Source: an uncultured Verrucomicrobiae bacterium (GTDB lineage: Bacteria; Verrucomicrobiota; Verrucomicrobiia; Chthoniobacterales; Terrimicrobiaceae). Taken from it: DNA of 64,000 nucleotides. The stretch covers positions 1 through 64,000 of the forward strand of contig CAVPOC010000007.1 of NCBI GenBank assembly GCA_963706955.1, read 5' to 3'. The translations under genes were made by a program, and so were the position numbers. The notes beneath the pieces are model-generated. The model saw nothing but the letters and a program-made list of their open reading frames with translations, did no database searches and was not told where the DNA came from. Positions 1 through 64,000 of the stretch are shown in pieces (within the stretch, counting starts at the first letter, position 1; each line of letters opens with the position of its first letter).

Positions 1-20
1 AGCCCGTAGGGAATACCGGC

Positions 21-501
21 ATGTTTCCGAACGCCCACCTACACGACCCTCGCCGCCGAGTTCGGGATCTCGAAAGCCTGCGTCCACAACTACATCGAGG
101 ATACCCGCGCCATCCTCCGCGAGCAAAATGTCGATATGGCCGCTCGTGAGCGTGACCAGGCCCTGGAGTTGCTCGATAACGCCATCGAGAAAGTCGTTCC
201 ACATATCAATGGCCAGGTGATCATCGAGACCGAGGTGCATCGGGTCATCAAGGGGCGACCGCAGACTTTTAAGATGACCATCGAAGAGTGGCACGCCCGC
301 ATGAAGGGATGTCAGGTCTTGGTCCAGCTCCTCGACCGCAAAGCGAAACTGCTTGGCATGGACGTGCCGGTGAAGGTCGAACCGCCGCCGATAGTGGCAC
401 CGGAGAGCGAAGAGCAGCGCGCCCGGGCCCGGGAGGCGCTCAGGGTTTGGACCCGCTTTGCCGTAGACCCGAAAGACTTTGGGGGTAAAAACCTGTCATG
501 A
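21..501 (+). CDS. Phage/satellite-type HTH protein, possibly terminase small subunit-like; start frameshifted
   Basis: The frame of ORF 136-501 stays open upstream and reads TYTTLAAEFGISKACVHNYIE (HTH-like). ATG at 21 is one base out of frame (gcccacc). The C-terminal LLDRKAKLLGMDVPVKVE resembles terminase-small-subunit-like proteins. Confidence 0.45.
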
Positions 502-555
502 TCACGCTCGAGCGGCTTATCGCGGAGACGTCCTCTTGGGCACCGAAGAACACTC

Positions 556-1470
556 TTACCGGGTGACCCCAGCCTCTTGAGTCCCTCGAGCCAATTGAAG
601 GTCGGCTTGGAGTCGGGCGTTTTTCGCCTCCAGCTCAGCAACCGTGGCTTTGAGCCGGTCGCGTTCCTCTTCCAGGGCATCCTGCATGCACTTCATCGCT
701 GTGAAGTCTTTATTGATTCCGCAGATACCGATGACCTCCCCGCGGGTATCCAGAAGCGGCAATTTGGTCGTGTAATCCCAGGAGATTCTGCCATCACGGT
801 GAACAAGCCTTTCGATTTTTCCCACGAGCGGTTCTCTCGTCTTCATGATCCTCTGCTCGTCTGCCGCAGTCCCTCTTGCTGTCTCCACCGACCAAAAGTC
901 GAAGTCGGTTTTCCCGATGAGGTCCTTCGCACTTGAGGCGCCAAGCAGTTCAGCGACCGAACGGCTCGCGCGAAGAAACCTTCCGCGTCGATCCTTAAAG
1001 TAAATCTGGTCCGGCGTATTCTCGAGTAGAAAGTCGAAGATGTCGATTGGGTCGCGCTCTTGCGAAGCTGAATTATCATGACAATTCACCTGCCTGGCGC
1101 CGCACTCCCGCAGGATCTCCATGACTTGCTCGGCTCGCACAGTGTCGGTTTTAACAAAGACGAACTGGCCATTTTCAGAGAAGGTCGTGGCATAGGCCTC
1201 GATCACCTCGTTCGGCAAGTCACAATCTGCAAGACGGGCTTTAAAGGCCCGGGCGACACGATGCCTGCCCCGCTTGGTTAATAACTCGGTGCTGCCCCAG
1301 GACACCGCCGGACCATAGCCCGACCAAAAGACTACCGAACCGAAGCTGCCTGGCTCTCCGGCCACGATGGCCTCATCGTAAACAGTGTATTCAAATCCAG
1401 CGTGAGTCAGTCTCCCGAGGGATTTGTCCAAGTCTCGTTCATTGTCGAATATCCCTACTATGGTCGTCAT
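556..1470 (-). CDS. PAS/PAC domain protein with unknown N-terminal domain; probably truncated before an output (PP2C/SpoIIE-type) domain
   Basis: LLENTPDQIYFKDRRGRF...DLIGKTDFDFW...TTKLPLLDTRGEVIGICGINKDFT is a PAS-PAC. It is followed by a coiled coil ending ADLQLARGTQ, like the linker into SpoIIE phosphatases, then an abrupt stop. Confidence 0.7.
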   Translation of the reverse strand: MTTIVGIFDNERDLDKSLGRLTHAGFEYTVYDEAIVAGEPGSFGSVVFWSGYGPAVSWGSTELLTKRGRHRVARAFKARLADCDLPNEVIEAYATTFSENGQFVFVKTDTVRAEQVMEILRECGARQVNCHDNSASQERDPIDIFDFLLENTPDQIYFKDRRGRFLRASRSVAELLGASSAKDLIGKTDFDFWSVETARGTAADEQRIMKTREPLVGKIERLVHRDGRISWDYTTKLPLLDTRGEVIGICGINKDFTAMKCMQDALEEERDRLKATVAELEAKNARLQADLQLARGTQEAGVTR

Positions 1471-2264
1471 CAGAAGTGCGATTACCCGAGCCTATCGGGT
1501 TCGTCTAGTTACAAAGGCATTGGAGGGGCCGAGTTTCTGAGTTTCTCGAAAAATTGTTGGCAAGCGTGCCGAGCTCTCGTCTTGCCGCGAACGGGTGTTG
1601 ATCATCCGTCAGATCGACCCCGCTCTCTGTCACCTCTATTGATGAGATTGCGTGGGGGTGGGGGAAGGAGAAAGGGTCGGCGCCGGATTAGGCGACGAGG
1701 TCTAAATCGGATGTGTAACAGTATGGAGCTTTGGCGCATCGCTGATCTCCTCCGAGCTGTTTGGCGACGAAAGGATTCCAAACGCCGCTGCGTGGCGCCT
1801 CATGGTCAAACTCGACGTTCGAGCCGTACGCGAATGGTATCGGCAATCCAGACCAGACAGATCCCCGGGACGAGGCGATGCCATGGACCGTGCCAGTCCC
1901 ACTCGGCGCGTGCCACGCGGCGCCGTTAACGCTGGCGGAATCAGTTATTCGAGCCGTCCTGCTCCTGTCGATCCGCCCGCCGCTCCTGTCGATTTTCGAC
2001 GACACTAAGGCGAAGGTCATCGAAGAGGTTCGCTTTGGACCGGCTTATACTCCTGCTGATAGTTCGTATAGTAGGCATTCCGGCTGTCTTACAGCACGTC
2101 GATGCTGTCCCCTGAAGGAGTGCTGACGACTTCTGCCCTTAGCGGTGGATCGCCATGTCCGTGTAGAGGCGCAGCGCCGCCCACCGCGTCGGGAGCGTAG
2201 AGGTTACTGATGAGATGAATCCCGCAGGCGATGCATGGGGCTTCGATCGAGCCTTGGATCGAGC

Positions 2265-3245
2265 CTAGAACGGGCGGCTCTTCTCTCCATCGCGCATCCA
2301 CCGCGTCGTGAGCTCGGTGCCAGTCTCCAGGGTGTGGGTCAGATCGGGTGCCACCTGTGCGAGGGCCGAGAGGTCGTAGACCGAATCGGCCGTCATGTTG
2401 CGGTAGCGGGATGAGTTCAGCGGAAGCTGATCTAGGCCCACCCGGCCGAGGAGGTCGCCCACCATGGCTGCGCCGCGCGCCACCGAGCGCGGGAGTTCGC
2501 GCACCAGTGGCCGACCAAACTGCTGCGCAATCATGTCCGCCCAGACGCGCACCTGCAGCGGCTGGTAGTCTCCGAGGTAGTGCACCGAGCCCGCCACCTG
2601 CTCCAGGGGCGCCTCGGCGAGGCGGAGCATTTGATAGGCGGTGTTGCCCACATAGCCGAAGGTGCGCGTCGGCGTGATGCCCCGGATGTGAAAATACAGC
2701 CCCTGCTGCACCTGGACGAAGAAGTCGCGATATGATGGCGAGCGAAAACCGGGTCCCCAAATTCCCGTCGGCCGCACTATGATCCATGGCACCCGCAGGC
2801 AACTCTGGCGCACGAGCTTTTCGCCCTCCACCTTACTCGACCCGTAGAGGTTGGGCGGACGATAGTCCCAGAGGTGAGTGCTCGGTGAATAGACCGGACA
2901 AATGAGCCGAGTGGAGGCGAAGATCACCCGCTCGCACGCAGACGCAGCCTCCACGGCGGCGATGACGTTATCCACCCCCGCCACGTTGACCCCATAGTCC
3001 TCCCAGCGCAGCCCCGCCACGCGGGTCGCGGCGCCGAGATGGAGGATGACCGCAGGATTGATCTGCCGCGCGAGCGCCCGCAGGCCCTCTCGATCGAGCA
3101 GGTCGCAACGGTAGAAACTGTCCCCGGCCGGCCATACCGGCTCCCTGCGGTCCGTGCCGATGACCCGCCAGCCCTGGCGTTGAAACAAGGCACACGCGTG
3201 ACCGCCGATAAATCCCGCCGCTCCCGTGATCAGGATCGTCTTCAT
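2265..3245 (-). CDS. NAD-dependent epimerase/dehydratase (extended SDR)
   Basis: MKTILITGAAGFIGGH Rossmann motif and YGSSK catalytic YxxxK. Start reassigned to ATG at 3245. Confidence 0.9.
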   Translation of the reverse strand: MKTILITGAAGFIGGHACALFQRQGWRVIGTDRREPVWPAGDSFYRCDLLDREGLRALARQINPAVILHLGAATRVAGLRWEDYGVNVAGVDNVIAAVEAASACERVIFASTRLICPVYSPSTHLWDYRPPNLYGSSKVEGEKLVRQSCLRVPWIIVRPTGIWGPGFRSPSYRDFFVQVQQGLYFHIRGITPTRTFGYVGNTAYQMLRLAEAPLEQVAGSVHYLGDYQPLQVRVWADMIAQQFGRPLVRELPRSVARGAAMVGDLLGRVGLDQLPLNSSRYRNMTADSVYDLSALAQVAPDLTHTLETGTELTTRWMRDGEKSRPF

Positions 3246-4361
3246 CGAGTAGAATCCGCCAAGGCAAAGTGCTCGCGCCACGCGGTCGCCACCGCATCCG
3301 GCGAGTGCCGCGCCATTAGGAAATCGTGCAGCGCTGCCCCGAGCTGTGCGCGCGAGGGTGGTTCTGCCAAGAGCAGAACCGTCTCCAACTCGGAAGCCCT
3401 CCAGCGCGTGAGCGGAGCCCAACACCGCCCGCCAGACTTCTGGAACGACCGTGCGTTCACAGGATCCACACGCCAAACAAGTAGTCCGAGCTTACGTCAA
3501 CGCCATTCGATGGGTTCAGTTCTTAACAACAGCTGCCCCCATCGCATCACTGTGCGCTTGCTAGCGTGGTAATCCTGTCGTTTGGTTTCGCGGGAATGGC
3601 GCCGGGTGGTGCGGGCGCACTCGAACGGCGTCTACGCACACCTCGTGCCTCTAAGGCTTCGGGGGCCGCCCGTTTCAATTGGTCCATCTGCACAGTTATC
3701 GTGAGCGCTACCGCATCTTTAAACGATTTTGTGACGAGCGAGCCTTATCGGCTCATGAGTAGACCTTTTGAAACCAAGATTCAGCCCGGATTGAATGCGG
3801 GCCAAAAACGGATTAGGCGACGGAAGGACGATTGCTGGCGAGAATTCCCATTCGCCGGGTTTAACGAGTGGCTCCGAGAACTGGCTGGGCGCGGAATGGG
3901 CGCGTTGAGCTGCTCGGAGAGCGTTTTTGCGTCCTGAAGGACGGGTGTGGGCATCGCCGGCAAAGGGAGGGGCATTGTGCCATCCGGAAGCGGCGTCGGA
4001 CTGGGGGTGGGCGAAAGCATCGGCGCAGGAGTACGCAGCGACAGGACGGTTTCGGGCGTGAGGAGCGGGACGCTTGCGCGGCCGGCGTCGGTTAATGGAC
4101 ATTGGTCGAAACTGGAAATTGACCGTTTGGCTGGGCGAGTGCGGATACGAAAGCAATCACGCCACACAAAGAGAGCAGAATGGCTTTGAGAGTATCATCG
4201 GAGAATGAGGTTTGTAATAGGAATGCACCTTTTCAGTGGCGCGCCGCGAACTTGTCGTGGTCGTTGGCCTGCAATTCGCTCAGTAGTTACCGACTAACGA
4301 ACAATTTGTTGTCTTCAGTAGGAACAACGGGCTTGTCCTAAGGTGTGTATCCTACAAGATC

Positions 4362-4595
4362 TCACATTCCATGACCAGAAGGCAGTGTTGAGCCCAACGC
4401 CGGCCCGGCGTTACCAATATAGCCAATGCGACCCGCTTCGCGTGCCACAAGCTGTTGACGTTGCAGTTGTGCACGCCACATGGCACGCATCTGAGGGGTA
4501 TCTTTCGTAGTGAAAGGCGTGCATCCCAGGATCATCAAAGAGACTAGGGCTGCGAGTCCGGTACAGCAAAACCGCATAGAATACCATACAAGCAC
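4362..4595 (-). CDS. Small hypothetical lipoprotein-like protein
   Basis: Hydrophobic N-terminus ending ILGC (lipobox-like); no other support. Confidence 0.3.
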   Translation of the reverse strand: MLVWYSMRFCCTGLAALVSLMILGCTPFTTKDTPQMRAMWRAQLQRQQLVAREAGRIGYIGNAGPALGSTLPSGHGM

Positions 4596-4772
4596 CTAGG
4601 TGACGGCGCAAAACGAAAGCGACGACTGGCGCGCGAGGCGCCGCGCGTGGTCGGCCATGGCCCCTCGAGAATACCTGCCGCCGCGCTCGACGTCCAGCCA
4701 CTGAGGGAAAGGTTGAAGTAAGATAGCAGAAGGAAGACAGGCGGCAGCGTTTCTACCAGTGCCGAAGGTAAG

Positions 4773-7700
4773 TTAGCAAAGGGCTAGTCGAAATCCACGT
4801 CCTCCCAACCCGCTCGCTTTTTGGCGGCGGTATTCCGCGAAGGTTGCTTCTGCGCGTGTCACCAGTGAAATCGACTTCTGTTCCTTTGCGATTCTGATGG
4901 CTTCGCAAAACGAAGCTTCAATTTCGGTCTCATCAGCACCAATGGCCGCGAGAAACACACCGCGGAGCCGGTGCAGTTCGGCACACCAAAAGCGCTCTTG
5001 AAATCTTTCGACCAGTGCTTCTGCCTCCTTGATTGCCTCAAGAGCTTCAGAAGTACGATCCGCTAAGTGCAAAGCTTCAGCTTTCATTCCCAGGAGATAT
5101 GGCAGGCCTATGATTGCGCCAGTGGCCCGATAGTCTCGGATTCCGTCCTCGATCCACGAGACGCCTTCAACTGTGTCACCGGAAGCGCTGCGCGCCCAAC
5201 CGCTGAGTATGGATCCTAGAGCCAGCCAATGCGCAAAATGGTGACGAGTTGACAGTTCAATGACGTCTGATGCCAGGCGTTCCACTTCAGAAGGATTACG
5301 CTCGTGGTAGGCTAAACTCGCTGCGTAATATATCGTGGAGGTTAATCCGTGCATATCTTTCAGTTCCTTCGCTAGTGAGATCGCTTCCACAATGTTCGGT
5401 TGGGATCCGACGATCTCTCCGAAGTGCCACGCGCAAAAGACCTCATAGCACAGACAAGTGGTGGCGGGCGCATCGAGGTCTTCCGCATGAGACTGTACGC
5501 TCCCCGAGCGCCAGATCTGGACGCCATGTATCGCCTGTCTTCGCCCAGCCTCAAAATCGCCCAAAAAGTGATGCGTCATTGCCAAAGCGCTGCAGGCTCC
5601 TACCATCCGCGCAGGATTGTTCTGCTCCCGAGCCAGGGCGTAAATTCGTTGGGCAATCTGTATCGTTGCTGTGAGCTTGTCGTGCATGAGGGAGTAGCGC
5701 CACTGACCCATCAGTGCCATGTGCAGAAGCGCGGGACGATTAAGCGAATGACACCGGGGCTCTGCGCGCTCGTAACAAATCCGCGCTTCCGGTGCTCCCA
5801 AACCTCGCGTGGCCGTCAGGCACAGGCCCGCCTGCATGAGAACGAAGAGCTGATCTTCCGCCGTGAGCCTCTGTCCCTCCACGCCCACTTCCACGAATGA
5901 CCCCCAGCGTCCCTCTTGGAAGAAGTGAACCAAAGCCGAGAGCAAAGCTCCTCGGGCTCCGAGGTTGTTAGCCGCGAAATAGGCATTTCCTCGCTGAATC
6001 CGGGGAATGTAAACCTCATGTAACGCCTCGCGAAACAGACCAGCATTGCAGCCGCAGATAACGGCTGAGAAAAGTGGTTCCATTTCACTGAAACTATTGG
6101 GCAACTGTGGTGCAAGCGTTTGATAGTGATGAAAGAGTCGCCTATTACATTCCTTCCAAGCGTCCGATTGTTGAGTCCGGAGCTGTTCCCCAAAGTATTC
6201 ACGAACGAGAGGATGGGTATCTAATTGTCCAGGATTATGCGGATCTTCTCGGGCGAGGAGTCTTGCCCTTCTTAACCTGGCAAGAATCGTTCGCCACTCG
6301 ATCGCGCTCAGATCAACTAATGACTCGGTAAGGCCAGGAATCGCAGGCGATTTCAGTAGGGCTCCAAACGCCTGCTCGTCCGCGGGCCTATCAAATAGAC
6401 CTAACATCCGGAGGATCGCCAGCTCAGGCCCCTCTCCAAGCCAGCTCTGGTAGGATTCCATGACTTTTCGGGCATGGGCTCCCTGTCGTAGGTCGTGAGC
6501 AAGGCGCGCTGATACTTCTTCCCGGCGACGAATGTCTCCATTATAAGCGTCAGTCAAATAACTGCCTAAGAGCGTGAGAGCCAAACAATGGCCGCGGAAC
6601 TCGTCGTTCGCACGTCGCAGTTCCGCCTCATCTCCATTGACACCCAGCGCTCGGAGCAGCTTCGCCCCGGCATCGCTGGATAGCTGTTCCAGGCTACGAC
6701 GCGGGGCAGAGCTGCGCTCATGATCCGCAATATCAGCGACCGGCGTCCGCGTGGTAATCACACAAAGCCCCGTATTGAAAGCAGCGAGTTCGCGCAGAAG
6801 CGCCTGGAGGGAAGGCTCACGCAGCCGTCCTTCTTGTAGCCCAGGCGGATTTTGGAGCGGCTCCAGGCCATCCAGAACCAATAATGTTCGGCGATGCACA
6901 ACGAGCTTTGCCAATCTTTCGCCCTTCTCCCACGCTGTTCCGATCCTTGGATCGGGATCGCCAAACCAAGTGAGAGCCACGTCAAGAAATTCATCAGCGG
7001 ACGAAGTGCCCCCACTGGTGCCCTGTCTGTAAAAAGAGTAGCCAAATACGAGTTGCGCAGAACGATAGTGTTCAGCAGCCATCCGTCGGAGCCAATGGTT
7101 CACGAGCGTCGACTTCCCGACCCCAGCCCAGGCAACGATTGTAGCAACGTTGATGTCCTTGTTTGCCCACGCGCGATCCAGAAAAGCGATGTCTTCCTCT
7201 CGGCCAAAAACATCGCTTCCAGTAACGGGTAATCTGGCTATTGAAATCTTCTTCGGTGCTGGTCTTGTTAGCGGCTTGCGAGTTCCGACACGCGAAGCCG
7301 TAGAGGGCGTCTCCTGCAGGCTCTGACGAGTGATTCTACGCCGCGCGTGGAGAGCGCCTGTTATCGTTGGAATCGCCTTCAGCAGCTCGTTCGGAGTCTG
7401 GAATCGCTGTGCCGGATCTTTCTCAAGGAGTTTCTCAAGAAGAACTACGACCGGCTGTGGAACATCTTTCGAGTCGCTCAAGCGGTAAGGGCGCGTGCTG
7501 ATTCTGATACATCACCTCAGCGCAAGGACCTCGGAATGGTGTTTGACCGGTCACCATTGCCCAGAGCGTTACGCCAAGCGAGTATAGGTCCGAGCGAATG
7601 TCGACCTGTATCCCTGCGAACTGTTCCGGACTGGCAAACTGGGGTGTCCCGGCAAATGCTCCGGGCGTAGAAATCGCCGTTTGCGAACCTAGTTCAGTGA

Positions 7701-8433
7701 TCCCTTTGGCAAGCCCGAGGTCGATGATCTTTACGGTCGCCGCGCCTCCCTCCTCCAAACTCACCATGATGTTGGACGGCTTGATATCCCGATGGACCAG
7801 CTTCTGTTTGTCTATTCCAGCCAATCCGGATGCAATCTGTGAAGTGATTTGCACAGCCAGCTTCGTTTCAAGCCGACCGAAGCGTTTGATGAGATTCTCC
7901 AGGGTCTCTCCTTCCACAAACTCCATCGCATAGAAATACTCCCGACCTCTTCTACCAAGATGGAAGACTGAGGCAACGTTTGGGTGGCGGACGCTGGCGG
8001 CGGCGCGCGCCTCACGCAAGAAACGAAGCCGTGCCGATTCGTCACCCAGATATCGTTCGCTAATGACCTTCAGGGTGACGGGGCAGTGCAGATCGACGTC
8101 GAACGCCTTGTAGGTGATGCCCATAGCCCCACGCCCCAACTCGATCGGTTCGCTATCCTCGTCCAAGACCACTTCATAGTTCTCGAGTCGCCGAACCTGC
8201 GACCCACCTTCGGCTTCCTCAGTGCTGGCTGCTGACCCAGATACTGAACCCGGTACCTCGATCGCTGTAGATGCCCCGCTAGTAATTCCCCGCAGGATAC
8301 AAACTGGACAGAACTCCCTATCGGCGGTGGAAAGGAACTTCGTGCCGCAGACAGGACACGTACGTGCTTCCTGTTCCACTGATTCCGGATCTTTACCGGG
8401 TTCCTCCACAGATCCTTGCGATTCCGTTTTCAC
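4773..8433 (-). CDS. Ser/Thr protein kinase fused to AAA/STAND-type NTPase and TPR-like helical domain; one frameshift near 7460-7480
   Basis: 7435-8433: LGRGAMG, HRDIKPSN, DLGLAK, GTPQFASPEQ kinase motifs. 4773-7481 starts with the kinase C-lobe end (LLEKDPAQRFQTP), then Walker A AGVGKST, Walker B LLVLDG and C-terminal helical repeats. Confidence 0.85.
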
Positions 8434-8795
8434 TGCCTCAGCCGTCCTTCGGCGACGATTAGCGGGCGATTCTCGCCCCCAATTTTGGCAACTTGATCCG
8501 CATCACATCCCATTGAGCTGTGGCTCACTCTCATCGAGGGAACCCACCTTGAGCTGAACAGTAACGGAACGGCTAAGATTTTCACTCTTTTCGTGAATGC
8601 TTACGTTCTCGCCGAGCCGAGCGTCGCAGAGCTGCGATTCCCAGCGATGGCAAAGATGCTCGCGCCTTGGTGTCTCTGGGCAACTTAGCAGAAACTCGTA
8701 GCGAGGGAACGTCAAACTCTGACCTGATCAAGACAACAGCCTACCAATTCCCGAAGCGAGAACAACATTGTTGAAGCCGACAAGATCTCAAAGTA

Positions 8796-9356
8796 GTGGC
8801 TTTCGTGCTTCGAAAGATCATCAGTGCTGGCCAGGCGGATGCTGATCGCGCCGGCCTTGATTTCGCTATCGAGGTCGGTCTCGAACCTGGCGGGTACGTT
8901 TCCAAGGGGCGCAGAGCGGAAGAAGGCAGAATGCCGGGGCGGTACCACCTTGCCGAGTTTTCGAGTATTTATATGCCATGCGGACTAAGCGGAATGTTCG
9001 AGAAGCCGACGGGACGGTAGTCTTCAGCCTGGACTCGATCCTAACCGGGGCAGCTTTTGACTTTCGATCACGCCGCTCAGGTAAAGAAACCGCGAATTCA
9101 CATGCACAAACCGGCTACCGATTATAGTGACGAGGATTTCTTTAAGGAGGTTTGGAGGCTAAAGGATTTCATCGATTCGAACCAAATCGAAGTGCTGAGT
9201 ATCGCGGGGCCCCAAACCGACCGGCGCGCATGCGTTCGCCCTGCGCGTGCTCCGACTGTATTGGGAGAAGCGCTAAACGCCCTTATTCGGAGCAACGCCT
9301 CCGGGCGCTGCATAATCGTAGGAAAGAAGGCGCAGAAGACCGGCCATGCTGAGTAA
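8796..9356 (+). pseudogene. Putative molybdenum-carrier / circularly permuted YpsA SLOG family protein, frameshifted
   Basis: KIISAGQADADRAGLDFA...GGYVSKGRRAEEG; an alternate frame gives RTKRNVREADGTVVF; then KKP..., IEVLSIAGP. The motif series of this family is spread over several frames. Confidence 0.7.
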
Positions 9357-9373
9357 CGTAACCCGCGTCACCG

Positions 9374-10318
9374 TTGACCTTGTCCGACGGTCGCCCTATT
9401 CTCGGGCCCAAGGAAGGATATCGCTTGTTAGGTCAGACTCTGCCAGTTCCTCCGGCCGGTCCATCGATTACCATTCGGCGCGCCAAGCAAGAAGACGCAC
9501 CAGTGTGCGGCCGAATCTGCTTTGATGCCTTCTATGGGATCAGCACAAAGCACGGCTTTCCACCCGACTTCCCGTCGCCCGATGTAGCGATTGGCCTTCT
9601 CTCAACGATGTTTTCCCACCCGGGGTTTTACTGCGTGGTGGCGGAGTCAGACGGGTGCATGGTGGGCAGCAACTGTCTCGATGAGCGGTCCGCAATCGCG
9701 GGTCTCGGACCGATCACAGTCGACCCGAGCATGCAGGATCGCGGTGTCGGCCGGAAATTGATGGAAGCGGTCCTAGTCCGGGCCCGAGAGCGCAACTTCC
9801 CAGGGGTCCGGCTGCTCCAATCGACGTTTCACAACAGATCCTTGGCCATGTATAGCCGACTAGGCTTTGATGCCCGCGAGCCAGTCTCGGTCATGCAGGG
9901 ACCGCCGCTTCGGAAACGGGTTGAAGGGTGCTCAGTCCGGCAGGCGCGAGCTTCGGACGTTGAGGATTGTAACCGCCAGTGCATGAAAGTTCATGGACAC
10001 GATCGGGCGGGCGAATTGACAGATGCCATCAAAAGTGGGACCGCAGTGGTCGTCGAGCGCCATGAACGGATTACGGGATACGCCACGGCGCTGGCTTTTT
10101 TTGGGCACGCCGTCGCTGAGACTAACCTGGACCTTCAGGCATTGATAGCCTCCGCGGAGGCCTTTGCAGGACCAGGCATCATCGTGCCGACGCGCAATTC
10201 AGACCTTTTCCGTTGGTGCCTTGAGAATGGCCTTCGAGTCGTCCAGCCAATGACGCTGATGAGCTCGGGACTGTACAACGAGCCGGCCGGGGTATATCTG
10301 CCTTCTGTACTCTTCTGA
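9374..10318 (+). CDS. GNAT family N-acetyltransferase
   Basis: ITVDPSMQDRGVGRKLM acetyl-CoA motif A; NRSLAMYSRLGF. Confidence 0.85.
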   Translation: MTLSDGRPILGPKEGYRLLGQTLPVPPAGPSITIRRAKQEDAPVCGRICFDAFYGISTKHGFPPDFPSPDVAIGLLSTMFSHPGFYCVVAESDGCMVGSNCLDERSAIAGLGPITVDPSMQDRGVGRKLMEAVLVRARERNFPGVRLLQSTFHNRSLAMYSRLGFDAREPVSVMQGPPLRKRVEGCSVRQARASDVEDCNRQCMKVHGHDRAGELTDAIKSGTAVVVERHERITGYATALAFFGHAVAETNLDLQALIASAEAFAGPGIIVPTRNSDLFRWCLENGLRVVQPMTLMSSGLYNEPAGVYLPSVLF

Positions 10319-10598
10319 AAATGCCGGGCGCATTTAAGTCATTGCCTAAGGTTCGCGATAGGGTGGCTGAGCTAAGAGCTGAGACACGTGGTCAATTAGT
10401 GCGTGATGGCGAGCGTTACTCGATGAACCGTATTGCGCATCCGCTTCTCTTCCGCGATGCGTTCTACCAAGTTCGGTCAGCCACGCAGACTGCTCGGCCG
10501 CAGATCTCATCGATTGTTCGGTATCCGAAATCGAAACTCACCTTGCTCGGCTGTTGATAAACGGCCCGCTCAGAAGGAGCCTTGAGTGATTGACCCAA

Positions 10599-11186
10599 TC
10601 AGGCTCGGCGATCGTCGGCGCAATTTTCGTCGGGATTCGAGGGCAGTGTTTCGTAAGGGACAATGCCTCGGCGGATCACTGTGTCGTCCTCGTCGATCGT
10701 GGTCTCAGTCGCTACTTGGAAACGAAGACACATCGGCAGTGGTAAATCGCTCCCCGGTTCTTCGGCAACCGCTGCAAGCATCCACAACACCAAAGACTTT
10801 ATCCGGCGCAATGCTTCTTCCTGCGTCGCGCCATCGCATATGGCGAGCGGAACGTCTGGCACTTCAGCAATCCAACGTCCGTTGCCATCAGGCTTGCAAG
10901 TGAAGACAAAATTACATTGGCCGAGCCCGTCGATTGTGCGCGGCACAGTGTCGAACAGATCCTCAAGCATATCTGGCACGACCATTCCCTGTGCCATCCG
11001 CCGCGACATGATGCGCAGCACTCGCGCTGTAACCCTGCACAGCACTTCCGCCTGCGATTCGCCGCGACAAGTAACGCCGAGCGAGCGCACCTCTGCGAAG
11101 CATTTGGCCGGCCGGCCATACTCTCCGACATGGATGGTGAAGGCGGTGAGTGCTTTTAAATCCATATCGATGATCTTCAGATTCAT
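10599..11186 (-). CDS. Protein with two tandem HicB-like antitoxin N-terminal domains
   Basis: CFAEVRSLGVTCRGESQAEVL and GRWIAEVPDVPLAICDGATQEEALRRIK both match the HicB-type signature (AEVPxL...GxTxEEA). Start at ATG 11186. Confidence 0.65.
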   Translation of the reverse strand: MNLKIIDMDLKALTAFTIHVGEYGRPAKCFAEVRSLGVTCRGESQAEVLCRVTARVLRIMSRRMAQGMVVPDMLEDLFDTVPRTIDGLGQCNFVFTCKPDGNGRWIAEVPDVPLAICDGATQEEALRRIKSLVLWMLAAVAEEPGSDLPLPMCLRFQVATETTIDEDDTVIRRGIVPYETLPSNPDENCADDRRA

Positions 11187-11301
11187 TTCGTTGTTATACC
11201 TTTTGAAACGCCCCCCTTTGACCCTCATTGGCGGCCTTCGGGGTGTCCTGCTGAATTTTCCGAAGTTGGCGGAGCAAGACTTCGCAATTTGAGGGACCAG
11301 A

Positions 11302-11435
11302 TACCCAACTACGTTAACCACGGTAAATTCCAACTTACGCGCGCGTGCGCATAACATGGATGACCATCAAGAGTGGTATACTTAGTTATCCCGCGTGCGC
11401 GTAAGTTGGAAAATAACGTAGTTAACGTAGTAAGA
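11302..11435. repeat. ~135-bp imperfect palindrome, copy 1 (putative iteron-type replication origin)
   Basis: Arms ACTACGTTAACCACG...CCAACTTACGCGC and GCGCGTAAGTTGG...CGTAGTTAACGTAGT. Highly similar to the reverse complement of 21557-21690. Confidence 0.85.
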
Positions 11436-11828
11436 GTGAACCACCATTCACTGGCTGGAGTGACAGCGATATTTGAATGGAAAGTCTAGGAGGCGCCCGG
11501 TTTTGCCGCAAGAAATTGCAGAACACTCCGTCTGGTCGGGTGCGAAGCTTTCATGGCATGTCTTCCTTATTCAGGTTTTCCAGAAACGAGCATTCGCTGG
11601 CGGGACCCTCCGACTTGCAGGCCCAAACAAGCTGTTGTAGCGCCCGCTTCATGACCTGGAGGAGCGGATTTTAAGTTCGACGCTGGCTATCTTCGCTTCT
11701 GCGTGGCTTCGGACATCGGCGCATGTCTTGCCAGGGGTGAGGTGGAGCGCGAGGAGCTGCTTGATTTCGTTCCGCGTGAAGTCCTAACGCCTGAGCGTCT
11801 TTGATGAAACGCAGTCATTGGACCGTCT

Positions 11829-11944
11829 CCTCGGTAAGGGTGCGGTAGGAGCGCCCGGCGCTCGTAGTAACGGATGGTGTCGATCTTGACTCCGGCGCGC
11901 CTAGCCGCGGTTCCGACAGTCATCGTTTCATTTCCAGCTTTCAT
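11829..11944 (-). pseudogene. Truncated MerR-family regulator (N-terminal HTH only)
   Basis: MTVGTAARRAGVKIDTIRYYERRALLPHPYR is a MerR HTH; similarity is lost immediately afterwards. Confidence 0.8.
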
Positions 11945-11950
11945 GTTGCC

Positions 11951-11983
11951 AGCCTACACCGTGGACCAGGGGTCCAGGGTCAA
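11951..11983 (-). promoter_or_regulatory. MerR/ZntR-type long-spacer promoter with dyad operator
   Basis: Minus strand TTGACC-N21-TAGGCT with dyad ACCCTGGACC-cct-GGTCCACGGT between the boxes, directly upstream of the merR fragment. Confidence 0.65.
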
Positions 11984-12009
11984 TGGTGAATATATACCAG
12001 GTTCGGCAT

Positions 12010-13122
12010 TCAGCTTTCGATCACGACCGGGGGGCCGAGGCGGTAGCGATTGAGTACCTCCATGTCCGGATCGAGTCCCAGCCCTGGCCCGGGCGGCACT
12101 GACAGTCGACCCTGGCGAGCGCGCACCGCGCCGTGATACGGACTGGCTTGCAGGTCGCCGAAGAACAGCTCGAAGGCGACCTCCGGCGCGAACGCCGCAG
12201 CGAGGTGAAGCGACGCCAGGAAGCCCGGTCCAAAGTAGAAACAGTGCGGCACGTAATCGACGCCATGCACGCGCGCCAGGATCGCCGCCTGTGCTACCAC
12301 CTCGATGCCCCCAATCTTGCTGACACTGGGCTGACAGATGTCGATCGATCCAGCCCGTAGCATCGCTGCCAGATCGTGCAGACCGGCCGCATTCTCTCCC
12401 GCGGCGATCGGAAGCGTCGTTGCGGCGCGCACACGCGCCAGGCCAATGTGGTCTTCCGGCGGCCACACGGGTTCTTCCAGCCAGGCAAGACGCGATGCCT
12501 CGAGCGCGCGGGCATGTTCGATCGACTGAGACACGCTCCACGGACAGTTGGTGTCGAGTGCTAGCCATACCGATTCACCGCAAGCGGCGCGCGCAGCGGC
12601 CACGGTGTCCAAGCGGACCTCGTGCAGCTTGATGTGGCAAAACCCCTGCGACAAGGCGCGTTCAACGGCCGATGCGACCAACTCGGGGTCCGCATAGCGC
12701 AGCAGGCTGGCATAAGCGGTCAACTCGCGTGGCGCGCCCCCCAGCAGCGATGCGATCGGCAAGGACGCAAGTTTGCCGGCGATGTCCCATAGCGCAATCT
12801 CGATGGCGGAAAGTGCATACACCACCGGGCCCGTTCCGCCATGGATATGGAAACGGTGGAACATCTCCATCATCAATCGCGATCGGTCGGAGACATCGCG
12901 CCCGATGAACGCGGGCCCGACGAGTGTCGTCAAGGCCGCGCTGGTGGTCTGGCAGGCGACGTGCCCCCATCCCTCACCCCAGCCATCGACATCCGCATCT
13001 GTGCAAACGCGCACGAACAGGGAGTCCACTGAAGTCAAATTCATCCCGGCAAACGCCGTCGGTGCTGCTCCCATGTCGAAGGGCACACGAATGAGGTGGA
13101 GCTCGATTCGAGTGATCTTCAT
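12010..13122 (-). CDS. Mandelate racemase/muconate lactonizing enzyme family (enolase superfamily)
   Basis: GWGEG, SAIEIALWDIAGK, KLH, LDTN, WLEEP, AAGEN motifs. Confidence 0.9.
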   Translation of the reverse strand: MKITRIELHLIRVPFDMGAAPTAFAGMNLTSVDSLFVRVCTDADVDGWGEGWGHVACQTTSAALTTLVGPAFIGRDVSDRSRLMMEMFHRFHIHGGTGPVVYALSAIEIALWDIAGKLASLPIASLLGGAPRELTAYASLLRYADPELVASAVERALSQGFCHIKLHEVRLDTVAAARAACGESVWLALDTNCPWSVSQSIEHARALEASRLAWLEEPVWPPEDHIGLARVRAATTLPIAAGENAAGLHDLAAMLRAGSIDICQPSVSKIGGIEVVAQAAILARVHGVDYVPHCFYFGPGFLASLHLAAAFAPEVAFELFFGDLQASPYHGAVRARQGRLSVPPGPGLGLDPDMEVLNRYRLGPPVVIES

Positions 13123-13476
13123 TACCGCGCCTCTTCAATGCTGTCTGCGGTCGATGGTGACTTGCCCGTGGCCTTTGAGCAACTTCGTTTCCTGGGACTT
13201 GGTGAAGGCCACAAGAGGCATGATGGATGGGGCAACGCAGGTCTGCTGACAAGCGCCAGTGCGAAGGTCCCCAATTAGCCGCTAGTCACCCGACACTCGA
13301 AGGCCTTGCGCCTCCTCGACAAGGCGGGGCACGAGAACCTGCGGATCTCTGCGACGTCTATCATCTGCAGCGGGCGGGGGGAAACCTAACCGAAATGATT
13401 CTGGCGAACCTCGGCCCGATCGAGCCTCCGCTGGAGCCAGGCGCGGCTGAGGCCTTAGACATGCCACTGTCGTTGC

Positions 13477-14397
13477 TCACTGAGGGGTCTTGACCTTCGC
13501 CGCGAGGCCAGCGCGAGCGGCGTTGACGGCGGAAACTTCCTGGATCAGCGCTTGGTAGCGCGCGAACAGCGTGGTCACGTCCCGATTGAGATCGGCGATC
13601 TCTGTCTTCAATGCCTTGTCGAGATCGGCGGCTTCCTTGCGTCCGATGGCGCGCGTCGGGGTCTCTACCGGGGCGAGCGCGGTGGCGAGTTGCGTGCGGC
13701 GCTCGGCGATCAGGGCGTCGTTCTTCGCGATCTCCTCAGCGGACGCGTTCTGCGCTTTGAGCGTGCGGTTTTGCCGTTCAATTCGCGCGATGCTCGCACG
13801 CAAACCGGCCACCACCTCGTCACGCTGCGCGTTGGTATGCGCGGTAAGTCGCTGATTCTGGCGATAATCCTCGCTCACCTCGTAAGTTGTGCCATACCAC
13901 CCGTCGCTCGTGACCTCGTAGCGATCGTAATCCTGTTCCGTTGGCAGCGACTTTTGCACCGCGATTATCTGCGCCACGCGTTTTTCGATTCGTTCGTCGA
14001 ACCTCGCGATCACCGCACGCTTTTGCTCTTCGGAAAGATTCCACGTCGGCCGACGCAGTTCCGCCAGCATGGCCGCGCGCTTCCGCTGGTAATACTCGAT
14101 CGTTTTCTGCAATTGGTCGATGGTGTCGCGCTTCATCCTCGCGACTTTCGTGCGCGAGTCTTTCGAGTCGCTAATGGCCCGTAGCGCCTCGAGGAGCGCA
14201 TCGATTCGTCCCTCGATGCGCGCATCCACGGCGTTGACTTCATCCCGGAGTTTGGCGGCGCGCATTTCGCGAGCCCTTAACACGGCTTCCCATTGCGCTT
14301 CGGAAGGAGGCTTGGCGGCCGCCTGGGCAGCGGCAGCCATACAGCTGCACGCGAGCAGCGCAATGAGGGAGCAAGAGCGAACGAGGAACAATGTCAT
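13477..14397 (-). CDS. Secreted coiled-coil hypothetical protein
   Basis: 306-aa ORF with signal-peptide-like N-terminus (LIALLACSCMAAAAQA) and heptad-rich helical sequence. Confidence 0.65.
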   Translation of the reverse strand: MTLFLVRSCSLIALLACSCMAAAAQAAAKPPSEAQWEAVLRAREMRAAKLRDEVNAVDARIEGRIDALLEALRAISDSKDSRTKVARMKRDTIDQLQKTIEYYQRKRAAMLAELRRPTWNLSEEQKRAVIARFDERIEKRVAQIIAVQKSLPTEQDYDRYEVTSDGWYGTTYEVSEDYRQNQRLTAHTNAQRDEVVAGLRASIARIERQNRTLKAQNASAEEIAKNDALIAERRTQLATALAPVETPTRAIGRKEAADLDKALKTEIADLNRDVTTLFARYQALIQEVSAVNAARAGLAAKVKTPQ

Positions 14398-14704
14398 GGA
14401 TCTGGTAAGACTTGGCGCTTTGGACGAGGTTTGTTTCGGGAAGCGATCAGCGCATGGTACGATTTCTCACTGTTTTCGGAGAGCGGTGCCCGCATCAATA
14501 AGCCGTGGAAAACAGCGGAACCGGCGGACGAAGTGCGTCATTAAAAAGGACAACGAATGAAGCCTGAGCGCACCTTTACCCTCTTTGCGCTGCGAGGAAC
14601 AGAACTTGGCCTGGACTGATCATTTCGCGGGCCGCCAAAGCTTGGCTAACAAGAATATGGACAGTCCCGAAGCTCAACTCTATTCTCGATAAACTCTTTT
14701 CTCC

Positions 14705-15658
14705 ATGAATCCAATCGCTGTGATTCCCAAGAGCACGACGCACTTTTTTTGGAGAGCGGTTGAAGGGGGAGCGCGTGAAGGCGCAAAAGAGGCTGGCGCG
14801 GAGATGATATGGAAGGGCTCTCTAGAGGAAGACGACCCCGCACAGCAGATCCAAATCTTTGAGCAATTCGTTGCCGAGGGCGTGGGTGGCATTGTTCTGG
14901 CGCCGATTGATGACGCAGCGCTCAAGCGTCCAGTCGCCGCTGCCATGCAAAAGGGAATCCCGGTGGTGATTATGGATTCGGCGTTCGAGGGTGAGCCCCT
15001 TAAGGACTTTGTCTGCACGGTATCGACCAACAACTACCGCGCTGGAGAAATGGCTGGCGAGCAGTTGGGAAAGCTTTTAGACGGCAAAGGCAAGGTGGTG
15101 CTCTTTCGCTATATAGAAGTTTGCGCTAGCACGGGTCAGCGGGAGGCGGGCTTCCTCGCAGCAATCAAGAAATTTCCCGAGATTCAGGTTATTGTCGATA
15201 ATCGCTACTCCGGCACGACCATCAGCGAAGCACATTCGGCCGCGTCGAACATGCTGGACAAGCTCAAAGAGGCGGACGGAATTTTCTGTTCAAACGGACG
15301 CAGCACTTTGGGCATGTTGGGTGCGCTCAAGCAGAATAACCTGGCGGGCAGCAAGAAACTCGTCGGCTTCGACACGTCGCCAGGACTCGTGGAAGGCTTG
15401 AAAAGAGGTGAGATTCAGGCGCTCGTCGCCCAAAATCCCAAGAAGATGGGCCGTGAGGCTGTGCAGGCGCTGGTTGCCAAAATGAAAGGAGAAACAGTGC
15501 TTGCGGTTATCGATAGCGGCGCTGCCGTTGTCACTAAGGAAAATCTGGGAACTCCGGAAATTCAAGCGCTCTTATTCCAACCAAAAGATATACAATGGTC
15601 TTGGGTTAGCGACACGGTTGCATTGAAGGAACTAGATTCCTGTTCGAATCTTCCCTGA
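14705..15658 (+). CDS. RbsB-like sugar substrate-binding domain protein, no signal peptide
   Basis: IAVIPKSTTHFFW, GIVLAPID, GIPVVIMDS, NNYRAGEMAG, LVGFD, QNPKKMG motifs. Confidence 0.85.
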   Translation: MNPIAVIPKSTTHFFWRAVEGGAREGAKEAGAEMIWKGSLEEDDPAQQIQIFEQFVAEGVGGIVLAPIDDAALKRPVAAAMQKGIPVVIMDSAFEGEPLKDFVCTVSTNNYRAGEMAGEQLGKLLDGKGKVVLFRYIEVCASTGQREAGFLAAIKKFPEIQVIVDNRYSGTTISEAHSAASNMLDKLKEADGIFCSNGRSTLGMLGALKQNNLAGSKKLVGFDTSPGLVEGLKRGEIQALVAQNPKKMGREAVQALVAKMKGETVLAVIDSGAAVVTKENLGTPEIQALLFQPKDIQWSWVSDTVALKELDSCSNLP

Positions 15659-15767
15659 AGGAATTCATAGACCTTTGCCACAGCGTAAGCTGTTCGCGAT
15701 CCAGACTTAGATAAGCTCAGGAAAAAGGATCCGCGAGGCGTGCTCCATCCGTAGGCACGTTAGAAAC

Positions 15768-15914
15768 CTGTTGGAAAGCTGCGCCACGGTGAAATCCGTG
15801 GCCGCCGCGCTCGGGTTCAAGGACCCCTTCCACTTTTCCCGGGTTTTCAAATCCGTGCACCACGTCCCGCCCTCGCGGTTCCGGCAGTCGATGCACCCGC
15901 AGCGGCCGTCTTGA
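15768..15914 (+). pseudogene. AraC-family C-terminal HTH fragment
   Basis: Reads LLESCATVKSVAAALGFKDPFHFSRVFKSVHHVPPSRFR* (AraC signature); the N-terminal part is absent. Confidence 0.75.
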
Positions 15915-15956
15915 ATGCGGATTGACGAAACGGGCGGGAGCGGGAAAATCGCGGCC

Positions 15957-16346
15957 ATGCTCCAGACCGCCATCCTCAACCCCGCGCTGCTTGATTTGTT
16001 AGCCCGAATCCGCCACACCAACACGCTGGTGATCGCGGACTGGGCGTTTCCCTATTGGCCGGAAATCGAGACGGTCGATCTTTCGCTGACGCGGGGGATT
16101 CCCACGGTGCTGGACGTGCTGGACTTGCTGACACCCGTTTTCAAGATCGGCCGGATCTGGCAGGCGAACGAGTTCGTGGGCTCCAACACCGAGGAAACCG
16201 TGGCCCGCTTCGCGAAATCCCTCGGTGAAATCCCGCTGACCCGCGAGGCCCACGTCGATTTCAAGAAGCGCGTGCCCCAGGCCATCGGGCTGATCCGCAC
16301 CGGCGACGCGACGCCGTACGGCAATATCATCCTGGAGTCGGCGTGA
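15957..16346 (+). CDS. RbsD/FucU family sugar mutarotase/pyranase
   Basis: MLQTAILNPALL...RHTNTLVIADWAFP...IRTGDATPYGNIILES. Confidence 0.85.
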   Translation: MLQTAILNPALLDLLARIRHTNTLVIADWAFPYWPEIETVDLSLTRGIPTVLDVLDLLTPVFKIGRIWQANEFVGSNTEETVARFAKSLGEIPLTREAHVDFKKRVPQAIGLIRTGDATPYGNIILESA

Positions 16347-16558
16347 GCGGGCCCAGCGGGCTGACGTCACGCGGCATACTATCAGGTTCATCCGTTACAA
16401 TCCTCTAGTGCGGCAAAACGTCCTTACGGCGATCGCTCGATCACGGATTGATTCGGATTGGCAGAGGCGGCTTCTCTTGTCGATGGCGCGCCTGTCTGAA
16501 TGACATCCCAACAGAAGTTGCGCACGCCAGCGTTCCAGGTCGGACAGTCTTGCCAGCG

Positions 16559-16762
16559 TTATCCGGCGAACTGATTGTTCCGTACCGCTCCACGCCCGCG
16601 CAGCCGAGCGATCACTTCAACGAGTTCCTGCTGCGCCTTGAATCCATGCTCGAACTCGTGCTTCTCCGGGGCCTGCCATCCGCACATTTTGGCAAGCAGC
16701 TGCATCGCGCCGAGCTTGTTAGGCGTAGCCTCTTGCTGGGCCCTACGCCGCCACACCGGCAC
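16559..16762 (-). pseudogene. Phage/satellite terminase small subunit-like C-terminal fragment
   Basis: PNKLGAMQLLAKMCGWQAPEKHE resembles the DKxxALxLLxK motif of terminase small subunits; no N-terminus. Confidence 0.35.
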
Positions 16763-16965
16763 CGCCTGGCAAGGGCAAGCATACTTTTCGCGCTCCGCTC
16801 GCTAAGCTGCGTGTAGCCTCTTGCGGCAATTTAACAGGATAGCGGCAACGTACCAGTGGGACTATCAAGCCTTGAATAGCCAGTACCCCTCAGCGAAAGC
16901 CGCGCTCTCTTTTCTGATCTAAAGAGACTTTTGTCAAAAGAATCCATTTTGGCTACGTTGGAACT

Positions 16966-17730
16966 ATGAAAACTTTCGAAAACAAGACTGCCCTCATCAC
17001 TGGAGGTACCTCCGGCATTGGCAAAGCCACCGCCCTCGCATTTGCCAGAGAAGGCGCAAATGTGGTCGTCTCCGGGCGTCGCGTTGCTGAGGGCGAAAAG
17101 GTCGCCGGGGAGATCGCCTCAGCCGGTGGAAGGGGCTTATTTGTGCAGACTGACGTTGCCCGGGAGGATGAAATCATCGCGCTCGTCGAAAAGACTCTGG
17201 GCGCCTTTGGCGCACTCCACATCGCGTTTAACAACGCTGGCACCGAGGGCCAGATCGGGCCACTTACCACCGAGCAGACCGTCGAGCACTACCATCAGAT
17301 CTGCGACATCAACATTCGCGGCGTCCTGTTGTCTATGAAGCATGAAATTCCCGCCATGCTTCGGTCCGGTGGGGGTGCCATCGTCAATAACTCCTCCCTC
17401 GCAGGCCACCTCGGCTTTCCGGGCGCGTCGGTTTATGCCGCCAGCAAGTTCGCTGTCATCGGCCTTACCAAGTCGGCTGCGCTGGAGTTTGCTGGACAGG
17501 GCGTCCGCGTCAATAGTGTGTCTCCCGGCCTGATCCAGACTGAAATGTTCGACCGGGCCTTCGGCGAAGGGGAGACCGAGATGAAAAAAACGTACGTGAC
17601 ACAAACCCCGGTTGGCCGCATCGGAACGCCCGAGGAGATTGCCAGCGCCGTCCTCTGGCTCAGTTCGCCCGGGGCGGCATTCACCACGGGCCAGGACATC
17701 ATCGTGGACGGTGGATTCGGCGCGCAATAG
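16966..17730 (+). CDS. SDR family oxidoreductase
   Basis: [29 protein letters not shown] motifs. Confidence 0.92.
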   Translation: MKTFENKTALITGGTSGIGKATALAFAREGANVVVSGRRVAEGEKVAGEIASAGGRGLFVQTDVAREDEIIALVEKTLGAFGALHIAFNNAGTEGQIGPLTTEQTVEHYHQICDINIRGVLLSMKHEIPAMLRSGGGAIVNNSSLAGHLGFPGASVYAASKFAVIGLTKSAALEFAGQGVRVNSVSPGLIQTEMFDRAFGEGETEMKKTYVTQTPVGRIGTPEEIASAVLWLSSPGAAFTTGQDIIVDGGFGAQ

Positions 17731-18034
17731 CTGAAAGATTTCTGTGTTTGGTAAGCCAGGGCCGTGCGCAAATCCGCTATTTGTTTTTTGGATGGCTGGC
17801 TTTTGGGCGTGCAGGATATCCAGGAACGCCCTGGCAAGGGCAATAATGCAATCGAGCGCAGTGTCCATCGAGCTTCCAGATCGCGCAGAGCATGGGCTTC
17901 AACGGCGACTTTCGGCAGTGGGAGCACTTGTTGCGGGTTCACGAGTGAGGCCACGGAATCCGCGAGGCAGTCAGGCGCAATCCGAGGGTGTGTTTTGATC
18001 CTGTACGGGCGAATCGAAGCCAAAAAAACCTCGA

Positions 18035-18472
18035 TCAATTGACGTAAGAAAGGCGGACCTTCCAGTCATCCGCGTCGTGGACGTAGATCACTAAAGCACG
18101 GCCCTTGGCGTGCATATGATGTTTATATTCCATGACCGCACATATTTCATTGCCGATCGCATACACCTGAACAATCTTGAGTGACTGTGGTGCGGGGTAA
18201 GATGCAAACTCGGCCTCATACCTTTTTACAATAGCTGGCAGTCCGACAGCCGCACCATCTGGCTCCCACGTCCAGACATCGATCGCGTCTTGCGTGTAAA
18301 AGGCAGACCAAGCGGCCGCGTCATGTTTATTATACGCCTCCTCCCTCCTCTTTGTTACCGCTTCGATCTGCTGACGTATTTCTGGATCGACCGAATTTTG
18401 CTCTTGGGCGAGGGCTGGCGCGGCAACGGTGATTGCCAATCCTGCGAGGGTCAATATGAAAGGCATTTTCAT
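18035..18472 (-). CDS. Secreted SnoaL/NTF2-like domain protein
   Basis: Signal peptide (APALA), then EEAYNKHDAAAWSAFYTQDA...DWKVRL. Confidence 0.75.
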   Translation of the reverse strand: MKMPFILTLAGLAITVAAPALAQEQNSVDPEIRQQIEAVTKRREEAYNKHDAAAWSAFYTQDAIDVWTWEPDGAAVGLPAIVKRYEAEFASYPAPQSLKIVQVYAIGNEICAVMEYKHHMHAKGRALVIYVHDADDWKVRLSYVN

Positions 18473-18933
18473 CGTCTCCTCATGGTTTAGGATAGTGGGG
18501 GCCTAGCGGCCTGCTTCGAGATTATCTTACGTCGCCGATCTCTGCATACCAAAAGGAACTTCCAGGACTTTTTCGGCTTCCAGGGCAAATGATCCTCCAG
18601 CCAGCTTGGTCGTCGCCAACGGTCAAGAGCAAAATCGGCTCCTCGCCGATCCATCGAATGAGAGTGAAGACTGACAAAACAACCACGCAAGGAGACTCGA
18701 TAAGCCAGCCATTGACCACAAAGTTCCATGACGCAGTCATCCTCCTGCAGAGCGGATTTACTCAAGGAGAGAACCTCCATGCTCAGCTCGTTCTCCGCCC
18801 ACACGCGCATTGCATCATCCTAGAGATGCCTTCGCCCACACTCATGATTAGCAACCTCTCAAGACGAAGGCCCAGACGTCTCTAAGCTTTCGCGCGAAAC
18901 TAATCGGCGCGCCTTCCGAATATCTTTTTTGTT

Positions 18934-18993
18934 AGTCTCTTCAGTGCGAGCTTCACTCGCAGACCGCTCCTTTCTAAGGGAACGGTTTCGACT
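18934..18993 (-). ncRNA. Type II hammerhead ribozyme HH2, directly after the ORF stop codon
   Basis: AGUC-GAAA-CCGUUCC(CUUAGAAA)GGAGCGG-UC^-UGCGAG(UGAAG)CUCGCA-CUGAAGA-GACU. Complete core, three stems, GUC triplet; predicted cut between 18962 and 18961. Confidence 0.92.
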
Positions 18994-19455
18994 TCAGTTA
19001 TTCGCCACCGTGTTTGCCAGCGTATTGGATCTGTTCGCGATTTTGGTGGCTTTCTCTTCCAGACCGATCGTAACGTATTCCTGCATTTCGTAGGCCCACG
19101 TTGCGGAATCCGATTTGTTATATTTTCTGCAGAACTCGGTCGCGTGGAAGTAGCAGTCATATTTGATCGCAGCGGCATGCTTCAGGGCCTCCGCCGGACC
19201 GCCAAACTTGGCTTCGAGCCACAGTTGCACTCTATCAGACAGAATAGCAAATTCCCCGTTCATGACTCCGCTTTCGAGACTCCGGCGCTCTCCGTTGCGG
19301 ATACGGAGGTCAACGGTATTCCGCTGAGTTGCCCTTTTCCTGCCGCTTACATGAAAGACTTCGCGTTCAGAACGCTCCGGAAGTGAAGGATTTTCCGCTG
19401 AGACAGCGGTGATCGTGGTGGCGGCGATTGCCGTGATTAGGGTTAGTGTTTTCAT
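18994..19455 (-). CDS. 153-aa hypothetical protein bracketed by hammerhead ribozymes
   Basis: The ORF fills the space between the two ribozymes. A/C-rich unstructured leader AACAACAACCAACACAAACCA before ATG; stop codon abuts HH2. Confidence 0.75.
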   Translation of the reverse strand: MKTLTLITAIAATTITAVSAENPSLPERSEREVFHVSGRKRATQRNTVDLRIRNGERRSLESGVMNGEFAILSDRVQLWLEAKFGGPAEALKHAAAIKYDCYFHATEFCRKYNKSDSATWAYEMQEYVTIGLEEKATKIANRSNTLANTVANN

Positions 19456-19482
19456 TGGTTTGTGTTGGTTGTTGTTCTAACG

Positions 19483-19535
19483 AAGTCTCGTCAGCGCGAG
19501 TTGGACTTGCGGACCCCTCTCGGGGGTTTCGACTT
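19483..19535 (-). ncRNA. Type II hammerhead ribozyme HH1, in the 5' leader
   Basis: AAGUC-GAAA-CCCC(CGAGA)GGGG-UC^-CGCAAG(UCCAA)CUCGCG-CUGACGA-GACUU. Complete core, GUC triplet, one A-C mismatch in stem I; predicted cut between 19512 and 19511. Confidence 0.88.
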
Positions 19536-19638
19536 GGCGGCAGACTTTGTCGGTCTGCCAGCGGCTAGGACCGCTTCGGGAGGTTTCGGTTGCCGCGGAG
19601 TGAAAGGGAATTTCGCTGGCTGATTGGTTACATGTATT

Positions 19639-19676
19639 AAAATAACTTATACGTAGAATAATGCAAGGTATTGCAT
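19639..19676 (-). promoter_or_regulatory. Putative sigma70 promoter with overlapping palindromic operator, upstream of the ribozyme cassette
   Basis: AT-rich patch. Minus strand TTGCAT-N16-TATTTT; palindrome ATGCAA-ggta-TTGCAT at 19661-19676 covers the -35. Confidence 0.45.
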
Positions 19677-20204
19677 ATATATTTCTTCTATTATGTCATG
19701 TTTCTTAACTGCGTGCCGTCTAAAACGCGCTGTTCGGCTGCTCGATGGAACGCAAATTGCTACACGAGATCCACTTATCGCCCAACGGGAGAGTGGATGG
19801 ACACGAACTCCGAAAGGGTGATTCATCGAAGAGCTTTAGGGGACGATGGTCTCAGGGAATCGACGAGCATGCTTGCCCGCTATGCTGTGTATATTCCGGC
19901 GAGCGTAACAAATCCGCTAGCCGATTGAGAACCTTTTGGGAACAAGATCGAGATTTGGGTTTCGAAATGCAGGCTGAGTGACCATATAACTACTTGACTA
20001 TCAACTACAATTCAAAATGGGTAGTCTCTGGTTTCGACTGTCCCGATATTGAGTTTCTCCCGCAAGCGATGGCTTCCGTACTTTCGCCCCGTATGTTTCG
20101 CTCAACGAAGCTGCCTGCAAGCTAACACAACATCAAGGCGCGCACCTTGCGCAACGACCCGCGAAGCACGGGTTCCCATCTCGACGTCGGCGGGTCCCGG
20201 CTGA

Positions 20205-20585
20205 TCAGGCTAGGCGATAGATCTCGATCGGCTCGTCGCGGCCCTTCAACTGCACCAACCCCAGAGATTGAGCACCGTGATCGTTCTCGCCAGCCTCGCG
20301 CAGCACTTCGGCCGAGGCGAGGAGCTGCGAACCGCAGTCCTTGTTGAGCTGCTCGATCCGTGAGGCGAGGATCACCACATTGCCGCTGATCGAATACTGC
20401 TGCCGCGCCTGCGAGCCGATGTTTCCGGAGACCGCCTCGCCAGCGTGCAGGCCGATGCCGATGCTGGTCGCCGGGATGCGCCCGGAGTCCGAGAGCGCCT
20501 TCACCGCCGCGAGAAGCTCGCGTGCGACCCTCAAGGCGTTTTGCAGTCGCGGCCGGTGGCCACGAGTGCGCCAAAAGTCGCCAGG
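20205..20585 (-). pseudogene. Class III adenylate/guanylate cyclase C-terminal fragment
   Basis: ATFGA...GIGLHAGEAVSGNIGS...YSISGNVVILASRIEQL...LKGRDEPIEIY; the N-terminus is missing. Confidence 0.8.
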
Positions 20586-20841
20586 CAGACAGGCAGGGTT
20601 CGACGACGATGATGCTTACGGGGTCGGGGCCGTCACCGGCCGGCGGTGGGAGAGGGACACTAGGGGCCACGGGACGGCGGTGACGAGCATGATCATCGAT
20701 CACCGCTTTGCCGAGCTAGGTAAGGTAATCGGTGATCCCCCGGCGCCACCGGCGATTCTCAATGGCGCTGCGCCGGGGGCGACGATCATACCTGTTAAAG
20801 GTCTCCGGTGGGACATTCGCATCCTCGACCTGATCACGGCG

Positions 20842-21550
20842 CTAATTACGTCGGCAGACTCTCGGGACTTTAACGCGTTGCGCCGCAGTAGGCGCGTGGG
20901 GGTTCCCAGGTTCTGGCACCGTCAAGCCGTTAGGTGCTCCTTGCTTAGACACCTGCGGAACAACGTGGGCACTAAAGCTAGCGCCGAAGAGGTGGACCAA
21001 ATTCGCGTAGAAGGAAGCGTCTTGCTCGCTTTTGATTGCTCCGGCTTCGTGGAGTTTGACCAACTCGTCGGCAATGCGCCGCGCTTCCACGTCTGTGTCG
21101 ATGCCGGATTCTCCGTTTGGCCTTTCTGCGCCACCACCGTCCCAACTTGGCGTACACGCGTCGTTTTCGCGGTCCATAGCCTCGGAAACACCCAGGACGC
21201 CCGTGGCACTTGAGCGATCACTGGTGTAGGGGCGATTTGCTCGCGCCTTCGCTTCCGAGTGGAGGTCATCGTTGTGAAACTGCGTCGCGAAGAACCCTTG
21301 GTCACCAAACCGGCGGACGGCTCCCCGATCGACACCGTTGGGGACAACAACGTCTTGCTGAGGGAGGTCTGCGGCGACGTAAGAGTCACGTTTTGTTATG
21401 ACACCGCCGGGCATTTCTGAGGGTTCTACTGGGGCGGTGGCTGGTGCGGGGCTGCCATCGGCTTTGAATCGTCGCAATTGGCCGACCAGATCGGTGGCCG
21501 TTTTGTCGGTGGATCTTTCGTCGATTTTTGGGCCAGCCAGTAAATGGTCG
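20842..21550 (-). CDS. Hypothetical protein(s) downstream of the ori-like element
   Basis: Long open frame co-oriented with the replication module; no recognised motif; start uncertain. Confidence 0.35.
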
Positions 21551-21556
21551 GCCATC

Positions 21557-21690
21557 TTTACTACCTTAACTACGTTATTTTCTGACTTACGCGCACGCGG
21601 GATAACTGAGCGTACCCCTATAGGCTGGCTATCCATGTTATACGCACGCGCGCGTAAGTTGGAATTTACCGTAGTTAACGTAGTCGGGTA
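21557..21690. repeat. ~135-bp imperfect palindrome, copy 2 (putative origin of the primase-helicase element)
   Basis: TTAACTACGTTATTTTCTGACTTACGCGC...GCGCGTAAGTTGGAATTTACCGTAGTTAA. Lies immediately downstream of the primase module; inverted homologue of 11302-11435. Confidence 0.85.
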
Positions 21691-22041
21691 TTTTCCCGAT
21701 AGCGATGGGGTTTGGTTGGCAGGGTCCAATCCGGTTCGGCCCGTTGGTCTGCGATTGATCCATCAAGGAGATAGCCGCGTGGTTTTTCGTGTTTAGCCTT
21801 GGCTGCGTCTTTGGCCTTATGGGCGAGTTCCTTATCGGTCCAAGGCGGTTCGCACTTGGTGTTGTAGATCTTGAGCCAGGCGAGGGTTTCGTCCACGGTG
21901 AGCGCCCAACCGTTGTAACAGCAAGCAAGCCACCTTGAACGTTTGCTTATGGCCCTCGGAGTAAGCGATCGCGGGCGGGATGGCGTCGAGATAGGCCTGG
22001 ATGCGCTCTTGGAGGCTCGGTTTTGATTTTCTTTCTTTCAA
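21675..22041 (-). CDS. Stand-alone primase C-terminal (PriCT-like) helical domain protein; frameshift near 21920
   Basis: YLDAIPPAIAYSEGHKQTFKVAC joined to GWALTVDETLAWLKIYNTKCEPPWTDKELAHK. The start overlaps the helicase stop (22038-22041). Confidence 0.65.
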
Positions 22042-24185
22042 AATTCGCCTTGTTCGTAAGTCGTCTGGTCATCGTTGGGGATGTCACCGGACTGGTCGTC
22101 ATCGGTTTGAGTGACTTGCGCGAGGGCCACATGGGGGTAACCGCGGGCCCGTTTGCCGTTGCGCACGATATTGGCACCAACATGGACGCCATGGATTGAC
22201 ATCATGATATCAGGGAGAGCGCGTTCGGCCTGCTTGATGCCGTAGGGGCGCCAATTGCGCTCATCGCAATAGTCCATGTATGCGGTGACAAGCTCCTCGG
22301 TAGAGAGTCCGGGCCCGCCGCGCACGCGGTAGACGCGTTCGGCGACGAAATATCTCACGCTTTCGCTTTCGGCGAGCAGGTGATCCACGCGGGCTTTTGT
22401 GCATCTGTCTCGATGAAATTGCCGCGCGCTTCGAGTTCGGCGAGGTGGGCAATTGCGCCGGCCACGGCTTTGCGGAGGATGCCCGGAGCCTCTTCGGCGA
22501 AGAGGATTTGGGCGTAATTGCCGATTCGCTCTTCCTCAGGAATGACGTTTAGAAATTCGAGCATCATGAGTCGGCGGCGCCATGCTTCCACATCGGTTTC
22601 GCCTTCCAGCCTTACGAGCAGGCGTTCGTTGCACGTAATCATGCAATCGAAGTCGCCGTAGACCGGGACACTTACCATGGAGCCCTTAACCTCGCCGGGG
22701 ACGTAGTCGTGGCCCACCAGTTTCTTGAGGGCTTGAGCGCCATCTTCCTCGAGGAATCTGCCCGGGACGTCCTTGGCGGTGAGGAGCGAAAAGCCGAAGA
22801 GCCGTCCGATTTCAAAACGCTCGTGAAGGAACTTTGTGCGCAGAGCAGTGCAGTTGGTTAATCCCCGAACCATTTCGACGACTTCCGCAATCGTGCTTTT
22901 TGCGGTAGCTGCTTTCCCAATCAAGAGCAGGATTCGCTGGGCTGCATTACCAGTAAGCAGGACAGAGCCGAACCAGCGCCAGAAGAGGCTTATATCGTCG
23001 GGGGGAAGGCCGAACTCCAACAGAGCATCAAACTTTGGGCAGGTAGCGTCCGGATCCCAAACAATCGAGGATTGGGTTGCGCGCGTAATAGGCGGGACTG
23101 AAGGGCATCAGTTCCCATGAGCCGTTGCTGCTGATCTTGAGCATGCCATTGGCGCAGTGAATAATGTTCTTGAGTCGTTTGAAGACCTTGCTGCGAGCGG
23201 AGTGAGATCGAATACCGCTGACCAGCGCATTCAGTAGGCCGTTATTAATTTTGAAGGCGAGACCGGGTTCATTGAAAAGGTGGGTGAGCCGCTCCCACTC
23301 GGAGCGCACAAGTTCCTTGATAAGTTCTGGAACAACCGCTTCCCAGGCGCCGTTTACCGCATTGTAGCGGCAGAAGCGGTTTTCATCATGCTCAAAGAAG
23401 ACCAGGTTTTCGCGACAGATTCTTTGGACGAAGTAGCTCTCATTGATGACAACGGCGCCCTTCTCGGTGACATAAAAGGCCGGTCCACATTTGGCCGTGA
23501 GTTCCGCGTCTATGTCGCGCGGTGGTGGCGGCGCAGCTTCAGGTTTCGGTTCTGGCGGGAGAGGCTCAAGCAAGGTCGCCTCTTCGGCGCGGATGAAGAT
23601 ATTTTCGTCGTGACTAACGAAACAAAGACGGGCTAGGTCCTTACAGTTGTCGACCTTGGCGCCGTAACGCTCCCGAAAATATTTCTGCGCGGCGGTAAAG
23701 CTGCGCTCGTGGCTTGTCACGTCGGGCGCAATGCGTAGAAGAACTTTTAGACCTGAGCCGGTTGGCGAAATGAAGCAGGCTTGGACATGATCGTCACTGG
23801 CGAGAGCGAGTTTGAGCGACGCCCCGTCTTCAAGGTGGTCAATATCGAGACAGAGCAAGCCCGAATGGGTAGTGATATGTTCGTTCGCGCGTTGAGAGAA
23901 CTCACCGCTAAAAAGCACGCCCGGGAGCTTCTTCTTGATGTCGTGGACGGCCTCCTTTGCGGTCTTATATGGGTCTGGGTTGCCTTGCTGTTTGGCAGCT
24001 TGAAAGGCGCTTAAATACCGCGTCTTGACGTGGGCGACTGGTTTTTGCCAACGCCCGTTGCATATGCCCGCGAGGATGACGGCAACCGTAACGTGCTCGG
24101 TGTTCGTGTCGGTCCCATTTTGCACCATTGAGACTCGGGTGGCATCCCACGGACGAGCCGGCGCACCGTTTTGTGTAGGGCCCAT
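22038..24185 (-). CDS. BT4734/VirE-N-like primase-polymerase fused to D5-N and P4/D5-type SF3 helicase; frameshifts near 23040-23070 and 22380
   Basis: KKKLPGVLFSGEF...HSGLLCLDIDHL...FISPTGSGLK...CKDLARLCFVSHD (BT4734-like AEP); IHCANGML...FSPAYYARN (D5-N); AAQRILLLIGKAATAKST, LKKLVGHD, ITCNE, AWRRRL (SF3 helicase); C-terminal STEELVTAYMDYC winged helix. Confidence 0.85.
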
Positions 24186-24186
24186 C

Positions 24187-24383
24187 TTAGCGAACCTCCG
24201 CTTCGGCTTCGATGCGCTCGATGTCCGAAAGACGGTATCGCAGCAGTCTTTGGTTGAAGCGGATGGACCTCAAAACTCCTTGTCGCTCGCGGCGTTAAGG
24301 GTTCCGGTGCTGATTCCCCATCGAGTGGCGAGCTGCCGCCGGGAAATCAATACCTCTCTCGCTTGATTTGTTTGGGTCGTCAT
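24187..24383 (-). CDS. AlpA/excisionase-like small HTH protein (1-nt frameshift near 24295; missed by the ORF track)
   Basis: MTTQTNQAREVLISRRQLATRWGISTGTL + RRERQGVLRSIRFNQRLLRYRLSDIERIEAEAEVR*. The stop lies just before the primase ATG (24185). Confidence 0.75.
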
Positions 24384-24443
24384 AATGACCCAAACAAGCC
24401 GGAAACTTTCTGATTGTCTTCCCCCTGAAACCGCTAAGGAGTT

Positions 24444-25520
24444 TCAGGGGGTACGGCGAATCTTGTCCCGGAACGGGTAGGAAAGAGGAATCTCGTCGCG
24501 CGGAACAAGGCCTCCGAAAAGCTTCCTCAGGTCCGTGGTGACACGGGCGATATCGGCTCGCACTTTCTTCTCGGAAGCATTTGCTGAAATTGGTTCCTTA
24601 AGCTGCTTGTCCCTCGGCGCGAATCGAATGCCTTGTTCCCTATTCCGTTCCTCAGCTGCAAGAGCCTCGTCTTGAATCCGCTGACCACCCACGAATCCGC
24701 TACCAGCTTTCCAAAGGCGCATTTCTGCCAGTCGCTTTAGCCATGCCTTCGTTACTGTGAGGCGCTGACCACGTGGCGGCGGCATATGTTTACAATATTT
24801 CTTTCGATATTCTGTCGCCCATTTTCGAAACTCTCTGACGATCTGCTCCGTAGTTCCATCGCCCCATCCGATGCGCAAGATGAGCTTTTCGCCTGAACTA
24901 TCGACTTCTCTTCCGCTGGTTGGCCAAGCTCCGGCACGCCACGGATAATGCACAACAAGCTTGGGAGTGACCACTGCGGCTATAGCCGCCTTTCGCAATG
25001 ATTCATGCGTCGCAGTCCAAGGCTTGTCTGGAAAATCTGGTAGTCCTAAGACGATCCGTCCACTCTTTAACTTGGCAAATACCAGCAGCGCCAAACGCCA
25101 GTCGTTCAGCGGATTTTTAGGGCGATCCTTGCCGGACATCGCGGCTCCTAACTGTAGATACTCAATCCAACCCCACATGAAATTGTCCAAGAAGCCCGCC
25201 TTGCGTTCCTCCAACACCTTATTCCATTCCGGCGGTATTTCATTCGGTTTCGCACCGGGGCTGAGGCTCTCGCTGAACTGCGACTGAATTTCGGCTTCCG
25301 CTTCGCGGTCGTGCTCTTTTTAGAGAGCGAAATATTTTCCCGCAAGCCCTCTGATTGTCGACGATTCGCGAGCATACTCGTAGAAGATGCACGCTTCAAG
25401 TTCCGACGTTGAAACGCTGGAAAAGTCCCACTCTGATTGCGGTAAGGTCAACCGTCTCCTCCAGAGCCGTGATTTCTCCGGTTCTTTTCAATTGCGATTT
25501 CGGGTCTCTCTTGAGCCATG
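24444..25520 (-). CDS. Hypothetical protein of the integrated element, frameshifted
   Basis: 257-aa ORF 24444-25217 plus an upstream coding-like segment SEWDFSSVSTSELEACIFYEYARES. It sits just upstream of alpA. Confidence 0.55.
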
Positions 25521-25884
25521 TGCGCGGTACGCGGCAAAGGCCATTTTGCGACAGCGGGGCGCGCTCTTCCGCCTCAACTCACCGCCGCCCTGTCCTGCCC
25601 TTTTTCTACTGCCTCGCCAACGATCACCGTTCTTACCATGAAAAGAGCCTGCGACCGGTAAAGCGTCGCTTTTTGGGTATTGGGGAGCAATGGAGTAGAG
25701 AATACGTGTAACGCGTTCAGTCTTTTGGACAGCTCAGAGTCTTCGAGTGTAAAAGTGGCCCGTGGCCAGCCAGATGGAGGACGTGCGCTTCCCACGCGAC
25801 CCAGAGCCGTTAAGCGCGACCGGCGCGGGTTTGCAGAAGCAATCGCCGAGCTCACCGCCTGGAGAAAACGATTAAAAAGTGATT

Positions 25885-25902
25885 GAGCGGTATCAACCGC
25901 TC
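25885..25902 (-). terminator. Hairpin downstream of tRNA-Gln (putative terminator)
   Basis: GAGCGGT-atca-ACCGCTC, followed on the minus strand by AATCACTTTTT. Confidence 0.45.
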
Positions 25903-25937
25903 CGGATCGCAATTTCGTAAGTTGTTATCGATTCAAC

Positions 25938-26011
25938 TGGCTGCCTCGCATGGATTCGAACCATGACAAAGTGATCCAGAGTCACTTGTGCTACCGTTAC
26001 ACCACGAGGCA
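25938..26011 (-). tRNA. tRNA-Gln (anticodon CTG)
   Basis: TGCCTCGTGGTGTAACGGTAGCAC-AAGTGA-CTCTGGA-TCACTT-TGTCATGGTTCGAATCCATGCGAGGCAGCCA: cloverleaf, TTCGAAT T-loop, encoded CCA. Confidence 0.97.
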
Positions 26012-26132
26012 ATAGTCCTGAACTGCTGCGAGGGGTTATCGTGTTTGCGGCGGTCGGAACCTACAAGAAATTTTTCGAAACGCGAATGGCCTGAGCGCAG
26101 CGAATAGCCTATCCCACCCGAGCGAGCGAGGA

Positions 26133-27065
26133 TCAGTTTTCCGAGAGTTTCGCCCGGTAAGGTTCCAAGGCTTTCAGCAAATTCTCGTCGTCCTCCGCAT
26201 CTGGAAGGGTGACGCCTGAAAAGACCACCCATGATTCGGTGTGAACGAGCGTTTCACCGCGGGAGATCCGCTTCAAAGGACCGAGCGTCTCGAGTTCGAG
26301 GAATTCCGAATTGGTGAAGGTCTCGAAGTTTGAACCCATGTCGGGATAGGTGGCGTCCTCGATCAGCGGCACGCTCTTGATAAAGAGATGGTCGCCGAGA
26401 ACGTAGGCGGCCCAGCCTTCCGGATGCCGCAAGCCGATCTTAAACGGCTCGCCTTGCGATTGAGTCAAACGAAACGTCCTCCGTCCAACGCGAAAGCGCC
26501 GGTCAGACAGATCCGTAAATGGCCAGACAACCATCACACGGTTCGGGAGATAGTCGGCCGGATGCGAACCGAGCTGCGGGTGAGACAAGACCGCATAGCC
26601 GCCTGGCGCCATGACCGAAAGTCCCCACGGTGAGACCTCCAGCGCGTCACCGCCTTCATGGACGATTCGATGCTCGATGGTGACTTTCGGGCTTGCCTCC
26701 GCCAACCTGATGATCATTTCCCGGCGAATCTTCGCTGGTTTCTCGATGAGGTTGGAGACGCGGACGGTAAAGTCATCTTCGATCGTGTGCTGAACCTCCG
26801 AGTTATCGAGCGCGTAGCAGAGACTATCGTCCTTTCCAAAATCTTCGGGGGCAGTCCAGAGCCGGTGCCCTCCGCGAATCTTCCAGTCATTCTCATTGGT
26901 TTGGCCGGCCTGGTCGTTCACCAACTTGAAAACGCTTCGTCCCTCGGCGGGCCGATAGGAGATGATGCGAGGGCCCACTCCGACGGTGACGATGAGTTCG
27001 GCGAAATTGTTCGAGAGCTTCAAGTTCTTTTCCCAACCAGCAAAGGACGAATATTCAGCGGACAT
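26133..27065 (-). CDS. Conserved hypothetical protein (DUF4380/aldose-epimerase-like beta fold)
   Basis: VGPRIISY, GGHRLWTAPE, FLELETLGPL, HTESW motifs; start MSAEYSSF. Confidence 0.7.
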   Translation of the reverse strand: MSAEYSSFAGWEKNLKLSNNFAELIVTVGVGPRIISYRPAEGRSVFKLVNDQAGQTNENDWKIRGGHRLWTAPEDFGKDDSLCYALDNSEVQHTIEDDFTVRVSNLIEKPAKIRREMIIRLAEASPKVTIEHRIVHEGGDALEVSPWGLSVMAPGGYAVLSHPQLGSHPADYLPNRVMVVWPFTDLSDRRFRVGRRTFRLTQSQGEPFKIGLRHPEGWAAYVLGDHLFIKSVPLIEDATYPDMGSNFETFTNSEFLELETLGPLKRISRGETLVHTESWVVFSGVTLPDAEDDENLLKALEPYRAKLSEN

Positions 27066-27324
27066 ACGAAGGTGATTTTGGGTCTGATAACATACTTTGC
27101 CAATCAGGAACAGATTACTTGCTGACGCCTCCTCGAGAAAATTTCGCCCGCCGTGGTGCCACTCCAATCGCCTTTCGCCTTCCTACTGGGTCACTCAAAA
27201 GCAGACTCGAAGACGAACTCGAGGAAGGTAGCTTTGCGCTGGGACAAGTCGAAGCCATGGCCGCACTGTGAGCAGCCCGAACGGCGCTGCGGACAGCGTC
27301 ATTACAGATTGGCGGATCGCGCGG

Positions 27325-27620
27325 CTAGGACGCCTCTGACAATGCGCACTCTTTCATGAGCTCGAGCGCCACGCCTGTATTGATGCCGAAGCGGGCGACT
27401 CCAACTGAAATCATGGCCTTGACGGTCTGAAGATTTCGGATCCCTCCTGACGCTTTGATGCGACACTTACCTTGCACGATGGGGTCAATAATCCGGATGT
27501 GTGCGAGCGTCGTTGTCTCCCCGGTCCAGCGGTCCCGGTCTTGACGAACGCGGCTCCTGCTTCGACCACGGATTTCGCTCGCACGTTGAATCTCATCATC
27601 GGCACAAGCTCGCAAGATTC
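27325..27620 (-). pseudogene. deoC: Deoxyribose-phosphate aldolase C-terminal half, frameshifted
   Basis: VEAGAAFVKTGT and IKASGGIRNL...GVARFG lie in two frames; the N-terminal half is absent. Confidence 0.65.
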
Positions 27621-27622
27621 CG

Positions 27623-28562
27623 CTAAACCGGTCTTGATTCCAAGGCGTCGAGAAGATTCTGGACCGCGCTATACATTGCCCGGTCGATGCTTTCAGGTGT
27701 GTATCCACCAATGTGCGGCGACGACACCGTTTTGGGATGCCGGGCGAGTCGCCAGTCGTTAGGAGGCTCGTTGTCGAAGACGTCCAGCCCGACACCCTTG
27801 ACTATGTCCGGAATCGAGGGCCTGCAGCATCGCAGCGTCATCGATCAATCCCACCTCGCGCCGTGTTGATGACGATGACTCCCTTCCTCAGTTTTCCAAT
27901 CGTCTCTCGATCCAAAATCGGACGCCCGTCCGGGCCCGGGAGGACAATGTAAACTGATGACATCGCTTGTTGCCGACAACTCATCGAAGCGGGACGTATC
28001 GAAAACCATCTGGAGCATCTTTCCAGCTGGGGAACGGATCGAAAGCCACGAGTCTTCATCCCGAATGCCAAGGCAAAGCCGGTGACTAAACGGCCGATCT
28101 GACCACAACCGACGAGACCCAGTGTCCGCCCCTGCAATTCGACGCCCTCGTGGCGTTCCCACCGTTGTGCTTTGATCGAACGGTCACTCTGTGTAAGGGA
28201 GCGCGAAATGCAAAGAAGCAATGCCATGGCCAGCTCGGCAACACCGCGCGCGTTAGCTCCCTGAGCTCGGAGAACTTTGATTCCCAGCCGCTCGGCCGCA
28301 ACCAAGTCGATCGCGTCGGCGCCCGTGCCATTGCGACTGATGGCTTTCAGCTCTTTGGCATTCTCCAGCACCGCAGCGGAAACCACTCCACTCCAGCCAA
28401 ATAGCCAACACAGCCTGGCAGACGCTGGAGTAAGTCCTCCTCGGTCGGAAGAACGCCCGGACGAGAGAGAACAACTTCAAATCCTCCTTCCGCCAGCGCT
28501 GCGAGCGAAGGATGGCCACTCTTGGTTGCCGAACGAGGTGTTACGAGAATGCGCTGCTTCAT
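27623..28562 (-). CDS. D-isomer-specific 2-hydroxyacid (phosphoglycerate-like) dehydrogenase; several frameshifts
   Basis: ILVTPRS, ISRNGTG, GLVGCGQIG, DVISLHCP, INTARG, LDVFDNEPP, SPHIGG spread across frames. Confidence 0.8.
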
Positions 28563-28664
28563 TGCTTTGCTCGTGGTCGGCTATCCTGTGAGTGCTGATC
28601 GTCCGCTGGAAACGAACTCCCGCCACATCGTGCCAAAAACAGGTTTCCCATCAGAAATAAAACG

Positions 28665-29612
28665 TCAGCGAACTTCGGCGGCGATTTCGGCTATCCGCTC
28701 GAACTGCGAGCCTCGCGTGGGGATTTCAACGTTGAAAACCTCCGCGATAGCTCTCGTCCAACCATGGATGAAATAAGGCCAGCCGTCTTCGACGTGGAGC
28801 TGCTGTGTTTGTTCTTGCGCACGAGCTTGCTCGAGAAAGACCAAGTCGCCGCGATAGTTGAATTCCCAAGCGTAGCCGCTCTGAGGAAACTGTGCGCCTC
28901 CGGTAAGCGGCGAGCCCGGCGCGTCCTTACCCAAGCCTGTAGCGTTTACCACCAATGAGGCCGCGGGAAGCTGATTCACGAGCGCATCGTTATCGGTCGG
29001 CTGCGCTGCCGGTTGATACTCTACTATCGTGGATGTAGCCAGTTGTTTGTGAATCTGCTCGATCTCGTGAAGACGCTCATTGTTACGATCGGTGACAAGA
29101 ATACGCCCGGGGCGATTCGGCCCGTGTTTCGGATCGAGCATGTAGGTAGTCAGCGCAATACTTGATCCCCCGGCACCGAGGACCAGTGCTTCGGCGTGCG
29201 AATTCTGCCAGTGATTTTCGGGGAGGAATGCTTCCAAGGAGAGCCCTGAGCTAATCGGGTCTTTGGCGTGACCGCGCAACTTTCCGTCACGTTTTGAAAT
29301 GCAGCTGATCTCGCCCGTGAGCTGCGCATAATAGTCCAATTCCTCAAGCATATCGCGACACGCCTTGAGAAGATCAATCTTATGAGTAGTGACCAGCGCG
29401 CCTACCGAGTTGGCATCGTTCTTAATGAAATTGATCACTTCGCGATAATTCTCTACTTCGTCGTGGAGTTTGAGGTCGACGCCCTTAATGATGACATCGC
29501 CCAAGCCAAGGTGTTTTGCCCAAGCGGGAAACACGCGCATGATTGAAGACTTTGCCGTCGTTACCCCGATAAAATAGAAGGTAGGCTTAGTGGCAGCTGT
29601 GTAGGTGCTCAT
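28665..29612 (-). CDS. Shikimate dehydrogenase-like oxidoreductase
   Basis: GALVTTHK, LVLGAGGS, LVVNATGLG, WEFNY, VEDGW motifs. Confidence 0.8.
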   Translation of the reverse strand: MSTYTAATKPTFYFIGVTTAKSSIMRVFPAWAKHLGLGDVIIKGVDLKLHDEVENYREVINFIKNDANSVGALVTTHKIDLLKACRDMLEELDYYAQLTGEISCISKRDGKLRGHAKDPISSGLSLEAFLPENHWQNSHAEALVLGAGGSSIALTTYMLDPKHGPNRPGRILVTDRNNERLHEIEQIHKQLATSTIVEYQPAAQPTDNDALVNQLPAASLVVNATGLGKDAPGSPLTGGAQFPQSGYAWEFNYRGDLVFLEQARAQEQTQQLHVEDGWPYFIHGWTRAIAEVFNVEIPTRGSQFERIAEIAAEVR

Positions 29613-29787
29613 CGATGGACTCTACGCGACAGTGGCGTTGGACATAGGAAACGAAGGTCGAAAGAAGATGGCTCATAACCTGGGAAGCGGAGATGCGCAC
29701 GGCCAAAAGTTCGCAATCAATGCCCGATCACTATCTGAAGATTTTGCAAGTTGGTGCAATTTGGCAGTTCAATAGACTTTCTCCAAT

Positions 29788-30453
29788 ATGTCGCCTCTCT
29801 TTGATCCTGAACTCGGCCGTCGAATTTCCGACTGTGGCATCATCGCTGTTTTGATTCTCGATCGCGTAGAAGACGCGGTGCAGGTTGCCCGTTCGCTGGC
29901 GGCCGGTGGCGTCAACGCCATCGAGCTTACTTTCCGGACTCCAGCGGCTCTGGCAGCGTTAAAGGAAATTCGGGCCGAGATTCCCGAGATGATCGCGGGT
30001 GCGGGAACGATCCTCACTGCCGATCAAGTGCACCTGGCCAAGGAAGCGGGCGCCCACTTCGGAGTGGCGCCCGGAATGAACCCGCGGGTGCTTGCGGCTG
30101 CGCGCGAAGCGGGCCTCTCCTTTGCACCCGGCATCGCCACGCCCAGCGATATCGAAGCCGCCCTGGAGTTTGACTGTCGGTTGCTTAAGTTTTTCCCCGC
30201 CGAGCCCTCTGGCGGACTTCCGTACCTCAACTCTATCGCGGCGCCCTACCTTCACTTCGGAATCAAGTTTGTCCCTCTAGGTGGCCTTAGCACGGCCAAT
30301 ATGGCCTCCTATCTTCAGGATTCAAAAATTGCTGCCCTCGGCGGTTCATGGTTGGCACCGCGGGACTTGATCAAAGTCGGTTCATGGAAGGAAATTACCG
30401 ACCTGGCTCAGTCGGCCACGGCGACGATCAAATCGGTTCGGGGTGCGCTTTGA
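29788..30453 (+). CDS. eda: KDPG/KHG aldolase
   Basis: IELTFRTP, GAGTIL, APGIATPSDI, LKFFPAE, PLGG. Confidence 0.92.
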   Translation: MSPLFDPELGRRISDCGIIAVLILDRVEDAVQVARSLAAGGVNAIELTFRTPAALAALKEIRAEIPEMIAGAGTILTADQVHLAKEAGAHFGVAPGMNPRVLAAAREAGLSFAPGIATPSDIEAALEFDCRLLKFFPAEPSGGLPYLNSIAAPYLHFGIKFVPLGGLSTANMASYLQDSKIAALGGSWLAPRDLIKVGSWKEITDLAQSATATIKSVRGAL

Positions 30454-31295
30454 CCGTTGTGCGCTCGCTTTCGATCACCTCTCAACCGGGGGGCGCTCGC
30501 GCTCTTCTGAACGCCCCTCACCTTGAGGGCATTGGCTTGGCGTGGCTTGGCCAGGCAGGGTTTGCCCTTCGTTACGAGAATCTCTACATCCTCCTCGATC
30601 CGTATCTCTCAGACTACCTCGAGAAGAAATATCGCGGCACCGGCAAACCTCATGAGCGCCTGATGGCCGCTCCCATCCAGGTGCAGGAAGTTGAGCTTCT
30701 GGATTTCGTTATCTGCACTCACCAGCATAGTGATCACATGGATCCTGAGGCGCTGCCAATCTTGGCGTCGAAATGTCCTGCGTCTCGGTTTATTGTTCCA
30801 ACGGCAAGCCAGGAGCATCTGTCAAACCTGGGAGTTCCCGATAAACAAATTTTAGGGATAAATGCAGCCGAAAAGATGTTGCTCTCTTCGGTGTGCTCGG
30901 TGGAAGCAATTCCTTCAGCCCATGAAGCCTTAGAGAAAAATGACCGCGGAGAGTACCGTTACTTGGGCTACATTATCCGCCTTGGTTCGATTGTGCTTTA
31001 CCATTCGGGAGATACGATCCCTTATCTGGGGCTTGCCGAGCGGGTGAGCAGACATCAAGTCGCTCTGGCTCTGCTACCGATCAATGGACGGGGCAAAGGC
31101 GTGCCTGGCAATTTCACTTTCGATGAGGCCGTCCAACTTTGCCAGGTAGCCGACATCCCTTATCTTATCCCACATCATTTCGGGATGTTCGCTTTTAATA
31201 CCGTCGATCGCAAATTCATCGAAGCGTCTGTTAAGCAAGTCACCTTTCCTGTGTGCTTCTTACCGAGGACGAACAACTTCTGGGTGATTCGGTAG
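30450..31295 (+). CDS. Metallo-beta-lactamase fold hydrolase (UlaG-like)
   Basis: WLGQAGF, LDPYLS, THQHSDHMD, YHSGDT, LPING, IPHHFGMF. The TTG start overlaps the eda stop. Confidence 0.85.
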   Translation: MTVVRSLSITSQPGGARALLNAPHLEGIGLAWLGQAGFALRYENLYILLDPYLSDYLEKKYRGTGKPHERLMAAPIQVQEVELLDFVICTHQHSDHMDPEALPILASKCPASRFIVPTASQEHLSNLGVPDKQILGINAAEKMLLSSVCSVEAIPSAHEALEKNDRGEYRYLGYIIRLGSIVLYHSGDTIPYLGLAERVSRHQVALALLPINGRGKGVPGNFTFDEAVQLCQVADIPYLIPHHFGMFAFNTVDRKFIEASVKQVTFPVCFLPRTNNFWVIR

Positions 31296-31452
31296 CAGTT
31301 CGTCTCTCGCGGATCGCCGCAGGAACCGCGACAGGCGGAGTCGCTTAGGTCGATCGACGAGTGACGATCATTTTTTGCCACCGCACCGTGTGTTTCGGAT
31401 CGCTAACCTCACAGACCTTTTATTAGCAGGGCAAGGTTGAGTGTCTGAGCAG

Positions 31453-32967
31453 CTAGGCAAAAGCGAGCGGCAGTTTATCGAGACGATCGTAGAATCGTTG
31501 ACTCGTCTCGTGAAGGTCGTCGAAGAGTTCGCCCATTTTCTCGTATGTCTCCGTCCACTCCGGATTGGGGTTTATCTCCGGTCCAACGTCGACACAGCGT
31601 GCAACTGCGTCTTCCAAATGAGCGAACGTGCCGGTGGCAATTCCGGCGAGGATCGCGCATCCGACCACACCGCATTCAGCGTTGTTGACCACCACGATGG
31701 GGCAGCCGTAGACGCTCGCTTTTATTTCAAGCCAGAGACGCGTTTTCGCGCCCCCGCCGCTCGCCACTAAACGCTCCATGCTATGTCCGGCTGCTTTCAT
31801 AAGGCGAAGGTTGCGTCGCGCGGCAAAAGCGACCCCTTCCATCACAGCGCGATGCAGATGGGCGATGCCGTGACCGCTCGTCAAACCGAAGAATTGCGCC
31901 CGGGCGTTCTGGTGAGGGCCAAGCCGCTCTCCGTTCAGATAGGGCACGAAAAGTAAATGGTCCGAACCGGCGGGAGCCGACTGGGCGAGTTCAACGATCT
32001 GCTGGTAAGAGTATTCGTTTTGATGAAAGGCGCGTCGTGCCCAGCGCATCGCGTCTCCCCCCGCGTCGAGGATGGTAAAAGCGTTCCAGTTTTGGCCGTC
32101 AACGCTCATCACGTTTGTAATCGTTGGATCCAATGTGGGATCACTGGTACAGAGTGTCACCAGCGTCGAGGTGCCGGTGGAATCTGATCCCGTGCCCGGA
32201 CGAAAGACGCCGGAACCGAGCAAGCTGGCGGGAAAATCTCCGACCCCGGTGATTACTGGAATTCCCTCGGGTAATCCGGTTTGCTCGGCCGCCTGCCGGG
32301 TTACTTCGCCGACATACTCTGCCGGGAGCTTTAACGGAGGAAGAAGATCATAGTTGAGGTCAAGGAGTTCTGTAATCTTTCGGCTCCAGCCGTTTTCCTG
32401 ATAGCTAAAGAGAAAGCTGCAGGAAGCCTCGGGGTAGTCGATTGCGCGTTGATTCGTCAGCTTGAAGTTGACGTAATCCTTCGGCATGAGCAGCGTCGCC
32501 GCTCGCCGGTAGGCTTCCGGATGATTCTCCTTGATCCAGGCTAACTTGAAGGCTTGCCATGCTGAGGCAGGAGGGTTCGCCGTAATCCTCAAGAGCTCAT
32601 CAACCGGATGATTTTGCTCGAAACGAGCGACCAGGTCACGAGTGCGTTTGTCATTCCATAGCGGAACTGCGTCCAGCACGAGCTCCCCTCCCGAATCAAT
32701 CAAGACGGTCGCATGCATTTGTCCGCAGGCCGCAACCGCAGCAATTCGTTCGGCCGCGCCGCTGAGCGATTTTAGAACTGAGCGCGTGGTTTCGACCGCT
32801 CCCTCCCACCATTGGCTGGGTCGCTGCTCAGCCCAACCGGGACGCGGGACGATTTGGTCGTGCTCCTTAGCCTCAAACGCCAGAATCTTGCCGTGGACGT
32901 CGACCAACGCCGAGCGAACGCTTCCGGTCCCCACATCGATGGCCAGAAACAAATCGCGCGAGCTCAT
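31453..32967 (-). CDS. FGGY carbohydrate kinase (xylulokinase-like)
   Basis: AIDVGTGSVR, GQMH, LWNDKRT, PKDYVNF, PYLNGER, AVMEGVA, SGGGAK. Confidence 0.92.
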   Translation of the reverse strand: MSSRDLFLAIDVGTGSVRSALVDVHGKILAFEAKEHDQIVPRPGWAEQRPSQWWEGAVETTRSVLKSLSGAAERIAAVAACGQMHATVLIDSGGELVLDAVPLWNDKRTRDLVARFEQNHPVDELLRITANPPASAWQAFKLAWIKENHPEAYRRAATLLMPKDYVNFKLTNQRAIDYPEASCSFLFSYQENGWSRKITELLDLNYDLLPPLKLPAEYVGEVTRQAAEQTGLPEGIPVITGVGDFPASLLGSGVFRPGTGSDSTGTSTLVTLCTSDPTLDPTITNVMSVDGQNWNAFTILDAGGDAMRWARRAFHQNEYSYQQIVELAQSAPAGSDHLLFVPYLNGERLGPHQNARAQFFGLTSGHGIAHLHRAVMEGVAFAARRNLRLMKAAGHSMERLVASGGGAKTRLWLEIKASVYGCPIVVVNNAECGVVGCAILAGIATGTFAHLEDAVARCVDVGPEINPNPEWTETYEKMGELFDDLHETSQRFYDRLDKLPLAFA

Positions 32968-33162
32968 TGGAGATCAATCGTGAGCATCTGTTTCAGGCAA
33001 AGGCATGCCAAGCCACTGAGGAGGCTAGGACCACCAATATGTTTTGGAGCGGATGGATGTGAAAATACGAAAGCGTGCCCGGGAAAGCCAGCAGCTCTTC
33101 AGCCTTCATCCCGTTCGTCCGATTGATGCTCGCCCCGAGCCGGGTCGCAGTCGGCTGAGCGC

Positions 33163-33935
33163 TCACCAGCAAGTGTATCCGCCGTCGACGACAAGATTAC
33201 TGCCGGTAAAAAAGCTGCTCGCGTCCGACGCGAGAAAGACGACCGTGGCTGCAACCTCGCGTGGTTCACCTACCCGTCCCATCGGCGTGAATTTGAGCCA
33301 ATCATCATACCACTCGGTTCTCGCCATGCCCTTCTTGGTCAGCTCGGTTCCGATATACCCAGGCGAAACGGAATTGACTCGCACGCCACGCTTGGCCCAT
33401 TCCCCGGCCAGTGATTTGGTAAGCATAATCACCCCGCCTTTCGATGCATTATAAGCGGATTGCGGTTGTGGGGTATTCGAAATAATACCCGACATGGAAG
33501 CGGTGTTAATGATGCTGCCCTTGCCTTGCTGCAGCATGATCTTGCCGAACTCACGGCAACAAAAGAAAACTGCGTTCAGGTTGACGTTAATTACCCTTAG
33601 CCAATCCTCATCGGAACAGTCTTCCGAAGGGACGTTGCAAGCGATCCCCGCATTATTGAAGGCAATGTCCAGCCGTCCATATTTTTGTTGAAGCTGATCA
33701 GCGACCTTCTTGACCTGTTCGGATTTCGGTCAGATCGGCCTGGAAAAGAAATCTGTGTCGAGTTCCTTGGCAGCCTTTTGCCCTAGCTCTGGATTGATAT
33801 CGACAATTGCGGTTTGCGCACCGCCTTCTCGCAGCGCTTTGACGGTTTCGTACCCGATACCGCTAGCTCCACCTGTAACGACGGCCACTCGCCCATCCAG
33901 TCGGAAATTATAAGAGTCGTCTCATAAGTATGCCA
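33163..33935 (-). CDS. SDR family sugar-alcohol dehydrogenase; frameshifted or 5'-disrupted
   Basis: Upstream frame [18 protein letters not shown], then NNAGI, ASMSG, YNASK, DGGYTCW; indel(s) near 33725-33750. Confidence 0.8.
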
Positions 33936-34196
33936 TATTAATCGTCTAAGTGCCTAACTTACTAGGATTACCGCCGTGTCAGAACTCCGGACGGGAGCAG
34001 GTACGGCGACAAGGATAATGATACCCTTGACAACCAATGCCACAAAAAATAGGGGCGATGTTGCTTATCGAGGGGAAAGATTTTGTTACCCAGGGAAAGC
34101 GAGGCTCCTCGCTCGTTGAGATTATTGAGACGCTACTCTCGCAGGAGGCGCTGCTTGGAAACAGCGCTGGGGACAGCGCCACGACACAGTGGAGAC

Positions 34197-35222
34197 CTAC
34201 GAGACGGCGACGGGCTTGCTTCTCAAGCGTTTGACAGTCTCAGGTTGGGCGACCCGGCAGCTGATGGGCGGCAGGCCTCGCAGAAGGAGTTCGACGTCGC
34301 TCACGACCAGGTTTCCGATCTCGGTAAACGCTTCCTGAATACCTCCGGAGCGATGAGCGGATAGGACCACATTCGGAAGGTCACGTAACCGGTGGTCTTT
34401 AGGAAATGGTTCTTCCGGAAAAACATCGGTCGCTACCTTGAGATGCCCCGACTCTGCGGCAGAGACGAGTGCTTCGAAGTCGACTACGCCGGCTCGGCTC
34501 ATCAGCACGAAGAGGCCCCCACGCCGAATAAGCGAAAGCTCACGCGCACTCAAGAAGCCTTGATTTTCGGCAGTGACGCTCGCGAAAACAAAAATTGCGT
34601 CCGACGTGGAGAGCAACTCATCGAGGGGGGATGGCGAGCAGTCATTGTTGAGGATTTCGCGTTCAGGCAACCATGGATCGTAAACTTTGACGGGACAGCG
34701 GAATGGGCGCAGTAACGGGCGAAATGCCCGCGCCAGATCTCCATAGCCGATGATTCCGACTCGACAACCGGTGAGGAGAAAGCAATCCCGATTGCTCTCC
34801 AACCCGTAGATCTCGTTCCGTTCGCGGAACGCGCGATCACTGTTGCTGACACCTCGGGCAAGATCGAGAGCGAGCGCAAGAGCCATTTCAGCGACGGCGA
34901 GGGCGAAGGCCGGACTTGCCACGAGCACACGAATGTTGTGCGCGAAGCAATAGTCGTAGTCGATGTTGGGAAGGAAGTTGCCTTCGACATTGAAAATCGC
35001 TCGCAGTTTCTGGCAGCGGGCTAACCTTTCCCGGGGCAGGTCGGTTTGACCAATGATTAGCTCTGCGTCCGTTAGCGCGGATTCGACCATTTCGGCCGGC
35101 ATCGCCCCCGAGTCGAAAATGGTGAGATCCGCCAGTTCGGCGAGTTTGTTGTGCGCTCGTTCGTTGAAAATCAGCTTCATGGTCCGAGGATGGGGGTCAA
35201 TGATGATTCTCGGCTTACTCAT
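34197..35222 (-). CDS. D-2-hydroxyacid dehydrogenase family protein
   Basis: GIIGYGDLAR, VYDPW, MSRAGVVD, DVFPEEP, LSAHRSG. Confidence 0.88.
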   Translation of the reverse strand: MSKPRIIIDPHPRTMKLIFNERAHNKLAELADLTIFDSGAMPAEMVESALTDAELIIGQTDLPRERLARCQKLRAIFNVEGNFLPNIDYDYCFAHNIRVLVASPAFALAVAEMALALALDLARGVSNSDRAFRERNEIYGLESNRDCFLLTGCRVGIIGYGDLARAFRPLLRPFRCPVKVYDPWLPEREILNNDCSPSPLDELLSTSDAIFVFASVTAENQGFLSARELSLIRRGGLFVLMSRAGVVDFEALVSAAESGHLKVATDVFPEEPFPKDHRLRDLPNVVLSAHRSGGIQEAFTEIGNLVVSDVELLLRGLPPISCRVAQPETVKRLRSKPVAVS

Positions 35223-35384
35223 GTCCGCGATTGGAGGCTCCAGTGACCAACATCGTGCCCAAACTATTGTCTAGATTCCGGATTGTCACTGGGTAACTGG
35301 CGCGCACAAGATCACCCGGGGGACTGGGCAACGCCAAGAGCGATGAGTATTTCGTCGAGACTCATTTCGTGATTATGCTCCGGC

Positions 35385-36074
35385 ATGCTGAAGATTTCCT
35401 GCAAAGCGCTCTTGTTTGATATGGACGGAGTTCTGGTTGATTCCACGCCAGCGGTGGCGCGGGTTTGGTCATGGTGGGCGCGACGGCACGGCTTTGATCC
35501 GATAAAAACAGTCCACGAGGCCCATGGTCGTCCGAGCATCGCTACGATTCGCGAGCTCCTTCCCGACGCAGATCATGAAGCTGAGAACCGCGAAGTAGAA
35601 CGCCGTGAGATTCTCGATGTCGAGGGTGTCATTCCACTCGCCGGTGTCCACAGACTGCTCACCTCTCTGCCGGCGGATCGCTGGACGATCGTCACGTCAG
35701 GCACAAAGCCGCTGGCAGATGTGCGGCTACGCGTGGCCGGGATTGCTCCGCCAGCGCAGTTCATCACCGCAGCCGATATCACCGTCGGCAAGCCCGATCC
35801 CGAACCTTATTTGAAGGGAGCGGCCTTGCTTGGCTTTGCTCCGCAAGATTGCATTGTCGTCGAGGATGCCTCCGCTGGAGTCCGTTCGGGCAAAGCGGCG
35901 GGGGCGCGTGTCCTCGCAGTTCTAAGCACTGAAACAAACGAGGCACTCATCGACTTAGGCGCGGACTGGATCATCAAGGACTGCAGCTCGCTCGCATTGA
36001 ATGGAGCGACGCCATCCGGAGATCTCCTTCTTGAAGCCACTTTGGCGGGTGCTCAGCCAACGACAAGAGGATAA
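35385..36074 (+). CDS. HAD family sugar phosphatase (YfbT-like)
   Basis: FDMDGVLVDS, VTSG, GKPDPEPY, VEDASAG. Confidence 0.9.
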   Translation: MLKISCKALLFDMDGVLVDSTPAVARVWSWWARRHGFDPIKTVHEAHGRPSIATIRELLPDADHEAENREVERREILDVEGVIPLAGVHRLLTSLPADRWTIVTSGTKPLADVRLRVAGIAPPAQFITAADITVGKPDPEPYLKGAALLGFAPQDCIVVEDASAGVRSGKAAGARVLAVLSTETNEALIDLGADWIIKDCSSLALNGATPSGDLLLEATLAGAQPTTRG

Positions 36075-36101
36075 CTAAGGATGACGGAAAGTGGCGTCCG
36101 C

Positions 36102-36161
36102 TGTAGCGGCGGTGTCCGCACCGCCGAAAACACCCTCGACGATGAGGACATCGTCGCTACA
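36102..36161. repeat. GTAG-type REP-like palindromic element
   Basis: TGTAGCGGCGGTGTCC...GGACATCGTCGCTACA between convergent genes; homologues at 40998 and 63076. Confidence 0.8.
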
Positions 36162-36236
36162 ACAGCCCTCGACCGAATGTGGTTCTAAGCTAGAGAAAAG
36201 CCAGCTTAGCGAAATGCTGAGCCAAATTTCCACCGC

Positions 36237-37394
36237 TCAGGTCTCTGGCAACTTGGTCCAAACGGCACCAGCTTTCGCACTTTGCACAGCAGCTGCGATG
36301 AACGCCATACCTTCAACTCCGTCGTCAACGTTCGGAAAATCGAGGTCCTGTGGGGGCGGCTGACCAGCCACCTCGGCTTCGATGGCGCGGCTTGCCTCGA
36401 GATAGATATTGGCGAAGGCTTCAAGGAACGCTTCTGGATGACCGGCTGGCAGTCGCGTAAAGCGCTTGGCGGCGTCGCTCAGATAGCTATTTCCGCGCCG
36501 GTAAGTTTGCCGGGGAGCATCCTGAAATTTCACAACAAGCTCGTTCGGATGTTCCTGATGCCACTCTAAAGATGCCTTTGTGCCATAAACCCGGATCGTC
36601 AGATTGTTCTCCTCGCCAGCGGAGATCTGCGAGGCATAGAGCACACCGCGCGCGCCATCCTGGTAGCGCACGAGCATGTTACCATCGTCTTCAAGCCGCC
36701 GGCCTTCGACAAACGAGGTAAAGTCAGCGCACAGTTCTTCGATTTCCAGGCCGCTAATGTAGCGAGCCAAATTTTCGCCGTGGGTGCCGATGTCGCCGAT
36801 GCAGCCACTGGCGCCGGCCCGCTCCGGATCGGTGCGCCACGAGGCCTGCTTTTGTCCTTCCTGATCGATCGGATTGAGCAGCCACCCCTGAGGGTACTCG
36901 GTCACGATCTTGAGAATCTTGCCGAGTTCGCCGCCGCGCACCATGGCACGCGCCTCTTTCACCATCGGGTAGCCCGTATAGTTGTGCGTGAGGGCGAAGA
37001 CCTTTCCGCTTTTCCGGACAACCTCTCGTAATTTCAACGCTTCTTCGAGATTCAATGTCATTGGCTTGTCACAAATGACGTTGAAACCGGCCTCGAGGAA
37101 CGTTTTGGCCGCCGGATAATGCGCGAAGTTTGGAGTGACGATGGAGACAAAATCGATGCGTTGGTCCGCTGGCAATGCGGCTTCTTGTTTGGCCATTGCC
37201 TCGTAGCTGTCATAAACCCTGTCGGGACTTAGCAAGAACAGCGCCCCGCTTTCGTGCGACTTTTTCGGGTTGGATGAAAACGCGCCCGCAACAAGTTCGA
37301 TGCGGCCATCGAGGTTAGCGGCGAAGCGGTGCACGGCTCCGATAAATGCGTCTTTGCCGCCGCCGACCATTCCCATTCTTAGTTTGCGTGTCAT
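36237..37394 (-). CDS. Gfo/Idh/MocA family oxidoreductase
   Basis: MTRKLRMGMVGGG...FIGAVH, CDKP, DIGTH, GHPEAFLEAF. Start reassigned to 37394. Confidence 0.92.
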   Translation of the reverse strand: MTRKLRMGMVGGGKDAFIGAVHRFAANLDGRIELVAGAFSSNPKKSHESGALFLLSPDRVYDSYEAMAKQEAALPADQRIDFVSIVTPNFAHYPAAKTFLEAGFNVICDKPMTLNLEEALKLREVVRKSGKVFALTHNYTGYPMVKEARAMVRGGELGKILKIVTEYPQGWLLNPIDQEGQKQASWRTDPERAGASGCIGDIGTHGENLARYISGLEIEELCADFTSFVEGRRLEDDGNMLVRYQDGARGVLYASQISAGEENNLTIRVYGTKASLEWHQEHPNELVVKFQDAPRQTYRRGNSYLSDAAKRFTRLPAGHPEAFLEAFANIYLEASRAIEAEVAGQPPPQDLDFPNVDDGVEGMAFIAAAVQSAKAGAVWTKLPET

Positions 37395-37410
37395 TTCGGA
37401 AAATCTCTTT

Positions 37411-38448
37411 CTAATTCTTTTTCTTTTCGAACGCAGAATCGAAGGCGATTCCGCTGGGCGTGAAATCGTAATTCCGAACGATCCGGCAGGCTTCAGCGCC
37501 TCCATGGACTCGATCCATGCGGATGTCCTCCCATTCAATGGAGAGCGGACCCTGGTAGCCGATATCGTTGAGCGCCACAATGATGTCCTCGAATTTGACG
37601 TCACCATGACCGATTGATCGAAAATCCCAGTAACGTCTGTGGTCGCCAAAGTCGGTGTGACCCCCAAAGACGCCGGCATCGCCGTTACCGTGTCCCCACC
37701 ACGCATCCTTCATATGCGCATGGTAGATACGATCAGGAAACTGTCGGATGAACTTCACGTAGTCGACCCCTTGATAACCGAGATGTGAGGGATCGTAATT
37801 GAAGCCGAAGCGTTTGTGTTCCTTGACGGCATCCAGAGCGCGCTGAGCGGAAGCGATATCGAAAGCGATCTCAGTCGGGTGGACTTCGAGGGCGAAATTT
37901 ACGTCGACTTCCTCGAAGACGTCCAAAATAGGAATGAATCTGCGGGCGAAGTCATCGAAGCCTTTTTGCAAGAAGGCTTGGCTGGTAGGCGGAAAGGCAT
38001 AGCAGGCGTGCCAGATGCTCGAACCGCTAAAGCCGTTGACTACGGCAGGAAAATCCAGGTCGCGATGGGGCTTCGCGTCCAGGAAGCGGCGGCAGGCCCG
38101 CGCGGTCAGTTTGAGCTGTTCGGCAGCGCGTTGTCGGACCCCCTCAGGATCACCATCTCCCCAAATGGTTGGGGGAAGGATGGCCTGGTGACGCTCATCG
38201 ATGAGATCGCAGACCGCCTGACCAACCAGATGGTTGGAAACTCCGAAGGCCGTCAGGCCAGCATCAGTCAGAATGCTCCAGCGTTCCTTGCAGTAATCTG
38301 AAGAATCGGCAGCTTGGTTGACGTCAAAATGGTCACCCCAACAGGCGAGCTCCAATCCGTCGAAGCCCATCTTTTTGGCGAGCGGCGCAAGTTCCGTGAG
38401 GGGAAGATCGGCCCATTGGCCGGTGAAGAGAGTTACAGGTCTGGCCAT
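37411..38448 (-). CDS. Sugar phosphate isomerase/epimerase (xylose isomerase-like TIM barrel)
   Basis: [37 protein letters not shown]. Confidence 0.9.
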
Positions 38449-38673
38449 TCACATATGCAACAGAACTCGCCACGGCACGACAAATAGAAAAACACAGTTT
38501 CCATCCCGGCCTGAAGGCATGACTTGGCGATCGAGGGAAGCCCCCACCTGCTTTCTTGCGCGAAAAACGTCCAAAATTTGAGGCGTTTGTTCTATACGAG
38601 TGGAGATGTGAGGCTAGTCTCCTAGGCGAGGAGGAGCTGCGCACCAACCGCGCGTGAATCGAAGAATAAGCAA

Positions 38674-39807
38674 ATGAAAGCGAAAGAAGATGGATCAGTA
38701 AAGATCAGCAATTTGGTCAAGACGTATACCGATGATCGAGGGCGGCCGACCTTTACGGCGGTCAAGAACATCAATTTGGAGATCAAGGACGGGGAGTTCA
38801 TGGTGTTGGTGGGTCCCTCTGGGTGCGGGAAGTCGACGACCTTGCGGATGGTAGCCGGGCTGGAGAAGATCTCCAGCGGGACGATCTCCATTGGGGGCAA
38901 GGTGGTCAACGATCTGGAGCCGAAGGATCGAGGGATTTCGATGGTCTTTCAGAGCTATGCGCTCTATCCGCACATGAATTTGTTTAACAACATGGCCTTT
39001 GGGCTGAAGCTGGCCAAGAAGCCCAAGGAGTTTATTTCCGATATCGTGGGGAGGACTTCGAAGGCGTTGGGGTTGGATCACATGCTGGAGCGCAAGCCGG
39101 GAGCGTTATCAGGAGGGCAGCGGCAGCGGGTGGCCTTGGGACGGGCGATCGTGCGCAATCCGATAGTATTTTTGTTTGACGAGCCGTTATCGAACCTGGA
39201 TGCGAAGATGCGGGTGCAGATGCGTTCGGAGATATCGCGGCTGCATGCGGAGTTGGGCTCGACGATGATCTATGTGACCCACGATCAGGTGGAGGCGATG
39301 ACGATGGGCGATCGGATCTGTGTGATGCGCGACGGCTTGATCATGCAGGTGGCCGATCCGCTGACCTTGTTTCGACAGCCGGAGAACCTGTTTGTGGCCG
39401 GGTTCATCGGGAGTCCGCCGATGAACTTGCTCAAGGGGAAGATCCAGAAAGGGGACGGGGGTCTTGTCTTTGTTGAAAACGCGGACGCCAATCCGCTGAC
39501 CCTGCCCTTGCAGGGCAATGCGGAAGCGGTGGCCGCCAAGCACGTGGATAAAGAAGTGGTCTTTGGGATTCGGCCGGAGCAGATCGGCAACGAGCCCGAT
39601 GGCGCAATTGGACCGATACCCATGAAAGTGGAGATCGCTGAGCCGATGGGGTCCGAGTCGCTGGTCTATCTGAAGACGGGCTCGGGGAGCGTGATCGCCC
39701 GCATTCAGGGCGACCACATCTTTCATCTCGGCGAAGACGTGCCGGCCTACTTCGACATGGACAAGGCCACCCTCTTCGATCCCAAAACCGAACAGGTGCT
39801 GAAGTAA
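38674..39807 (+). CDS. MalK/MsiK-type sugar ABC transporter ATPase
   Basis: [48 protein letters not shown]-like C-terminus. Confidence 0.95.
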
Positions 39808-39884
39808 GTTTTAATTGTTAAGAATTAAGCTTTAAATGCGCCGCGAAGTCGTTTGCTTAAAACTTACAATCTTAAAACTTAACA
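39805..39884. repeat. AT-rich heptamer-like tandem repeats arranged as an inverted pair
   Basis: TAAGTTT TAATTGT TAAGAAT TAAGCTT...TTAAAAC TTACAATC TTAAAAC TTAACA, directly after the ATPase stop. Confidence 0.65.
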
Positions 39885-40953
39885 CCCTACGTTACAGACC
39901 ACATCTTCGGCACAAGGCATAGCGATCGCGGTTGCGCGACTTACCCACGGCCACGTCTCCTGGATTTTTGAGCGCGCTGAGAAGCGGGACATTGAAGTTG
40001 TCGGCATCTACGAACCCGATCGCGAAGTAGCGGACCGGTACGCTCGCAAGTTCGGGTTCGATCGGTGTCTTCTCCATACTGATCTGCCCAGGATGCTCGA
40101 TGCCACCCGGCCGCGGACGGTTGCGGCATTTGGCCCCATTGCCGAGCACGTCGCGGTGGTCGAAGCGGCCGCTCCTCGTGGTATTCACGTCATGGTGGAA
40201 AAGCCTCTCGCGTTCAGCCTAGAAGACGCGATGCGGATTGAAGCTCTGGCAAAACGACATGGCATTCACGTGCTGACCAACTACGAGACGACGTGGTATC
40301 CGAGCGGCAATTCCGCCTATGAACTGGTGCACAACAAAGGAGCCATCGGTCCGATCCGGAAGTTGATCATCCGCGACGGACACTTCGGCCCAAAAGAACT
40401 CGATGTTCCGTCCGAGTTTCTCTCCTGGCTTACTGATCCGAAACAGAACGGCGGTGGCGCATTGATCGACTTCGGATGTTACGGTGCAAATTTAGCGACG
40501 TGGTTGATGCGTGGCGCGCTCCCGAATTCTGTCACCGCGGTGACCCAGCAATTGAAAAACGATGCGACCTACTTGCGCGTAGATGACGAAGCAACAATTA
40601 TTCTCACCTATGCGAATGCACAGGCAATCATTCAAGGATCGTGGAATTGGCCCGACCATCGCAAGGATCTCGAGATCTTTGGCACCCATGGTTATGTTTT
40701 CACCCCCGACGCAACCAACGTCCGCATGCGCCTGCGGGGCGAACCCGCCGAAAGGTCAGTTGCGACCACAGAATTAGACAGGAACTACGACAACTGCTTC
40801 GCCTATCTGGCCGCAGTCGTTCGTGGCGAGTTGCCAGTTGAAAAGACTGACCGCTCCTCACTGGCGAACAACCTCATCGTCGTTCGTATTCTCGACGCTG
40901 CGCGACGCTCTGCGCAAACCCGACAGACTATTATCTTGGAGGGTGAATGCTAA
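39883..40953 (+). CDS. Gfo/Idh/MocA oxidoreductase; 5' end has no start codon
   Basis: Frame is open from 39883 (IAIAVARLTHGHV...) without an ATG; VEKP, DFGCYG, SWNWP motifs. Confidence 0.8.
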   Translation, partial: HPTLQTTSSAQGIAIAVARLTHGHVSWIFERAEKRDIEVVGIYEPDREVADRYARKFGFDRCLLHTDLPRMLDATRPRTVAAFGPIAEHVAVVEAAAPRGIHVMVEKPLAFSLEDAMRIEALAKRHGIHVLTNYETTWYPSGNSAYELVHNKGAIGPIRKLIIRDGHFGPKELDVPSEFLSWLTDPKQNGGGALIDFGCYGANLATWLMRGALPNSVTAVTQQLKNDATYLRVDDEATIILTYANAQAIIQGSWNWPDHRKDLEIFGTHGYVFTPDATNVRMRLRGEPAERSVATTELDRNYDNCFAYLAAVVRGELPVEKTDRSSLANNLIVVRILDAARRSAQTRQTIILEGEC

Positions 40954-40997
40954 ATCGATCTGATGAGACTTATTAAAAAGTTGTCACGCTCGTTAGC

Positions 40998-41055
40998 TGT
41001 AGCGGCGGTGTCCCACCGCCGAAGAACCCTCGACCGTGAGGACACGGTCGCTACA
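40998..41055. repeat. GTAG-type REP-like palindromic element
   Basis: TGTAGCGGCGGTGTCCCACCGCCG...GAGGACACGGTCGCTACA. Confidence 0.8.
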
Positions 41056-41113
41056 ATGCACTCTTTGTCGATTGTAGTTCAACTTTTAATCTAAGCTTAC
41101 TGGAAACCCCTTT

Positions 41114-42235
41114 ATGACGGCAACTAACAACTCTATTCGCGTTGCGCTCATCGGCTATGGCTTCGTGGGCAAGGCGTTTCACGCGCCGCTGATCAAGTCC
41201 GTGCCAGGCTTCGAGATCGCCGTCGTCGGCTCGCGAGACCCTGCAAAGGTGCACGCAGATCTGCCGGCCGCGCATGTAATTGCCGATCCCAAGGAAGCGG
41301 CTACCAACGCCAAGGTCGATCTTGTTGTCATTGCCAGCCCCAACGAGACTCATGTCCCGCTGGCGACCGCTGCGTTGAATGCAGGCAAGGATGTGGTGAT
41401 CGATAAGCCATTCACGGTCACGCTCGCGGAAGCGCGCAAACTCACCGAGTTGGCACTGAAACAGAAACGGCTTCTTTCGGTATTTCAGAACCGCCGCTGG
41501 GATAGCGAGTTCCTGGGAGCGCGTGCGGCGATCGAGGAGGGTCGGCTCGGTGAGGTTCTCCACTTTGAATCCCACTTTGATCGTTTCCGCCCTGAGGTGC
41601 GTCCGCGGTGGCGCGAAACACCCGGGCCGGGTTCGGGGGTGTGGTATGATCTCGGTCCGCACCTCGCGGACCAAGCGCTGCAGCTATTCGGATTGCCAAA
41701 AACAATTGCCGGGAATTTGACGGTGCAGCGCCGTGAGGCGAAGACCGACGACTGGTTTCATGTCCTGCTGAACTACGATCGTCTCCGCGTGATTTTGCAC
41801 GGTTCGGTCGTTGTTGCCGGAGGCACTCCCCGTATGGCCATCCATGGCACTGGCGGCAGCTGGCTAAAATACGGATTGGACGTTCAGGAGGAACAACTCA
41901 TCAGTGGTGTGATTCCTGGACAGCCAGGCTGGGGTCAGGATCCTCGACCAGCCCTCTTCTACAATGGCCGAGATAGCCAACCTCTTGAGCTCCCTCTCCC
42001 CGCCGGCGATCAGCGCCAATACTATTTTGGAATTCGCGATGCCATTCGCAACGAAGGAGCGAATCCGGTCTCCCCCGCACAGGCAGTCGCAGTGATGGCG
42101 GTCCTGGAAACAGCCATCGAATCTTCGACCTCGGGCAAAGTGTTGCCGCTTCCCCTCACGGAGGCTGAGCAGGCCGCCTGGCAACAGTCGGTTGACCGGG
42201 CGGCTCGCGGAAACCCGCGGACGCCGGGCTCCTGA
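41114..42235 (+). CDS. Gfo/Idh/MocA oxidoreductase (YdgJ/IolW-like)
   Basis: LIGYGFVGKAFHAP, DKPF, QNRRWD, FDRFRP, DLGPHL, LDVQE. Confidence 0.9.
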   Translation: MTATNNSIRVALIGYGFVGKAFHAPLIKSVPGFEIAVVGSRDPAKVHADLPAAHVIADPKEAATNAKVDLVVIASPNETHVPLATAALNAGKDVVIDKPFTVTLAEARKLTELALKQKRLLSVFQNRRWDSEFLGARAAIEEGRLGEVLHFESHFDRFRPEVRPRWRETPGPGSGVWYDLGPHLADQALQLFGLPKTIAGNLTVQRREAKTDDWFHVLLNYDRLRVILHGSVVVAGGTPRMAIHGTGGSWLKYGLDVQEEQLISGVIPGQPGWGQDPRPALFYNGRDSQPLELPLPAGDQRQYYFGIRDAIRNEGANPVSPAQAVAVMAVLETAIESSTSGKVLPLPLTEAEQAAWQQSVDRAARGNPRTPGS

Positions 42236-43216
42236 AGCGTGATAATTTTCTGTTCCGCCCAGGAGCGGCTGGCCGCATCCGCAAGCTCCAATGCCTTCAC
42301 ACCATCCTCAATGGTGATTGGGACAGGTCCACTCTCGTCGCACCGCGCCGAAGAATTGCGCCATCTCAGTGGCGTAGGCGGCGCTATAACGCTCGAGGAA
42401 GAACGCCTCCGGCACATCGGTGCTTACCGCTTTGCTCGTATAGGAGGCTACCTCGGTAGGTCGCACATTGCCGGCCTGAAGCATCCCCTTGCTTCCAAGG
42501 ACTTCGAAACGCTGATCGTATCCATAGACTGCGCGCCGGCTCGTGTTTATTTGGCAGAGTTTGCCGCTGCGGGTCCGGATGGAGACGACGCTGGAGTCGA
42601 TGTCTCCGGCTTCAGCGATCGCTGGATCGGTCAGACAACTGCCGGTGGCATAGACCGTCTCGGCATCCTCGCCGAGAATGAATCGAAACATGTCAAAGTC
42701 GTGGATGAGCATGTCCTTGAATATGCCCCCCGAGCCTTTGATGTAAGAAACCGGCGGTGCTCCCGGGTCGCGACTCGTGATGATGAGCATCTCCGGTTCG
42801 CCGATCTCGCCGGAGTCCAGCCGCTTTTTGAGGGCGGCAAAGGTCGGGTCGAAACGGCGGTTAAATCCGATCATACAGGTGACACCCGCCTTCGCGACAG
42901 ACTCGGCACACCTACGAGCCCGATCCAGATCGAGATCTACGGGCTTCTCGCAGAAAATCGCCTTGCCGGCCGCCGCCGACCGCATGATAAGATCCGCGTG
43001 TGTCTCGGTAATGGAAGCAATGACCACTGCCTTGACAGAGGAGTCTCCCAGGACCGTTTCGCTAACGGCAGCTTGGGCCCCGTATTGCCTGGCGAGTTCA
43101 GCAGTCGCGTCAGGCGAAATATCAACCACGTATTTAAGTGACATCCCAGGCTGCCGAGCGAGGTTGGCAGCATGAATCTTTCCGATTCGACCAGCTCCAA
43201 ATAATGCAACGTTCAT
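42236..43216 (-). CDS. iolG: myo-inositol 2-dehydrogenase; C-terminal frameshift near 42335
   Basis: MNVALFGAGRIG, CEKP, GFNRRFDP, SRDP, DMLIHDFD, YGYDQRFE. The C-terminus EDGVKALELA is in another frame; end uncertain. Confidence 0.8.
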
Positions 43217-43333
43217 AAAAGGCAAGATAGCTAACGAATGAATTGTTCGAGAGGCATTCAATCCGAATGGTAAGGGGCCAAGTTGGTAATTCGATATTCG
43301 GTTGAGCGTCTCGTGACTTAGAAATTCCAGCTC

Positions 43334-46279
43334 TTAGAGTAAGGCATCATAGAGAATTTCTGCGGGATGGTGCGCGATGCGTCCAGTGCCATCCTTGATC
43401 TGATGGCGGCAACTGGTGCCCGGCGCAGCGATGATCGTTTCGGCTGGAGCGGAGCGCACGCTAGGCAGCAGCACCAACTCTCCCACTTTCATTGACACGT
43501 CAAAATGCTCCTTTTCATATCCAAAGGATCCCGCCATCCCGCAGCAGCCGGAGGGGATAATTTGAACCTTGTAATCGACTGGCAATTCCAGAGCCTTGAC
43601 CGTCGGGGTGAGGGACGCCAACGACTTCTGGTGGCAGTGGCCGTGCAGTTTGATATGCCGGGGCTTCTGAGTGAACGCTTCGCGACGGATGCGACCTGCA
43701 TCCGCCTCGCGGGAGATGAATTCATCGATCAAGAGGGCGTTGGCCCCCAGAGCCTTGGCGGCGTCGACCAGACGCTCCGGAACAAGATCGGGAAACTCAT
43801 CCCGAAATCCGAGAATCGCCGAGGGCTCGATCCCGACAAGGGGCGTTTGTGAGCTGACGACATCTTTGAGGAGCTCAACATTGCGGGTGGCCAGCTTCGC
43901 TGCGTCCCGCAGCAGACCTTTCGAGATTTGCGCTCGCCCACTATCCACGTGCCGAGGGATGATCACCTCGTAACCCAGACGATTGAGTAACTGAACGGTC
44001 TTGATACCGACATCGGCATCGTTGAAATTAGTGAATTCGTCGCAGAAGAGAAGGACGCGTCCATTAGCAAAGGAACCGTTCTTGTTCGCATGGAGACGAT
44101 GCCAGCGACGTAAAGGCGTTTTGTTGAGCTTCGGAATCGAACGGCCGGTGGCGAAACCGGCAAACCTCTTGAAGAGCTGGGATGTCACCGCGTTGGTCAC
44201 CACAAAGTTGAATAAACCAGGCGCCAGCGAGGCCAGGGACATCGCCTTGGAAAATCCGCCGATGAGCCGCGCCCGCAGCGGAATTCCTCGAGCATCGTAG
44301 CGTTGCTGCAGCCACTCGGCCTTGAGCCGTGCGACGTCAACGTTCGACGGGCACTCCGCCTTGCACCCCTTGCAGGAGAGACAGAGATCCATCACCGGAG
44401 CGATCTCGTCGCTGTCGAAGGGATTTGCTTTCGTGGAATTCGTAAGGACTTCGCGCAAAATGTTTGCGCGTGCGCGCGTGGTGTCACGCTCGTTCCGTGT
44501 GGCCATATAGCTCGGGCACATCGTGCCGCCCATGAGATGGGACTTGCGGCAGTCGCCGGAACCGTTGCATTGCTCCGCCGCTCTCAAAATGCCACGAGCC
44601 TCTGAGAACCTCAGGATGGTCTTGAATTCACGGACCGGCTGGTTGGGCTTGTAGCGCAAGCTTGCATCCATCGGGGGCGTGTCCGTGATCTTGCCCGGAT
44701 TGAAGATCCCCGCCGAGTCCCACGTCTGCTTGATCGCACGAAAGAGCGCGTAGTTCTTTTCTCCGACCATCATCGGAAGAAACTCGCCTCGCAGGCGACC
44801 GTCGCCATGCTCACCACTCAGCGATCCCCCGAACCGCTTGGTGAGTTGCGCGATCTCCGTGCCGACGATTCGGAAGAGCTTCTGATGCTCTTGAAGCTTC
44901 AGATTCAAGATCGGGCGGAGGTGCAGTTCGCCGGAGGCGGCGTGACCGTAATGCACGGCCGAGAGACCATAACGGGCCAAAATCTCGTCGAACTCGCGCA
45001 CATAGGCTGGCATGTCCTCCGGATCGATAGCCGTATCTTCGATCACCGCGACCGGCTTGGCATCGCCAGGGATGTTGGCGAGCAACCCAAGCGCCGCCTT
45101 TCGCAGGTTCCAGACACGATTGACATCCGAACCCCAGACAACCGGATAGTGGTATCCCAGCCCAGCAGCGCGCAATTCGCTCTCGACCTGCGCCGCGACC
45201 GCGCCGACCTCCTCGCGTGTGCCGGCGGCCAATTCAACAGCGAGAATGGCGCCCGGGTCGCCCTGCACGAAAAAGCGATTCTTGCTTTGCTCGAGGTTCG
45301 TCTTAGTGCACTCGAGAATATTGTCATCCATTAGCTCGCAGGCGCGCGGCGCGTGACGCAACGCCACCAGATTTGCGCGAAGGGCCTCGTCGATGTTGGT
45401 GCAGTGAACGCAAACGAGGGCCGATTCACGCGGTGGCAATGGCTCGCAAGTCAAAGTGATCTCAGTCAAGAAAGCGAGCGTCCCCTCTGACCCTGCAAGC
45501 AAACGGCAAAAGTTGAACAGCGGACCGTCCGCGGTCAAAGGGGCGCAATCCGACAGCAGGTCGATGGCATAGCCGGTATTGCGGCGGTGAATTGATCTTT
45601 TCGGAAACTGGCGGTTGATCTCGGCGCGATTTTCGGGATCGCCGAGTAGCCGTTTTGTCTCGCGATAAATTGCGGCTTCCAGAGTATCGCCTGCGCACTT
45701 GCCTTCAAATTCATTGGAGGAAAGTGGTCCGAACTCCGCGATCGAGCCATCGCTTAAGACCGCTCGGGCCGAGGTGACATGCTCGCGTGTGCTGCCATAA
45801 ACCACCGAATTCGCGCCGCAAGCATTGTTTCCAACCATGCCTCCGATCATGCAGCGATTTTGTGTCGAAGTCTCGGGAGCGAAGAAAATCCCATGGGGGA
45901 CGAGCGCAAGATTCAGCTCGTTTCGAACCACGCCAGGTTGGACGCGCACGCGGCCACGCTTGGCATCAATCTCGATGATGGCGTTAAAATGACGTGACAC
46001 ATCGACGACAATCCCGCGACCGACGACCTGCCCGGCCAGGGAAGTTCCGGCCGTCCGTGGGATCAGCGAAGTATGATGGGTGCGGGCAAAGGAGACGAGT
46101 TTGCGGATGTCTTGCTCGTTCTTGGGAAAGGCGACCGCCTGCGGAATCTCCCGATAGACCGACGCATCCGTGGCGTAAAGTTTTCGCGACATCGCATCGA
46201 AATGGAGCGAACCGTCAAGTTCAGCGCTTAATCGCCGGAGGTCGGAAGTGTTGTCGGAACTCACATTGCTTCCTGCCAA
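43334..46279 (-). CDS. FAD-linked oxidase with Fe-S and CCG domains (YdiJ/D-lactate dehydrogenase-like)
   Basis: YATDAS, GTSLAGQ, GSEGTL, GEHGDG, CNGSGDC, CLSCKGCKAEC, CCGMAGSFG. Confidence 0.92.
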   Translation of the reverse strand: MAGSNVSSDNTSDLRRLSAELDGSLHFDAMSRKLYATDASVYREIPQAVAFPKNEQDIRKLVSFARTHHTSLIPRTAGTSLAGQVVGRGIVVDVSRHFNAIIEIDAKRGRVRVQPGVVRNELNLALVPHGIFFAPETSTQNRCMIGGMVGNNACGANSVVYGSTREHVTSARAVLSDGSIAEFGPLSSNEFEGKCAGDTLEAAIYRETKRLLGDPENRAEINRQFPKRSIHRRNTGYAIDLLSDCAPLTADGPLFNFCRLLAGSEGTLAFLTEITLTCEPLPPRESALVCVHCTNIDEALRANLVALRHAPRACELMDDNILECTKTNLEQSKNRFFVQGDPGAILAVELAAGTREEVGAVAAQVESELRAAGLGYHYPVVWGSDVNRVWNLRKAALGLLANIPGDAKPVAVIEDTAIDPEDMPAYVREFDEILARYGLSAVHYGHAASGELHLRPILNLKLQEHQKLFRIVGTEIAQLTKRFGGSLSGEHGDGRLRGEFLPMMVGEKNYALFRAIKQTWDSAGIFNPGKITDTPPMDASLRYKPNQPVREFKTILRFSEARGILRAAEQCNGSGDCRKSHLMGGTMCPSYMATRNERDTTRARANILREVLTNSTKANPFDSDEIAPVMDLCLSCKGCKAECPSNVDVARLKAEWLQQRYDARGIPLRARLIGGFSKAMSLASLAPGLFNFVVTNAVTSQLFKRFAGFATGRSIPKLNKTPLRRWHRLHANKNGSFANGRVLLFCDEFTNFNDADVGIKTVQLLNRLGYEVIIPRHVDSGRAQISKGLLRDAAKLATRNVELLKDVVSSQTPLVGIEPSAILGFRDEFPDLVPERLVDAAKALGANALLIDEFISREADAGRIRREAFTQKPRHIKLHGHCHQKSLASLTPTVKALELPVDYKVQIIPSGCCGMAGSFGYEKEHFDVSMKVGELVLLPSVRSAPAETIIAAPGTSCRHQIKDGTGRIAHHPAEILYDALL

Positions 46280-46365
46280 AGTTTCCCTAGCGGCGTAGAT
46301 CCTCGCTCATGCGGTTCTCAGAAAGCGGTGCCGGAGTTCCGCGCTCTCGTGAACAGAACGATCGC

Positions 46366-47376
46366 TCATTGGATTTCAGAAATCTTGACCGGTCGTCTTT
46401 CCTTCCAGCTCGTGGTCACCGCGATCGCCAGACGCAAAGTTTCCAGGGCGTCTTCAGGGCCCGGCGACGGTTTCTTACCCTCCTGCAGAGCCTTGAAGAA
46501 GCTTTGCAGCTGAAGTTGGTAGGCCTTTTCGAATCGATCCGGAAAGTTCTCGAAATGATCGAACGTGGATGAGAATTCGCGGGCGAAGAGCAGGGGAGTC
46601 TTTTGAGGTGCCTCGATGACGACCTTGCCAATTGCGCCCGCGACCTCCGTCCGGATATCATAGCCCCAATTCGAGTGACGGGATGTTTCCGCGACCCCTA
46701 AGACCCCGTTCTGAAAACGCAAGAGAGTCGTCGCCGTATCAACGTCGCCGGCCTGGGAAAAGCGTTCATCGATCAAGACCGCTCCCCAAGCCTGAACTTC
46801 CTCTACTTCGCCGACCAAAAAGCGCGCAAGATCAAGATCATGCACCGCCATGTCGAGGAACAAGCCACCGCTAGATTTTAGGAAGTTGAGGCTAGGCGGA
46901 TAGGTGTCGCGGCTTAGCGCGCGGAAGGTTTCCAGCTTTCCTAATTCGCCTGCGTCGATACGTGCCTTGGCCTTGGCATAGCCCGGATCAAACCTTCTCA
47001 TAAATCCGATCTGGACCAAAGCTCCTCGTTGCTGTGCCAGCCGAACCACGCGGTCGGTCTCGGCAAGGTCAAGCGCAATTGGCTTCTCGCTGAAAATCGC
47101 CTTGCCCGCGTTGACGGCCAACTCGATGAGGCGCGCATGCGTCTCGGTGGGTGTGACGATGACGACAGCATCGACGCCAGGATGCGTAATCGCCTTCTCG
47201 ATATCGGTGAGGGCGACTTCGGCATTCGAAATGCCCTTCCCGCGCTCAGCCGCATCCCTGTTCGGATCGGCAACGGCGACCACCCGCACGCCGCTTAACC
47301 CCACCAGATTTCGGAGATGAGTTTCGCCCATCCGGCCCACGCCCAGAAAGGCGACGCCGATCGTTCCTGCTGCCAT
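46366..47376 (-). CDS. Inositol 2-dehydrogenase-like Gfo/Idh/MocA protein
   Basis: GVGRMG, SEKP, GFMRRFDPG, DMAVHDLD, GYDIRTE. Confidence 0.88.
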   Translation of the reverse strand: MAAGTIGVAFLGVGRMGETHLRNLVGLSGVRVVAVADPNRDAAERGKGISNAEVALTDIEKAITHPGVDAVVIVTPTETHARLIELAVNAGKAIFSEKPIALDLAETDRVVRLAQQRGALVQIGFMRRFDPGYAKAKARIDAGELGKLETFRALSRDTYPPSLNFLKSSGGLFLDMAVHDLDLARFLVGEVEEVQAWGAVLIDERFSQAGDVDTATTLLRFQNGVLGVAETSRHSNWGYDIRTEVAGAIGKVVIEAPQKTPLLFAREFSSTFDHFENFPDRFEKAYQLQLQSFFKALQEGKKPSPGPEDALETLRLAIAVTTSWKERRPVKISEIQ

Positions 47377-47382
47377 AGGGCT

Positions 47383-48306
47383 CTATTTAATGAGTGATTT
47401 AACCCGCTCGCTTAGGCGAGGCGGAGACATCTTAAACAGATCAAGCAGATAGTCATTTGGGGCCGACTCGCCCCAGCGATCCTCGATGCCGAAGCGAACG
47501 ACTTTTCGGGGCGAAGCTTCGGACAGAATTTCAGCAACCAAACCACCCAACCCGCCGTAGATCGTGTGTTCTTCAACCGTAATGACCAACTTGGCCTTCT
47601 CGGACGCGCTGACGACTTCCTCCTTGTTTATCGGTTTGATCGAGGGCAAATGCAGCACGCCCGCCGAAATACCGTCAGCTTCGAGGAGCTTGGCGGCCTC
47701 GACGCAACGCAGACTTTGCGGTCCGGTCGAAATCAACAACACGTCGCTGCCCTCCCGCAAGGAAATCGTCTTCCCCGGCACGAAGCTATACGACTCATCG
47801 AAGAAATTTGGCGATGCGTCGCGCGCCAGGCGCAAGTAGACCGGGCCCTGGAAGTCAGTGGCCCAGCGAATGATCGCTTCCCCCTCGATAGCGTCGGCCG
47901 GCGCGAGGACGGTCATATCCGGCATCGCGCGCATGATGGCGAGATCTTGAACGTCTTGGTGCGTCTTGCCGGTCAAGCCGGTCAGAATCCCTGAATAGGC
48001 GGCGCCGATCTTAACATTCGCACGGGTCTGTGCGACCAGCATGCGGATCGGATCGATTGCCCGATGCGTGAAGAAGACCGTGAAGGTGGAAAGCCAGGGC
48101 ACAAACCCTAGCGATGCCAATCCAACGGCCACGCCGACAAAGTTCTGCTCGGCAATTCCCATTTGCAAAAACCTGTCCGGATAAGCGATCGCGAATTTAT
48201 CCGCCTTCGTGGAATTGGCCAAATCGGCGTCCAGGACGAGGACATTGGGATTTGTCCAACCGAGAGCGACCAGCGTATCTCCAAAAACATCTCGTAGGGC
48301 TTTCAT
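47383..48306 (-). CDS. Split transketolase, C-terminal (pyrimidine-binding) subunit
   Basis: DADLANST, MGIAEQN, GKTHQ, PVYLRL, TVEEH. Confidence 0.92.
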   Translation of the reverse strand: MKALRDVFGDTLVALGWTNPNVLVLDADLANSTKADKFAIAYPDRFLQMGIAEQNFVGVAVGLASLGFVPWLSTFTVFFTHRAIDPIRMLVAQTRANVKIGAAYSGILTGLTGKTHQDVQDLAIMRAMPDMTVLAPADAIEGEAIIRWATDFQGPVYLRLARDASPNFFDESYSFVPGKTISLREGSDVLLISTGPQSLRCVEAAKLLEADGISAGVLHLPSIKPINKEEVVSASEKAKLVITVEEHTIYGGLGGLVAEILSEASPRKVVRFGIEDRWGESAPNDYLLDLFKMSPPRLSERVKSLIK

Positions 48307-49181
48307 GCTATTGTCTCCTCGATGCCAAGCTCCTTGGCAATGATTCTCAGTTCATCTTTGGTGGCAACTTTCGAGTGCCATTCGTGCTTTCCTTCCGTGA
48401 AATGCACTCCCTTTCCTTTGACAGTATGCGCGATGATCATCGTCGGCTGATCGGATTCTCCGGACGCTTTCACGCTTTGTAAGGCGGGGACGACTTGCGA
48501 GAAATCATGGCCGTTAATCTCGATACATCGCCAGCCGAGTTTTTCGAAGATCCCTCGCAGATCAACTCCTCCCCACGGATCGCGACGATCACCGCGGTGC
48601 TGCTCGTTCACCGCGAGCACCCAGCCAAATTGCTGCAAGCCGTTCCAATCAAGAATCGCGGTGAGATTTCCCAGCTTATAACGCGGTGCAATGTGCAAAG
48701 CTTCCCAGACCATCCCCTCCTGAAGTTCACCGTCACCGAGGACAACAAACGTGTGGAACTTCTTACCGCGCAATCGTGCGCCCAAGGCAAAACCCAGGCC
48801 AACCGAAAGCCCCTGGCCAAGCGAACCGGTTGAAGTATCGATGCCAGGCAGCTTGGTAACATCGGGATGCCCTTGCAAACGCGAGTTTCCTTTGTCGAAA
48901 GTTTTTAACTCCTCGATGGGAAGATATCCCCGCAAAGCCATCACCGCATACTGGCCAATGGATGAGTGGCCCTTGGAAAGAATGAAGCGGTCGCGATCCT
49001 CCCATCCGGGGTCTTCCGGCTTGACGTCCATGACGCGAAAGTAGAGCGCGACCAAGAGATCCATCGCCGAGAATGGGCCTCCGACGTGGCCTGCACCGCT
49101 ACCCGCCACCGTGCTGATCGCCAGCCAGCGGCCCTTTCGAGCCAGCGCCTCAAGCTCCTTGTAATCTGAATTGTTGCTCAT
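48303..49181 (-). CDS. Split transketolase, N-terminal (TPP-binding) subunit
   Basis: GHVGG, DRFILSKGH, LQGHP, TGSLGQG, GDGELQEG, TVKGKG. Confidence 0.93.
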   Translation of the reverse strand: MSNNSDYKELEALARKGRWLAISTVAGSGAGHVGGPFSAMDLLVALYFRVMDVKPEDPGWEDRDRFILSKGHSSIGQYAVMALRGYLPIEELKTFDKGNSRLQGHPDVTKLPGIDTSTGSLGQGLSVGLGFALGARLRGKKFHTFVVLGDGELQEGMVWEALHIAPRYKLGNLTAILDWNGLQQFGWVLAVNEQHRGDRRDPWGGVDLRGIFEKLGWRCIEINGHDFSQVVPALQSVKASGESDQPTMIIAHTVKGKGVHFTEGKHEWHSKVATKDELRIIAKELGIEETIA

Positions 49182-49220
49182 ATGTCTTAGGTTAGCCTAG
49201 TTGTTCTAAGGTTCGTTGAC

Positions 49221-50390
49221 TTAGCGTTTCGTAGAGGTCCACTGGCCGGAACGCGCCGACTGGTCCATCGCCTCGATGATTTCCTGATTTCTTGCTCCGA
49301 AGGAGAAATCCGGAAAGCAACCCGCGTTTGATCCAACTCCCTGGACGAGGTCGTGGACTTCGAAGACTTTCATATCAAAATAACCAAGCCCACCGCCGGC
49401 GAAATCGAAACCAAAGAAGGCCGAATACTGTGGAACTTGCGAACCGCAATAGATTGTTTTGAAACCGCGATCGCGTTTTTCCTCGCCCATGCGGAAAACT
49501 TGCAGCTCGTTGAACCGCTCTCCGTTGTTATAGATTGTCCCCTCCGTCCCGCAGACCTCCCAGAAGACGCCGAAAACCCGTCCGGCACAGACGCGCGAAG
49601 CTTCGATGACTCCAGCGGCTCCTGATTCAAACTTAACCAGAGACTGGATCTGATCCTCATTTTCGACGACGCGTTTTTTAGCATCCGCGGTGATCTTGCT
49701 CCCGTAACCGGCATCAAAATCCGGCACCGGACGTTCCTTGAAGATGGTTTGGGTGGAAGCGGAGACCTCGGTGATGTCTCCCATAAGGAATTGGGCCACC
49801 GAGACGGTGTGCGCACCAAGATCGCCCAACGCTCCACTTCCGGCCAACTCTCTCGAGCAGCGCCATGACCAGGGCAGCAACGGATCGTTGAAAAACCCCT
49901 GATCGAACCTTCCGCGAAACCTGATCGGCTCCCCAATTTCGCCTCTGTCGATAATCTGTTTGGCGACGAGCGCCGCGGGCGTTTTCAGGTTGTTGAAGGC
50001 GACCAGGGTATGCACGCCGGCTTTCTTTGCCGCAGAAGCCATTTGCTGGGCGTCCTCGACTTTCACGGCCATCGGTTTCTCGCAATAGACATGCTTGCCC
50101 GCTTCCATGGCGACCAGCGCCGGCTCGACGTGTAAATTGTTCGGAGTGGTGATATCGATCACGTGGACGTTTGGATCTTCAATCATGCGCCTCCAATCGC
50201 CGTAGGCCTTTTCAAAGCCCAAGCGACGGCGCGATTGCTCGGCCAACGTGTCGTTCTGATCCGCAACTGCATACAAGACCGGTGTGCAAGGCAGGTTGCG
50301 ATAGAGAATGCCCGCCCTTCGATAAGCATCTGCATGCGCCTGCCCCATAAACCCGGACCCAATCAGTCCAATGTTTAGTGTCTTTGACAT
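49221..50390 (-). CDS. Gfo/Idh/MocA family oxidoreductase
   Basis: IGSGFMGQAH, TPNNLH, CEKP, GALGDLGAH. Confidence 0.9.
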   Translation of the reverse strand: MSKTLNIGLIGSGFMGQAHADAYRRAGILYRNLPCTPVLYAVADQNDTLAEQSRRRLGFEKAYGDWRRMIEDPNVHVIDITTPNNLHVEPALVAMEAGKHVYCEKPMAVKVEDAQQMASAAKKAGVHTLVAFNNLKTPAALVAKQIIDRGEIGEPIRFRGRFDQGFFNDPLLPWSWRCSRELAGSGALGDLGAHTVSVAQFLMGDITEVSASTQTIFKERPVPDFDAGYGSKITADAKKRVVENEDQIQSLVKFESGAAGVIEASRVCAGRVFGVFWEVCGTEGTIYNNGERFNELQVFRMGEEKRDRGFKTIYCGSQVPQYSAFFGFDFAGGGLGYFDMKVFEVHDLVQGVGSNAGCFPDFSFGARNQEIIEAMDQSARSGQWTSTKR

Positions 50391-50408
50391 AGATTTTTTC
50401 GCCGGCGG

Positions 50409-51323
50409 TTAAAAGATCAGGTCCTTCGCAAAACGATACGCTTTTTCCGCATAAACCTTCGGGGTCGCCTTGGCCGGGTCTTGTTCCGCTTCAACGATCA
50501 CCCAGCCACGATAGCCCGAGTTCCGGACAAACTTTCCCAATTCGGAGAAGTCCACATCACCATCGCCGGGGACAGTGAAATATCCCTCCCTGACTCCGGC
50601 GTTGAAGCTGGCATCACTTTCTAGAATTCGCTTGAGGACAGCTCGACGGACGTCTTTGAGGTGAATGTGCACGATGCGGCTGCCAAATCGCCGAATAATT
50701 TCAGCGTAGTCCGCGCCCGCCGCGGTCGCATGGCCGGTGTCGAGCAGCAAGCCAACCGAATCCTTGGTGGCGTCGCAGAAAGCTGCAATTTCGTCGGCCT
50801 TCTCCACCAGCATCATCAAGTGGTGGTGATAAGCAAAAACGAGTCCCTCTTCTTTCAGGCGCTCGGAGAAAACCTCCACCTTCCTCGCGTAGGCCGGAAG
50901 ATCGATCGATTTTAGCTCGGGACTCTGGCTCAACGGCAGGTTAAGGTCAGCGTTGCCCGGCATCTTGCCACATTCTCCATAGACGAGGATGCTCGTTCCA
51001 CATCCCTTGAGTAAGGCAATATGATCTGCGGCCGCCTTCCATTCTTCTTCCAATGACCGGTCCGCAAGGAATCCCGAATACCATCCAGCGGCCAAGACAA
51101 GGCCATATTCTGAGAGCTTCGCTCGCAACACCGCGGGATCTTTGGGAAACTTCCGCCCAAGCTCCACTCCTTTGTAGCCGATTTCCGATGCTTCGCGCAG
51201 ACATTGCTCCAGTGGAATCTCGTCACCGAGATCGTGGAGCACATCGTTGGTCCAACTCAGCGGACTGATTCCCAACCGAACGCCATCGAGAGATTTGTTC
51301 GAAGTTTCCGTCTTACTATTCAT
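50409..51323 (-). CDS. iolE: myo-inosose-2 dehydratase
   Basis: GISPLSWTND, ELGRKFP, YHHH, LLDTGH, HLKDVR, FTVPGDG, VEAEQDP. Confidence 0.88.
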   Translation of the reverse strand: MNSKTETSNKSLDGVRLGISPLSWTNDVLHDLGDEIPLEQCLREASEIGYKGVELGRKFPKDPAVLRAKLSEYGLVLAAGWYSGFLADRSLEEEWKAAADHIALLKGCGTSILVYGECGKMPGNADLNLPLSQSPELKSIDLPAYARKVEVFSERLKEEGLVFAYHHHLMMLVEKADEIAAFCDATKDSVGLLLDTGHATAAGADYAEIIRRFGSRIVHIHLKDVRRAVLKRILESDASFNAGVREGYFTVPGDGDVDFSELGKFVRNSGYRGWVIVEAEQDPAKATPKVYAEKAYRFAKDLIF

Positions 51324-51809
51324 AAAACAACTCTGTGGCGGTGCGTCTCCGTTGAGACAACTGGGGAACCGCTGGAGATTAGCCGCAGACGATGAGCTAT
51401 TCGCTCACAAGCAACGGCGTGCTTCTCTTTTGCCAGTATTTCAGGCAACGAAGCAACCCATTTTCGGGCGCCGGACTCGGTTCTGGGTCAAAATCTCCGG
51501 GATCGTGTCAATCATTCATTCGTAAGCAATCCGTAAGTCGGCCGTCAAGGAAAGAATCCCAGATATTTCTGGCGGCACCAGCTGGAGGCGCAATCTGCCG
51601 CCTCGGTTCCCCATGGATCGCCGAGCGATTTATTCTATAGTAAGTATTTATGGTTAATTCATATGCGTATATACTACCGTTCTGCGTCGCGCCGCGGGCA
51701 ATTTGAGATTGCTTTCTGCGATTTTCTCCTTGATCTTGCCTGAACGATTCGCAACTCTGCGCTTTCGCTTGAAAGCGAGCGTGCGATTTTCCCCGAGAGA
51801 CCAGCAGTT

Positions 51810-53280
51810 ATGACGACGACACTTTCTCTACAAGACTCCGATCTCTTTCGGCAGCAGGCATATATTGGCGGCCGCTGGTGCGACGCAGAGAGCGGGGCAA
51901 CCATCGAGGTGAATAATCCTGCCACAGGAGAAATCATGGGAACGGTTCCGCGGATGGGCGCAAACGAGACCTGGCGTGCCATTGAGGCCGCAAAGGACGC
52001 TTTCAGCGACTGGAGCCAAAGACCTGCCAAGGAGCGAACCAACCTGATGCGCCGCTGGTATGATTTGATCATGGCGAACGTTGACGATCTGGGTGCGCTG
52101 ATGACTGCGGAGCAGGGCAAGCCCCTGGCCGAGGCCAAGGGCGAAGTGGCTTATGCCGCTTCCTTTATTGAATGGTTCGCCGAGGAGGCCAAGCGGGTCT
52201 ACGGAGATGCGATCCCCTCGCCCTGGAAGGATCGCCGGCTTAGTGGTAATCAAACAGCCGATCGGCGTCTGTGCGGCGATGACGCCGTGGAATTTTCCGG
52301 CGGCCATGATCGCGCGGAAAGCCGGTCCGGCGCTGGCGGCTGGCTGTACAATGATCGCGAAACCGGCGAGCTCAACTCCCTATTCCGCTTTCGCGCTCGC
52401 GGTCCTGGCCGAGCGCGCCGGGATTCCCTCCGGAGTCCTGAACGTTGTCACTGGCGATTCCAAGGAGATCGGAGGGGAAATGACTTCGAATCCCGATGTC
52501 CGCAAGATCACCTTCACCGGGTCAACGGAAGTCGGCCGTTTGCTCATGAAGCAGAGCTCCTCCACAATAAAGAAGCTTTCCCTGGAGCTGGGCGGCAACG
52601 CTCCTTTCATTGTCTTCGACGACGCTGATTTGGATGCCGCAGTCGAAGGGGCGATTATCTCGAAATATCGCAACGCGGGCCAGACCTGCGTTTGCGCGAA
52701 TCGGTTATATGTCCAGGCGGGCGTGTATGATGCTTTTGCGGAGAAATTGGTCGCGGCGGTCGCGAAGCTTAAGGTGGGCAATGGCTTCGAGCCGGGAGTC
52801 CAACAGGGTCCTTTGATTGATAAAGCCGCCGTCGAAAAGGTGGAGGAACATATCGAGGATGCCGTTTCGAAAGGCGGCAACGTTCTGTTGGGCGGCAAGC
52901 GCCATGCCCTCGGCCAGACATTTTTTGAACCGACGGTGCTTGCCGGCGTCACTTCCCAAATGAAGGTGGCCAAGGAGGAAACCTTTGGCCCATTGGCTCC
53001 TCTCTTCCGGTTTGAAACCGACGAAGAAGGGCTCCAAATGGCCAATGACACGGAATTCGGCTTGGCCAGTTACTTCTTCAGTCGCGACGTCGGTCGGATT
53101 TGGCGCGCCGCCGAGGCACTGGACTCGGGCATGGTGGGAATCAATACCGGCTTGATCTCGAACGAGGTCGCGCCATTTGGTGGCGTTAAGCAGTCGGGGC
53201 TAGGCCGCGAAGGCTCCCACTACGGCATCGAAGAATTCCTCGAGATCAAATATCTCTGCTTCGGCGGCCTCGATAAGTAG
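51810..53280 (+). CDS. gabD: NAD(P)-dependent succinate-semialdehyde dehydrogenase, copy 1 (1-nt frameshift near 52240)
   Basis: N-terminus in ORF 51810-52628, remainder in 52153-53280: PWNFP, FTGST, LELGGN, GQTCVC, EETFGP. Confidence 0.88.
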
Positions 53281-53291
53281 GCGCTGTGTAA

Positions 53292-54758
53292 ATGATCAAG
53301 TTCCCCCTACAAGACTCGGATCTCTTCCGGCAGCAGGCCTACATCGGGGGGAACTGGTGCGACGCGGAGAGCGGCGCGACTATCGAGGTAAACAATCCAG
53401 CCACTGGAGAGATCCTGGGCACAGTTCCGCGCATGGGGGCGAACGAAACCTGGCGCGCCATCGAGGCGGCCAAGGATGCCTTTGCCGACTGGAGTCGAAG
53501 ACCGGCGAAGGAGCGAAGCAACCTGATGCGGGGTTGGTACGATTTGATCATGGCCAACGTGGACGATTTGGGAGCCCTGATGACGGCCGAGCAAGGCAAG
53601 CCGCTCGCTGAAGCCAAGGGAGAAGTTGCCTACGCGGCCTCCTTTATCGAATGGTTCGCCGAAGAAGCCAAGCGGGTCTACGGAGATACGATCCCGTCGC
53701 CGTGGAAGGACCGCCGACTCGTCGTGATCAAGCAGCCCATTGGAGTTTGTGCAGCCATTACACCGTGGAATTTTCCAGCGGCGATGATCGGTCGAAAAGC
53801 TGGCCCGGCGCTCGCCTCGGGATGTACCATGCTTGCCAAGCCGGCTGAATCCACACCGTTTTCCGCCTTGGCCCTGGCGGTGCTTGCTGAGCGAGCCGGC
53901 ATCCCGGCAGGCGTCTTCAACGTTCTCACCGGGGAGGCCAAAGAAATTGGCGGGGAGATGACCTCCAACTCGGATGTCCGCAAGATCACCTTTACCGGAT
54001 CAACGGAGATCGGCCGTTTGCTCATCAAGCAAAGCGCCGACACCATCAAGAAGCTTTCGCTAGAACTCGGAGGCAATGCACCGTTTATCGTCTTTGACGA
54101 CGCTGATCTCGACGCCGCGGTCGAGGGAGCAATTATTTCCAAGTACCGCAACGCCGGGCAAACCTGTGTTTGCGCGAACCGTATTTATGTTCAAGCCGGC
54201 GTTTATGATGCCTTCGCTGAAAAACTCGTGGCGGCGGTTGGAGAGCTGAAGGTTGGCAATGGATTTGACCCCGAGGTTCTCCAGGGACCGCTGATCGATT
54301 TTGCCGCCGTCGAGAAGGTTGAAGATCATATTCAGGATGCCGTCGCCAAGGGAGGCCGAGTTCTCCTTGGTGGCAAGCGACATGCCCTGGGTCAGACCTT
54401 TTTCGAACCCACCGTTCTCAGCGAGGTAACTTCCCAGATGAAGGTTGCCCGCGAGGAGACCTTCGGCCCTCTGGCGCCGCTTTTCCGCTTCGAGAGCGAT
54501 GAAGAAGGCATTCAGATGGCCAACGACACCGAATTTGGTCTGGCGAGCTACTTTTACAGTCGAGACATCGGCCGCGCGTGGCGAGCCGCGGAAGCGTTGG
54601 AGTGCGGTATGGTCGGCATCAATACGGGACTGATTTCCAATGAAGTCGCCCCGTTCGGCGGAGTTAAACAATCGGGACTTGGACGCGAAGGTTCTCACTA
54701 CGGCATGGATGACTTTTTGGAAATAAAGTACCTTTGCTTCGGCGGCCTCGAAACGTGA
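53292..54758 (+). CDS. gabD: NAD(P)-dependent succinate-semialdehyde dehydrogenase, copy 2
   Basis: Intact 488-aa ORF with the ALDH motifs; near-identical protein to copy 1. Confidence 0.93.
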   Translation: MIKFPLQDSDLFRQQAYIGGNWCDAESGATIEVNNPATGEILGTVPRMGANETWRAIEAAKDAFADWSRRPAKERSNLMRGWYDLIMANVDDLGALMTAEQGKPLAEAKGEVAYAASFIEWFAEEAKRVYGDTIPSPWKDRRLVVIKQPIGVCAAITPWNFPAAMIGRKAGPALASGCTMLAKPAESTPFSALALAVLAERAGIPAGVFNVLTGEAKEIGGEMTSNSDVRKITFTGSTEIGRLLIKQSADTIKKLSLELGGNAPFIVFDDADLDAAVEGAIISKYRNAGQTCVCANRIYVQAGVYDAFAEKLVAAVGELKVGNGFDPEVLQGPLIDFAAVEKVEDHIQDAVAKGGRVLLGGKRHALGQTFFEPTVLSEVTSQMKVAREETFGPLAPLFRFESDEEGIQMANDTEFGLASYFYSRDIGRAWRAAEALECGMVGINTGLISNEVAPFGGVKQSGLGREGSHYGMDDFLEIKYLCFGGLET

Positions 54759-54823
54759 ACGTCCACTCTCACGAAGGCGTGGCCACCTCGCTCAGCGGGA
54801 CGTCGAAGCAAAGCGCGACCATC

Positions 54824-55666
54824 ATGAACAACCAACGGCGGACAAGGCGACTTGCCAAGACTTCCCGCGCGGAGCCGCCGTTGACCATGGACGAACGCCG
54901 CGAAACCATTGTCGACTTCTTAAAAAAGGAAGCTAAGATCAGCGTCGAAGAGCTCTCCGGTAGACTTAAGGTTAGTCAAGTCACGATCAGAAAGGACTTG
55001 GACAGCCTCGAGAAGCGAGGACTGATCGAGCGAAGTCATGGGAACGCCATCTTTTCGCAGCAGAGCCGATTTAATATTGCCTTCCTCGAGAAGCTGCAAA
55101 TGCAAGCGCGGGAGAAGGACCTGATTGCCAAGGTTGCCGCCAGCTACGTTCACGAAGGAGATTCGATCATCCTGGACTCGGGAACAACCACCCTCTCGCT
55201 GGCGAAGGCTTTGGTCGGAAGGTTCAAATCCCTCTTCGTCATTACTAACTCAGTTCCGGCCGCTCTGGAATTAACCAAGGCCGGATACGATCTTCTCTTG
55301 GTCGGCGGGCAGGTGCGTAAACATAGTTTGTCGCTCCTCGGCCCTTGGGCGGTCAAAAATCTCGAAAGCTATCATGTCGACCGAGCATTTATGGGAACTT
55401 CGGGCATCACCCTGGCACATGGATTTAGCACCCCCGATTCATTGGACGCTCAGATGAAACAGACAATGATCCGGATTTCCGATAAGGCTTATGTTCTCAC
55501 AGATTCGTCGAAGTTCGGTCACAATTGCATGGTTAGTTTCGCTAAGTGCTCAGAGATCCATCTAACACTTACGGATTCGCGCCTTCCGCAAAGGCTTCTC
55601 AAGGAATTTAAGCAACAGGGAGTCGATATTCGGATTGTCAGCGCCAACTCCAACTCTGAGCATTAG
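54824..55666 (+). CDS. DeoR/GlpR family transcriptional regulator
   Basis: VSQVTIRKDL HTH, LDSGTTT, ITNS, DSSKFG. Confidence 0.92.
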   Translation: MNNQRRTRRLAKTSRAEPPLTMDERRETIVDFLKKEAKISVEELSGRLKVSQVTIRKDLDSLEKRGLIERSHGNAIFSQQSRFNIAFLEKLQMQAREKDLIAKVAASYVHEGDSIILDSGTTTLSLAKALVGRFKSLFVITNSVPAALELTKAGYDLLLVGGQVRKHSLSLLGPWAVKNLESYHVDRAFMGTSGITLAHGFSTPDSLDAQMKQTMIRISDKAYVLTDSSKFGHNCMVSFAKCSEIHLTLTDSRLPQRLLKEFKQQGVDIRIVSANSNSEH

Positions 55667-56108
55667 TTATGCAAAAGCTTAGAACACCATCTGGGATTGG
55701 CGAAGCTGCCCCGTCTCCACAAGCGTTCGACGCCAGGTCGAGAAAGTCACTGCCACGAAATCGACCGCGCCGTCTCTTACACGGAACTGCCGTGGCCGGT
55801 CCCGAGCCGCTCGCCGGGCCCGTTTCGTCTCTGATTTTTCACACCCTGAAGCTCTTCCCGATGAACCTTCAATTAGCGCCGCGCAATATTAGCTCGGCGG
55901 CATTTTTCACCATTATATTCTTGCATAGATGAAATCGATGGCTTACGAGTCCCCCCAGAGGCTAGCTGAGCAGCGATCGGCCGCCGGGCATGTGTCCCCG
56001 GGAGTCGAGAGCTGGTCTTCAGTCTTTCAACAAGAAAGTCCCCAGGAAATCACAAACACTTACCCGCCCGCAGAGTCCGGGCGTTTACACTGCAGGAGAA
56101 TACACCAA

Positions 56109-57029
56109 ATGAAACGCTTAGTAATGGCCCTGGCCGCTATCGCCCTTATGATGACTGCCGCGATCGCACAGAACGTCGGAGTGTCGATGGCTTATTTCGA
56201 CGACCTTTTCCTCACCAATCTTCGTGAGGCGATGTCGGCACAGGCAAAGCAAGCAGGAGTAAAGCTTCAATTCGAGGACGCCCAAGGCGACATCGGCAAG
56301 CAACTCAGTCAGATTCAAAACTTCATCGCCCAGAAGGTCGATGTGATCGTGGTCAACCCCGTCGATAGCTCGGCGACCGCTCAGATGACCAAACTGCTCA
56401 AAGATGCGAAGATCCCGGCGGTTTACGTGAATCGGCAGCCGCTCGAGCCGCTCGATCCTAATGATCCGATCGTCTATGTGGGCTCGGACGAAAACGTGTC
56501 AGGGAAGCTCGAGGGTGAGGCAATCGCCAAACTTCTTAAGGGCAAAGGCAATGTCGTCATTATGATGGGCGAGCTCGCCACCCAGGCGGCCGCGCTGCGC
56601 ACCGAAGGCGTCGAAAAGGTCTTCGCCCAACACCCTGAGATAAAGGTCGTGCAAAAGCAGACCGCCAACTGGCGCCGCAACGAGGCCATCGACCTCATGA
56701 ACAACTGGCTGGTGGCGGGCACCAAGATTGATGCGGTCGCCGCGAACAACGACGAAATGGCCATCGGAGCTATTATCGCTTTGCAACAGGCGGGCAAGGA
56801 TCCGAAGAGCATGGTTATCGGCGGCGTTGATGCGACTACTGACGCCCTCAAAGAAATGGAGAAGGGCAATTTGGCAGTGACCGTTTTCCAAGATGCCAAG
56901 GGGCAAGGCAAAGCGGTGGTTGATTCTGCCGTCAAGCTCAAGAAGGGCGAAAAGTTCGAGTCTCCTTACGTCTACATCCCCTTCCAATTGGTTACACAGG
57001 AGAACTACAAGGAGTTCCTGAACAAGTAA
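56109..57029 (+). CDS. Sugar (inositol-type) ABC transporter substrate-binding protein
   Basis: AGGAG RBS, signal peptide MKRLVMALAA, FEDAQ, VNPVD, VYVNR, NNDEMAIGA. Confidence 0.92.
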   Translation: MKRLVMALAAIALMMTAAIAQNVGVSMAYFDDLFLTNLREAMSAQAKQAGVKLQFEDAQGDIGKQLSQIQNFIAQKVDVIVVNPVDSSATAQMTKLLKDAKIPAVYVNRQPLEPLDPNDPIVYVGSDENVSGKLEGEAIAKLLKGKGNVVIMMGELATQAAALRTEGVEKVFAQHPEIKVVQKQTANWRRNEAIDLMNNWLVAGTKIDAVAANNDEMAIGAIIALQQAGKDPKSMVIGGVDATTDALKEMEKGNLAVTVFQDAKGQGKAVVDSAVKLKKGEKFESPYVYIPFQLVTQENYKEFLNK

Positions 57030-57038
57030 GGCTGTTTA

Positions 57039-57064
57039 GCTGCGCCGCCGCAAGGCGGCGCAGC
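57039..57064 (+). terminator. Strong intergenic hairpin (mRNA stabiliser or terminator) after the SBP gene
   Basis: GCTGCGCCGCC-GCAA-GGCGGCGCAGC: 11-bp perfect stem, GNRA loop, no U-tract. Confidence 0.65.
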
Positions 57065-57102
57065 CTCCTGCGCTCATCAACATCTAAACGGAGAGTTACG
57101 CC

Positions 57103-58662
57103 ATGTCGCCCTCAGCTCCTCAGGAACCTTTCAACGCGACCCAAGTTGCAGGGGTGGTGTTGCCGGACGCTCCTTACCTCCTTGAGGCCGAGGGGGTCCG
57201 TAAAGAATTCCCGGGCGTCGTCGCGCTCGATGGAGTCAGGCTGCAGATTCGTCCGGGAACCGTCCATGCGTTGATGGGTGAAAATGGCGCCGGCAAATCG
57301 ACGCTGATGAAGATCATCGCCGGCGTTTATCAGCCGGACACCGGGGAAATTCGCCTGAAAGGCAAACCGGTAAAACTCACGACGCCCCTGGCCGCGCTGG
57401 ATGCGGGAATCGCAATGATTCACCAGGAGTTGAACCTGATGCCTTACATGACCGTGGCCGAAAACGTCTGGATTCGGCGCGAGCCGATGAAGGGCCTCGG
57501 ATTTATGGACTTCGTGGATCATGCGGAGATGCGCCGAATGACCGAGCATCTGTTTCGCCGCTTGAACATCGACATCGATCCGGAAATCGAAGTTCGGTAT
57601 CTTACGGTTGCCAATCGGCAGATCGTCGAGATTGCTAAGGCGGTCTCTTTCGAATCCGACATTCTGATCATGGATGAGCCCACTTCCGCGCTGACCGAGC
57701 GCGAAGTCGAACATCTCTTCGCGATCATTGCGGACCTCAAGGCCCATGGCGTCGGTATCGTCTACATCACCCACAAGATGGATGAGGTCTTCGAGATTGC
57801 CGACGACGTCTCCGTCTTCCGCGATGGTCGCTACATTGCCACTCATCGGGCGAAAGACATCAACCGTGAGATCCTGATAAAAGAAATGGTCGGTCGCGAC
57901 CTCGACGCCATGTTCCCCAAGGAAATTGTCCCGATCGGCGACGTGGCTCTCTCGGTGAAGAACCTTACGCTTGAGGGCGTTTTTCGTGATATCTCCTTCG
58001 ACCTCCGCAAGGGGGAGATTCTGGGTTTAGCCGGGCTGGTCGGGGCAGGGCGAACCAACGTCGCCGAGACGATCTTCGGAGTTACCCCAGCCACCGGAGG
58101 AGAGATCTTCGTCAATGGCAAGAAATTGGTCGTTGATTCTCCGCACACGGGCATGCACGCAGGAATGGCGTTCTTGACTGAGGACCGCAAGGACACAGGT
58201 TGCTTCTTGGTCCTCTCCGTGCTTGAGAACATGGAAATCGCAGTCCTGATGGACCGCTACGTCAAGGGTGGATTCGTCAACCAGGCGGACGTAAATTCAG
58301 AATGCGAAAAGCTTAAGAGCGTTCTTAGAATCAAGACGCCCAATCTCCATGAACGCATCGAGAACCTGAGCGGTGGCAATCAGCAAAAAGCTTTGATTGG
58401 ACGCTGGCTGCTGACTACGCCGAAGATCCTGATCCTCGATGAGCCCACCCGCGGGATCGACGTGGGGGCTAAAGCTGAAATCCACAGGTTGATCTCGAAG
58501 CTGGCCGGGGAGGGTCTCGCGGTGATTATGATTTCTTCCGAAATGCCGGAAATCCTTGGAATGAGCGATCGAATTATGGTGATGCACGACGGCCACGTTA
58601 CCGGTTTTCTGGACCGAGCCGAGGCCGATCAGGTCAAGATCATGCACCTCGCCTCCGGCTGA
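57103..58662 (+). CDS. Sugar ABC transporter ATP-binding protein (RbsA/MglA type)
   Basis: [36 protein letters not shown]. Confidence 0.95.
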
Positions 58663-58727
58663 TTAATGGACCCAAGTCGGACGAATCAGGATAACGCAGC
58701 AATACCGATGAAATTGGAGGAACAGTA

Positions 58728-59774
58728 ATGAGCAACGAGGTCAAAACTCAGGTGGGCCAGGAGGTAAGTGCCACTGCGCCTCCGGAACGAAAACGAGAGG
58801 GCCGTAAGCTGCCCGCCGAAGCGGGCATACTGTTCATTCTGATCGGTATTGCGGTGCTCTTTGAAATCATGGGCTGGGTCTTTAAGGGTGACACGTTTCT
58901 GTTCAATCCCCAGCGGCTGTTTATCATCGTTCTTCAGGTTTCGGTCGTTGGCTTGCTTGCCATTGCGGTGACCCAAGTGATTATCACGGGAGGCATCGAT
59001 CTATCTTCCGGATCTGTCCTGGCGATCTCCGCAATGGTCGCGGCAAGTTTCGCTCAGACGCCTGAGAACACCCGTGCCGTTTATCCAGCGCTAACCAATC
59101 TCCCCTTCGTAATTCCACTGCTCGCGGGTTTATGCGTGGGTATTTTAGCGGGATTAGTTAACGGCAGCTTGATTGCTAAAACAGGGATTCCTCCTTTCAT
59201 CGCGACCCTCGGCATGATGGTGGCGGCCCGTGGACTTGCGCGGGCTTACACCGGGGGCCAACCCGTCAGCATGCTTTCTCCAAAGTTTACCTGGATCGGA
59301 TCCGGGTACATGCCGGTGATTATTTTCCTGGTGACCGCGCTCATATTCCACATTGCGCTGAAGTATACCCGATACGGTAAATTCACTTATGCCATTGGAG
59401 CGAACCCGCAGGCGGCGCGCGTCTCTGGTATCAATGTCGGGCGCCATCTGATCGTTGTTTACTCGATTGCGGGCCTGCTTTCAGGACTCGCCGGAGTCGT
59501 AACTGCAGCTCGCGCGTCCACTGGTCAAGCAGGCATGGGACTGGGTTATGAACTCGATGCCATCGCTGCAACCGTCATCGGCGGCACGAGCCTTACTGGT
59601 GGGATTGGCCGCATCGGCGGGACCGTCATCGGCATGGTGATTCTCGGCATCATGACGAGCGGATTCACGTTTCTCGGTGTAGACGTCTATTACCAGGATA
59701 TCGTGAAGGGCGTGATCATCGTCGCTGCGGTCTCCGCCGACATGTATCGCCAGCGCAAGCGCAGGAAGGCTTAG
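58728..59774 (+). CDS. Sugar ABC transporter permease
   Basis: [44 protein letters not shown]. Confidence 0.95.
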
Positions 59775-59869
59775 CCTCGAACGATTCTGCGGCAGCCGCT
59801 GCACTCGCCGGAGTGGGCAGGCGCGTTCGCGAATGACTTGTCTTCGACCGAGCAACGCACGATCCATCT

Positions 59870-61036
59870 ATGCCAGCTAGTCTTCAGAGAAAAGTAAGAG
59901 TGGGAATGATTGGGGGCGGACCGGGCGCATTCATCGGCGGCTCGCATCGGATCGCCATGCGTCTCGATGATCGCTATCAACTCGTCGCCGGTGTCTTCTC
60001 GCGAAATCGTGAAAAGTCCCTGGCCGCTGCACGCGAGCTCGGGATTTCTGAAGATCGCGTCTACCCAGATTATGAAACCATGGCCACGCGCGAGACGGAA
60101 CGCGAGGACGGAGTCGATGCGGTGGCCATTGTCACGCCGACCGACAGTCACTACAAAATCGCGAAAAAGCTGCTCGAAGCCGGGCTCAATGTAATTTGCG
60201 ATAAGCCCCTCTGCCTCTCGGTGGTGGAAGCAAGGGAATTGCAAGCTCTCGCCGAAAAGGGCGAACTAATTCTTTGCCTGACGCACAACTACTCGGGTTA
60301 CGCCATGGTGCGCCACGCTGCGCGCCTGGTTCGAAATGGCGACCTCGGAGAGGTCAAGATGGTTCAAGTGGAACACGCTTCCGGTTGGGCAGCCAAGCTA
60401 CTGGAAAAACAGGGCCACACCCAGGCTGCCTGGAGAATGGATCCAGCCTTGGGTGGCGAGGCGAGCGTTCTCTACGATTTGGGAACCCACGCGCATCAGT
60501 TGGCGCGCTTTATAACAGGTCTGGAAGTTTCGGAAGTGGCCGCTGAATTGAGCAAAGTGGTTGCCGGTCGGGAGATCAATGATAACGCCAACGTGCTTTT
60601 GCGCTTTACGAACGGCGCTCGCGGTAGCCTCTGGGTAACGATGGCCGCAGTCGGCAACGAACACGGACTTCGTATTCGTGTCTATGGAGAACGCGGCAGC
60701 CTCTTCTGGCATCAAGAGGACCCTCACCATCTGCTCTTCTCCCCGATCGACGGCCCCCCACGGATTCTCGCGCAAGGCGCCGAATGGCTTTCCCCAGATG
60801 CCGCCAAATGGACCCGCGCAGGTCTTGGGCATCCGGAGGGCTTTTTCGAAGCGTTCGCCAACCTCTACACCGAGGTTGCCGACGCCTTGCTCGCCAAAGC
60901 AGAAGGGCGGCCAGTCGCGAAAGCAGAGTTGGGATTTCCCGACGCTTCCGATGGCCTCAAAGGGGTCGCCTTTGTCGAGGCGGCGATGCGCTCTTATGCG
61001 GCTGGGGGCGCATGGACTGCGTTAGAAACCAACTAA
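59870..61036 (+). CDS. Gfo/Idh/MocA family oxidoreductase
   Basis: GMIGGGPGAFIG, CDKP, DLGTH, GHPEGFFEAF; paralogue of 36237-37394. Confidence 0.92.
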   Translation: MPASLQRKVRVGMIGGGPGAFIGGSHRIAMRLDDRYQLVAGVFSRNREKSLAAARELGISEDRVYPDYETMATRETEREDGVDAVAIVTPTDSHYKIAKKLLEAGLNVICDKPLCLSVVEARELQALAEKGELILCLTHNYSGYAMVRHAARLVRNGDLGEVKMVQVEHASGWAAKLLEKQGHTQAAWRMDPALGGEASVLYDLGTHAHQLARFITGLEVSEVAAELSKVVAGREINDNANVLLRFTNGARGSLWVTMAAVGNEHGLRIRVYGERGSLFWHQEDPHHLLFSPIDGPPRILAQGAEWLSPDAAKWTRAGLGHPEGFFEAFANLYTEVADALLAKAEGRPVAKAELGFPDASDGLKGVAFVEAAMRSYAAGGAWTALETN

Positions 61037-61053
61037 AAACTAATACTCGCAAT

Positions 61054-62049
61054 ATGCTTAAAATAGCCGTCATCGGAGCTGGTTTTATCGGCTCGGTCCA
61101 CGCAAAGAACGTCGCCCGCCATCCTGGGACGCAATTGGTCGCTGTCAGCGATGTAAATTTGGAAGCCGCCAAGAAGCTGGCCGCGACGACCGGTGCGAAG
61201 GCAGTGGGCGACCCCGCCGAGATCTTCAGCGACAAGGAGGTGGAGGCCGTCTTTATTTGTTCCTTAACAAGCACGCATGTTGACTTTCTGAAACGATCAG
61301 CCGAATCCGGCAAAGCCGTTTACTGCGAAAAGCCGATCGGTTTGGATTACCAGGAAGCGGTCGAGGCGGTGAAGGTCGTTCGAGCGGCCAAAGTTCCCGC
61401 CATGCTAGGCTTCAATCGAAGGTTCGATCCCAACCATGCAGCCCTGCAAGATGAAGTGAGGCGTGGCGAAGTCGGTAAGTTGGAGATAATCCAAATGACC
61501 TCGCGCGGACCGAGCCTGCCGGCAATTAGCTATCTGGCGACCTCAGGCGGGCAGCTCAAGGACCAAACCATTCATTTTTTCGACCTTCTGCGGTGGATTA
61601 CCGGTGATGAAGCAGAAGAGGTGTATGCTATCGGAGCGGCCATGGTAGATCCACGAGTGGCCGAAGTTGGCGATGTCGACACGAGCATCTTGGCAATTCG
61701 AATGGAATCGGGAGCGCTTTGCCAGATCGACTCCGCGAGACGCACCGGCTACGGATACGATGAGCGCATCGAAGTCTTCGGATCAACCGGAATGGTGGAG
61801 TCGCGACGCCAGCGGGCGCGAGGAGTTTCGCGCTATGTCGGCGACAAAGTCATCGACGATGGTCTGCACGCAGGCTGGTTCGAAAGAATAGAACAAAGCT
61901 ACTTTCAAATACTCGACGCCTTCGTCGATGCCCTCGCGAACGGGACAGAACCGAGTCCATCACTCGAGGATGGCTTGAAGGCTCAGTTGCTGGCGGACAA
62001 GGCGACTGAATCTCTCAAAAGCGGCAAGCCGGTAAAGGTTCAGGGATAA
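61054..62049 (+). CDS. Inositol 2-dehydrogenase-like Gfo/Idh/MocA protein
   Basis: MLKIAVIGAGFIG, CEKP, GFNRRFDP, DQTIHFFD, YGYDERIE. Start reassigned to 61054. Confidence 0.88.
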   Translation: MLKIAVIGAGFIGSVHAKNVARHPGTQLVAVSDVNLEAAKKLAATTGAKAVGDPAEIFSDKEVEAVFICSLTSTHVDFLKRSAESGKAVYCEKPIGLDYQEAVEAVKVVRAAKVPAMLGFNRRFDPNHAALQDEVRRGEVGKLEIIQMTSRGPSLPAISYLATSGGQLKDQTIHFFDLLRWITGDEAEEVYAIGAAMVDPRVAEVGDVDTSILAIRMESGALCQIDSARRTGYGYDERIEVFGSTGMVESRRQRARGVSRYVGDKVIDDGLHAGWFERIEQSYFQILDAFVDALANGTEPSPSLEDGLKAQLLADKATESLKSGKPVKVQG

Positions 62050-62079
62050 CAGCGAAAGCATTCTCGCGCGCAGAACAAT

Positions 62080-63040
62080 ATGAAATTATGTGCCGTATCG
62101 GAGAGTTTGGGGCACCTTGGATTTGAAGAGGCTGCCAAAGTTTCGGCGGAACTCGGACTAGCAGGCTTGGAGATCGGCACCGGTAACTGGAATGCCGGTC
62201 ATCACGTCGATCTTGCAGGCATTGCTGGAAAGCGCTGATGAGAGACGAAAGTTCCTCTCGGTGTTTGAGCGGAACGGCTTGGCGCTCTCGGCGCTCAATT
62301 GCAATGGCAATCAGCTTCACCCCGTGGATGGTGAACGGCAAAGCAAGGTGGTTTACGACACCCTGCGGGCTGCCGAACTGCTCGGAGTCAAGTCAGTTGT
62401 GCTGATGTCCGGCTTGCCAGCCGGCGGACCGAAGGATGTCAGACCGAACTGGGTCACTTGCGCATGGCACCGGGAGAACTTGGAAATTCTTGAGTGGCAA
62501 TGGAACGAAAAGTTACTGCCTTACTGGAGCAAGCTGGCGGCGGCGGCTAAGGACGCCGGTGTGAGGCTTTGCATCGAACTCCACGGGCATCAACTCGTCT
62601 ACAACGTTCCCACTTTGCTCAAACTGCGGAAAGAAGTGGGCGATATCGTCGGCACTAATTTGGACCCCAGCCATCTCTTTTGGATGGATGCCGATCCACT
62701 GGTCGCGATCGACGCACTCGGCGACGCCATTTACCACGTCCATGCAAAGGACACCTTCATGAACAGGCCAGCTCTCGACCTGACGAGCCGCCTGGAGACC
62801 ATCCCACACGAGAAGGTCAAGGAGCGCTCCTGGAGCTACATCACTCTTGGTTACGGGCACGATGAAAAATGGTGGCGGGAGTTTTGCTATCGTCTTCGCC
62901 TGAATGGATATGATGGGTGGCTCTCCATCGAACACGAGGACATCGTGCTTTCGCGCATGGATGGGATGCGAAAGTCAGTCGATCTTCTCAAGCGCACCAT
63001 GATCGAGGAGAAGAGCGACTACGCGCTGCCCGAAAGCTAA
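62080..63040 (+). CDS. Sugar phosphate isomerase/epimerase TIM barrel; frameshift near 62210
   Basis: MKLCAVSESL...LEIGTGNW from ATG 62080 joins LNCNGNQLHP, IELHG, DPSH, HAKD, SIEHED. Confidence 0.85.
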
Positions 63041-63075
63041 AGCCGATACAAGAGACAGAGCGTCTCAACGCGCCC

Positions 63076-63132
63076 TGTAGCGGCGATGTCCTCATCGCCG
63101 AGGTCTCCGCCGGTGGGGACACCGCCGCTACA
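63076..63132. repeat. GTAG-type REP-like palindromic element (opposite orientation)
   Basis: TGTAGCGGCGATGTCCTCATCGCCG...GGGGACACCGCCGCTACA between convergent genes. Confidence 0.8.
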
Positions 63133-63187
63133 ACAACAAAGCGACGTCTTTCGCAAAGGATCTTGCGGCTGCTTTGCTCGGCAACGG

Positions 63188-64000
63188 TCAGCGGACCTCT
63201 TGCGGCAGGAGCGGCTGAAGCTTCTTGATGTCTTGGGCTGCGTCGCGATGACAGACCAGCACGGCGTCGGGCGTCTCGATGACGATCAGGTTTTCGACAC
63301 CGCAAAGGGCGATCAACCTGCCGTTGCTCAGCGCGATGTTATTCCGCGACCCCTGCTCGATGACGCCGCCGCGCACCGTATTTCCCGCTTCATCGCGTCC
63401 CAAGTGATCGGGAAGAGCGGTCCAAGAGCCGACATCGTCCCAATCGAAGGCCGCTTTAAAAGCGAGCACTTCGGAGGCTTTTTCCATGATCGCGTAGTCG
63501 ACGGAAATCTTAGGCAACTTGGCAAAGCGTTCCGCTAGATATTTGGTCGCGTCGCCCTGTGGGAAGTCGCGGATAAATTCGGCCAACGGAGGAGTAAGTC
63601 TCTCCGCTTCGCGCAGGAAGATCTCAGCTCGCCAAATAAACATTCCGGCGTTCCAAGCATATTCGCCGCTCCGATAGTACTTCTCGGCGGAAGCGAGATC
63701 CGGTTTCTCAACAAACCGAATCACTTTGTGAACCGAGTCGCTTCCCTCCCCAAGCTGGAGATATCCGAAGCCGGTCGAAGGATACGTCGGGGGGATGGCG
63801 AAGGTGATCAAGGCATCTCGCTTCGCCGCCACCTCGGCCGCAGCGGTCAGTTGTTTTTGAAAGACGGGAGTGTTGTGAATGACGGCGTCGGCTGGAAGCA
63901 GAGTGCAAATCGCGTCCTTATCGCGCGCACGGGCAAAGCCAACCGCCAGCGCGCAGGCCGGTGCGGTGTCGCGCTTCTCTGGCTCTGCGACAATGTTCTC
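63188..64000 (-). CDS. manC: Mannose-1-phosphate guanylyltransferase (5' part outside the window)
   Basis: EPEKRDTAPA, LPADA, TGFGY, FVEKP, WNAGMF, SVDYAIMEK, WDDVGSW. Confidence 0.9.
   Translation of the reverse strand, partial: ENIVAEPEKRDTAPACALAVGFARARDKDAICTLLPADAVIHNTPVFQKQLTAAAEVAAKRDALITFAIPPTYPSTGFGYLQLGEGSDSVHKVIRFVEKPDLASAEKYYRSGEYAWNAGMFIWRAEIFLREAERLTPPLAEFIRDFPQGDATKYLAERFAKLPKISVDYAIMEKASEVLAFKAAFDWDDVGSWTALPDHLGRDEAGNTVRGGVIEQGSRNNIALSNGRLIALCGVENLIVIETPDAVLVCHRDAAQDIKKLQPLLPQEVR

Follow-up and report, generated by a model that had tools for sequence, protein, structure and literature searches.

Introduction

Clusters of hammerhead ribozymes that flank individual genes or small groups of them in prophages were described by Perreault et al. 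in 2011 (PLoS Comput Biol, PMC3088659). According to the passages of that paper that deal with gene-flanking tandem hammerheads, these ribozymes cleave in vitro as well as in vivo, and circular or spliced products were sought and none was detected. The same passages state that for most type II hammerheads a pseudoknot of at least four pairs is possible, in which loop I pairs with the bases directly after stem II. In Desulfovibrio vulgaris, type II hammerheads near phage genes are active and were detected by cyPhyRNA-seq, which follows cleavage in the cell via the capture of 2',3'-cyclic phosphate and 5'-OH ends, as outlined in PMC8782182. What bacterial and phage hammerheads are for biologically has yet to be settled, according to the relevant part of a review (PMC6765202).

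We analysed a locus of an uncultured soil Verrucomicrobiae bacterium (assembly GCA_963706955.1), located in a stretch of 64,000 nucleotides (contig CAVPOC010000007.1, positions 1 to 64,000) that is referred to here as the window. An earlier note on this DNA had claimed that two complete type II hammerheads on the minus strand surround an ORF of 153 aa. Direct reading and a descriptor scan, which found exactly two sites in the window, HH1 and HH2, both confirmed this claim: two intact type II hammerheads bracketing one gene are a real feature of the locus. The gene-flanking layout itself is not new, having been described in the 2011 passages cited above (PMC3088659), and the window adds a new example of it, one that seems to be expressed.

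Results

Sequence and geometry of the two ribozymes

HH1 (19483..19535, minus strand) was identified from its sequence, by the descriptor and by a local model, R1; HH2 (18934..18993, minus strand) was identified in the same ways and also by its fold. Read directly on the minus strand, the letters of HH1 are AAGUC GAAA (ACCCC-CGAGA-GGGGU) C^ (CGCAAG-UCCAA-CUCGCG) CUGACGA GACUU, and those of HH2 are AGUC GAAA (ACCGUUCC-CUUAGAAA-GGAGCGGU) C^ (UGCGAG-UGAAG-CUCGCA) CUGAAGA GACU. Both follow the same strand order (stem II 3' strand, GAAA, stem III hairpin, cut, stem I hairpin, CUGANGA, stem II 5' strand) and have the type II topology, with a loop capping each of stems I and III and with stem II open. 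The full core is present in both (C3-A9, G12-A14, the A15.1-U16.1 pair and C17), with the strings CUGACGA, GAAA and GUC^C in HH1 and CUGAAGA, GAAA and GUC^U in HH2. The junction pairs A15.1-U16.1, N10.1-N11.1 and N1.1-N2.1 are standard in both.

Stem I spans six positions in HH1, one of them an A.C mismatch, against 6 bp in HH2. The second stem is short in both copies, with 5 bp in HH1 and 4 bp in HH2, and stem III, with A15.1-U16.1 counted, has 5 bp in HH1 and 8 bp in HH2. When HH2 was folded alone, its minimum-energy structure was the hammerhead fold (z -2.74). C17 lies at 19512 in HH1 and at 18962 in HH2, which places the predicted cuts at 19512/19511 and 18962/18961, 550 nt apart.

It had also been claimed that stems I and III of the two ribozymes differ almost entirely in sequence. 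This does not hold, as the two can be aligned as paralogues: over six copies the columns are on average 77% identical, four of the six stem I pairs are the same, and so are the first three pairs of stem III. A check by eye of seven copies for a pseudoknot between loop I and the 3' tail gave, at best, five of six positions pairing with an internal mismatch, in HH1 of the window and of the metagenome contig L007; nothing comparable was seen in the congener G015 or in the HH2 copies, and none was conserved over the seven copies.

Occurrence and model searches

Over the 4,155,808-bp genome, with both strands scanned, the descriptor found three sites, the third of which (C15:72780-72672) is a weak match with poor stems. 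Block-shuffled genomes contained no site in any of five replicates, so that HH1 and HH2 lie beyond what is expected by chance.

The Rfam model RF02276 (Hammerhead_II) has a gathering cut-off of 37 bits. HH1 stayed below it with 16.9 bits (E 2.3), and HH2 gave no match at E<=10. At the gathering threshold, the tRNA alone matched in the window and no hammerhead was reported; the PVT1_2 and rnk_pseudo rows obtained for the window in E-value mode are at chance level and were discarded. RF02276 also gave no match at E<=0.1 to the copies in G015, L007 and a third congener, G018. R1, which was built from local hammerhead copies, scored HH1 at 66 bits and HH2 at 77.2 bits and matched only these two over the genome. 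A covariance-model check, as put forward in the earlier note, therefore had a divided outcome: the Rfam model does not recover the pair, while the local model matches just these two sites. Within the family, R1 found matches in 5 of 102 genomes (G000 counted in), all five in one genus; among 151 genomes sampled from the phylum it matched in G000 only.

A motif scan of viral contigs gave at least 131 matching stretches. RF02276 gives 30-47 bits to viral contigs with the GUC...GAC pattern in stem II; ten viral rows exceed the cut-off of 37, some of them being one site in overlapping loci. A stem check was passed by 45 viral type II hammerheads of this GUC/GAC type; 76% of them start -6 to +10 nt from an ORF end (7% of random positions), and 70% have their own end 10-60 nt ahead of an ORF start (26% of random positions). 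Most of them sit right behind a stop codon, as HH2 does.

The gene and its upstream region

The gene between the ribozymes (18994..19455, minus strand) is supported by its ORF and translation, by homologues and by the codon-position pattern of differences. Its ATG lies at 19455, 27 nt after HH1, and HH2 begins at the base that follows the TGA stop codon (18996-18994); these distances, like the 550 nt between the predicted cuts, are as the earlier note gave them. The 153-aa protein combines an N-terminal segment resembling a signal peptide with a confidently helical C-terminal part; the AlphaFold model has a mean pLDDT of 75.2 and helices at 41-152. We found 26 homologues with conserved columns, and the differences between the ORF and that of G015 fall on the three codon positions as 31/28/54. 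There was no family match in Pfam, PHROG or NCBIfam, and a Foldseek search against the PDB gave a best E of 1.5, with none at E<=0.001. Oomycete RxLR proteins from the ESM Atlas were rejected as relatives: their scores of 0.80-0.86 lie under the Atlas reliability line and are taken to reflect only a signal peptide plus helices.

The 27-nt spacer between HH1 and the ATG (19456..19482, minus strand) is CA-rich, contains no obvious Shine-Dalgarno sequence and is only 40% identical to that of G015. A similar 27-nt gap separates the hammerhead of G018 from the ATG of an 86-aa ORF. The fold of the 5' region revealed a competing hairpin, CUGACGA-GACU-UCGUUAG (19477..19494, minus strand), whose 7 bp join the catalytic strand of HH1 with the start of the spacer and which is present in the minimum-energy structure of this region. 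The modelled probability that the HH1 core is free is 0.002, and freeing it costs more than in all 60 tail shuffles, in an energy model that leaves out tertiary folding and co-transcriptional kinetics. We rejected this core-sequestering hairpin as a family trait, as only three of seven copies reach <=3/60 shuffles; the HH1 orthologue of G015, with 19/60, is not among the three.

Upstream of HH1 lies a conserved leader (19536..19630, minus strand) with two hairpins, AGCGG..CCGCU and GGCAGAC..GUCUGCC (fold z -2.99). It is identical to G015:C29 at 87 of 95 aligned bases, and at G015:C4 the same leader stands ahead of a different gene without a hammerhead. The AT-rich stretch that precedes it (19631..19700, minus strand) is conserved in three loci and resembles a promoter by eye (TTGCAT ... 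TTTAAT). A sigma-70 scan gave no site by its own criteria, so we speak of a putative promoter only. Conservation continues over 19700-19850, which translates equally poorly in three frames and is therefore taken as non-coding. Further upstream, at 20019..20040 (minus strand), AGUCGAAAC is almost directly joined to AGAGACU, which from these letters could be a gutted hammerhead, as if its interior had been deleted. R1 scores this candidate relic of a third hammerhead at 10.4 bits (E 0.045 in 3 kb), and it is one of seven GTCGAAAC sites in the window.

Relatives of the cassette

The same cassette occurs in G015 and in L007, with compensatory changes in the stems. The cassette is complete in all three homologue loci whose DNA was read (window, G015 and L007). 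The search for cassette loci yielded one locus in genome contigs, that of G015, one in metagenome contigs, that of L007, and none in viral contigs; among 401 genomes sampled from the order, a sample that G015 lies outside, it was found in G000 only. Between the window and G015, identity is 90% for HH2, 82% for HH1 and 74% for the ORF, and drops to 34% directly after HH2. The neighbourhood of the G015 cassette is different from and unrelated to that in the window.

In six copies, 96.1% of the pair cells are paired, compared with 31-49% when the partners are slid, and two pairs are changed on both sides, in a sample that is small and closely related. The hammerhead of G018 differs in all three stems by compensatory changes, GCC/GGC replacing GUC/GAC in stem II. 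N7, the only free core position, is where the cores of the window and of G015 differ; stem II of G015 has just 3 bp. Each core of L007 carries a substitution (CUGACGC in HH1, CCGAAGA in HH2), hence there is at least one lineage that keeps the gene with non-canonical ribozymes. G013 and G012 retain stem I and the catalytic strand alone, with GAUA for GAAA and a 60-nt insert.

RNA-library contigs

Assemblies of RNA libraries from three studies (runs X7, X11 and X19, public rhizosphere libraries) contain the region as RNA in all three runs. The contigs cover 18782-18950 and 18992-19611 in X7, 18652-18950 and 19015-19576 in X11, and 18978-19597 in X19. Their upstream ends fall at 19576-19611, with no cover beyond 19611 in X7 and X11, an absence that means nothing by itself, and they do not extend far into the flanks, unlike contaminating DNA. 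The RNA is present even where the RNA-library assembly is very small, at 8-13 million letters.

No contig of the three runs bridges 18951-18977 at the HH2 site, a gap that by itself proves nothing; both sides are covered, by contigs whose ends lie 11 nt from the predicted cut on its lower side and 16-53 nt from it on the upper side. The contigs show neither ends nor strand, and the DNA control run X1 has contigs over 20176-20300 only, away from the HH2 site, so the break is a weak hint only. The HH1 cut site is bridged in all three runs, and uncut molecules therefore exist. Taken together, the contigs hint weakly at cutting by HH2 and at incomplete cutting by HH1. Cleavage at both sites with release of a 550-nt RNA, as proposed in the earlier note, thus gains a weak hint on the side of HH2, while a clean 550-nt product is unsupported. 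Circular or back-joined junctions were absent from the contigs of the three runs, in which rare forms are dropped.

Genomic neighbourhood

Two adjacent ORFs (22355..24185, minus strand; 23028-24185 and 22355-23020) encode a P4-type primase / PrimPol, with matches to Pfam BT4734-like_N and DUF5906, to PHROG DNA primase families and to NCBIfam primase_Cterm. This primase is a mobile-element marker near the cassette. A tRNA-Gln (CTG) at 25938..26011 on the minus strand, found by ARAGORN and by Rfam (tRNA, 62.4 bits), is a possible integration target. The stretch 18900-25900 has mostly no matches in 18 congeners, and a tRNA lies 2.2 kb from the G015 copy and another 0.9 kb from the G018 copy. None of the seven PF00589 matches of the genome, the mark of a tyrosine integrase, is on contig C7, and no direct repeat matching the tRNA end was found in a search for att sites. 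The tRNA-linked mobile island suggested earlier is accordingly plausible but incomplete: the tRNA and the primase are present, and neither an integrase on this contig nor an att repeat was found.

Discussion

Overall, we consider it rather probable that the two paralogous type II hammerheads punctuate a short transcript whose single gene codes for a small helical protein that is secreted. Transcription would probably begin near 19620-19630 on the minus strand and proceed past HH2 to at least 18652. HH2 would fold as soon as it is made and cut 32 nt downstream of the stop codon, after C18962, which would separate the gene from the downstream RNA and leave a message ending in the stem III hairpin and a 2',3'-cyclic phosphate. 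HH1 could cut after C19512 and remove a structured leader of about 100 nt, the new 5'-hydroxyl end lying 56 nt ahead of the AUG and opening with the stem I hairpin. With its stem I mismatch and the 7-bp hairpin, which could lock the catalytic strand after the next 12 nt are transcribed, HH1 may be the weaker or a conditional ribozyme. The end chemistry at both sites is what we infer from the hammerhead class, for which 2',3'-cyclic phosphate and 5'-OH ends are established. The purpose might be insulation of the gene from its neighbours, together with altered stability or translation of the mRNA through the new ends.

Alternatively, both hammerheads could be decaying leftovers of an older phage-type array that travel with the gene, show little or no cutting inside the cell and are of no service to it. 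Such decay would fit the one core substitution per ribozyme in L007, the reduced copies of G013 and G012 with their GAUA and 60-nt insert, the possible gutted copy at 20040-20019, the Rfam scores under threshold, the missing conserved pseudoknot, the 3-bp stem II of G015 and the bridging of HH1 in all three runs. We nevertheless regard it as unlikely, because across species the two ribozymes are better conserved (90% and 82%) than the coding sequence (74%), their stems show compensatory changes, core variation between the window and G015 is confined to N7, and RNA contigs lie on both sides of the HH2 site with none across it.

Distinctly improbable, in our view, is a conditional switch at HH1, where cleavage would compete with the core-hiding hairpin and transcription speed or a leader-binding factor would set leader loss and expression. 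The hairpin dominates the modelled ensemble (core-free probability 0.002) and is stronger than in 60 of 60 shuffled tails, but the model ignores tertiary folding and co-transcriptional kinetics, and the feature recurs in only three of seven copies at <=3/60 shuffles, HH1 of G015 standing at 19/60. The conserved leader hairpins, the reuse of the leader with another gene at G015:C4 and the uncut HH1 in three of three RNA runs beside a never-bridged HH2 would suit a switch, yet no ligand or protein is indicated.

It is known that 5'-OH and 2',3'-cyclic phosphate ends are substrates of RtcB, one of which is encoded in the genome (541 bits); the two ribozymes have stem II letters in common, so that a joined molecule would rebuild a hammerhead, and the RNA is present even in tiny library assemblies (8-13 million letters). 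Still, we give scarcely any credence to a 550-nt piece circularised by the host RtcB, or by the reverse hammerhead reaction of a chimeric HH2/HH1 motif arising at the junction, into an exonuclease-proof message, since neither a back-joined contig nor a joint of any kind occurs in the three RNA runs, the main RNA contigs run on through HH1 in the upstream direction and are thus linear precursors, RtcB is common (10 of 14 control genomes), and the 2011 study of tandem hammerheads, in the passages on this point, detected no circular or spliced products (PMC3088659).

A bolder idea, to which we assign a slim chance, is that promoter, leader, HH1, gene and HH2 form a self-contained, transferable expression module whose RNA is unusually long-lived owing to its ribozyme-made ends, in the extreme as a 550-nt circle closed by RtcB or by the rebuilt hammerhead. 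If true, it would explain why the RNA assembles from very small rhizosphere libraries, why the homology between two species stops exactly at the 3' edge of HH2, and why the promoter-leader-HH1-gene-HH2 unit stands in unrelated neighbourhoods of two genomes.

The case is small and tractable, comprising one gene, two ribozymes, a promoter-like region and RNA in public rhizosphere libraries, and the natural relative L007 offers one altered core base per ribozyme. It leaves the picture of the hammerhead class unchanged. The Rfam type II model misses a genus-level subfamily with a perfect core, and counts of bacterial hammerheads by the RF02276 cut-off are therefore underestimates.

Synthetic insulators of the RiboJ type place a self-cleaving ribozyme between promoter and gene, where it strips the variable 5' leader and leaves a 5'-OH hairpin. 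They are engineered and use a different ribozyme, and serve merely as an analogy for how HH1 may work. The viral hammerheads recognised by RF02276 share the core, the topology and the placement behind stop codons with the copies in the window, which differ from them in scoring only 16.9 bits (HH1) or not at all (HH2) and in belonging to a subfamily found in one genus only. D. vulgaris likewise has chromosomal type II hammerheads adjoining phage-derived genes; as described in the relevant part of PMC8782182, these are single sites at three loci with measured cleavage, whereas here a pair surrounds one gene and the hint comes from a contig break.

The closest likeness is to the prophage clusters of Perreault et al., as the passages concerned present them (PMC3088659). 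Co-oriented hammerheads, those of type II among them, on both sides of one small gene, mobile-element genes beside them, a stem II that may be very short, and a proposed role in cutting the transcript to gene length are found in both cases. In contrast to those clusters, the present ribozymes score far under the Rfam type II cut-off, show no pseudoknot of loop I with the 3' tail by eye, and lie on a bacterial chromosome, on a contig where no integrase was found. There are also just two of them, around one gene that seems to have its own promoter and a conserved structured leader. The layout is the hammerhead punctuation of bacteria and phages, cut down to a single gene that has a promoter-like region of its own on a bacterial chromosome.

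The hammerhead pair and its gene

Direct reading of the minus strand from 18800 to 19700 revealed that HH1 and HH2 are complete hammerheads of the type II permutation, in which all conserved core bases are present and the three core-adjoining pairs are standard. HH1 (19535-19483, minus strand) runs AAGUC, GAAA, stem III ACCCC-CGAGA-GGGGU, C17, stem I CGCAAG-UCCAA-CUCGCG, CUGACGA and GACUU. HH2 (18993-18934, minus strand) runs AGUC, GAAA, stem III ACCGUUCC-CUUAGAAA-GGAGCGGU, C17, stem I UGCGAG-UGAAG-CUCGCA, CUGAAGA and GACU. Between them lies the 153-aa ORF (19455 to 18994, minus strand), whose ATG follows the end of HH1 after 27 nt and whose TGA is directly followed by the first base of HH2. 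The cuts are predicted at 19512/19511 in HH1 and 18962/18961 in HH2, 550 nt from each other. The coordinates given in the earlier note were all correct, and its claim of two co-oriented, complete-core hammerheads around one 153-aa ORF was borne out by the direct reading as well as by a descriptor scan.

The descriptor called for GAAA, CUGANGA and H17, with 4 bp or more in stem II and with stems I and III closed. It matched exactly two sites in the window, HH1 and HH2, and three in the genome (both strands, 4,155,808 bp), the third of which (C15:72780-72672) has poor stems; each of five block-shuffled genomes gave no site. Two matches on the same strand that enclose one ORF at a distance of 542 nt are not a product of chance. 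The paired hammerheads are a real feature of the window and correctly located.

For the 153-aa protein there are 26 homologues, every one from a metagenome or a MAG; common to them are a hydrophobic N-terminus of the signal-peptide type and a C-terminal part that is well conserved. Compared with the congener G015, differences at codon positions 1/2/3 number 31/28/54, and among 151 codons 66 are identical, 37 synonymous and 48 non-synonymous; the ORF is a real gene, and its constraint is moderate. An AlphaFold model made with the family alignment has a mean pLDDT of 75.2, with residues 41 to 152 in long helices. No PDB fold match was found at E<=0.001 and no family in Pfam, PHROG or NCBIfam; look-alikes from the ESM Atlas scored under its reliability line. 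The product is best described as a small secreted or periplasmic helical protein.

Relatives of the cassette

G015 carries the same cassette on its contig C29 (locus L006), with 76% DNA identity. Identity is 73% in the promoter-like stretch, 78% in the leader (87/95 aligned bases identical), 82% in HH1, 40% in the spacer, 74% in the ORF, 90% in HH2 and 34% in the 54 bases after HH2. Thus, the ribozymes are more conserved than the gene, and beyond the 3' edge of HH2 homology is lost. From the window to G015, a U-A pair in stem I of HH2 becomes C-G, an A.C mismatch in stem I of HH1 becomes G-C, and at N7, the one core position that is free to vary, A is replaced by U; these differences fit the hammerhead fold. 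The flanking of homologues by ribozymes, which the earlier note had suggested checking, recurs in G015 and on L007, a 1,259-nt metagenome contig with hammerheads at 1-59 and 551-616 around a protein 88% identical to that of the window. There, each core has one substitution, A9 to C in HH1 (CUGACGC) and U4 to C in HH2 (CCGAAGA), and the gene is intact despite these changes.

In six aligned copies, standard pairs fill 96.1% of the pair cells, versus 31-49% after a shift of the partners by 1-3 columns, and two pairs are changed on both sides. This covariation is supportive, not decisive, as the sample is small and closely related. Stems I and III of HH1 and HH2 had been thought to differ almost entirely; instead, the six copies align over their full length with a mean column identity of 77%, and four of the six pairs in stem I and the first three in stem III are common to HH1 and HH2. 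The two ribozymes are duplicates.

At the gathering threshold, Rfam reported a tRNA as its sole match in the whole window, and neither hammerhead. The covariance-model check proposed earlier succeeded only in part: in E-value mode HH1 matched RF02276 (Hammerhead_II) weakly, at 16.9 bits and E 2.3 but below the cut-off of 37, and HH2 had no match at E<=10. The low scores are due to the model and not to the motif. Viral contigs with the same GUC...GAC stem II pattern reach 30-47 bits (10 rows exceed the cut-off), and the G015, L007 and G018 copies had no RF02276 match at E<=0.1. A covariance model of the six aligned copies found only HH2 and HH1 in the window's genome (77.2 and 66 bits). It matched five of 102 family genomes, the window's own included and all within this genus, and one of 151 genomes sampled from the phylum, again the window's own. 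HH1 and HH2 are members of a genus-restricted subfamily missed by the Rfam cut-off.

Among the other congeners, G018 has a full hammerhead (47.1 bits) 27 nt upstream of the ATG of an 86-aa ORF; each of its three stems, the GCC/GGC stem II among them, differs in a compensatory way. The G009 match (36.4 bits; 1501-1569 of locus L013 on G009:C12, minus strand) is of the local type with an additional A between A9 and stem II, and a frame of 90 codons begins at an ATG in its loop I. G013 and G012 retain stem I and the catalytic strand only; the G013 partial copy has the same A9-to-C change as L007. In the window itself, AGUCGAAAC joined almost directly to AGAGACU (20040-20019, minus strand), about 480 nt upstream of HH1, is possibly a local-type hammerhead whose whole interior was deleted (10.4 bits, E 0.045 in 3 kb with the local model). 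By eye, a leader element at 19567-19597 (minus strand; also L002/L006 and L005), GAAACC..UCCC..GAAGCGGUC, looks like HH2 in its 5' half (GAAA, stem III, GUC) without CUGANGA, and may be another decayed copy.

Such relics, together with the core changes in L007, count in favour of the main rival reading, that HH1 and HH2 are decaying passengers. Most type II hammerheads are reported to be able to pair loop I with the 3' tail in a pseudoknot (PMC3088659). By eye, no conserved one was seen in the seven local copies, the best case pairing 5/6 positions with an internal mismatch, and this also favours decay. That the ribozymes are more conserved than the ORF that they flank counts against this reading.

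RNA-library evidence and a proposed mechanism

Twenty public runs from nine studies carry the stretch or part of it, nine of them recorded as RNA libraries, some very small. We compared the region 18300-20300 with three RNA runs from three studies (X7, X11, X19) and one DNA run (X1), using contigs only, so that ends, strand and level cannot be read. X7 has contigs at 18782-18950 and 18992-19611, and X11 at 18652-18950 and 19015-19576 with a variant piece to about 19597; the X19 contig spans 18978-19597 and continues upstream as an indel variant. No contig of these runs bridges 18951-18977, inside which the predicted HH2 cut falls, and RNA-library contigs are present on both sides of HH2. In two independent studies the downstream pieces share their first base, 11 nt below the cut, and the upstream pieces stop 16-53 nt above it. 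Contaminating DNA would extend the cover into the flanks, which is not seen. The DNA run covers 20176-20300 only and provides no control for the break, which is a weak hint that HH2 cuts. The HH1 site is bridged in all three RNA runs, meaning that uncut HH1 molecules exist, which shows that HH1 cleavage is incomplete. Release of a 550-nt RNA by both cuts, as the earlier note envisaged, has the weak hint at HH2 in its favour and the bridged HH1 site against it. No joints, circular or other, were reported in the RNA-run contigs. These public libraries give a first, weak in-cell hint that HH2 and HH1 are cut unequally.

The mechanism that we consider most likely starts with a short transcript that would begin near 19620-19630 and read through both ribozymes. 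HH2 would cleave efficiently, separating the gene RNA from the downstream RNA and leaving a hairpin and a cyclic phosphate at the 3' end of the message. HH1 would cleave a fraction of the molecules, which would lose the triphosphate-bearing leader and keep a 5'-OH hairpin end. The end chemistry of the hammerhead class is established. We infer that such ends alter stability or translation. This accords with what has been proposed in reviews for bacterial hammerheads (PMC6765202).

The weaker partner might be HH1, where stem I has a mismatch and the catalytic strand can pair with the next 12 nt transcribed to form a hairpin of 7 bp (CUGACGA-GACU-UCGUUAG, 19494-19477). When the 5' region is folded, the minimum-energy structure contains this hairpin, which is stronger than in 60/60 shuffled tails; the modelled probability of a free core is 0.002 for HH1 versus 0.36 for HH2. 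It may be offered as a local explanation only. As a family trait, a core-sequestering hairpin was rejected, the level reached by at most 3 of 60 shuffles being found in only three of seven copies.

Genomic setting

HH1 is preceded by a conserved leader containing two hairpins (z -2.99) and by a conserved, AT-rich, promoter-like stretch. A sigma-70 scan gave no site there by its own rule, so the promoter is an inference. In G015:C4 (about 1300-1700 of locus L005, minus strand) the same stretch and leader stand before another signal-peptide gene (MKTL... start), and no hammerhead is present there; both the promoter-leader unit and the signal-peptide start appear to be modules that are used more than once. 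Further upstream, about 150 nt at 19700-19850 (about 3600-3830 in the G015 cassette locus) are about 85% identical between the window species and G015 and translate poorly in all frames, which suggests conserved non-coding DNA or RNA. X19 has a low-depth contig on 19733-19891.

A tRNA-linked mobile island had been suggested. In agreement, there are a P4-type primase (22355-24185, minus strand), a tRNA-Gln (25938-26011, minus strand) and a stretch, 18900-25900, mostly without matches in 18 congeners. Two adjacent ORFs (23028-24185 and 22355-23020) make up the primase, which may be frameshifted or decaying. None of seven tyrosine integrase matches in the genome is on the window's contig, and no att-like repeat was found. 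A mobile island remnant beside a tRNA, rather than an intact element, is a fair description. In G015 the cassette has unrelated neighbours (LtrA, LytTR, PEBP), with a tRNA-Arg 2.2 kb away; in G018 a distance of 0.9 kb separates the hammerhead and a tRNA-Leu.

Comparison with known hammerhead arrays

According to Perreault et al. 2011 (PMC3088659), single genes or short gene blocks of prophages are often flanked by multiple hammerheads, and stem II can have as few as two pairs. For three such arrangements cleavage was demonstrated in vitro, and for one of these also in E. coli; the authors considered circular or spliced products and did not detect them.

The GUC...GAC type II pattern occurs in at least 131 stretches of viral contigs, many of which have several co-oriented copies. 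Among the matches listed, 46 of 101 distinct ones, at 80 loci, passed a stem check. Among those that passed, and for ORFs of at least 40 aa, the hammerhead starts within -6 to +10 nt of an ORF end in 76% of 45 cases (random positions 7%) and ends 10-60 nt before the next ORF start in 70% of 43 (random positions 26%), with medians of 2 nt from the ORF end and 33 nt to the ORF start. The spacing seen in the window, where HH2 starts 0 nt after the stop and HH1 ends 27 nt before the ATG, is thus the rule for the class. One viral contig (L088-L090) has at least eight co-oriented type II hammerheads about 200-870 nt apart, and another (L086) has three, 284-289 nt apart; such dense arrays are of the published kind. 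What is specific to the cassette of the window is that it is chromosomal, lies around one gene and has a promoter-like region, and that it has a natural relative, L007, with one changed core base in each ribozyme.
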